NCBI GenBank assembly: GCA_050575255.1
Contig: JBNZDD010013717.1
Coordinates: forward strand, 4,480,457-4,544,456
Origin: Harriotta raleighana
Taxonomy: Eukaryota
Direction: 5' to 3'
DNA length: 64,000 nt
Both the position numbers and the translations under genes were made by a program. This document shows positions 1-64,000 of this stretch, piece by piece. How positions within the stretch are numbered: the stretch's first letter is position 1; each line of letters begins with the position of its first letter. The notes under the pieces were generated by a model that was given only the letters and a program-made list of their open reading frames with translations, did not search any database and had not been told where the DNA came from.

Positions 1-644
1 CCCTGATCTGTCCTGGGACAGCAGCAGATACATAAGAAAGCTTGAATCAGGAAAGATCAAGCCTATTTAATCATAGTCCATGCAAATTTACCATTATCAT
101 GAATCCCAACCATTAAGAATCTCTAAGAGTTCTCTGCATAGAGACTTCCTGAATCCCTATATCAATTCAACAAATCCCTGTAATATGTTTCTGTGACCAC
201 ATCTCTATTCCATCTCCACGTTAGCTTCCTTCCATGGGAAACATTTTCCTCCTCCATTCTATGACCCATCCAGCTCAAATGTTAGCTTTATTCAGAGTTG
301 TATCGAGAGTGCCCAAATAGTTGTTTCTTCTCTTCCCTTTCCATCACCCCTTCAACTTTATATGAATTTTATGTTGTTTGCAGAATTGTTTTCTGGTTTC
401 TGTGTAAACATGCACTTTAGATCTGCTCATTTAAAAAAGCAGTTTACAGTTTTTAAAGCAGACACTGATCTTTCCTATCAATGCCAAAGCCTGACTCCTG
501 AAGCCTATCATCTGTGATCTGAACTATTGACACTTTACTGCCTTCCACTTGAAATCTGTTATACTATTTCCAGATACCACCATGACCTATAAGTTACACA
601 TTGACTATTCACCAAGATAGCAAATTATCGAAAAAAAAAAATCT

Positions 645-789
645 TCCTCTTTCATCTGCTTCCTGCCCTCCCAGCTCTCTCCCACATCTAACCCCCACTC
701 TATCCCTCCTTCTTGCTCGGATCCTGACTCCTGACTATTCAGCGCTTTGGGGCATCCTCCCGACATGAATATATTTTTTGTTGTTGTTA
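645..789 (+). mobile_element. L2-type LINE 3' tail fragment
   Basis: Pyrimidine-rich stretch, then cagcgctttggggcatcctcccgacatgaa and a (GTT)n tail shared with other L2 copies in the window. Confidence 0.65.
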
Positions 790-1098
790 CCTCTTTGATT
801 GAGCCAGTCAAGGACAAAACCTTGCAGGAAATATGTTGAGGACATGGATGTGTACTTGTTTCTGAATGAGATCACTTATTCCAGTAGGTGCAGTGTTCTG
901 GCAGGGCTGGCATAGCCACTGCAGAAATTGGGGTGAAGCCTCTTATTAGAGTAGAGTGAGTTAACCATGCACTGTGTCACAAGTTCTGCTACGAGCCTTC
1001 AGTGTAAAACAGTCTAACGTTGATAAACAGTGCAAGCCGTATGATCAAAGCATTTAACACAATACTGTCAGGATTGTTTCCGAACACAATATGTATTG

Positions 1099-2260
1099 CA
1101 GTAAAAGTCCGTTTATCCGGCACCCTCAGGGCCTGGCCAATGCCGGTTAAACGGCATGCCGGATATTCGAAAGAAAACCCAGCACACACACATTTTTTTT
1201 TAAACATACCGTAATAATAATACACTAAATAATAACAGAATATTGTATAGATACTTACCAATAAAGCATTAAATATCTATTACAATCTATGAACATAGCA
1301 CACAATCACAAAACAAACTTTACAATGGTGGACGCTTGTGGCTTAAAATGGTACTGTCGATTTTTCCTCTTTTGTTTCTTTCTCTCCCTCCTTCCCTCTC
1401 TCTAACTTTCACACATACACTCAAGTCAGTCTGGCATCTCAATGGTTCAAAACCGAAACCCCTCCACTTCTCTCATTTTCCATCTAAATTAATCAACTCA
1501 CCCCCCNCATCTCAATGGTTCAAAACCGAAACCCCTCCACTCCTCTCATTTTCCATCTAAATTAATCAACTCACCCCCCTCTCTCTCTCCCCTCTTCTCC
1601 CCCTTCTCTCTCTCCCCCATCTCCCTTCCCACTCCTCACTCTTTTTCCCTCCCCTCTTTCCCTCTCTTACCCCCCCTCACCCTCTCTCTTCCTGCCTCTT
1701 TCTCTATTTCCCACTCCACCCCCCACCAAAACAGTGTATTAAACCCACGATACAGTCAGGCAACACAGACAGTACATAGTATCCCGTCAGATAGAGAGAG
1801 AGGGAAAGAAAGGGGAAGAGATAGAAAGGGAGAGATGGAGAGGAAGGAAGGACAGGGGGAGAGAGAAAGAAAAGAAAGAGGGAGAGAAGGAGAGGAAAAA
1901 CTGATATCACTGCTTTAACAACAACAACACAATTACATTTGTATAGCACCTTCCAGGTCATCCCAAAGCGCTGAACAGTCAGGTCGGGACCAAAGCAGGC
2001 GGGGACGGGTAGGGGGAAGGGGAGAGGGTGGAAGATTCAGGGTGGGAGCCGAAGGTGCGGAAGTGGAAAGAATGGAAGTGCCACTACCAGCAGCATTCAG
2101 AACTAATCGTACTGTACTCTCATGTGACAATCGACTCATTAAATGCTCCACAGCGATTGTGCCAGATAAGATCCAGTTATTCAAATGGGGACCTTTTTTT
2201 GAGGTGCCGGATACACCGAAGTTCTGGTTGATCGAGTCACAGATAAACGGGCTTTTACTG
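1099..2260. mobile_element. Tigger/pogo-type MITE
   Basis: TIRs CAGTAAAAGTCCGTTTATCCG and reverse-complement CAGTAAAAGCCCGTTTATCTG (19/21). TA on the right flank, TG (mutated TA) on the left. Confidence 0.85.
1917..2085 (-). mobile_element. L2 3' tail nested inside the MITE
   Basis: (AAC)n followed by aattacatttgtatagcacc...cccaaagcgctgaacagtcagg, the reverse complement of the L2 tail. Confidence 0.7.
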
Positions 2261-2300
2261 TACATACGTTGCCCATTCTCTGAACTTGATTTTGGAAATA

Positions 2301-2434
2301 AAAACAACAAAATTACATTTATAGAGCTTGTTTCATGTCAGGAGGATGTCCCAAGGCACTGAACAGTCAGGAGTTGGGACTTGAGCATAGGTGAGGGAAA
2401 GGGGAAGGGAGGTAGGGTGCAGTGAGGGAAAATT
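2301..2434 (-). mobile_element. L2 3' tail inserted in the hAT fossil
   Basis: aacaacaaaattacatttatagagc...tcatgtcaggaggatgtcccaaggcactgaacagtcagg, the same tail as at 14400 and 63055. Confidence 0.7.
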
Positions 2435-3785
2435 GGCCTGTGAAACGGGAGGATTTAAAATACAGTGGTTGCTATGGTCAAAGTCTTCTGCTAAAGTCAA
2501 ATGCGCCGAGATCACGACTTCGAATTTATGGAGATGAGGGATGGAATTAATCCACAAATGTCAGCCTTTCCTGTTCAGATGCATTGGTTTTCCTGAGTGA
2601 AAGTTGTTGAATATTTGAATGAGTACCTGGCTGTTTTGGTGGAATTGCATCAGGGCGAAACAAAAATGAATACACTCTTCAAAGATAACACTGCAGAGCT
2701 GCAAGCCCAAGCACCCTTTGTCACAGTGCACTCATCTGAGCTCATTGAAGAGTGCCAGGCAACGGCTGTGCCTCAAGGCCACAATCTGTACTTACAAGTG
2801 CAAAATTTACATTTGTGTATTGATTTGAATGCCACTGCTAGAACACAAGAGTACAGACCAAAGTTGGCAGCCTGTTCCGAGAGTGAGAGAGAGGGCATGT
2901 TTCAACTTTTTCCAGAAAATCATGCAAGAAAGCAGTGAAAAGGTCGGACTGATTTTGAAAAATCACCCATCAATTTCTACCTATAAAGCAGTTCACATTT
3001 TTGAGCCTCTCCAGCTAGGAACAATGGATGCAGAAAAGACTTGTATAACCATGTGATTCCTGCTCTTTCAACAATTTCAAACTTTGAATGGCATGCTTAT
3101 CAAGCAACTGGAACATCCCAGCAAACCACAAAATCATGGCATGATAGGGAGCTCAGCCTAAGCCACTTGTTAAAATTGCAAAAAGTATAGTTGGCTACCA
3201 GTGAACACAGCTGACATTGAAAGGTTATTTTCTGTTTATTCAGACCTCCTTGAAGATAAAAGCCTCCAGAAGAAAATGTAAAGTTCCTTCTCGTGTTAAA
3301 ATTTAACCAGCATAATATTTTAGATTTAGAATTTTTTGTTTGAAGAATTTGATTTCTCAGCATACTGTTTTTAGACTGCATTTTTACATCTTTTGAAAGG
3401 TGTTGTGTTCTGTTTTTGTTAAACAATGAATAAATCTTTTTTTCCCAATAATCTAATGTGTTATTTCTTCATGTTTAGTTTTTAAAAATGAAAAAAGAGA
3501 AAAAATGCAGATAGGCAGCTAAATGCATCTCAATGGCACTAACTACCACAACTTACCTGCAAAATTCAGCAAAACACTTTGCAACTTCCTGAAAGATCTG
3601 AAAAGTGCTCTGGAATTTTTGCCAAACATTTCCGCACTTTTCTATTGTATCTGTCTTAAATCTGTCCATAGAAACCTATAATAAATTGGTCATTTCATTT
3701 CCACGACTGTTTATGGAACATTGCTATGTGCAATTGGCTGCCATATTTCGCCCACAAATATACAGTCAATTCACTTTACAGTATA

Positions 3786-4591
3786 GAGTAAAACCTCATT
3801 TATCCGGCATCCATGGGACCTGGCCAGTGGCGGTTAAACTGTTTTTGGGAATATTATTTTAACACATACCATATTAATAATAGACTAAATAACAACAGAA
3901 TATTGTATTAGTACTTTTATTTATACTTAACTTTGCAATCGCAGCCCTCACCCAACCTATTTTAGGTCAAATCGACCAAAGTAGCAACTTCTGTGTTTTG
4001 ATACTTAGACAAACATCACTATGCGTGAGTTTTCATTAACAGATAAAAATGAACAAGAAAAACCGCAACTTTTTCTCTCTCTCTCTCTCTCTCTGTGGTC
4101 TCTCTCTCCCTCTCTGTGCATGTATGTGTCTCTCTCTGTGTTTAGGTGTGTGTCTGTCTCTCTCTGTCTGTGTGTGTGAGTCTGTCTGTGTGTCTCTCTC
4201 TCCCCCTCTTTCTCTCTCTCTCTGTGACTCCTTCCCTCTCTTTCTGAGTGTGTGTGTGTCTCTCTCTATCTGTGTGATCGCTGTGTGTGTGTTTCTCTAT
4301 TTGTGTTTGTCTCTCTATCTGTGTGTGGGTGTCCCTCTATCTATGTGTCCCTCTCTCTCACCTGTAAAAATGGCTGCTGCCAAGGGCTCTGAGCATCTCA
4401 ACAGTTTAGACATGTCTAGTGGTCAACTGTGAGTACTGCAATCGCGAGTACTGCACTCGCAACAGTCCATTCATTAAACGCAATCACTATTTGCTGGATA
4501 ACCTACGGTTAATCGAATAGGGACTTTTTTTGAGGTGGCGGTTGAACGGGTTTTCCGGTTCATAGAGTCACGGATAAACAAGGTTTTACTG
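3786..4591. mobile_element. Tigger/pogo-type MITE inserted in a SINE (SINE halves 3683-3785 and 4592-4660)
   Basis: TA|GAGTAAAACCTCATTTATCCG ... CGGATAAACAAGGTTTTACTG|TA. Removing it restores the SINE consensus cactttacagtaTAttctgtgaa. CT/GT microsatellite interior at 4070-4360. Confidence 0.88.
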
Positions 4592-4703
4592 TATTCTGTG
4601 AAAGGCTTTGAGATGTGTGGAAGACCTGAAAAGTGCTATATTAAAATGCAAGTTATTAAATTATATTAATATTTTGTATTTTTTCATTATTTGCTCACCC
4701 TAG

Positions 4704-4828
4704 GAAATCCTGTCAATTCTTTATTTGTGGCGCCAGCTGTAACTCCAATGAGGGGATTGCTGAACTTTGTAACAAACAATCCAGGGTTTCGTTTATTTAT
4801 GTATAGCACAAATGACTACAACTTGCTG
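4704..4828 (+). CDS. SMPDL3A: Acid sphingomyelinase-like phosphodiesterase 3a, penultimate coding exon
   Basis: Acceptor TAG at 4701-4703 and donor GTGAG at 4829. Translates (G)NPVNSLFVAPAVTPMRGLLNFVTNNPGFRLFMYSTNDYNLL, matching recalled SMPDL3A GSPVNSLFVAPAVTP...TNNPGIRLFQY. The phase-0 end fits the next exon. Confidence 0.93.
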
Positions 4829-5882
4829 GTGAGTTTCTGTTTAAATGCATGCCATGAACACTGTCAGTTAAAAATGTTTATTGGCTGTGATTATTCTATT
4901 TTTGCAGAATAAATAATTTATAAGTCGCGTAGCATATGATGATGCATCAGGTAAGATTCCTAGATAAAGTGTAGTTACTGTGCATTTTGTACTTCACTCG
5001 TGTCTGAATCTTTCGAGAGTATTTTGTGAGTTTCCTGCTGTTTACACTGTTCATAAAAGATTTGGACAATGGGAAATATTTAATATTTATTGATGTCAAC
5101 CTACTTGGACACGTGTCATAATAAATAGAAGATATATAATTTAGAATTTGATCTGAACCAACTGAGCACATTTTATTAGTGACTAAGGAATTGAAGATGA
5201 TTAAACTTTATGTATATTTGAATGTTAACAAGAATGCTATATCAGTATCAGGCAGTAAAGGTTTTATACTGTATGGTGAATATTTGGATTCAAGGAGAGG
5301 TGTTTGGAGATAGATGGTCTAATAATTTTGTTAAGATTGAGGTACAAATCTGTTTCTTTCTTAAGGGGTAAAAAGTTACCTAAGTGCTTTTTATTTATGG
5401 TTTTTCTGAGATAATGGTTCCAATGACCCAGTCATTAGTATCCTGGTCTGAACAATAGTGGAGTTAATGAGTTTTATTTTTCCTAATTGTTAGTGCAAAG
5501 AACTAGTAAACACAAATTACATTAGAGATATAAAAAGGAGGCAATAGAGCTATACAGGGTAGTTGAGGTTTGGAGTATTTGGGGTTTAACTCCACTATTG
5601 TTCAGACCAGAATAATACCAAGTATTTTACTAATTGCCAAGCGTTTTGGTGTAATTTGCAAAACTGCTGTGATCGGCATGATCCCAAATAGTAATAGAGA
5701 GGGGAAGGATCGCTCCTTTCAGAGTGTGCCTGGAAGGAACGTGTAATTCTCTTCCAGTAATTGTGATAAGTGATTTTTGTATAATTTAGCATAGCAATAA
5801 AATGCTAAACGTACAAAAAGTAGAAATTAATCTGGTGAACTAAATATGAATGATACAAGCCTCACTACTTTTTATTTCACAG

Positions 5883-6179
5883 GATTTCTGGCAGTATTAC
5901 CTGAACCTTACAAAAGCTAATGAGGAGAAGAAATCTGACTGGAATCTGGAATACTCCATGACCAAAGCCTATGGCATAAAAGACCTGAGCCCACAGAGTT
6001 TGTATGACCTGACAAATCAGTTTCTAGAGCCACACAATAAGGAGTTCCAGAAGTACTATTACTATTACATAGTTAGTTATATCGACATAGACTGTTTTGG
6101 CCATTGTAAAATGAAACAAGTATGTGCTACAAGATACTTAGATCAAGCCTCATACTCAAAATGTATTCAAGAATGGTGA
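5883..6179 (+). CDS. SMPDL3A: SMPDL3A terminal coding exon
   Basis: Acceptor tttatttcacAG ends at 5882. Translates DFWQYYLNLTKAN...WNLEYSMTKAYGIKDLSPQSLY...CFGHCKMKQVCATRYLDQASYSKCIQEW*. The NLT sequon and four-Cys C-terminal pattern are conserved. No hydrophobic GPI-signal tail, which argues for 3A over 3B; adjacency to CLVS2 agrees. Confidence 0.93.
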   Translation, partial: DFWQYYLNLTKANEEKKSDWNLEYSMTKAYGIKDLSPQSLYDLTNQFLEPHNKEFQKYYYYYIVSYIDIDCFGHCKMKQVCATRYLDQASYSKCIQEW

Positions 6180-6339
6180 AGTAGTTCTCTGTTCTGAACC
6201 ATTTCAACTAACCTGTTTGCATTGCCAGCTGTGTTTGTAACCAGACTTCTGTTTGTATTATCTTCTCCGTATTCCTTGCTTCCTTTTCTCTCTTTCCCCT
6301 GTTAATATCCTCATCAATATGCTCATGAGGCTATTTGAT

Positions 6340-6610
6340 CCACACAGCACAAGATAATGATTGATCATTCTCTAATCTGAATTACTTGCACTTTCCCCAT
6401 ACCCATTTATATTCTTCCTCTTCAAACATTTATCCAATTTCCTTTTAAATGTTGCTATGGTATTTGTTTCAATAACAACAACAACAACTTTGATTTATAT
6501 AGCGCCCTCCACGCCAGATGGCGTCCCAGAACGCCACTGGCAGAGAAGTATTTCATACTGCGATAAACTTGAGTGAAAACATTTCTGCTAACTGCTGTTT
6601 AACTCTCTAA
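6340..6610 (-). mobile_element. Degraded CR1-like 3' region with a nested L2 tail (6473-6535) in the SMPDL3A 3' flank
   Basis: Weak similarity to the CR1 tails at 20606 and 29335. L2 tail aacaacaactttgatttatatagcgccctccacgcc. Confidence 0.5.
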
Positions 6611-7069
6611 GTGATAATTCTGACCAAATCCTACCTCTCTGAATGCACCTATGGCCACCAGCCCCTCTTTATCCTGTTCGCCATACAATTTGTAAAGTGC
6701 TTTGACTTGTTAATTTCCATGAAAAAATTGAAGTTGCTTCCACCTTGCCACTTTATCCAAAGCTTTAAGAATCTGCACTGTGGGATAGCGGAGGAACGAA
6801 ATTCTAATTTGTTGCTACCGAGTTCCTGATGTTAATTCGTGTGGTTTGCACATCAGTAATTCTGCAAACAGTTGCACACCAACACTGCAATTCATATTGC
6901 TTCTACAATCAACCTGTCATCAAGAAGGATTGACGAGAACGTCATTGCTGAGCCATTGTAGCTTTTTAGACGACTACTTTTAACAGTTGCTTTGCAAGGT
7001 CTGTATATTGGCAGGAGGATTGTGATCTCAGTGGTCCTATTTCCACCATTCTTAGGTTCCAGTTTACAT

Positions 7070-7515
7070 AAATCTCCGCCATCCACATCCTCACTGATAT
7101 AAAATGCCCATCACGCCAGTCCTCACCAGGCTCCACTATCCCCCAATGGATCAATTTCATCCTCACCTATGTATCCTGTCAAGCTCTGGCATCTTTCTAT
7201 TGCTTCGATCTTCTCTTACTTCCCTCTTCTGCTCACTCTCTGCTTGGCTTACTCCCCTTGGAGTGCCTATGCCTTGCCCTCTTTGCCTTGCCCTTGGTGG
7301 CCAAGCCTTCAGTTATTATGCCCCTAAACACTGGAATTGTCTGTCACTACCTCTCTGTCTCGTCTTTTCTCTATCCATTTTCAATTGTGGCTAAATATTG
7401 ACCTCTTAAACTACACCTATGGTTATCTTCTTGTTTCCCTTCTCCCTTCCGTGAGACGAACTCCATCTTCCTGAGGTGCTCCATCATTCTAAGCAAAGGG
7501 TGCTACATAAATGCA
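7070..7515 (+). mobile_element. Degraded L2 ORF2 C-terminus and 3' end
   Basis: Encodes PITPVLTRLHYPP...GGQAFSYYAPKHWNCL, typical L2 ORF2 C-terminal motifs. Confidence 0.7.
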
Positions 7516-7774
7516 ACAACAACTTTGATTGAAATAGCGCCATCCACGCCGGACAGTGTCACAGTTGTTGAACTAGCGAAAGCTACCTGAGAGAGACAGA
7601 AAGATGATTTTAACCCCCCACACAGAAAGTATATGATCTTGTAAATACAATTTTAATTTTTAAATATTTTAAAGTCATCTATTAAAATGAGCAGACCATA
7701 ACATAAAAAGAAAATGAAGTCAATTAGTTTAACAAGCAAATGCTATCATTGTTTGTACTGAAAATTTCCATGTG

Positions 7775-7780
7775 AATAAA
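7775..7780 (+). promoter_or_regulatory. Candidate SMPDL3A polyadenylation signal
   Basis: Overlapping AATAAATAAA about 1.6 kb after the stop codon, with GT/T-rich sequence downstream. No transcript evidence. Confidence 0.35.
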
Positions 7781-8956
7781 TAAATTGTTAAAAGTGTGAA
7801 TACTTGAACTGTATTTAGCACATCAGCATGTCAAAAGGCCTTGAAAGTGTTTCACATGCAATTAGTTACTTTAAAGTTTACTGACATTTTGTGGGTAAGA
7901 ATATTTTAATTAAGTAATGGTTTGAGAGAAGGCATATATCTGCAAATAGCTGGTGCTTATGGAAGACTGTGTTCCCACAGGGTTCATTCATAGGTTACTA
8001 TAATACTGCTTTGCAAGAACTTGGTTGAGAAACAGTGAGGTTAAAGGCACTCCTCAATAAAGAGGAAGGGCTACTACTGGTGTCTCAACACCAAAAAATA
8101 GCCTTTGGATATGAACTGTGTCCTCTGCCTTCATGTCCTGGTGATTCAGAAGATTTATTCACTGAGGCCATATCAAGCCGAGGACAAGGTTACTTTGGTC
8201 GGTTTGAGAGTTCACGGTCATTATTCACAGTTAAAAAAAGATTAAAGTTCAGTAATTCTGTAAACAGTTGCACACCAATACTGCAGTTAGTGTCTGAGAT
8301 AAAATTGTGTTGCAACATCTGCTTTTGGTCTCTGAACTTTACACAAATGTGACCAGTGATTATTTGTAACTAACATCACATGTGCAATCTTTGAAACGGC
8401 TGCGAGCTTCAATAGAAAGTACTGTGTGAATTTCAAAGTTGTCTCATCTGCTATTTCCTTAAATGTTGGAACTGAAAGGCTAGCAAATTTTTAAAACGCC
8501 TTTGTTTAAGGTCTTTCACAGAAAGGTGTAGGAGTTTACAGTCTTTAATATAACAATTCATGTAGTGTCACCATTGACTGTGTCCCCTTCATGAATTTAA
8601 TACGTTTGAGATTTGAAGTGTGAATGGCTCACAAATTTAATGCTTTTATTGAATGGGTGTCTAAACTCCAAAGAAAAAATATGTGTTTTGAGTGTGAATA
8701 TTTTCTATGATGTGCTTAATGTGTGAGGGTGGAAATGGTTTGTCTGCAGGGAAAGAAAGTAAGAATGAAACCCAAGAGGGAGACTATATTTCATCAATAC
8801 CTAGACTTAACTTTTATAAAGTATAGTACTGTACTTGCAATCTTTTGAGTTTGCAAATAATAATGTTCCTTGTATTTGATTTGGGGCCTTTCACATCAGG
8901 AGGATCTCTCAGAAGGATCTTAAAATTGTCTGAACAAGCTATAATGGACATGTGTA

Positions 8957-9215
8957 CAGTGAACCCTCGTCGAAGGCGACTTTATCGATTGCGAATTCAA
9001 GCATAGCGACGAAACAAAAGCATCACTTTTTTGTGCAGCGCACGTAGAACTTGTGTATACACGCTGGCTGGCGCCTGCGCGCATGCACACGGGTGAAGAC
9101 GCCGATAGCTCCCGACTAAATCCGATGCTTCCTCGGCTGGCTGGTCCCACGCGCATGTGCATTTTTGACGAATCCTGACTAAAGCCGAAGCCCCGCGCGC
9201 AATGCATTCTGGGTA
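8957..9215. mobile_element. One-ended, CpG-rich Tigger/pogo-like element fragment
   Basis: TA|CAGTGAACCCTCG... left terminus. No matching right TIR found. Confidence 0.5.
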
Positions 9216-9945
9216 AATAGACGTCTTATCGACGTCCCAAAGCACTTTACAGAATACAACGTCCCAAAGTAGCGAGCAGGGAGGGGGGAGGGGGAGGGGG
9301 AGGGGTAGAGAGAGAAAAAAGAGGGACGAAAGGGGGGGAAAGGATAGGGGCCAGAGCAGGGGGGGTTGGGTCGTGGTAGTGTGAAGGAGTAGGAAAATTG
9401 ACTGTAAATTTGTGGGTGAAACGCAGCACCCAAATTGCACACAGCAGTGTCCCACAAACAGCCGTGGAAGTGAGGGGGCCAGGGATGAAAGGGGGAAGGG
9501 GTCAAGGGGAGGGGTCGGGGTAGGGGGAAGAGAGCAGGAAAACCAACTGTGTTTGTGGACGAAACGCGGCAGCCAGTGTCCCACAAACAGACACGGAAAT
9601 GGGGGAGAAAGGGGGAAAAGATGGCAAGGGAGTGACGGAGGGAAAGGGAGGGAAAGACGCGGTGGGGTAAAATCAGGGAGGAAAATAGGGGGAGAAAGGG
9701 GGACAAGGGGGAAATCATGGAGGACAAGGAGGGAGAAATGGTGGCAAGGGGGAAGAGGGAGGGAAAGGTGGGTGGGAGGCAAAATCAGGGAGAAATGGGG
9801 AGAAACAGGGGTAAGATCAACAATAATAAACAAAAAAGCAACAATAACAATAGAAAGAGCAACAACAACAATTAACAACAGTTCAGCAACTGTTCCCTGT
9901 CCTCGCCACCCGCCTGGATGATCTTCAAAAATGCGAGAACTAGAC

Positions 9946-10075
9946 CATCAATCAGCTCTTGCGTTCGTTCCTCATAGGGTGGCATTTGCTCATCCACCTC
10001 CTCGTTCTTGGAATGCTGGTACTTTTCCTCAGAATCCTTCTCGCGCTCCCGGCCCTCCTCCTCCTGCTCCGCCAC
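9946..10075 (-). pseudogene. Short fragment resembling the acidic region of glucosidase II beta (PRKCSH)
   Basis: AEQEEEGREREKDSEEKYQHSKNEEVDEQMPPYEERTQELID versus recalled human PRKCSH EEDKMPPYDEQTQAFID. Only about 13 residues of non-low-complexity similarity. Confidence 0.4.
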
Positions 10076-10244
10076 GTCCCCGCCACTCCAGCTCCGCCAT
10101 GGTCGCCGGTCCTTGGGTCGAGTCGCTGGGTTTGTGCGGCTCAGTCACAGCCCGAGTCCAGCTCCAGCCATGCCCCAGGCCAGGCTGAGCCGGCCCCCTG
10201 CTCCCAGCCGGGGAATGGGAGTAAGATGGCAGCTCCCGAGGTGG

Positions 10245-10902
10245 ATGGAAGGAGCAATATTGTGGAAGGCTATGCCGGTCATGGATTGGATGTGGGGGAG
10301 GAAGGATTGTTCGGCGTCGAACAAGATGCCCAGATTCCTGATTGGCTTTGAGAGGTAGAGAGAGCAGCCTTGAACGCGCCTGAGGTGTGGAGGCACTGAC
10401 GTGAGCCAATCAGGAAGGCCTCCGTCTTGTTGACATTGAGCTGTAGGAAATTTGCCCTCATCCAGGACTCAATGTCGGACAGACATGTAGTTAGAACGCC
10501 AGTAGTCCTGGAGTCGAGGGTGCACACGGAGAGGTAGAGTTGGGTGTCATCCGCATACATGTGGAAATTTACCCCATGTCTGCAGATGATGTCACCCATT
10601 GGGAGAGTGTATAGGGTGAAGAACAAGGGGCCAAGGACCGAGCCCTGGGGAACACCGCATGTGACTGTGCGGGGCCTGGAGGAAAAATTGTTGGAGGAGA
10701 CGAAGTGAAGGCGGTGGGAGAGATATGACAGGAAACAGTCGAGGACAGAGCCTTGGAGGTTGAGGAGGGAGGAGAGGTGGAGGACGAGAATTGTGTTGTC
10801 CACGGTATCAAAAGCGGCGGATAGGTCGAGGAGGCAGAGGGAGCCCTGGTCACAGATGGTCAGGATGTCATTTGTGACCTTGACCAGGGCAGTGTCCATG
10901 CT
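10245..10902 (-). mobile_element. L2-clade LINE reverse transcriptase fragment
   Basis: ORF 10279-10899 has [39 protein letters not shown] and LQLNVNKTE. Truncated at both ends. Confidence 0.92.
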
Positions 10903-11526
10903 GTGAATTCACTTGGACGTATTTAAACAAGTGGAAAAAAAAATCATCATGTGTTACTTAGTTTGAATTTATACTTCTGAGCTCAGGGCAAAGAACTGGT
11001 TAAAAAATGACTGTTTTAAACACGTATTTTCTATTGAGTTTTATTGAACAAACAACCCAGCACCAGTAATGACCGCAAGTACATTCAGAATCTGCTCATT
11101 AGCAAGTGAAATCATAGAATTCCAGTGCTGTGTACAGAAATTATTGCTGTATGATTTGAGGATTTAGACTTCTGTTGTTAGAACAAGTTTAAATTCTGCT
11201 TTAAATAGTAATCGTCATTTAATTTTCCCAGTTTAATGCTCTAGTTCATAGAAGTGAATGGACCTTGTAGGTGATGGAACATATTGCAGAACCATTGTTT
11301 AACACCTGCCAAGGAGAAAGAGAGATTGAATAGTCCTCACCCCTTTGAATTAGCAATTTTGGGTTGTCCATAACAAGGATAGGCAGCTGGCGAGATATTA
11401 TTATTATTCCTGGTGTATTGGAATTGATGAAGGCCTGAGAAAATATTACCTGAATCCCATTCCCTATCAGTCACAGCTAATATCTACCTAACTGAAGTTA
11501 GTGATTTAGAGTTCTCTTAAGTTAAA

Positions 11527-11670
11527 TAACAACAGCTACTTTGATTTATATAGCGCCCTCCACGTCGAACGGCATCTCAGAGCACTTCACAACAATGGAT
11601 CCAGGGCCAAGCCAGGGGCAGGGGTAGAAAGGTGACCAAAGGCACAGTTGAAGAGAAAGGTCTTTAGGTG
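11527..11670 (-). mobile_element. L2 3' tail
   Basis: ttgatttatatagcgccctccacgtcgaacggcatctcagagcacttcacaac, shared with the copies at 26338, 36340 and 46403. Confidence 0.75.
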
Positions 11671-12330
11671 GGAATAAGCACAAATAGACCTTTGTTACAA
11701 TGCACCTCATGGAATGTAATTCTCTCTTGGCTTTCAAATATCGTTTCATAAAAGTTTCATGTATGAGTTTCTCAGCTCTATCCCAGTTTAATTTCACTAA
11801 CATTTTAACCACTTAGACAATGTTATTGTAATTCTCCAGTGTTATTTATTTTGCTTTTATTTTCTGTCAAATACATGTTTGCACACCTAAACACACTCAA
11901 CTCTTTTTAAGAGTTACTTCAGGACTTTGATCGTTTGCATATACAACATCTGCTTTGGGCTGCATTTTATACAGCGGACAGTTGTCAGGATTGTAATTCT
12001 TTCAGTTTACTATATTTGAAGATATTCTGTACCAGAAAGAGCTTGCTTGCATGTGCTTGGACTTCTGTCTGATCTGATCTTTTATAACATCAATTGAGTG
12101 CAAGTTGAGCTGATTATTTATTGACCTCATAATCTATTTCTGAACTTGAAAACCTTGTTGTCACTAATTGTTGGTGTTGCAGCATAGCTAATATATTTTC
12201 CCAATATCTTTTAGTTATTAGATTCTCCTTTCATAATCACACTCAGCAAAGTAAGTTTGCTACTCATCATCATTTATCATCTTTAATAATCTCCAAACCA
12301 AACTGCTGAAAATTCCATATATTTTATAAC

Positions 12331-12668
12331 AGTAATCTTTGCGTTTGATTTAGCACCTGATCAAGCCTTCGAGGCGCCTCAAAATGCTTCATGGGATGTG
12401 CGGTAAAGTCAATTGTTGGCATATTGTGTGGTTGAAATGCAGCAGCCAATTGGACATAAAGTGTCCCACAAACAGCCGTGGATTGGATGACCTAATTATC
12501 TGTAAACAATTTTGAAGGGATTATTGCCACCACAAAAGTGATCTGCCAATCGACGAACAACCAAGTTCTTAAGACGTGGAGTAAGCAAAGTTTCACCCTG
12601 CCCGAGAATCCAATCTGGGTCCTCTCACATGTGAGAGGGGTGATCTAATCAGTACTCCACGGGACTCC
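12331..12668 (-). mobile_element. tRNA-derived SINE, diverged
   Basis: Reverse complement of the window SINE consensus, with head ggagtcccgtggagtactgattag and central tgtttgtgggacac. Confidence 0.75.
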
Positions 12669-13707
12669 ACTTTATGTATGGTTTCTGTTTCGTAACTTAT
12701 AATGCCTATTATATCACACCCTGTATCATCAGAAAGTCTCAAAACACTTCACAGAAATTATTGCAAAGTTTAGTAACATTGTATTTTGTAGGTGATCGCA
12801 GGACCCAATTTACATATAGCAATGTCTGACAAACCTCCATGAAGTGAATGACCAATTTTATCTGAAGTAATAAAATGGCCAGGAAGCCATGAGAAATCCA
12901 CTTTTTGAATGGTGCCGTGGGATTTTTAATGTCCATCTGAACAGATGGAACTTTGATTTAACGTATAATCAAAGACATTGCAGCTTGCACCCAGAGAAAT
13001 GTTACCAACTGAGAGTGACTGAGAATCTGGAGTAATAAATACAGTATATGGTATAATGCCCCATGAATTATCAAAAAAAATAAAAATGGATAGATATCTA
13101 CTGTATTTTTACTTGGTAAGCATTCAAGTTCTTAAAGGAGAGTTGGGTTTCTTGAAACATTTGCAAACACTCACCCATCCACTTCAATTTATTACACTTT
13201 AGTGCTTGATCAGTGCTTTTCAGATGAAGAATGGAGGCAAAAGCCAATGTTGAATTTATTGTTTTATTATTAGCCATCAGTACTGCTGTTGAAAATGCTG
13301 AATCCCCTGCTGTTTCCTCAGCAAATGATGAAAGGAAATACACCATCTCAATAAATTAAAGACAAAGCATTTTAGCAAAAAATACATTGTTTTGGTCTAA
13401 ATCATTTATAAGAATTGAGATACATTAGGCGAGTAGTTCCTTCTCTGCTAAATGGAGAGACCTTGATAATTTATGCTTTGAAGGAAAAAATCTAATCTAG
13501 AGGCAAGATGAATTTCACCTGCCGTGTGAACTCAGCAACTTCACTTGCAAACTTCGTGTGAATCTTGTATCTTTTACATTCATCCAGTATACTGATTATA
13601 GGAATGGACCAATTGGTTATGATGTTGGTATGAGTATTAAAAAGAATCTAAAACCCAAACTATAGTAAATTTCAGTACATTTCTTAAGTGAATGAACGAG
13701 TACAATA

Positions 13708-14064
13708 TAGTAAAACCTAATACAGTTTATCCAGCATCCTCGGGACCTGCTGGGTGCCGGTTTATCAAATATGCCGGATATTCGAGTGGCAAATTGCCGA
13801 AAATTCTACACAAAAAATTAGCTTATTTTAAAACATACCATATTAATAAGACTAAATAATAACAGAATATTGTATGGATACTTACCAATAAAGCATTGCA
13901 GCACGCTCAGTAAAATGATCGGTAAAAATGCATTGCAGTGCTCGGTAAATTTAAGAAGTGTGCATGCACCATGCATGTGCAAAGTGATCATACCACAAGT
14001 GTCCCTGATCTTCCAATACAATTGGGAGATTGAGAATTGGCAACCGGATATAAAGGTTTTACTG
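13708..14064. mobile_element. Tigger/pogo-type MITE (short member)
   Basis: TA|TAGTAAAACCT ... AGGTTTTACTG|TA. Shares the aacataccatattaataagactaaataataacagaatattg block with the copies at 1099, 3786 and 44000. Confidence 0.8.
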
Positions 14065-14396
14065 TACATTCATTTGGATAAATCAGAAGAAGTTTTAACA
14101 TGTCATGAAAACTAGGAATATGAGTTTTAATTTGAAGGTATGCCAATTTATGGTTTACAATGTATAATCCCCAAACCAGTTTCCTCATTTTACTGTCAAT
14201 ATTTATCATGCCCTGAACAACATTCTACTGATAGAAACATCATTTTAATATCCGTTTGGGTTTTTCATAACTAAATCACAAATAAAAAATTATGTACCTT
14301 CTGTTTGTTCCTTGCATAGATTTCTTAATCGAACAACATATATGTAAGAAAACATGCAGCATTATGCATTAATACAGGAATACAAACAAAAGCAAG

Positions 14397-15765
14397 CAAC
14401 AACAACAACAAAATTACATTTATATACCACCTTTCACGTCAGGAGGATGTCCCAAGGTCCTGGAAAGGTTATTGCCTCAGACCCGAGCTAAGGACAGGGA
14501 GGGAAGGCAGGAGTCGCCGATAGGACTATCGAAGAGTATAGTCTTGAGGCAAGACTTGAAGGAAGCCAGGGAGGGTGTGAGAGGGAAGCAATTTGGATGG
14601 AGTTCCAGAGGTTGGGGGCACAGTGACTGAAGGTTCGCCCGCCTATGGTTGGGCGGGTGGGTCGGGGGACATGCAGCAGGCCAGAGTGCTGAGCGGAGAG
14701 CACTTGCAGGTTGATAAGCTCCTGTGGTTTAGTGGTTAGAGCACTCGCCTTACAAGCATGAGACCTGTGTTCGAATCCTGGTAGATCAGGGCGAAACCTT
14801 GGGCAAGTTTCCTTACTCCACATGCCTAATAATAATCCCTCCAAAAATACCACAATAATAAAATTGGTCATTTCAATCCATGACTGTTTGTGGGACGCTG
14901 CTGTGCGCAATTGGCTGCCACATTCCACCCACAAATATACAGTCAATTCACTTTACAGTATATTCTGTGAAGCACTTTGAGACGTCGATAAAATGTGAAA
15001 AGTGCTATATCAAATGCAAGGATTATTATTATTACAAGGGGACAGCCGGTCGCGGATGTAGGGTGAGGTTTTGGAGGGCTTTATATGTGAGGACCAGGTT
15101 CTTGAATTGGATCCTCTGGGTGACGGGGAGCCAATGGAGTCGGGCAAGGAGGGGTGAGATGGGGGTCACGAAGTTTGGAATGAGAGAGGATATGGGCTGC
15201 AGAGTTTTGGATTAACTACAGCCTGTGGAGGGAGGAATAGGGGAGGCCGACCAGCAAGGCATTTGCATACTCGAGCTGGAATGTAATGAAGGCGTGGATG
15301 AGGGTTTCAGCGGTTTTAGGGGTCAGATAATGGTGGAGTCGGGAAATGTTGCGGAAGTGGGGAAAGGCAGAGTGAGTCATTGCTTTGATGTGAGGGAGGA
15401 AAGACAGTTGAGGGTCAAACAAGACACCTAGTTTCCTGACTGGCATGGTGAGGTTGAATGTGCAACTATGGAAGTTGATGAAGCCAGCGACTGATGGACG
15501 GAGGCGCTGGCGTGAGCCAATCATTAGGGCCTCGGTCTTGTTGACGTTCAACTGTAGAAAGTTAGCTCTCATTTCAGGACTTGATGTCTGACAGACAGTC
15601 TGTCAGGACAGTGGTAGTCCTGGAGCCAAGGGTAGAGGCAGAAAGATAGAGTTGGGTGTCATCTGCATGCATGTGGAAGTTAACCCCAAGCCTGGATGAT
15701 GTCACCAAGTGGGAGCACGTGTAGATTGAAAAGTAAGGGGCCAAGGACAGAGCCCTGGGGGACAA
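14397..15765 (-). mobile_element. 5'-truncated L2 LINE (RT C-terminal half to 3' tail), interrupted by a SINE
   Basis: HADDTQLY, ANFLQLNVNKTE, AETLIHAFIT, GGRTFSHCAPNLWNS, and an (AAC)n tail near 14397. Confidence 0.9.
14717..15034 (+). mobile_element. Full-length tRNA-derived SINE nested in L2
   Basis: Box A-like tttagtggttagagc, box B gttcgaatcc, conserved core tgtttgtgggacgctgctgtgcgcaattggctgcc and an (ATT)n tail. Confidence 0.88.
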
Positions 15766-16617
15766 AATGAAGCAAAACACAACTCATTTTACAGGCAAGT
15801 AAAACATGCATTTGACGAACTTCATGGTGGGGTGGTGGTGAAGTACAGTATTGAATACATATTTACAAATGAACAAATTCCAGAACATTTATTTCTCTCA
15901 CCACTTGACTATTTGTGTCTATTTTCTCTCCACTGACAGCATTTGCTCACCACATTTCCTTCCCCCAGTAACTTGGGACTCCCAGAATTCCCAGAATCAA
16001 TCTTGTTCCTTTTCTCTCAAAACTCGCTAGGCCTTTTCAGGATAAAATACAAAACTATACCTTATATTCCTCGGATGTATGCTTTATAACTTTGGAACTG
16101 AAAATAAGATCTGCTTTGATAACTTTGTTATTCACCCACATATACTGCATACAGTCAATTCACTTTACAGTATACCCTGTGAAGCACTTTGAGAAGTCTA
16201 GAAGATGTGAAAAGTGCTATCTGAAATGCAAGATTTCTGAATCAAGCAATATTATTTTAAAAATTATATCAACCAGTAAAGCTGATAAGACAGCTTGTAC
16301 GAGCATTAAGTCATAAAAATCTCTGTAGTACTGTAAGTTGAATTGGAATTTATAAAGATTTATGGAACCTTCAATATATTAATATCAAATATTTCCTTAG
16401 AAGCATTTTATTAATGAGGAGATTTTCTAATCATGCCTGAATTGTCCAGCATGGTAATTCCACTGTCTCTTTATAATAAAAATAATCCTTGCATTTGATA
16501 TAGCATCTTATCATGTCTTCAGGATTTCTATAGCGCTTCACAGAATATACTTCAAAGTGAATTGATGTATATATTTGTGGACCAAATGCTTTGCTTGTGA
16601 TTTCATGATCAAATAGT

Positions 16618-16922
16618 GGAGCCCTGTAGCTCAGTGGTTAGAGAACTCGCCTTACAAGGGTAAGACCTATGTTCGAATCCAGGCAGGGTGAAACCCTGGA
16701 CATGTTTCCTTTCTCCACACATAAAATAATAATCCCTGAAAAAAAAGACTATAAAAAAATTGGTCATTTCAATCTATGACTGTTTGTGGGACATTGCCAT
16801 GGGCAATTGGCTGCTTTGTTTCGCCCACAATTATATGGTCAATTCACAATATATTCTGTGAGGCGCTTTGGATGTGGTTAAGATGTGAAAAGCGCTATAT
16901 CACATACAAGGATTGTGATTAT
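16618..16922 (+). mobile_element. Full-length tRNA-derived SINE
   Basis: GGAGCCCTGTAGCTCAGTGGTTAGAG head, GTTCGAATCC box B, family core and tail. Confidence 0.88.
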
Positions 16923-18088
16923 AGTATCTGACTGAAGATTCTACCCAGTGCTGACTACCGTTAAAATGTTCTCCATACACTGGGCTTTTAAAAATAAGAT
17001 AGCCACCTTCATCTTTAGTGCTTGATCAGCCTTCTTCCACCCTCCGAACCCCTGCCCCAACCTGCCCTCCACCCTTCCTGTCCCCAACTCCCTGTTTGAG
17101 TTCAAAAACCCCTTAATTGTCCAGCGTTTTACAAGTATAATTTGTTGCTGTTGTGTTAGAAAACTCTATGGAATACTCTTGATGCTCTAATTATTCCAAT
17201 TGTTTCATTGTAAATATGTTGAGAACATGAAAACACAGTTGCAAATTTTTCCAGCTTCTTACTGTATATTTGTGATGCTCCTTTTGGGAGGGGAGTGACA
17301 CTTATAATATTGTCAGGAATGCTAACTGAGGGATTCAACTCTCTCACTCATTTGTTACACATATCTACAACACATAATGCTCTCTGGAAAAGGTCATGCA
17401 GAAGAAATGTTGTAAAGATTTAGGGGAAAGGGTGTATATGCTTCTTTGAACAATTAGTATGAGAATGGTGATGTTTGCAACATGACCTGCCAGCTTTGCA
17501 AATTGAGGTTGCTTGATTTTCATCTCATACATTTAAGATGGAGAACATGTTTGGGTTCTCAGATTGACTACAGTTTCACAGCCGTTACTACATTCCTGCA
17601 TTCTAATGCGAATAAAAATACTGTATATGTATTCATGCCACATCTCGGTATGCATAATCACATTATAATCATTGTGAATTATAATGTATTATTCTTTTTG
17701 TTTATATAAAAGAAAAAAAAATCACCCAAGAAAAACTATTAACCTTTTTCAGGTTTGGCCATTAAATACATTTTCTAGTATTTATCCATTGGAGCTGACT
17801 TTAAAAAAATGTTCTTTTTCAGAAATAACACAATTTCCTGCATCGCCCAATAAAACATCATGTAAAACTAGGAATTAAGTTATAGAACCAAAATACCTCA
17901 CTGGAAATAACTCTGTGCTTCTAAGTCAAATGCAAACATTGAAGTACAGATGTGTCTGGCTGGTCTTCCATAATAACAAATTATGCCAATCTGTTACTTC
18001 AATGTAGTAGAAGCTCGGCTGTGGACACTCATATTACAGTCAATTCACTTTACAGTATATTCTGTGAAGCTCTTTGAAACATCTAGAA

Positions 18089-18393
18089 CAGTGTTTCTCA
18101 ACAACTGGTCCATGGACCGATGCCAGTCTGCAGCAGTGACTTCGCCGATCTGTGTGAGATTAGAGAAAAAATAAATACAGTATATATAAATTTTGAAGAA
18201 AAGAAAGACATGAGTTTCAGATTATTCAATTTAATTAAACCCCAGTGTCTGCACTTTCATTTAATTTCAAGCTAATATGCACAAACCTAGCAGTAAAAAA
18301 ATAGACAAAAATGGCCAGGACCTTAAAAGAGGTCCACGTCAGTTTAGGAAGATAACCAACCAGTCCCTGGCATCAAAAAGGTTGAGCATACTG
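18089..18393. mobile_element. hAT-Charlie-type MITE inserted in a SINE fragment
   Basis: Termini CAGTGTTTCTCAAC ... GTTGAGCATACTG. 8-bp TSD atctagaa/gtctagaa matches the NTCTAGAN Charlie target preference. Confidence 0.85.
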
Positions 18394-19179
18394 GTCTAGA
18401 AGATGTCTAAAAGCGCTGTATTATAAATTTCCAGAAGTGACACTGTAGCCATTACAACCGTTCAACTTGTCTCACTTCAAGGAACTGCCAATTGGAGGCG
18501 AGGGACATACTTAGGTAGATCTGTATTCCTGTGGAGGTGATTCAACCAACAATAGAGGAATATCTTTTTTCAGACAGGGAAATAATGAAACTGAACAGAG
18601 GGGTTATCACACAAGATCTGGATAGTGGAGCAGGATGTCTTTTCTCTTTCCTCTGTTGGTGTGCATTACTCCAAATGTCCACTTAAGATGGTCTCCTGAT
18701 GTTAAAGGCTCTACGTAAAGGCTCTTGTTTTGTATAGCTACAGAGAGCTATTAAAATAGTTGTCTACCTGCTTGCTTCTGTGGTCAAACGTTATTTACAC
18801 ATATCGTTTTCAGCAGTGATTGCATGCTAGCAATCTAAGGCTCACAGATGATGATAATAATCATAACCTTTATATTTGATGTAGCATCTTATCATGTCAG
18901 AAGGGTGTTTCAAAGTGCTTCATAGCATTTACTGTGAAATGGAGTGACTGTGTATTTGTAGACAAACCTGGCAATTTAATTGCACACAATAATGATTCAC
19001 AACACAGCATGAAACAAAAGACAAATTTTATTTGGGGATTGTTGAGCAGGACACAGGGAGAAACGCCCTTCTGAATGCATAATTGTCCTCATGTTTTTAA
19101 GCACAAAGCCTCATTTTTCAAAAATAGAATTATGTAGAAGTCACTAATAGTGAAAAACTAAATTTAAGAATTTTTTCAA

Positions 19180-19496
19180 AATAATAATAACAATCCTTGC
19201 ATTTGATATAGCGCTTTTCACATCTTATTGACGTCTCAAAGTGCTTCACAGAATATACTGTAAAGTGAATTGACTGTATTTTTGTGGACAAAATGAGGCA
19301 GCCAATTGTGCACAAGAGTGTCCCACAAACAGTCATGGATTGAAGTGATCAATTTTTTTTTTTTGGGGGGGAGGGACTGTTATTAGGCATGTGGAGTAAG
19401 GAAACTTACCCAAGATTTCACCCTGACCTGTCTAGATTCGAACACACATCTCATGCTTGTAAGGCGAGTGCTCTAACCTCTGAGCTGCAGGACTCC
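19180..19496 (-). mobile_element. Full-length tRNA-derived SINE
   Basis: Reverse complement of the family consensus from the ggagtcctgcagctcag head to the (ATT)n tail. Confidence 0.88.
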
Positions 19497-20604
19497 ATAT
19501 ATTGCATATGTAAAATTTTAAGACAGTTGGCATCAAACTATGGGAAAGTTTGTGATTTAGGAATGTGAGCAAAGGCCAAAAAGGCCAATCTTTCCTGTTC
19601 ACTGAAACTCAGACTGAGATCAGTTAGCTCAGCTCAAACCAGCAGATATAACTGGGACCCCCTGGATCTGTATCATTCAGTTCAAAAACTGGTAACTAAC
19701 CAATTTACCCATTGATGAGTTTATTTTTCCCCAGAATATATCAAACTATGTTATCTTAATACCATCACCAAAGGGCCAGCCATAGCCGAGTCTGGGAGAA
19801 TTACAACAACGGTAGCTCTGTCTTCTGATTTTGGATTCTAACATGGGCTTCACTTCAAACTTTCTACAGCTTCTGGGCAGGACGTAAATGGTTCTTGCCC
19901 CATTTGCATCACCATTGCTTCATTTCCATGTTAATGTACTTTGAACAGCTTTTAAATTAGTGCAACCACTGATTTTAAAAATACAATGGATATTTAAACA
20001 ATAAAGTATATTTCTCAGATCATCTATCTGCTTAGTAAATTGAACCAACACTGAAGGTATGTTGGTGATGTTATTGCTGTTGACTTAGGCTCGTTAGATA
20101 TTTGATAGAAATGCTCTCCAATGATTTACAACACTTTTCACTACTAAGTAGCTTTGTGCTTCATTGGTATGCAAGTCACTGCTTTTTGTCTGAACTTCAG
20201 AAAGATTAAGCTGTGGGAGAGGTTAGGCCAAGACCCCTGATGAAATAAACTGCCACAGAACTGTACAGAAATCTCGCTATTCCCTTGCTATGAAAACAGA
20301 CCTAGTGCTTGACTCATACTAACATCAAATAAGCTTCATGTCTCCTTTCTAAAATGAAAAAAGTTTGTTTCCTGCTTTGGAGTAAAGTCTCAGTGCTACA
20401 ATTTCAATCAGAATTGGCATGCTGAAGACCCTATTCCTTGAAGTATTTTTTTCTGAGAATTAAAGAGAAGAGAAAAAACCTGTGGCAACCAGACAAAGAA
20501 ACTCTAAACTAATTATCCATTCTGATACTGTTGCGGGGAACCTGCCTCATCAGAAATGTGGCATTTGCAGGCAGAATAATTCAAATAGATATTATTAAGC
20601 ACAT

Positions 20605-20765
20605 CATAGAATCTTAGAATCATACAGCACAGAAGGAGGTCATTTGACCCATTGCGTCTATGCCGGCTCTTTGGAAAGAGCTGTTCAAATCCCACTGCCC
20701 CGCTCTCTCTCTCTCTCTCTATGGCCATGCAAATGTGTCCGCCCAAAATATTCTGATATTCTACT
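20605..20765 (-). mobile_element. CR1-type LINE 3' end
   Basis: catagaatcttagaatcatacagcacagaaggaggtcattt, a (TTCTATGA)-like tail on the minus strand. Same element type at 29335. Confidence 0.7.
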
Positions 20766-23700
20766 TGACTGGACCCCACAGTGTTACAGTTACAATTAAG
20801 ATAAACCACTATTTAATTAGTATATTGGATTGTCAGTGTTTTGGATATTCAAATATAGCCAGTGATTGGTCCGCACTACTTATTAACTGCAATCATACCA
20901 CTGAAAGGAGCTTAGTGGAGCACAATTCTTTTAGGCAGATCATTGCTAAAACTGGAGCAAATATTACCAGTAACCCAGTTTCTAACTATTAGTATATCAC
21001 TCTTAACAGCGGTTAAGCATATTTGAGATAATTTTAAAACTTGTAGATTTAAAAAAAAGTAAATGGTAGTATTGGTAGACAGAATTTGAATTTAATTTGA
21101 TGTTTTGTCAATTGGGATAATAATCAAAGTTCTCCTTAGTTGGCACTGTTGTTTCTGAAGTACAATGTAACTATTGTCCTCACATTGGATCGAAAAGAGA
21201 CGATTGGAGTATGAATAACAGCTGCCTGTTGTGCTGCAAACTGATTAATCTTCATTCAAGTCAGCCTACGAAGTCCACAATGTTCTTAATGAGGCAGATT
21301 GAACTATAATAACCTCTTAGCTCAGCTGAGTAAGCTTGGTTACTTGTGGGGGTTGGGGAACGGCTGTGATGAAGAGTTGTAAATTATAACACGTTGGTTG
21401 ATAACAAGCTTATGCTTCAGCACAAAGTTTTACAATGTGGAAACGCTACCTTAATTTAAAACACCTCTATGCTTTTATGTTTACATTTCTCTAAGGTGCT
21501 GGCTTTAATAAAATATCTGACACAGATATCTTATTAAAGTAACTGGGGTGATATCACAGATGGCCTCTGAAATCATGTGATGATATCTGTGAATAATTTG
21601 TGTTAAATATTGGCTGAGAGAGCTGTACCCATTCATTCTCTCTTTCGCTAATTCAACCAGAGTTACAACTATTTTAAAATCACACCTTACCGTCATTTAA
21701 TTTGCAATTTAGCTATTATCTTTTATTTGAAGAAAGTTACTTTCTCAGTCCACATGATCGTCCCTTAACAGACTCCCATCAACTATAAATGTAGTTTCTT
21801 GTAGAATGTGTGTGTAGATATGCACTCCGCACTTTCAAATCCCTCCTAAAGACCTTCCTTTTGTATTATGCTTGCGGTTACCTCTTCCCTCTCTCTCCTT
21901 CTGGCTTGGGATCAAACTGCCATGGGACACTACCCTGCGTGAATAGGGCTATGTAAATGCAATTTGTTGTTGTTGTAGGTACAGTTATAGTAACTTTTCT
22001 CGAGTATTGTGGTTTCATGTCTCTTACACAATGCATTCAGTGCCAGTAAGTGCTCTAACATTGAGAGAAATAGCACTTAATTGTCACACTCGAAAAATCA
22101 CACAAATACGTACAAAGGTTTTTTTTAAAAGTAAGTCCATTCAGAAAATGGATTTGAAGGTCAGAAAGGGCTTTAAGAAACATGTGATTTACGTGAATGA
22201 AATGATCCATTTTTGTATGGAGCTGAGAGTCTGGTTCAATTACAATAAGATTATTTTCATTGAATATTTCATTGATTGCCTTACACAAGCATGTTATTAA
22301 TAATAATACTGCTTGCATTTTATATAGAACCTTATCACATCTTCTGGACGCCTTAAAGCACATCATAGAAAAGAGAATTGACTGCAAATTTTTGTGAGCG
22401 TAATGTTAATGTAGTGAGTGAAATACAATTCTGGCTTCACATGTATTATAGTGGAAGAGCAGAACCTGAGTCTTTGTCCCGACTGCCAACTGTCCCATAG
22501 CCCAGCTTGGTGCCATCAATGTACGAATGTAACTTCAACTGGCCTTGCAACCTAATCCTAATTAACACAGATTGCTGACGATATCATCTGCAGTAAATCC
22601 TGATTATTCTCTAAGATATCATCCTATGTGAAGAGGGCTAAACAAATGCAAGTTATTCTCGTCGTTGTTGATGAGTGCAATGCTGATTGGTCACATTTTT
22701 TGTTCATATTTTAAGTTCAGAGAATTTAATGATGTCCACAACAACACTAAAAATAATTCAACATGTTCACATTTAGAATCAAGAATTAGGAATGCATCAT
22801 CTTCTCTCTATCTTTCTCCCCTCACCCCCGCCCCAACCCACTCTCTCCCTCTCGTTTTTCAGTGCTCTTCAACTTAGGAGCTTTACACAGTTTGATAAAT
22901 TGAACTATTCAGTTCATTGTAAATGTGTACACTAGAGTCATTGATTTGTTTCCCACATGATGTCATGCAAGGGTGGGAAAAGACTGCACGCTTGGTGGGA
23001 TATCCTTCAGTCTCATGCTTCATTGTGGATCTGTCAGTCCATGAATACTTTCCTTCAACTTGCTTTGTGTGCAAGGCCTTTAGCTGGGCTCTGATTTAGA
23101 ATTAAGCAGATTGTGTCCCAAGTGGACTGAGCATGACCAGTTTGGCTGCAGCCACTCAGTGTATGGTTTGCTGATTACATCACTGTCAGATGATGGATGC
23201 CAGACAGCCCTAGCCTCCGCTTTATTATTCCTGAGCAGCACTGAGGAAGCTTGAAAAAAATAGCAGGCCAGGCAGTTGTGGGAGTGCTTGTGCATGGAGT
23301 GCATGCTAATGAACAGAATCAGAATATCCACTGTCTCCAAGATAACACTGTAGTGAAATGAACAGGCCTCTACCAATACACACTTGAAAGAATTAGGACA
23401 ATATGTTTTCTGAATGTTGACATGCAACGATAATTACTCTGGAAAGTGTAAATCAACTCAAATGAAGCAATTGCTGCAAAATGTTAAAACAACTGATGTT
23501 TAAAAACATTTTAGTCAGATCTTATCTCCCAAAATGAAAAGTGCCATATCAACTGCAATAATTATTTTATCATTTACATCAATATTTTGTGAGCTACACA
23601 TCAGTGCAACTTTCACCTCACAAAAAAAAGAAGCATGTTTAATAAATCAGTACAGCCAGTGAAAATCAAATGAATGCAAAATAACATAATTTACAACAGC

Positions 23701-26337
23701 AATATGAATTCCTCAGATTACTTAAACAAGCTCAAATAGCTGTCTTTTAAGCAAATAATGTCTTGACTGTACTTGAAAATGTTTCTTCATTTGCAGAAGA
23801 CATTTTGTTGTTAAATGATACATTTTCTACATAGTAAAGATCCGTAGCTTTTATGTCTACTTCCAAAGAGAGCACTGGCTGAGTGAAGAATGCTCCGTTC
23901 ATTCAATTTGTAAAGGTACACTCATCAATTCATAGCTCACGAGCAAGATACACCAGTGGAATAAAATGAACATTCTGCTGTTCTGCATTCTCTCCAATCT
24001 GCCCAAGTTCCAAATGGGTAAAGCATTTGTTTTAATTTGACTTTTTGCTTTGCACATTTCCCACGGGAACTATTGAAAAACAGAGAGCGCATTTTAGTAT
24101 GCCCTGTATATTGTGCAAGATCCCTCCATCAGCCCACACCCAGCAGTCTTGAAGAAACAATGGCTTTGAAATAAATTCAGACAGTAGAAACAGTATTTTC
24201 TTTAATTGAATTATTGTTGTGTCTCTCAATTAACCTCTGGTTATGGCCTCTTATTGGCTTCTCTACTTTGCACATGGCACCCATCCCATTCATATAAAGT
24301 GAAGCTAAGGAAGTATTCTGTGAAATGGCTCTAAAATGTTATGATCTGCAGGTGGCAGATTTAATGGCTTCCAAAAGTTGTCTCAATGGTCTCCATAGAC
24401 CACTTCATCGTCATCCATTCTGTCCATCTTGGTGGTGAGTGGAGCTGTTCTTTGTCAGTCAGATATTAACTGGGAGGAATTTCCTTCATTGTGATAATAA
24501 CACAGATGCTAATTATCAAACTGAAGGTGGTTTTCTCACCGTTACATGGGGTTGAAATATGTTTGTCAGAAAAACAGCAACCTAGCTCTTTTGTTTGTAA
24601 ATCATAAAACACCTCCTCCAAGAAGCCTAAGCACATAATCTCAACATGGTCCTCAGGTTGGACCCAAGGTTTCAGAAGTCATAGTGGTACAGAGCAATTC
24701 CTGTATTGAACTTAACCGATTCTTCCATTAAACAACTTTGAAGAATCTTTAATAAGGCCCAAAATTGCACCTCATCTAAATTGTTAAACCATTTTGCTTT
24801 AGAATGTAAGATTGCACAGAATTGTGGAAAAATCATCAATTCAGTGTGAATTTTGAATGCTTTTTTAAGAGCTGATGTAACAGGCTACCAAATTAATTCT
24901 GAATTGAAGATGATTTAACATTTTAAGGCAAAATAGTTTTACATGCTCAGACAAAAAGAAATTTCTTCCTAATAATATTTTCTCTCCTCTATCCTATATA
25001 AACAGTCTTCCAACTCATTGGTTCACTGGAGATTTACTTCCACTTGAATCAATAGTCTACTTTTCCTCTTTCAGATGCTGATAGTCTCATTTACATTTCC
25101 AACATTTCTTAAACTCATTATATTTCAGGGTAATGAGGAAAGGTGGTGTCCAAGGAGATGGGATTTTTTTTGCCTCCCGAACAGAAAAGATCAGAATAAT
25201 ATTTGAAGCAACTGTTTAAGTTGCTTTAATTAAGAAAATGTCAACACCATCAGAATTTATCGTACCCAACTGCATAAACTTCTCCTGATGTAAATGGCAC
25301 TGACCAACATTCATCCAGCGATAAATGAACATTCACTTCATGACAGTTTATGGGACATTACTGTGCATTTATTGACTGCCACTTATGCTCACAAACGCTA
25401 CATTGTGCATTCTATGAAGCACCTTGAGATTTTGCAATGATATGCAAAGGCTCTATAACAAACGCCAGGATTAATTATTATTACTATTAATATTGGTGCA
25501 TTTGATTTAACACTTTTATGTCAGGAGGACATGCTCAGTGGATAGGCCTGGCATGTCACTCAAAGAGAGTCACATAAGTTGATTCCATAAATTATTTAAA
25601 GATGCCTATTCAAAAATATTAATGTTTTCCTTTGTATTACATTGGTAAAAATCTATGTATCTTTACCCCTTGTCAAGCTAGAATAATTTCGAATCAATAA
25701 TAACTTTTTACCTCATTGACATACTGTTGTACATTAAGCAACATAGAACTGCTGCAACTCTCTTTTGTTACTCTGAAAATCAATTCCTATCATGCAAACA
25801 GGAAGATTGNCTTGTCAAGCTAGAATAATTTCGAATCAATAATAACTTTTCACCTCATTGACATACTGTTGTACATTAAGCAACATAGAACTGCTGCAAC
25901 TCTCCTCTTTTGTTACTCTGAAAATCAATTCCTATCATGCAAACAGGAAGATTGTAAATCTCATAGATTCTCTCCAAGGCTTTGGCACCCCATGCTGGTA
26001 TACTATATGTACTGCAGTCTAACATGGAATCTTTTCCAGTTCAGTATTTCTCTGGTATAATCGTGAAGTTTCATGTAAGAATAAGAAAAGACCATTTTAA
26101 CCCTGTAAAACAATGGTATAAAAAGCCATAGTCAGCACTTATATTGGGGTTTTGTGGGGCTATTTTGGAATGGTCGCTGATTAATGAGGCAGCATCAATT
26201 TAAGATCATCTTGAAAAAACAAAGAAGTGGATTGCAGATTTCTTTACCTGAGAGTTATTAGAATATGGGTAATGTGTTATAAAATGCAGCTGGATTTATA
26301 ATCGAATTTAAAGGGCATTTAGACAAATATTTGAAAA

Positions 26338-26778
26338 CAACAAATTTGATTTATATAGCGCCCTCCACCCCTGGCGGTGTCTCAGAGCGCTTCACAATAA
26401 CGGATCCTGGGGCTGAGTCAGGGGCAGGGGAAAAAGGTGACCAAAGGTGCGGTCAAAAAGAAAGGTCTTTAGCCGAGACTTGAAACTAGGAAGGAAGGGG
26501 GCGAGGCAAAGGGAGTGAGGAAGGGAATTCCAGAGCTTCGGGGCGTAGTGGCTGAAGGCACGGCCGCTGATAGTGGAGCAGAGGAGACAAGGGGGACAAG
26601 GAGGAGACCAGAATCGGAAGAACGAAGACAATGTATGCTGTTTTGAGGAGAGAGGAGGTCAGAGAGGTAGTGGGGGTGCAGAGGAGTGGAGAGATTTGAA
26701 GACAAGAGTGATGATCTTGATAGGGAGCCAGTGAAGTCTGGCAAGGCCTGGGGTAATGGGGGAGCAAAGTTTGGTGGA
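26338..26778 (-). mobile_element. L2 3' fragment
   Basis: PITPGLARLHWLP, SGRAFSHYAPKLWNSLP, FKSRLKTFLF and the family tail. Confidence 0.88.
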
Positions 26779-28280
26779 GGGAAATATATAAAGGTGTATT
26801 GGGGAAAATAACAGGAGAGTGACACAAGGTATGATGGGATGATTAGCCATCTTCTGTGCTGTAAATTTCTCCTAGATCCAGAAACTGAAAGATTCATTAT
26901 CAACACACAGTGATCACTAATGAGCTATTGTACATATCCTAATATCCCCTGAAGCAGGGGAGGTATGTATAATGTGCGAACACTGAAGGGGTTCGACTTA
27001 TAAAATGTTTGCACTTATACAGTAAATTGGTAAGATTTGCTATGTATTTTCAGTCATGTAGATGTAAAATGCTTAAGGCTTGTGAGAAAGAACAATGTTT
27101 CTGATGCCAAACCTCTTGCATGTGGTCCATTTCTGCCTGCATGTCTCATCAAAGCAATACTTCCCTGTGAAGCACAGTTTTTGAGAATGTTAACACCGTT
27201 GGAAATTTAAGGAAAAATGTAAACTCTGCCAATTTAGAATAACAACCCCCAAAGTCACAATAATCAATTGACAGCCAAAAAAATAAAATTAGTTATTGAT
27301 GCAATATCATTCCATCGTTCTTCCTATTCTTAGCAACTTCTCCAAGGAGTGATTGTTGTTGACATTTGATGACAGGGAACACATCCTGAATTCCAATCTC
27401 CACGGATGATTACTACTCAGGGATACTTTCAGCAATAAAAAGGGGAAAGATTCCAACTCGGTCCAGATTCTATACTCTTTATGTGGTACATGTATTTTAA
27501 AGTGTCCAGAATTCTGCAAATTGTTTCATTTAGTTTTTGAAGCTTGTAGTTCTCAAAAGAAACTTGCAGTAAACCAGCTTCAAAACTAAGCCTGTATTTA
27601 AAAATTTACCAAATTCTGGACAATCTGAAATGCTACGTAAATAGGTGAATATGCACTGAGGTAATATTTCTTCAAAATAGGGGGTGTGGACTTGCGAATT
27701 AATCAAATTACAGAAATATATTTCAGGAACATTAATTGCTGATGGGTTTCTATGAAACACACATGGGTCATGTTTCACATAGAAATTGTCTGGAGTTAAA
27801 TGCGACTTGTTAGAAAATCATTCTGACAGTATTACTTGTTACAAATGCAGTTACTCCACTGTTTAACTTATTTTCATTTATATTCAATTTCCCTCATATC
27901 TCATAAAATGTTGATACAGTACATCTTTCATTTCTCTTCTCCTGGCAAAGTGTCCTAGAGATGGTCCAACAAATCAAGAACATTCATTGCAGTGTAAGTG
28001 TGTCTTAGGATCACTATTGCAATCATACAACAGGGCGGGCATTCATCACACAGCACAAAAACATGTTTAAATCCTATATGCTACCTACAATTCATTGGCC
28101 ATTATGTTGCAAGAAAAGGCTGCTGTTACATATGTTTTAGTAGCAAACAATGATAGCTGTAGTGAATAAGAAATACTGGTTACTGTTTAATTCAATTGAA
28201 TTAAAAAATAACAAGTTGATATTCTAACAAAAACTCGTGTATTGACCAGACATTGGGAATTCATTTAATGGCAAGTACTA

Positions 28281-28982
28281 CTGGAACTCCTCGCTATACA
28301 TCGTTCTGACATACATTGTTTCGATTACACGTTGTTGATGAATAAATAAAGACAGAAAAAAATTAGAAAATTGGATTAATTGAAGAGTTATTAGCTGATT
28401 ACATTTTATATTTGTTGTATAGTAAATATGTAAATATGATAATAAATACAATTAAGAGAACACTTACTGGAGGTGGTTGATGTGGTAGGTGGGCGGGAGG
28501 GGGGGGGGTGTCATTCAGATGAAGGGGCCCCTCCTGAATCATGCCGCATCACCAAACAGCTGATCGCTGCCACGTGTTTGCTCCTTCGTACATTTCGACA
28601 ACTTTAGAAAAAAAATTACGGAAGGCGCAAACACATGCTGGCGATCAGCTGTTTGATGTCACGGCGGCAGGATGGAGGCCTCTCTAGTAATCCTGCCCCT
28701 TCATCTGAATGACCCCGTCCTCTCTCTGGCATTTTTCTACACTCCAGAGGTTTGGCAACACTATGTGGACTCCATGCAGGATGTCTGACATCTGAACACA
28801 TATGAGCCAATACCTGGATCACATTGAAGGTCGAGATGGGAAGTTCTTAGGAACAGAGGCTGAGGTTTGATGGGGACAGGATGAGGGAGATGTTGTTAGA
28901 TAATGTGGAGCTCACACAGTGGGCTGAGGATAGAGTTGGTGAACACGGAATGCAGGAACATATACATTGAGGTTATCCACTG
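28281..28982. mobile_element. Degraded Tigger-like non-autonomous element with an internal palindrome
   Basis: TA-flanked degenerate termini (CTGGAACTCCTCGCTATAC and reverse-complement CAGTGGATAACCTCAATGTATA). Internal inverted repeat at 28510-28713. Confidence 0.5.
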
Positions 28983-29334
28983 TAGTAGGCATTCTAAAAT
29001 GAGGTTTAATCATTTCTGTTACAATAGTTTGAGCTGAGATCAGAGAGTGAATTTGTTTGGACTTGGGGAATGTAGTGTAGCTCTGTGAAGCTTGGTTGAG
29101 TTCATTTACCCAGAGATGGTGCCTGCAAAGGGTCAGTCAGTCAGTTAGTTGGCTCCACCCCTGGCTGTGGACCCTAGTGTGCGGAGCCGAGGCGGAGCAG
29201 AGGACCCGAGTGTGTTGAGCTGAGTGTGAAGCAGGAGGGAGGGTGGGGGTGGCGGCAAAGAATACGTTGCTAAGTTTGGTGGATGCCGCTATTCAAAGTT
29301 TGGAAGTCACTGTCTTAGAGGATGATTTGATTAT

Positions 29335-29475
29335 CATGGAATCATAGAATTATACAGCACAGATGGAGGCCATTCGGTCCATTGTGTCTCTGCTGGCTCT
29401 TTAAAAAGAGCTGTCAAAATCAATCCAACTCCCCCCGCTTGCTCTCTGTAGCCCTGCAAACCTATCCTCCTGAAA
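29335..29475 (-). mobile_element. CR1-type LINE 3' end
   Basis: atcatggaatcatagaattatacagcacagatggaggccattcgg... Confidence 0.7.
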
Positions 29476-29590
29476 TAATGATCGACTTTGGCTCTTCAGA
29501 ATCTGAAAAGACCTGGATGGGAGGATTGCAGTGAAGATTTCCAACCTTTCAGGGAGGAGTAAACTGTGGTAAAACCATGTAGATTGGTGG

Positions 29591-29920
29591 AACAACAACA
29601 ATAACAATAACAACAAAATTAAACTTGTATAGCGCCTTTCAAGTCAGGAGAATATCCCAAGGCACTGGACATTAATTTTTTCAGACCTGAGCTGGGGTCG
29701 GGGAGGATGTATGGAAAGGGGGAATTTGGGGTGACCATCGAAGAGGAGGGTCTTGAGGCGGGCCTTGAAATAGGCTAGGGAGCCTGCTGAGCGGAGGCAG
29801 TAGGCAGGTTGGTAGGGGGTCAGGAGATTGCAGAGATAGGGTGAGGCCATGGAGGGTTTTGAAGGTGAGGACCAGGATCTTGAATTGGATGCTCTCTGTG
29901 ATGGGGAGCCAATGGAGTCG
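29591..29920 (-). mobile_element. L2 3' fragment
   Basis: (AAC)n tail plus PYLCNLLTPYQP...FKARLKTLLF. Confidence 0.8.
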
Positions 29921-30087
29921 AATTAGAACTATAAAGCTTTATTTAAGTGAGATTTTACACCTGCTGATAGAATTTTTGTCATATATTTGACAAAACGTGA
30001 CTTGAATAAGTTTACAAATCTTACTATAATAGAAAATATCATGACGCAGTACAGATGTTTCTGTATAATTTTGATCTGCAATACAAT

Positions 30088-30392
30088 ATAATAATAATAA
30101 TCCTTGAATTTTATGTGTTGCTTTTCACTTCTTCTAGATGTCTCACAGCGCTTCACAGAATCCTGTAAAATGAATTGACTGTATATTTGTGGGTGAAATG
30201 CGGCAGCCAATTGCGCACAACAGTGTCCCTCAAACAGTCGTGGATTGAAATGGCCAATTTAGTATTTTTTTGAGCAATTATTATCAGACGTGTGGAGTAA
30301 GGAAACTTGCCCAAGGTTTCACTCTGCCTGGAATCAAACCCAGGTCTCTCACATGCAAGGCCAGTGCTCTAACCACTGAACTACAGGACTCC
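30088..30392 (-). mobile_element. Full-length tRNA-derived SINE
   Basis: Reverse complement of the family consensus. Confidence 0.88.
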
Positions 30393-31539
30393 ACAATATG
30401 TCCAGCAAACAGTTCTGTTGTCTTTTTATGTGAATATTGATCTGAATACACATTTCAAAAAAGCAAAGAATGCAATATTTATATGGAGGAGTAAATTCAC
30501 AAGTGTAACCACATGAACATATTATTAATAGCAGGAGGTATAAAATCAAACAACAGCATCTGTTGCAGAAAGTGTCAGAGTTTCACAAAGGCAAGAGACT
30601 AGGCAACATGATGCAGGAGTTACATCTGTACAAGAAATGGGAATAGAAAATAGGAAGGTTTAGATAAAATCATCTAGTTAAAGCATCTCCGTCAAATAAA
30701 ACTTGCATAAGGAAGTATACTTGTTAATATACATCAGGATGAAATTCCAGAGAAGTCCACAGATATTTTTGTTTCTCTGGGCTGACTAGATTACTCCACA
30801 ATTCAGTGCACACATTGTGATATTGAAACAAAAACTAATATTCCAATAACAAATCTCCTCAAATATTTGCATGGTTTTATTACAGCAATACTAGCCCCAA
30901 CACACCAAGCAAAATCTAAAAATAGATCTGAAATAAAATGAAATCATTAACTCTTTGCTTTGCCTTTTCTAATCTCTTTTTCTACACATTTTAAAATTAA
31001 AAACCCACTACAATTAAAAATTTAAATTACAATTTAAAACATGCGTTTCTGTGTCTGTGGTTTAGCTCCGAGGAGACAGAAAAGCTTTGTAAAAATGGCA
31101 AGATATATTTTTTAGCCAATTGTATTTTAATCAAGATTGTGAAGGTGATAGACAGAACCAGGTTATTCTTTGTTGCGATTTTAATAGTAATTTTTGCGTT
31201 TGATAGTGCCTATCAATTTGAAATGTCTCAAAATATTATGCAGGAAATTGCTGCAAATGTAATGACTATATTTTAGGCAAATAGGGCAATCAATTTGTCC
31301 TACAAATATCTATGAAGTTAATGACAACATTTTCCTGAGGATAAAAATATCTATTTACTGTTAGCTAATTGCATAATATCTTCATATAACTATGTACCTC
31401 CTGTAGCTCAGCGGTTCTCCCACAAAATATACAGTCAATTCACTTGACAGTATATTCTTGAAGTGATTTGAGACGTCGATAAGACATAAAAAGCGCTATA
31501 TCAAATGCAAAGATTATTATTATCATTTTGTATTGCTTG

Positions 31540-32240
31540 TGTCCTCTCCTTCATCAGGCTCCATGACCCCATCACCATGGCAGGCTCCACTGGTTCCCCA
31601 TCCCTCGGAGGATAGAATTCAAAATCCTCGTCCTCACTTTTTAAGCCCTCCACGGCTTGCTGATCTGCTGACCCCCTATCATCCTGTCCACTACTTCCAT
31701 TCAGTAGGCTCCGGCCTGCTCCATGTCTCCTGCCTGACCAGCCCTACAATCAGCAGCTGGGCTTTCGGCCTCTCTGTAGCGGACTCCATCCAACAATCAT
31801 TTGCCTTGCTCCATGTCTTCAGCTGCTCTCCTACCTCCCTGCCCTCCCTCATCCCAGCCCTGCCCCCCATGCTTGGTTCCTGATCCCTGACTGTTCAGTG
31901 CCTTAGGACGTCCTCGCAAAGTGAATAGAGCTTTACAAATGTAGGTTTGTTGTTTTTGTTGTTGTTTTTTTCCCCTTGAATCTTAAAAAAATCTATGTAG
32001 ACATTTTCCCCCACAGGACAGCCTCTCTGTACCCTTCGCCTTGCTCCTTCCCTTACTTCCTTCAAGAAATGTCTCAAGATCCACCTCTTCGACCTTCAGC
32101 CTTCAGCTACCCCTACCCTCCCTGCTCTACACTCGCTCCTGATCCCAACCCCTTGCTCAGGTCAAAATCTCTGACGGATCAGTGCCTTGGGCATGATCAT
32201 GACATGAAAGGCACTATACAAATGTAATTATTGTTGTTAT
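31540..32240 (+). mobile_element. Two tandem L2 3' fragments (31540-31965 and 32020-32240)
   Basis: L2 C-terminal-like sequence, each piece ending cagtgcctt...acaaatgta...gttgtt. Confidence 0.75.
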
Positions 32241-32989
32241 TCAAAGTCCCAATGTGTGGCTTCAAACTATAACCTCCTGACTCAGAGGCAAGCATGATAC
32301 AAACTGAGCAAAACTGATGCTACCTTATATGGAGCTACACGGAGATGGATTTTTCAACAAAGTGTTCTTACATGAGCCTTCCATGTACTATTTGGCAATG
32401 CGTTATATTTGGTGGGCACTACATTCCATCTCTTTCTCCTCCTCTTCCTCATTCTCCCGTCTCCCGAGCTGGCATGGTGGCCTTGGAGTTAAATTTAAAA
32501 CATTGGAGGTGAACAGTGGGTCAATTGATGCAATAATTACACTGCTGATATTTGCCTATTGTCAGAAATGTTGCTCCTGTTATCTGCCTGCAAGTGAGCA
32601 ACTCTTCTCATCCATGATTTCGTAAGACTAAGCCTGGTGGTGTGTTGAACTTTCCATTCTCTGAGCCACGATTTTTGAATGCCAGTTCATGGGATACTGG
32701 AACACTACCCTGCATCAGTGGTACTATATGAGTCCAAGTTGTTGTTAACTGAACAAAATATCTGAGTGAAGCCACTCGTTTGTGGGTCGGCAAGCCGGAC
32801 GCTGGCCACAGGTGATTCTGCGCTCAAACAGTGTGATAACCCCACCAGTGTGGAATGTTTTGTACTGATTAATGAATATTTCTCAAAATTTAACCCAATG
32901 TAACAGTTTGAGGCAAGTGTAGACACTAATTTCCCACACAACATAAACTCACTTCATTTTCAATCATCAATTGAAAATGATTCAACATA

Positions 32990-33260
32990 ATAATCCTTAA
33001 TACATTTTTCTTTTGATATAGCACTTTTCACGTTTTCTAAATGTTTCAAAGCGCTTCACAGACTATACTCTAAAGTAAATTGACTGTGGGTGGGGTAGTT
33101 TGAGCAAAGCAGTGTCCCACACATAGTTGTGGATTGAAATGACTAATTTTTTTATCTTGAGGGATTATTTTCAAGTGTGTGGAGTAAGGAAACGTGCCCA
33201 AAGTTTCGCCCTGATGGGAATTGGACCTGGATTTCTATCTTCCGATGCGAGTGCTCTAAT
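32990..33260 (-). mobile_element. tRNA-derived SINE
   Basis: Reverse complement of the family consensus, head degraded. Confidence 0.8.
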
Positions 33261-33289
33261 CGTAAGTTTTAAACGGTATAAATGATTTA

Positions 33290-33660
33290 AAACTCTGTAT
33301 CCTGCATCCTCGAGGCTCCACACCCCCATCAATCCAGCTCTTGTTATGCTTCATTGGCATCCTGTTGTGGAACAGATTGATTTTAAGATCCACACTCTCA
33401 CTTTCAAATATCTTATTCCCTGGCACCTCCCTACCTCTTGGATCTGTTCACAGCTATTCCTCTGCCCACTGCCTTTGCTCAGTTGATACAGGTGTCCTGC
33501 ACATCCCTATAGTTTGCGGCTGTGTTTTCAGCCAATACATCGCAAATCTCTGGAACTCCTTGCCGGATTCCCTCATTCTTGCCCCCCTCTTTCCCCATCT
33601 TCAAATCACGCCTGATAACTTTCTTCTTCAACTGTGCCTTCAGTCACCTGCCTCTGTCCC
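33290..33660 (+). mobile_element. Old L2 3' fragment
   Basis: VFSQYIANLWNSLP and FKSRLITFFF motifs. Confidence 0.7.
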
Positions 33661-35029
33661 AACTTTCTGGCTTGGAAGAAAGCCATGGCATTGTTCAACA
33701 CTCCAAGATACAAATTGTATATGCAGTATGTCTATTTGTGAATCTCCTCATTGATGCATTCAACAGAAGATAGCATGTTTCGATTATAGGCAAGCACTGA
33801 CAGAGGCTGATAAATTGACAGATAACAGAAATGATAACTCCCAAGGCATCACCTGACATCATTACATTTATTACTACAGCAAAATAATGTTGCAATCATC
33901 AATAACAGCATTGAATGTACTGAGTTTATTAGACATGAGATAAATAGGACATGGCAGCGCCAGCAATGGAATATGATGCATATCTTGAGAAGTGAGTCTG
34001 AATGAATAAATCAGGGAGGATAAAGTCAAGGGTGAGTTATAGTTGACCACAAGTGGAGCCATTTATCATATCATGCTGCAGGCCAGGACTAGTTTGTAAT
34101 GCTGCTGTCAACTAGAAATCAATCTTAATCTATTTTTGCGTAGTTTCTAATCAAGAGAATCAGTGGGAGAAGCTTTGCGATTTCCTGGTTTAGAATAACC
34201 ATTTCTGGCTTGAGATAACAACACCAGATGAATCTGACTCTAACAGGTCTTTCTCCAACATCCTTGAAATATGGAAAATTTCTGCTAAACACTAAAGTGT
34301 TCCCTTAGCAACTGTCCTGCAATCAGTGTGTGTGTGTGTGTGTGTTTGTGTGTGTGAAAGAAAGCATGTTGAAGCAGTACTTCTCTCGTACTTGCAACCA
34401 TGACAACTGCAGAATCAATGATTTCTTCCCTGCTTTGAGGTGAATCTTACATCTGCCATGACATTGGTAGATTCTTTCCTATTTTGGGGCTGGGTTTATT
34501 CTGCTCCTTTTGACATCAATCATATTGGATGCACCACAAGGAGCTGTTTTTGACAGCGCATTAATGTACACCTAAACAGTATGAATGTGATGGATAAGGA
34601 TTGATTCCGCTCTGTTCAGAAATGTTCCCTTAGTGCATGCGACCGGCATTGAGAAACCAACATCTCTCTGCAGAATTCTACACGTGTGATGTACTTAGTT
34701 GCACCTAAGAATAACTCTCCTCTGCACCTCTCCAATGCAATTAGAGCAGAGAGCAAAACTCAGTCTTCTTGCTCCTATTCCCTTTTTTGCTGGAAGCAAT
34801 AGGACTTTGCCTCCAGGAATATTAACTAGGCTTTGATGTGTGTTAAATGTGCCACGTATTTACCATTTATTACCTTCTGCAATGTTTTAAGTTATAAAAG
34901 GTGGTCTGTCTATCTGTCATTTGTCTTTATGTCCACAGCTCAAAACTACCTCAGTATGATGGGATTCCTAATGTAACACCTACAATTCTCACCTTTGCTT
35001 TGCTGATCGAACAATAGCACTTTTCCTCA

Positions 35030-36175
35030 AGGGTCAATGTGGGCTGCTGAACGCACATGACTCAAATCTGGCCTAATGGTCCACCGGCATACAAGAAACA
35101 ACCAAATGACACTTATAGATCGCCTTTCAAGACTATACCTGGCTGGAGCACATCAAAACATACGGCTCTGCTCTCACCTCTGTTAAATCATCCTTCTAAT
35201 CCAAGATAATCCTGGAGGTGGTGAAGCCGCACACTCCCATTCTCTGCAACCAACTGACTACTCCATCCACCCATTCCCCCTCACCACACCTCGCCTAAAC
35301 TCTCCTTAAAATTCTGACTGTGAGGAGATGCTTGATTTCTTTGAGTCCAAAATCAAGGGAATCCATTCAACTGCCTCTGCCTTCCCAACCACAACTCCAC
35401 CCCAATTTCCCCCCACCCTCCACACTCCAAATCCTACCCATCCCTCCTTCCACATTTTCGAACCTCTCTCTCCTTCTCCTCGCTTGCCTCCCTACTCCCC
35501 AACACCAGCAATCTCTCTCTGTCATCTGACTCCCATCCCATACCCCTCAAAGCAGCTACAATTACCCCTATCCTGAGTAAACCTTCCCTGGACGGATTCC
35601 TGCTTTCCAGCTTTTGGCTCATCTCCAACCTTCTTTTTCTCTCTAAGGTCTTTAAAATAGTTACAAAACACAAAATACTACAGATGCTGGAAATCTGAAA
35701 TGAAAACAGAAGTTGCTGGGAAAACGGGTCGTTTCTGATGAAGGGTCGTGGACCCGAAATGTTGACTCATTTTCCTTTCTCTATGGATGCTGCCTGACCT
35801 GTTCAGTTTACCCTGCAACTTCTATTTTTCTTTAAAAGAGTTGTTGCTTCCCAACTCTGCTCTTTCTTCCCATTCCCTTCACGAGCCCCTCAAATCGGGT
35901 TTCCATGCCACTCACAGCACAAAATCTGCTCTGGTCAAGGTCACAAACGACATCCTGTTCAACTGTGACCAGGGATCAATTCTGCCTCTGTGTCCTCCTC
36001 GACCTTTCTGCTGATTTCGATACTGTGTACCACTCAATCCTCTTCCACTGTCTCTCCTCACACATCAACCTTCAAGATATTGTCCTTGACTGGTTCAGGC
36101 CTTATCACTCAAATCATCTCCAATTTGTCTCCACTATGGTTTCTTTTCCAGCCCTCACACCATCTATTGCATGAA
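35030..36175 (+). mobile_element. Degraded internal L2 ORF2 fragment
   Basis: CEEMLDFFESKIKGI, SGFHATHSTKSALVKVTND, LLDLSADFDTVYHSIL, VLDWF. Confidence 0.82.
35663..35828 (+). mobile_element. Short Penelope-like (pLTR-derived) element with hammerhead core, copy 1
   Basis: 14-bp TSD tctttaaaatagtt/tctttaaaagagtt. Contains CTGATGA-A-GGGTC-GTG-GACCC-GAAA at 35735-35759. The 5' arm is an inverted copy of the element 3' end. Confidence 0.7.
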
Positions 36176-36339
36176 TAGAAGATGTGAAAAGCGCTAATCA
36201 AATGTAAAGATTATTACTATTGTAGCAAGTTACCTTATTGAACTGCAGAAATAACCAGAGTCTGGCAAGACCTTCGGCTCATATTTTATCTACAATTAAA
36301 TCAGGGCATTATTGGCTTCAGCACTACTGAATGCAATGC

Positions 36340-36945
36340 AACAACAACAACGATTTATTTCACGCCATGCCGGATGGCGTCTCAGAGCGCTTCACAATAA
36401 CGAATCCTGGGCCCAAGCCAGGATCAGGGAGAGAAAGGTGACCAAAGGAGTGGTCAAAGAGAAAGGTCTTTAGCTGAACCTGAAACTGGGAAGAGAAGAG
36501 GAAAGGCGAATGGAGTGAGGAAGGGAGTTCCAGAGCCTCGGGGCATTGTGGCTGAAGGCATGTCCGTCGATGGTGGAGGGAAGGATTCGGGGGACAGGGA
36601 GGAGGCCAGACCCAGTGGAGCAAAGGCAATGGGTGCTGGTTTGAGGAGAGAGGAGGTCGAAGAGGTAGGGGTTACAGAGGAACGGAAGGATTTGAAAACA
36701 AGGGTGAGGATCTTGAAATTGATCCTTTCTGGGACAGGGAGCCAGTGAAGTCTGGCAAGGACTGGGGTAATGGGGGAGCGAAGTTTGGTGTGGGTGAGAA
36801 TGTGGGCGGCAGAGTTTTGAATGAGTTAGATTTTATCGATTATGGTAGAGGGGAGACCGGAGAAGAGGGCATTGGAATAGTCCAGCCGAGAGGTGACAAA
36901 GGCATGGACCAAGGACCAGGGTGACAAAGGCATGGACCAGACCAA
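36340..36945 (-). mobile_element. L2 3' fragment
   Basis: Reverse strand encodes VHAFVTSRLDYSNALFSGLPS...QNSAAHILTHTK...LHWLP, followed by the family tail. Confidence 0.9.
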
Positions 36946-38761
36946 GCAAGAATGCAAATTCTTGCTTCAGTAAGCTTTCCCTTGGTCTCCAAGACGGCAT
37001 CTCCCTTTATCTTTGTCTACTAATTATTGACGTACGGATAATATGTTCATAGAGATAATATTAAGCAATTGAATTTGATTTTTAAAAAATGAATGTTTGC
37101 ATACACAAAGCGTCATTCCACTCTACAGTATTTTGTGTGAAGCTCTTTGAGAAATCCTTTTGACATGAAAGCTGTTATATCAAACATATAGATAATTTAA
37201 CTAGGCAGGGATTATGTGATAGAATTTTTAATTATTTTGTGAATTTCTTGTGTTAGTTGAAAAAGATTTGATAAGAACCACGAGGTGAGCACCTTCTCCA
37301 GGTAAGTGCACTCACCTTCCAGCTTACTTAACCACTAAAGTACTCATTTTTGAATCTGACAATTATTTAAATCACAAGAATGGTTTGGGTGAAGAATATC
37401 CATCTGTTCATTTGATCTCCTGCCCACTTTACCAAATTCCCAACACAGCATCAAGCTGTTTTTTAAATAAAACATTATTACGTTCGATAAAACACTTTTC
37501 ACATTGGAAAGGCTTCAAGGAATTTACCGTGAAATATAAAGTATTTGTATTTTGTGGGTGAATGAGCTATTTAATTAACACAGTGCCTCAATCAGCCTTC
37601 CTGGCTATTTGTTCCAATCATTAATTACCTTCTGGTTAAATAAATATTTCCTGCTGGGTGACAGATTTAGATCCCAGTCTAAGTCTTGAGATCACTTGAA
37701 AATGATTTCTGGGCCAGAGAAACCCTGCACCCATCCCTCTTCAGCTGATAAGGATATTCAGCTGTAAATATTACCCTAAGAGGAAGTCAATTAGACACCA
37801 TCCAGGTGTCCAAAAAAAAGGAATTAAAAAAATTATACTAAGTGAGGTGGAAAAAGCAATTTCACTCATCAATAAAGTAAAGCTCCACCTAGTGGACTGT
37901 TCCTTAACTAACATAATGAAGCTTAATAAGACAGTAATTCCTACCCTTATATTCGTTGTACCTGTTCAGCAAGTTCTGATTGTAAATCAAAGAAGACATT
38001 CGAATGCAGTTCTGAGGTGATTTGCATTGTAAGCGATGCCATCCTTTGAATGAGACATTAAATCGAGGTCCCATCTGCCTGTTCGAATCCCACAGCACTA
38101 TTTGAAAAGAGAAGGGCGTTTCTCCCAGTCTCCTGGCCAAAAAACCCTCAAAATCAAATTGTCTTAAGATTTAAGATGAGATCTTAACAACTTCAAATCA
38201 AGTCTTCATGCTTCCAAATTAAGACTGAATGGAAGAATTTTCTGAAACAAGTTGCATCATCTTAAACCTATATTTCAAGCTATTTATTTATGACTTTGTT
38301 TGTTTATCTGTTCATTTATTCATTCATTCATGCATTCATTCATTCGGTTTCTTACCCAATTCTTAAAAGACGCTAAACAAGTGTAATTTTGTTCTTGTTG
38401 TAGTATGTTGCAGTGTTCATCTTTGACTGAATTAATCACAGTGGTCAAATATCCTTTCAAAAAGAAACAAGGAAAATTGAGATATTCTTTCCATTATCTT
38501 TAAAAGTTTAACTCTGTAAATTCAAAATTCTACAATCTGCAGGATTTCTGTGTTTCATGTGTGGATTGGTAGATCCTGCTGTTTTTGAAAATTCCAAAGT
38601 AAAACAATATTAAAGTGATGGTACTTGGCTTCATGCAATTTCCCATCGAGTGAATTACTCAGTTGTGTTTTTAGAAAAGCAAACAATTGAATAGAAAATG
38701 TTTGTCCCCAGGGAGGTTAGACAGTCAGAATGTATGTCACCACAGCTAGCTGGTGTATCCA

Positions 38762-41700
38762 GTACAACTGCAAGATTGGCCTTGGCAAGGGTTTGAGAAG
38801 CTTTTCCACACTCAGCCACACAGCCACATCCTCCTGTCGTGAAAGACGCTATACAAGTGTAATTTTGTTGTGGTGTTGTTGTTGATGCACTCTACTGGGA
38901 GAAATTGCCAATTACCTAACAACCAGATTCCTACTTACTGCTAGGTAAACCGAGGTATGTAGAGTAAGGAAACATGCCTAGTGTTTGGCTCTGTTGGCAA
39001 TCTAACCCAGTTCTTCTCCACTTATGAAGTGACTTATCTAACCACTCTGCTACAGGACTCGAATATGAATTGGCTGCAACATTCACCTACAGATTGTACA
39101 GCCACTACACTTTACAGAATACCATGTGAAGCACTTTGAAATGTCCTGTCACAAAATGCATTGCATCAAAGGATCATGTTTTTATTTACTTATTTATTTA
39201 AATTGTTGTTACGTATTTTGCACCATTAAAATTCAATCTAAAACATGAAAATAATGCTTGTAGAAATTGACTCTTTTGAAAATACCATAGGATTAATTTA
39301 CTTGTCAAAGCAGAGCATCTTTCTACACACCTAGAACATAAGAAGAAAGAGATTTTAAAATTTGCCCTTGGACACGACTGTTACACATACAGTACAAACA
39401 TTAATAAAAACATGACAATGCTAGAAACTTTTAAAACTCTATCCGATATTTCTTCGAAATATAATATAGAATAGGTATCCAAATATTAACAGATTTATTT
39501 TCACATACACAAAATAAGCCATAATTAAATTTGCCTACAGTATTCTTGCATTGCCTGTCTGGGCACGCTTAAATTACCTGTCTCCATGCATATAAATTAC
39601 CAATGTCTAGACATTCATGAATTAGTCTCAACAACATGTTGCTTCAGTTTAATAACATCCATGCCAATCTGAAGTTTCAAACTATTAGCTTTTGAAACAC
39701 TTCCAAAAGAGAATTTAGCAAGAGATTTTTAAAATAAAATGCAGTGATAATGTGGAACTCAGTGCCATTGTGGTTATGCAGAAAACGTCAACACATTTAA
39801 GAAGAAATTTGGAGCATACATGAAAGAGGAGGGAATAGAGGAGAAGAGATGGGGAGAATAGGAGAGGTGGAGGTTCATGTAGAATATAAATTAAATAAAA
39901 TATCAATTTGGTCACTCACATTAGCTGCTGCATTTTGCCCACAAATATGCAGTCAATTGATTTTACAGTATATTCCATGAAGCTCTTTGAGATGGCTAGA
40001 AGATATAAAAAGCACTGTATCAAATGCAACTATTATTATAATTAGTATTATTATTAGAAACACCAGCATGGACAATTTAGACTGAAAGGCTTATTTCTGT
40101 GAAGTGATGCTCTATGTAATTCTATCACTTTCACATCTCGATTTTCATTCTGTAAAGACTATGATCTTCTTCTGAAATATTATCTACCTGAAATGAGAAA
40201 GTCTAATTATTGACAAAAATAAGTTTTATAATATATATTTACAAGTGTATCAATTGTCCTTTCATTATTTTGTTTCATTATTATTATTATTATTATATCA
40301 GGAAGATATCTCATAAGATCACAGGACATCCATCCTCCCATTACTGTAACAAGCTGCTTTTTAAATGAATCCAGAGTGCTGGCTTCTACTACCTGTTCCA
40401 TTTGTTGGTTTCCATCTGAATAAAGAAAAACATCATCGTATCTGTTTCTGAAATTGCCCTGTATAACTCTAAACCAATGTTCTCTTGTTCAAATATCTTG
40501 ATGCAACCTAAGCTATTGATCTGGGAGAGGAGGGGAAGACAAATAATCTATTAAATAATAAATGCAGTATTCCTTCATGTGTTATTTAATGCAGTATTTC
40601 CATCCCCTCCTCTTACTTTCCATGTAAATAGAAGAGCTAACACTGTTAAATTAGTCAACTAAGCCTCTCAAACAGAAGTTTAAAAATCTCTCTCAGCCAG
40701 CTACACTCATCTGACATGCCAACTCACATGCCAACCACATTTGCTATTCATATACAGTAATGCTGACAACAGAGTATAAATATAAAGTAGCCATTAACTG
40801 ATCTAAAAGAGAGGAGGAGCATCTTTACCCGGAGGGCAGAAGGAATGTGAAACACACAATCAGAAACTATGGTTGAAGTAGGAAACATCAACGCATTTAA
40901 GAGGAAACAATGTTCAGTATAACTGAAAAGGAAGGAGACAGTGTGTTGGAAGAGATTAGGAAGCGGGATTGGGTTGGGTGGAATTTCATGAGGAGTAGAA
41001 ACACCAGCATGGGCTAGTTGGAATGTGTGTCCTGCTTCAGTATGGTAGGTGCTCTGTAATTCTATGTAATAAGGTAGTGTTAAGGGTTATTTAATCACCT
41101 AATCAGATAAATGGAACCTAGGTTCAGTATCTCATTCAAAGGATGGCCATAGACCGTGAACTCGGTATTCTGACATACAGGCTGAACCCACATCCTTCCG
41201 ACTCAGATGTCAAACTACTCCAAACTGAGGTAAATTGAAACCATTTTTACCACATGTATCAACTTCTGCTTCCTTCTTCAACCCAACTTTAACCATCTAG
41301 TTACAAACCTATTGAAGACAATTGGTTATAGAAACTATCTATTACAGTAAAACCCTGTTTATCCAATAGTGGCCAGTGGCGGTTAAACTGTTTTTCCGGT
41401 TGAACAGATTTTTTTNGTACAACTGCAAGATTGGCCTTGGCAAGGGTTTGAGAAGCTTTTCCACACTCAGCCACACAGCCACATCCTCCTGTCGTGAAAG
41501 ACGCTATACAAGTGTAATTTTGTTGTGGTGTTGTTGTTGATGCACTCTACTGGGAGAAATTGCCAATTACCTAACAACCAGATTCCTACTTACTGCTAGG
41601 TAAACCGAGGTATGTAGAGTAAGGAAACATGCCTAGTGTTTGGCTCTGTTGGCAATCTAACCCAGTTCTTCTCCACTTATGAAGTGACTTATCTAACCAC

Positions 41701-44070
41701 TCTGCTACAGGACTCGAATATGAATTGGCTGCAACATTCACCTACAGATTGTACAGCCACTACACTTTACAGAATACCATGTGAAGCACTTTGAAATGTC
41801 CTGTCACAAAATGCATTGCATCAAAGGATCATGTTTTTATTTACTTATTTATTTAAATTGTTGTTACGTATTTTGCACCATTAAAATTCAATCTAAAACA
41901 TGAAAATAATGCTTGTAGAAATTGACTCTTTTGAAAATACCATAGGATTAATTTACTTGTCAAAGCAGAGCATCTTTCTACACACCTAGAACATAAGAAG
42001 AAAGAGATTTTAAAATTTGCCCTTGGACACGACTGTTACACATACAGTACAAACATTAATAAAAACATGACAATGCTAGAAACTTTTAAAACTCTATCCG
42101 ATATTTCTTCGAAATATAATATAGAATAGGTATCCAAATATTAACAGATTTATTTTCACATACACAAAATAAGCCATAATTAAATTTGCCTACAGTATTC
42201 TTGCATTGCCTGTCTGGGCACGCTTAAATTACCTGTCTCCATGCATATAAATTACCAATGTCTAGACATTCATGAATTAGTCTCAACAACATGTTGCTTC
42301 AGTTTAATAACATCCATGCCAATCTGAAGTTTCAAACTATTAGCTTTTGAAACACTTCCAAAAGAGAATTTAGCAAGAGATTTTTAAAATAAAATGCAGT
42401 GATAATGTGGAACTCAGTGCCATTGTGGTTATGCAGAAAACGTCAACACATTTAAGAAGAAATTTGGAGCATACATGAAAGAGGAGGGAATAGAGGAGAA
42501 GAGATGGGGAGAATAGGAGAGGTGGAGGTTCATGTAGAATATAAATTAAATAAAATATCAATTTGGTCACTCACATTAGCTGCTGCATTTTGCCCACAAA
42601 TATGCAGTCAATTGATTTTACAGTATATTCCATGAAGCTCTTTGAGATGGCTAGAAGATATAAAAAGCACTGTATCAAATGCAACTATTATTATAATTAG
42701 TATTATTATTAGAAACACCAGCATGGACAATTTAGACTGAAAGGCTTATTTCTGTGAAGTGATGCTCTATGTAATTCTATCACTTTCACATCTCGATTTT
42801 CATTCTGTAAAGACTATGATCTTCTTCTGAAATATTATCTACCTGAAATGAGAAAGTCTAATTATTGACAAAAATAAGTTTTATAATATATATTTACAAG
42901 TGTATCAATTGTCCTTTCATTATTTTGTTTCATTATTATTATTATTATTATATCAGGAAGATATCTCATAAGATCACAGGACATCCATCCTCCCATTACT
43001 GTAACAAGCTGCTTTTTAAATGAATCCAGAGTGCTGGCTTCTACTACCTGTTCCATTTGTTGGTTTCCATCTGAATAAAGAAAAACATCATCGTATCTGT
43101 TTCTGAAATTGCCCTGTATAACTCTAAACCAATGTTCTCTTGTTCAAATATCTTGATGCAACCTAAGCTATTGATCTGGGAGAGGAGGGGAAGACAAATA
43201 ATCTATTAAATAATAAATGCAGTATTCCTTCATGTGTTATTTAATGCAGTATTTCCATCCCCTCCTCTTACTTTCCATGTAAATAGAAGAGCTAACACTG
43301 TTAAATTAGTCAACTAAGCCTCTCAAACAGAAGTTTAAAAATCTCTCTCAGCCAGCTACACTCATCTGACATGCCAACTCACATGCCAACCACATTTGCT
43401 ATTCATATACAGTAATGCTGACAACAGAGTATAAATATAAAGTAGCCATTAACTGATCTAAAAGAGAGGAGGAGCATCTTTACCCGGAGGGCAGAAGGAA
43501 TGTGAAACACACAATCAGAAACTATGGTTGAAGTAGGAAACATCAACGCATTTAAGAGGAAACAATGTTCAGTATAACTGAAAAGGAAGGAGACAGTGTG
43601 TTGGAAGAGATTAGGAAGCGGGATTGGGTTGGGTGGAATTTCATGAGGAGTAGAAACACCAGCATGGGCTAGTTGGAATGTGTGTCCTGCTTCAGTATGG
43701 TAGGTGCTCTGTAATTCTATGTAATAAGGTAGTGTTAAGGGTTATTTAATCACCTAATCAGATAAATGGAACCTAGGTTCAGTATCTCATTCAAAGGATG
43801 GCCATAGACCGTGAACTCGGTATTCTGACATACAGGCTGAACCCACATCCTTCCGACTCAGATGTCAAACTACTCCAAACTGAGGTAAATTGAAACCATT
43901 TTTACCACATGTATCAACTTCTGCTTCCTTCTTCAACCCAACTTTAACCATCTAGTTACAAACCTATTGAAGACAATTGGTTATAGAAACTATCTATTAC
44001 AGTAAAACCCTGTTTATCCAGTAGTGGCCAGTGGCGGTTAAACTGTTTTTCCGGTTGAACAGATTTTTTT
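38762..44070 (+). repeat. 2654-bp direct duplication (38762-41415 = 41417-44070) separated by one N; probable false duplication
   Basis: Constant offset of 2655, with identical ORFs at 39715/42370 and 40207/42862. One mismatch noticed (41366 A versus 44021 G). Confidence 0.93.
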
Positions 44071-44767
44071 GTAATTAAAAATTATTTTAACATATACCAT
44101 ATTAATAATAGACTATATAATAACAGAATATTCTATTAGTACACTATTATTTATACTTAACTTTGCAATCGCAGTACTGGTTCGATGGAGGTAAACAAAA
44201 CGCGACTTTAAAAAGCAATGAGTTTAGACCTAACGGCCAGCTCCACACACACCCACCCTCAAAGATATTCAGTCTGAATTCTGTCCCACTTCTCAATTTC
44301 CTCTCTCTCCCTCCGTATCAACCTACCTGCATTACTCTCTCTCTCACTCCATTTTGCTTTCCCCCATCTCAGTCCCAGAGAGAGAGAGAATGAGAGAGAG
44401 AGACTGTGATTGGGAGAGAGAGAGAGAGAGACTGTAATTGGGGAAAAGAAAGAGAGACTGAGAGAGAGAAACTGTGATTGGGGGAAGAGAGACTGAGAGA
44501 AACTGAGAGAGAGACTGTGATTGGCGAGAGAATGTGTGAGAGAGAGAGAGAGACTGTGATTAGGGAAAAGAGAGAGAGACATACCCCCTTTGGAGCCTAT
44601 GCTCCAAGCAAACGAGGTAAAAAGGTGACTTTTAAAAGGACCCGGAATGAGTTTAGACTCAACATTAAACATGTCACTGGATAACTTCCGGTTAATCGAA
44701 TTGGGACCTTTTTTTGAGGTGGCGGGTTTTCCGATTATTCAAGTCACGAATAAACAAAGTTTAACTG
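44000..44767. mobile_element. Tigger/pogo-type MITE with a GA-rich minisatellite interior
   Basis: TA|CAGTAAAACCCTGTTTATCC ... GAATAAACAAAGTTTAACTG|TA. Interior has about five (GA)n-CTGTGATTGG units at 44375-44580. Confidence 0.85.
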
Positions 44768-44912
44768 TAGTTGCCTTCTGAAATATGTTCAATACATTTA
44801 CATTTTCTACTAATTTAGTTACTTCTTCCAAGAATCCCTTTGTTTAATTGAACATTGACCTTGCTTCATTGCCCTCATTGAGTTCATCTTCTCAACTGCT
44901 CTTGGACATTTT

Positions 44913-45215
44913 GTCCTGTAGCTCACTCGCCTACAGGCGAGCACTCGCCTTATAAGTGACAGACCTGGGATCAATTTCAGGCAGGGCAAAACCTTGGACA
45001 AGTTTCCTTACTCCACACTTCTGATAATAATCTCTCAAGAAAGAAAATTAATAAATCGGTCATTTCAATCCATTACTGTTTGCGGAACACTGCAATTGGT
45101 TACCACGTTTTGCCCACAAATATACCGTCAATTCACTTTAAAGTATATTCTGTGAAGCACTTTGAGACATCTAAAAGATGTGAAAAGCAGTACATCAAAT
45201 GCAAGGATTATTATG
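44913..45215 (+). mobile_element. tRNA-derived SINE
   Basis: Family consensus, with an internal duplication of cactcgcct in the head. Confidence 0.85.
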
Positions 45216-45382
45216 AATATTATTTTCTCCGCTAATGACTCTATTTCTTTAATTCACGTCTTACTTATGTTTTGAAGATAGAAATGTTACATCATTCAGT
45301 ACTGAGGTGCAACGTATTTTTATTGAACATGAACATTAGTTTGTCTAGCTTTTTTTGTTCAGTTGCTCTCATTCTACGTCTA

Positions 45383-45715
45383 CAGTAAAACCTCGATAAT
45401 CTGACATTCCGAAAATTGGGAACTTCCTAAATCCGGCAAGATTTCAAAATACATACAGTATTAATTTTTTTCTGACGTCCGGCAAATCTTCCGAACTTCA
45501 GAACAGCTGTTTGTAGATCCTGGTGTGGACACTATGTCATCCGGCGTGGTGGGTGGAGCTCCAGCACATTTGGTCTTCAGTGCTGTGTGTACAGCACAAG
45601 TGATGTGTGGGTGGGGCTTCCTCAGCCACTTCTAGGTGGGTTTCTAAATACAGGCAAACTCCGAAATCTGGGTGGTGAGTCAGCCCAACCGTGTTGTATT
45701 ATCACGGTTTTACTG
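45383..45715. mobile_element. Second Tigger/pogo-type MITE family
   Basis: TA|CAGTAAAACCTCGATAAT versus reverse-complement CAGTAAAACCGTGATAAT|TA (16/18). Confidence 0.85.
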
Positions 45716-45899
45716 TAATAGAACTACTACTAATATGATAGTTACATTTGGGATAATGCCTTTCACGATGGGAGAAAATTCAATGTATTTCACAGGATTT
45801 ACTATAAACTGGGGTAACATGTTTTTTGAATGGCGAATGAAGCAGCCAATTTGCATACTTGTGTGTCACAAACAGCCATAAACAAACAGCTTTGATGTG

Positions 45900-46282
45900 T
45901 GAACCTAGTGCAGTGGTAGCACTCTCGCCTCTGAATCAGAAGGTTGTGGGTTAAAGCCCTATGATATAACTTGGAATCGCACAGCCTAAATTGACACTCC
46001 AATGCATTGTCAGGCATGAGATGCTAATCTCATCCAAAAAGGTTCTGTCTGCCTGTTCAGGTAGATATCAGAGATCCTATGACAACTATTCCAAAAGAAA
46101 AATCATTTTCTCCCAGTATCATGACCAATAAATCCTATAAATAAAATTGGTCACTCACTCTATGGCTATTAGTGGGACATTGGCTGCCATATTTCACTCA
46201 CAAAACTTTACAGTATCTTCTGTGTAACGTTTTTGAGATGCCTGGAAGATGTGATAAAGATCAAATGCAAGGATTAGTATTA
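45900..46282 (+). mobile_element. Older tRNA-headed SINE, Deu-domain-like (related copies near 37975, 49700, 51085)
   Basis: Head gtgcagtggtagcactctcgcctctgaatcagaaggttgtgggtt, central gtctgcctgttcaggtagat...gatcctatgacaactatt, and a 3' half shared with the main SINE. Confidence 0.65.
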
Positions 46283-46402
46283 CTAACCTATTATCAATGG
46301 TGAAGATTAGCCTAGGTGATGGATTTAGCATTTTTGAGGAGGTTCACTAGATTCCATAGATACACATTCATTCTGAATCTTGATTTTCTCAGCATTTTAG
46401 AG

Positions 46403-46860
46403 CAACAACAACAACTTTGATTTATATAGCGCCCTCCATGCCGGACGGCATCTTAGATCGCTCCACAACAATGGATCCCGGGACCGAGCAAGGGCAGGGG
46501 TAGAAAGGTGACCAAAGGTGCGATTAAAGAGAAAGATCTTTAGCTGGGACCTGAAACTGGGAAGAGAGGGGACAAAGTGAAGGGAGTGAAGAAAAGAGTT
46601 CCAGAGCTTTGGGGTGTATTGGCTTAAAGCACGGCTGCCGAGGGTGGAGTGGAGGATTTGGGGAACAAGGAGGAGGCCAGATCCGGTGGAGCGAAGGTAA
46701 CGGGTGCTGGTTTGAGGAGAGAGGAGGTTGGAGAGGTAGGGGGGGTGCAGAGGAGTGAAGGGATTTGAAAACAAGGGTGAGGATCTTGAAGTCGATCCTC
46801 TCTGGGACAGGGAGCCAGTGGTCTGGCAAAGATTGGGGTAAGGGGGGAGTGAAGTTTGTA
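46403..46860 (-). mobile_element. L2 3' fragment
   Basis: HWLPVPERIDFKILTLVFKSLH, GSRALSQYTPKLWNS and an (AAC)n tail. Confidence 0.9.
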
Positions 46861-49800
46861 GCATCCAGAATTTGGTAAATTCCTAGCCTTAATTTGGATG
46901 ATGTTTTTCTAAGTTTCTGTTAAGAACTGCAGAGGATCTAAATTCAGCAATTTGCCATATCCTGGAAGCTCTGAAAAGCTGAGAAAATAGAATAAATCTA
47001 GACCCTAGTGGATTTTCATCTCATGTGTGTTTTTCAGTGCTGTGGCTGGCGTCTGCTCTATTATGTAAAAGGATGGATTACATGATGAATATTCATCCAG
47101 TTATTTAGCTTCAGCTGTTTAAGATCATGTAGCCAAGGTCAGCAAATTTACCAACCTGGGGAGAATCAGAACATGCTTGACCACCACGATGGACGGTAGG
47201 TGAATCATTTCCTTCGTATTTGCAAAATCGTGGCGTTTGTGGAAATGTGAGGCGATACTGAGATGTGCTTCATCATTAACAAGAGATGCACAATAGGTAA
47301 CTATGCCTTTACCTAAGCAATTGCCTCTTAGATTCCCTATAAATTGGTGCCGAATTTACGGTATGTGTCAACTGTATATGAACACGTGTGTACAGAGGAA
47401 ATTACAGTTGCCATTAAATAATTAATGAATTACAATTGTCTTCCTTTTTATGGGTTATTAATTAATTAAGAACCCATGAAAGAAGGCAATTGTCGTGGTC
47501 GATAATCCACCAGATAAAATGGATCATTCACTTCATGGCTGTTTGTGGTCCATTGTTGTGTGTGAATTGGCTTCTGTGATCCCAGTGAAGCACATTGAGA
47601 TGTCACCCAATGTTATAAACCAAGGCACTATATTGAAGGCTATTATTATTATTATTATAATTAATAGAGGATTCCAGGAGATTTGCTAATCTTATGTTGG
47701 CTATACATAACTAATTCCTTCTAAACACAGGCATTTACATTCAAGTTAACACAAGACACAAATTGCTTTTGAAGTTTTAAAAATAGATATTATCCACATT
47801 CTACCCAATGCATTGCTTTCTACATTCTTCTGTGTGCACTGAGCATATTAACAGATAAGGCATAAGCAGTGCAGTAAATAGATTTTCCCAAAGACGGTGA
47901 ATAACCTTACAGCATATTTCTTATCAGGGATAATTTGCTCTTCGTTTGTCCTTCGCTGTTGTGGAGATTTCATATGATGACCTGCCCTATGGTGAGTTAT
48001 CAGTTGCAAAATCCATTTGTACCTTCATGCTACTATTTTGAGTACATTGTCATCAATCAGTTTCATATATGTATCCACAACAGCTATTGGCTCTTCCATT
48101 CTATCAACAGTTTGCTGAATGAGATCTGTAGCTTTACTCTGTGTACTCAAAACCTAGGGCCACTTTATAACTGAATAGAATCCGTTAAAGGCTGTGTAGC
48201 TAATTCAACTTGGATGAAACTGACTTGGGGATTCTTTGAACTATTATTGAAACAGATTTGCAGGCGCTGTATGTTCTAATGAAGCTCATAATATCAGAGT
48301 TGGAAGCCACTGGTACAACAACATGCACAGTATTGATTTACATTCAACGTCTGTCTGCTGTAGACTCTGCTGAAACACATTATTAATCCTGATAATGGAT
48401 TAACAATAGCATTTTCTTCACAGCTTGAGAAATTTAATATTTTTCCCGCATCAAAATGTTGCTAAAAATGTATATATATATCGATGGAGAATGAAACCAG
48501 CCCTTAACTGGTATGATGCTATGTCTCGTGGGCCAAATTGAATCTTAGCAACGCACCATAGCAACAGTATGCAGTGGACCACATTGTTCAGTACTATTGG
48601 GTAATATTCCAATGCAGATATTATAAAGACGAGGCACTGGTTATAAAAACCCAATACTGTACCTGAAAATAAGGCAACTAATTCACTGTGTAATAATAAT
48701 TGATAATGCACTGGTAATTTATATAACTATATTTGTAAGAATTCATATAATGCAAAAAAAATCAAATCCTTTGATAGGTAGTAATCATCCTCCTCCTGAA
48801 AATGCCTATTTCATATTATGAGGAATTGCTGTACAAAGATTCTCCATCCACCAAAAGATAATTCAAAGTAATCTCATATGTCCTACAATATATATCTCCT
48901 TGGCATAGAGATATGAGTCTCGCTCTACAGAACATTGAATTATTTATCTATGAAGATAAATTATCTCTATATCTCTATCAAACCCTTATACACTCAATCA
49001 CTTGAGCCACATATATATCCATTCAACTCTACTTTTCAAGAAAATATTATCCCTGATTATCCCATGGAGTTGCCCAGAGAAGTTGCTCCCAATCTTCCAA
49101 CATGAACAGCACGAACTGTAAGAAAGAGTTAGGGACTGAGTGGGATGGAATCCTTGTCCCCAATGACCCGCTGACTTCTAACAGTAGCTGGTCTGTTATC
49201 AACAGTGCTCTGGAGTTTGGCAAACCTATCTGCCTCAGGAACAACAAAAACAAATTGCATTTGTGTGGCTCTCCACACACAGGGTAGCATCCCAGAATGC
49301 TTGACAGTAGCAGAACACAACTCCGGCCTCAATATTAAAACTACCGAGATTATCACAGAGGATTAACTTGTATCTGACATTCCATTGGCAAGCATATCAC
49401 ATTGAATATTCCCCTGCACTCCTCCCCCACCCATCCCTCAGAAAATTAGTGCTATTTCAAGTTGTTCAATATGGAAAGAGAGAGTTATGTTAATATATAA
49501 GAACTGAGAGTTAGGGAATGTAAAGATCCATTTTTTGACAGTGGGATTTGTCTTGCATCATATTTGCAGACACAATAATCTTGTTTCAGTTCTTTGAGGA
49601 ATGGGATGCTTAGTATCAGCACTCTGAATGATCTAATGATATATAGAGCTGAGCATGTTTTTCAATAATCTTTTTCCCTTATCAAAAGCGATTATAATAA
49701 TAATAAAAATCCTTGAATTTGATACAGTGCCATAACAAATTATCAAAATATCAACAAGATTTCCTATCAAGAGTAGTAACTGTATATTTTATAGGCGATT

Positions 49801-51330
49801 GAGGACATCAATTTACACCCAGGAATATCCTATAAACCCAGATGTTTGAGAGAAATGAAGTGATTGTCAAATTTTACCAGGAGAATTTTTGACCAAGACA
49901 CTAGGAGAAATTTATTTTAAAATATTACCAAGGGATCTGAACGGGCAGACAGGACCTTGATTTAATATCTCATTTGAATAATAACACACTTGACAATGTA
50001 GCGCTTCCCCTAGCACAGCAAAATTGAAGCATCATTCCTAAATTATGAGCTGAAAGTCCTGATGTGGGGTCTTGAATCCACAACGTGCAGTTATTAGATG
50101 ACTTGATGTCTGCTGGTGTCTTATGTAACTTGAAAGACCACAATGAGTTCTGTGATTTTTTTGGATTTTATGCAGATATTTAGTCTTTGAATTCCACAGC
50201 ATCAAATATATGGTTTCACCATCAAGAATCATGGCCTAAATATTTGATGTAGGTACAGCAGAAGATGTCTTAAAATGACTTGGGCCTCTGTAAGAATTTT
50301 TCTTAAAAATGAACTTATCACCCACTAAAAATTATTATTTTCACTTTACCCTATAAAGTAGATCTTATACTTGGAATAAAATACACCAATATTATAGTTA
50401 GTGAGAAATGATATAATTGGTTCAGATTTTCTTCTACTTTTATTCATTAAAATAATAAATCAAGTAGAAAAGGCAAATTAAATTGTGTTTAGTTCAATGC
50501 TTTGCTGTGCTACTCCTAGTGAAGGCGCAGTATAAATGCAAGTTGTTGTTGAGTTTGGGTTGATGGCTTGATGATTAATATTCACTCAACAATCTTTATG
50601 CTTTGTTCAGAGGTTATGTATTATACGGCCGAATATTGATTCTTCATATCGAATGATATGCTGCATAGAATGGTTAATTTGATGAATAATATCAATTAAA
50701 ATAATAATGAAATTCCACTCTATAAGGAGATACAGATCTTTTTACACCAAACATATTTGTTGGTAATTTTTCAAATTCACTACAATATGGAGTAAATGAT
50801 TAAGTAAATTAAATTCAGTGAAATACTATGTAAACCATTTGGTCCGGTTGTTCTCACTCACCAGAGGCCCCAAATTCCAAATAGTCCTAACCCGTATTAA
50901 AATTAAGGATCATGCAGAATTATAGAAAATTNTGTAAGATAGTTTGGTATTAAAATTAAGGATCATGCAGAATTATAGAAAATTCTTAAATACAGCCTTA
51001 CTTTAGAAGCTGGTTCTCTGTAGTTCTTAAAAAGAAAATAAATAATGGTTGAGAATGCAAAACTGACTCAAAATAAGTGACTTCAGTTGTTAACACTCTT
51101 GCCTCTGAGAGTTAGGAGGTTGTCCCAAGTCAGGACTTGGAAACTAAAATTCTATGCTGAAAATGCAATGCAGTGATGGGGATGTGCTGGATTGTCAAAT
51201 CGGACATTAAACCAAGGTCCCATCTACCTGTCCAATTGGATGTTATAGAGCCCATGGCACTATTTGAAAAGAGAGGGAGTTTCTCCCAGTGTCCTGGCCA
51301 ACAATCCCTCAATCAAATTAAATTGGTCAT

Positions 51331-63590: not shown

Positions 63591-64000
63591 AATATACCAA
63601 TGCATCTGTTCAGATGCATATTAAAGATGTTTTAATACTGTATTATTTCAAAGGGAAATTACTCTCCCCATAACTTCTTTTCTCTGTCAGTCAAAATAAA
63701 TATTTTTTGCAACGTTTGTGGTTGGTGCATTCAGCAAATAGAAGAAACAGTGTAAAGCAACTATAAATTGTATTTAAGGAGATAATCATGGATGTGGATT
63801 GAGAACAGGTGGAGAGCAAGATAGAAGCCTTGAAATAAATGCCATGAAATAAACTATAATCCATAACAAATACTTCAATAGATTTCCAGAAACAGAATGA
63901 TTGTCTTTTGCAGCTTAGGTAGAACATTATTTATATATAAATCTAAAGCATCTTCATTTAAATGTTAAAATATACATCAAAACACTTCTTAGTTCCCTTG

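Follow-up and report, generated by a model that had tools for sequence, protein, structure and literature searches.

A 166-bp insert at positions 35663-35828 of the analyzed window, a 64,000-nt stretch of the Harriotta raleighana genome, is best explained as a head-to-head pair of 5′-truncated pLTR stubs of an autonomous Penelope-like element (PLE), likely laid down in one event from two separately primed cDNAs. The hammerhead that it carries is a motif of the family's pLTR and is predicted to be inactive in this copy. We assign this reading a probability of roughly 85%. The insert is referred to as copy 1, and element positions are numbered with C3 of the hammerhead as +1.

Target site and anatomy of the insert

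Copy 1 splits an L2-like reverse transcriptase (RT) fragment, with the left part at 35538-35648 and the right part at 35843-36120 (both forward strand); an uninterrupted copy in L064 is 73% identical across the site. When the insert and one target-site duplication (TSD) were deleted in silico, five of 23 blastn matches among the retrieved loci spanned the site with a single target copy, the best relative at 73% over 400 bp; the claim of the initial annotation that a 166-bp insert interrupts an L2 fragment is thus borne out. With the same deletion, the flank translation reads LLFLSKVFKIV/VASQL...SGFHATHSTKSALVKVTNDIL...LLDLSADFDTV and contains RT-like motifs, which we take to be those of an L2/CR1 element. 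The left TSD, TCTTTAAAATAGTT (35649-35662, forward strand), and the right TSD, TCTTTAAAAGAGTT (35829-35842, forward strand), are 14 bp long and match at 13 of 14 positions; the left copy carries one G>T relative to the right, and uninterrupted L2 relatives have AAAGAGT here. Of 20,000 positions sampled at random in the window, 24 had a repeat of at least 13/14 at equal spacing. Because the target is single in uninterrupted relatives and such repeats are rare at random positions, the imperfect 14-bp TSD first described is real.

The inverted arm (35663-35725, reverse strand) corresponds to pLTR +72 to +134, is identical to the family majority at 61 of 63 positions and stops at the long, tail-bearing end. 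An inverted first part had been proposed correctly, with a length of about 58 bp that is revised here to 63 bp. The forward arm (35733-35828, forward strand) covers pLTR -1 to +94 and stops at the short, tail-less end; the first five nucleotides of the right TSD (TCTTT) resemble element positions +95 to +99 (TGTTT). The inverted and forward arms thus stop at different element ends, the long (+134) and the short (about +99), respectively, and both element 3′ ends point outward. Between the arms lies a 7-nt filler, GGGTCGT (35726-35732, forward strand), identical to 35743-35749, which we infer to be likely a templated insertion made during end joining; similar locally copied fillers are also found at other fold-back junctions.

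The nearest other copy of the family, copy 2 (51330-51574, forward strand), lies 15.7 kb away. Its forward arm (51408-51574) reaches the long end and is preceded by an inverted piece of 3′ UTR (about 51330-51412), and a 15-bp TSD flanks it at 51315-51329 and 51575-51589. Its hammerhead core has G8>A and a deletion of G1.1.

Further repeats lie in the window. A repeat of about 450 bp has three copies of 78-82% identity (26336-26776, 36338-36790 just right of the insert, and 46402-46858), and a dispersed repeat of about 315 bp with a tRNA-like head, likely a tRNA-derived SINE, is found at 14720-15034, 16617-16922, 19179-19493, 30088-30390, 44912-45226, 52143-52461 and 62313-62607. Segments 38762-41415 and 41417-44070 form a 2,654-bp tandem duplication of 99.96% identity, which may have arisen very recently or may reflect misassembly.

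The parent element

The hammerhead-bearing sequence is the pLTR of an autonomous PLE encoding RT and GIY-YIG, since it lies behind the end of the GIY-YIG ORF and behind RT in the longer copies. The family is large: a 23-mer has at least 2,432 exact matches in the genome, against 0 for the control. Upstream of copy 2, sequence walking passes through a pyrimidine-rich UTR and reaches a GIY-YIG C-terminus. Among 30 peptide-anchored GIY-YIG loci, a hammerhead arm lies 200-330 bp behind the ORF end in 26 (two of which represent one tandem duplication), further off in two, and is absent from two. This linkage, together with the RT motifs DKG, SLYT, MGT and YIDD upstream of GIY-YIG (RVT_1 E=3.9e-4, below the cut-off), agrees with the initial annotation, which had suggested looking for RT and GIY-YIG ORFs and had recognized a hammerhead of the PLE kind in an inverted-pLTR arrangement. 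One copy, L140, is unbroken from -2655 to +97 and aligns to a 904-aa RVT_1 + GIY-YIG protein at 45% over 348 aa (E=3e-98); Pfam gave no match at E≤0.1 on L140 itself. The element's own GIY-YIG Pfam scores are weak (E 0.05-0.14), and its homologues carry RVT_1 and GIY-YIG. The GIY-YIG domain, with CCHH, is C-terminal to RT and upstream of the pLTR, which is the layout of EN+ PLEs, and at one locus (L117/L137) the tail continues into the 5′ region of the ORF, a hallmark of PLE partial tandems.

The best named protein relatives come from rays and sharks (52-63% identity). A CX4CxxC linker precedes GIY-YIG, with a CHRRRCNTC-type motif in three stop-free matches and in L087; a CX2-5CxxC linker is described in Neptune and Nematis and as absent from Penelope/Poseidon (partial text of PMC8557442). 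Judged by this sequence motif, which Nematis shares, the parent element is likely of the Neptune type, and a Poseidon label was dropped once the linker had been checked. All the ORFs recovered are broken, and stop-free reading extends for at most 469 codons, so that no complete donor element was recovered. A 653-codon frame in L115 was discarded as an artefact, most likely of an N run, since it is open in all frames.

Near the 3′ end of L131/L139, a UTR segment of about 170 bp between two CCCCAGTT repeats is gone, likely through a microhomology deletion. Element copies in L089/L090, L104, L105, L106 and L148 lie in near-identical tandem duplications 1-5 kb apart, which are either recent or assembly artefacts.

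The hammerhead motif

The minimal type I hammerhead occupies 35735-35767 (forward strand) and reads CTGATGA-A-GGGTC-GTG-GACCC-GAAA-TG-TT-GACT. It comprises the CUGAUGA box (35735-35741), an extra A (35742), stem II GGGUC/GACCC with a GUG loop (35743-35755) and GAAA (35756-35759), which upholds the core as originally described, with both boxes, a 5-bp stem II and one extra nucleotide. Positions 15.2/16.2 are UG (CG in the family), followed by U16.1-U17, a predicted cut at 35763|35764 and the stem I 3′ strand GACU. The insert spans the predicted cut site, so its template was uncleaved.

A search pattern that fixed the two boxes and left stem II free had at least 1,686 genome matches against 1 in the control. 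The boxes around helix II and U16.1-H17 are present in both the family majority and copy 1. In the aligned arms, the extra nucleotide 9.1 is A in 250/257, position 10.1 is G in 230/257 and 11.1 is C in 213/278. The family has the 15.2-16.2 palindrome ACGU and a 4-bp stem I (AGUU/GACU), and its majority shows all min-HHR features listed in the available text of PMC4209133. Copy 1 keeps neither the palindrome nor a complete stem I, losses that the initial annotation had not noted: C15.2 has decayed to T, giving AUGU, and half of the stem I 5′ strand is missing, with TT retained and AG replaced by the filler, which leaves two good pairs followed by U-C and G-U.

Copy 1 could still be a working or co-opted ribozyme, given its intact core boxes and stem II, yet this is extremely improbable in view of the damaged stem I and palindrome and of a predicted fold in which the filler pairs with U17, out of register. 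The nearest other copy carries G8>A, and copy 1 departs from the family majority at 10 sites over roughly 100 nt, a level consistent with neutral decay, the median identity to the majority being 92% among 75 short anchor arms. The hammerhead of copy 1 is predicted to be inactive. As modeled, RNA folding gives no independent support for the hammerhead (z=-0.99 for copy 1, z 0.20 for a family-type copy). An Rfam scan of the window at E≤5, which included the hammerhead models proposed as a check in the initial annotation, gave no hammerhead match and only tRNA-like repeats elsewhere.

An older, rarer sister pLTR family has stem II AGGTC-ATC-GACCT (L276-L295; L044:1037-1102), and its copies mostly start at the hammerhead 5′ edge. 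Its 10.1-11.1 pair is A-U, with A in 52 of the 85 matches by visual count and the U fixed by the search pattern; it also differs in the loop and has A at 1.1. Between the two families, one stem change is two-sided (10.1-11.1, with its pattern-fixed U) and one is one-sided, amounting to modest covariation at most. By tblastn, no GIY-YIG was found in 20 sister-family loci, and a pattern search for a third hammerhead family found none (96 matches against 68 in the control).

Two outer ends, one per arm

Arm coverage falls from 275 at +99 to 180 at +103, and from 128 at +133 to 12 at +140, which defines two outer ends about 35 nt apart, a distance equal to the tail length. The ends were classified in 88 anchors, drawn from 90 loci among the first 100 listed of the 2,432 23-mer matches after two duplicates were dropped; this sample comes from smaller contigs and from matches to an exact 23-mer, and includes a few re-duplicated or nested loci (L176/L177, L181/L182, L167/L190/L197). 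There are 52 single arms (25 short, 24 long, 3 other), a tally in which one locus whose inverted arm stops at +55 is included, and 36 fold-backs, namely 31 long+short, one long+long, one short+short and three unclassified with arm ends elsewhere. The long+short combination thus accounts for 31/33 classifiable fold-backs (p=6.5e-8 against 0.5). A second set of 96 ORF-anchored loci yielded 16 fold-backs, 14 of them long+short, one short+short and one borderline. A short+short inverted repeat is no longer than a long+short one, so hairpin instability probably does not explain its scarcity. Copy 1 keeps this rule and copy 2 breaks it; the inverted arm begins at neither end in copy 2 and in 3-4 of the 36 fold-backs, so other routes to fold-backs exist.

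A tail at one end only has been described for PLEs (partial texts of PMC8557442 and PMC3846280), and in the Anolis PLE two internal RT start sites bound the tail, with both strands cut and extended and uncleaved RNA as the main substrate (partial text of PMC11167929). The pairing of one tailed with one tail-less arm fits this known tail and two-site initiation, which makes two separately primed cDNAs likely. Alternatively, a single cDNA might have folded back and primed synthesis on itself as far as the short end, as proposed for PLE inverted repeats (partial text of PMC3846280). In favor of such self-priming, junction fillers frequently copy nearby sequence in direct or inverted orientation, and subfamily letters are nearly always common to both arms. 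In copy 1, however, the short-end arm has 73 nt absent from the long-end arm, and the long-end arm has the tail absent from the short-end arm, so neither was copied from the other without later deletion. Among the 31 long+short fold-backs, the short-end arm extends further 5′ in 14, by up to 2.6 kb (L140), the other arm in 12, and the two are equal in five. Since either arm may reach further 5′, these data speak against self-priming and favor two primed cDNAs. In L145 and L154, the long-end arm is 30-45 nt and its short-end partner 1.8-2.4 kb, lengths that snap-back of a single cDNA could not produce. Self-priming is accordingly considered very unlikely.

The initial annotation had regarded the insert as a non-autonomous mini-element mobilized in trans, which is unsupported here. 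Such an element, SINE- or retrozyme-like, would be transcribed from short pLTR copies and moved by the PLE protein. Short copies do greatly outnumber ORF-bearing ones, with 110/124 arms starting downstream of -50 and with 4,591 first-look candidates for the insert (40 scored) against 169 for the RT stretch; retrozymes have been proposed as pLTR-derived (partial text of bioRxiv 10.64898/2026.07.22.740005), and for a rotifer PLE, mobilization of other sequence in trans with pLTRs alone has been reported (partial text of PMC3846280). However, lengths among the 53 oriented fold-backs vary between 97 and 284 bp, no single length being represented by more than three, and the 36 fold-back junctions all differ except at re-duplicated loci; without a common length or junction, no master fold-back was amplified, and the fold-back is not a separate family. 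ORF-bearing copies contain the same sequence, no private 5′ head or exon is present, and within copy 1 a repeat comparison in the window revealed no tandem units, nor was there a tRNA match. Also missing from the insert is the stretch following the tail that the Anolis PLE needs on its template in vitro (partial text of PMC11167929), a requirement that would count against mobility in trans if it transfers to this clade. For the fold-back as a unit this explanation is largely refuted, and overall we judge it unlikely. Nested or repeated composites of several arms with common flanks (L167, L176, L177, L190, L197 and L209) may represent a duplicated secondary unit.

The 5′ edge of the arms

The 5′ ends of the arms accumulate at the head of the hammerhead, with 45/124 at -6 to +3, compared with eight in the 44 nt upstream and ten in the 10 nt downstream. 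Ribozyme cleavage as the determinant of these ends was rejected, given that two of 124 arms start at +29/+30; among the 52 single arms, none starts at +28 to +33 and 22 start at -6 to +3. In 108 arms stopping at the 5′ edge, C-4 is kept in 57%, A-3 in 55% and C-5 in 32%. Splicing of a common first exon onto the -4/-3 edge was likewise dismissed, as these 108 arms have no upstream sequence in common, show background base composition from -5 outward and carry no extra G. Most simply, transcription would start at C-4/A-3 and these arms would be run-off cDNAs; the Penelope element of D. virilis has a transcription start site inside its pLTR (partial text of PMC2377424). A hairpin-induced stop is a rival explanation of the -4/-3 edge, with a family-type copy predicted to fold into a rod based at A-3. 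Within limited literature coverage, no published account of a 5′-end pile-up at the hammerhead was found, nor any literature on cartilaginous-fish Neptune Penelope elements with a hammerhead.

Tentatively, and with somewhat less than even odds, we suggest that the RNA begins at the first base of stem I (C-4/A-3, within an initiator-like CCAGTTC) and that internal priming in the 5′ pLTR yields strong-stop-like run-off cDNAs. The protein dimer would use its start sites strictly one per strand, also in Neptune, and the 100-250-bp stubs, thousands in number, would be a fossil record of insertion. If so, the mRNA would begin with the ribozyme, which would have no role in making the insertion template.

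Proposed route of insertion and comparison with known systems

To generate copy 1 as paired pLTR stubs, the element endonuclease would nick an AT-rich L2 remnant once on each strand, the nicks being staggered by 14 bp; fold-back TSDs are at least 8 bp in 41/53, mostly 10-17 bp with a mode of 14, and 70% AT. Each 3′-OH would then serve as primer for reverse transcription, which would begin at one or the other of two internal sites separated by about 35 nt, with uncleaved element RNA, one molecule or two, as the template. One cDNA would halt at +72 and the other would reach the likely RNA 5′ end (about -4/-3), after which end joining would link them and leave the 7-nt templated filler. The resulting stubs would be dead on arrival and would not form an independently moving family. 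The mechanistic biochemistry comes from a Poseidon element, whereas the element here is likely Neptune.

Cervera and De la Peña (2014) reported min-HHRs in the pLTRs of metazoan PLEs (PMC4209133, available text). Their motifs resemble the present one in being type I without a real helix III, in the palindromic 15.2-16.2, the extra nucleotide between 9 and 10.1, G10.1-C11.1 and a 4-bp helix I, and in occurring mostly as single motifs in truncated copies, with some opposite-strand pairs 100-700 bp apart. Here, in contrast, helix II has 5 bp, the cut triplet is GUU, copy 1 is decayed and the host is a cartilaginous fish, a group unnamed in the available text. Inverted-pLTR insertions of EN+ PLEs (Arkhipova 2013, PMC3846280; Craig 2021, PMC8557442; partial texts) likewise have head-to-head pLTRs, a 30-40-bp tail at one end, a variable short TSD and a partial-tandem pLTR-ORF junction; unlike those described there, both arms here retain just the final 60-100 nt, and adherence to the one-tail rule has been counted (31/33 and 14/16). 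In PAc, the Poseidon element of Anolis carolinensis (Frangieh 2024, PMC11167929, partial text), two 3′ ends also bound a tail downstream of the hammerhead, targets are AT-rich and inserts cross the ribozyme cut site. The present element differs in its CX2-5CxxC linker, absent in Penelope/Poseidon, and in that the frame in which the PAc ORF starts, at stem II, closes inside the pLTR. Non-LTR retrozymes, reported in one chondrichthyan genome, are also non-coding and pLTR-related with a type I hammerhead (bioRxiv 10.64898/2026.07.22.740005, available text); they are head-to-tail tandems with a hammerhead per unit, whereas copy 1 is a lone head-to-head insert, flanked by a TSD, in which the hammerhead occurs once.

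Copy 1 is therefore genuine and belongs to a known class: it is an inverted-pLTR stub left by a PLE, likely Neptune, and its minimal hammerhead has decayed. As one decayed stub among thousands, the single locus matters little, and such stubs should be annotated as PLE pLTR remnants and not as a new ribozyme SINE. The family, in turn, offers a countable genomic test of PLE insertion, a process recently studied in vitro in one Poseidon element. The pairing of tailed with tail-less arms and the pile-up of 5′ ends at the head of the ribozyme, not at its cut site, provide specific predictions for the in vitro assay.
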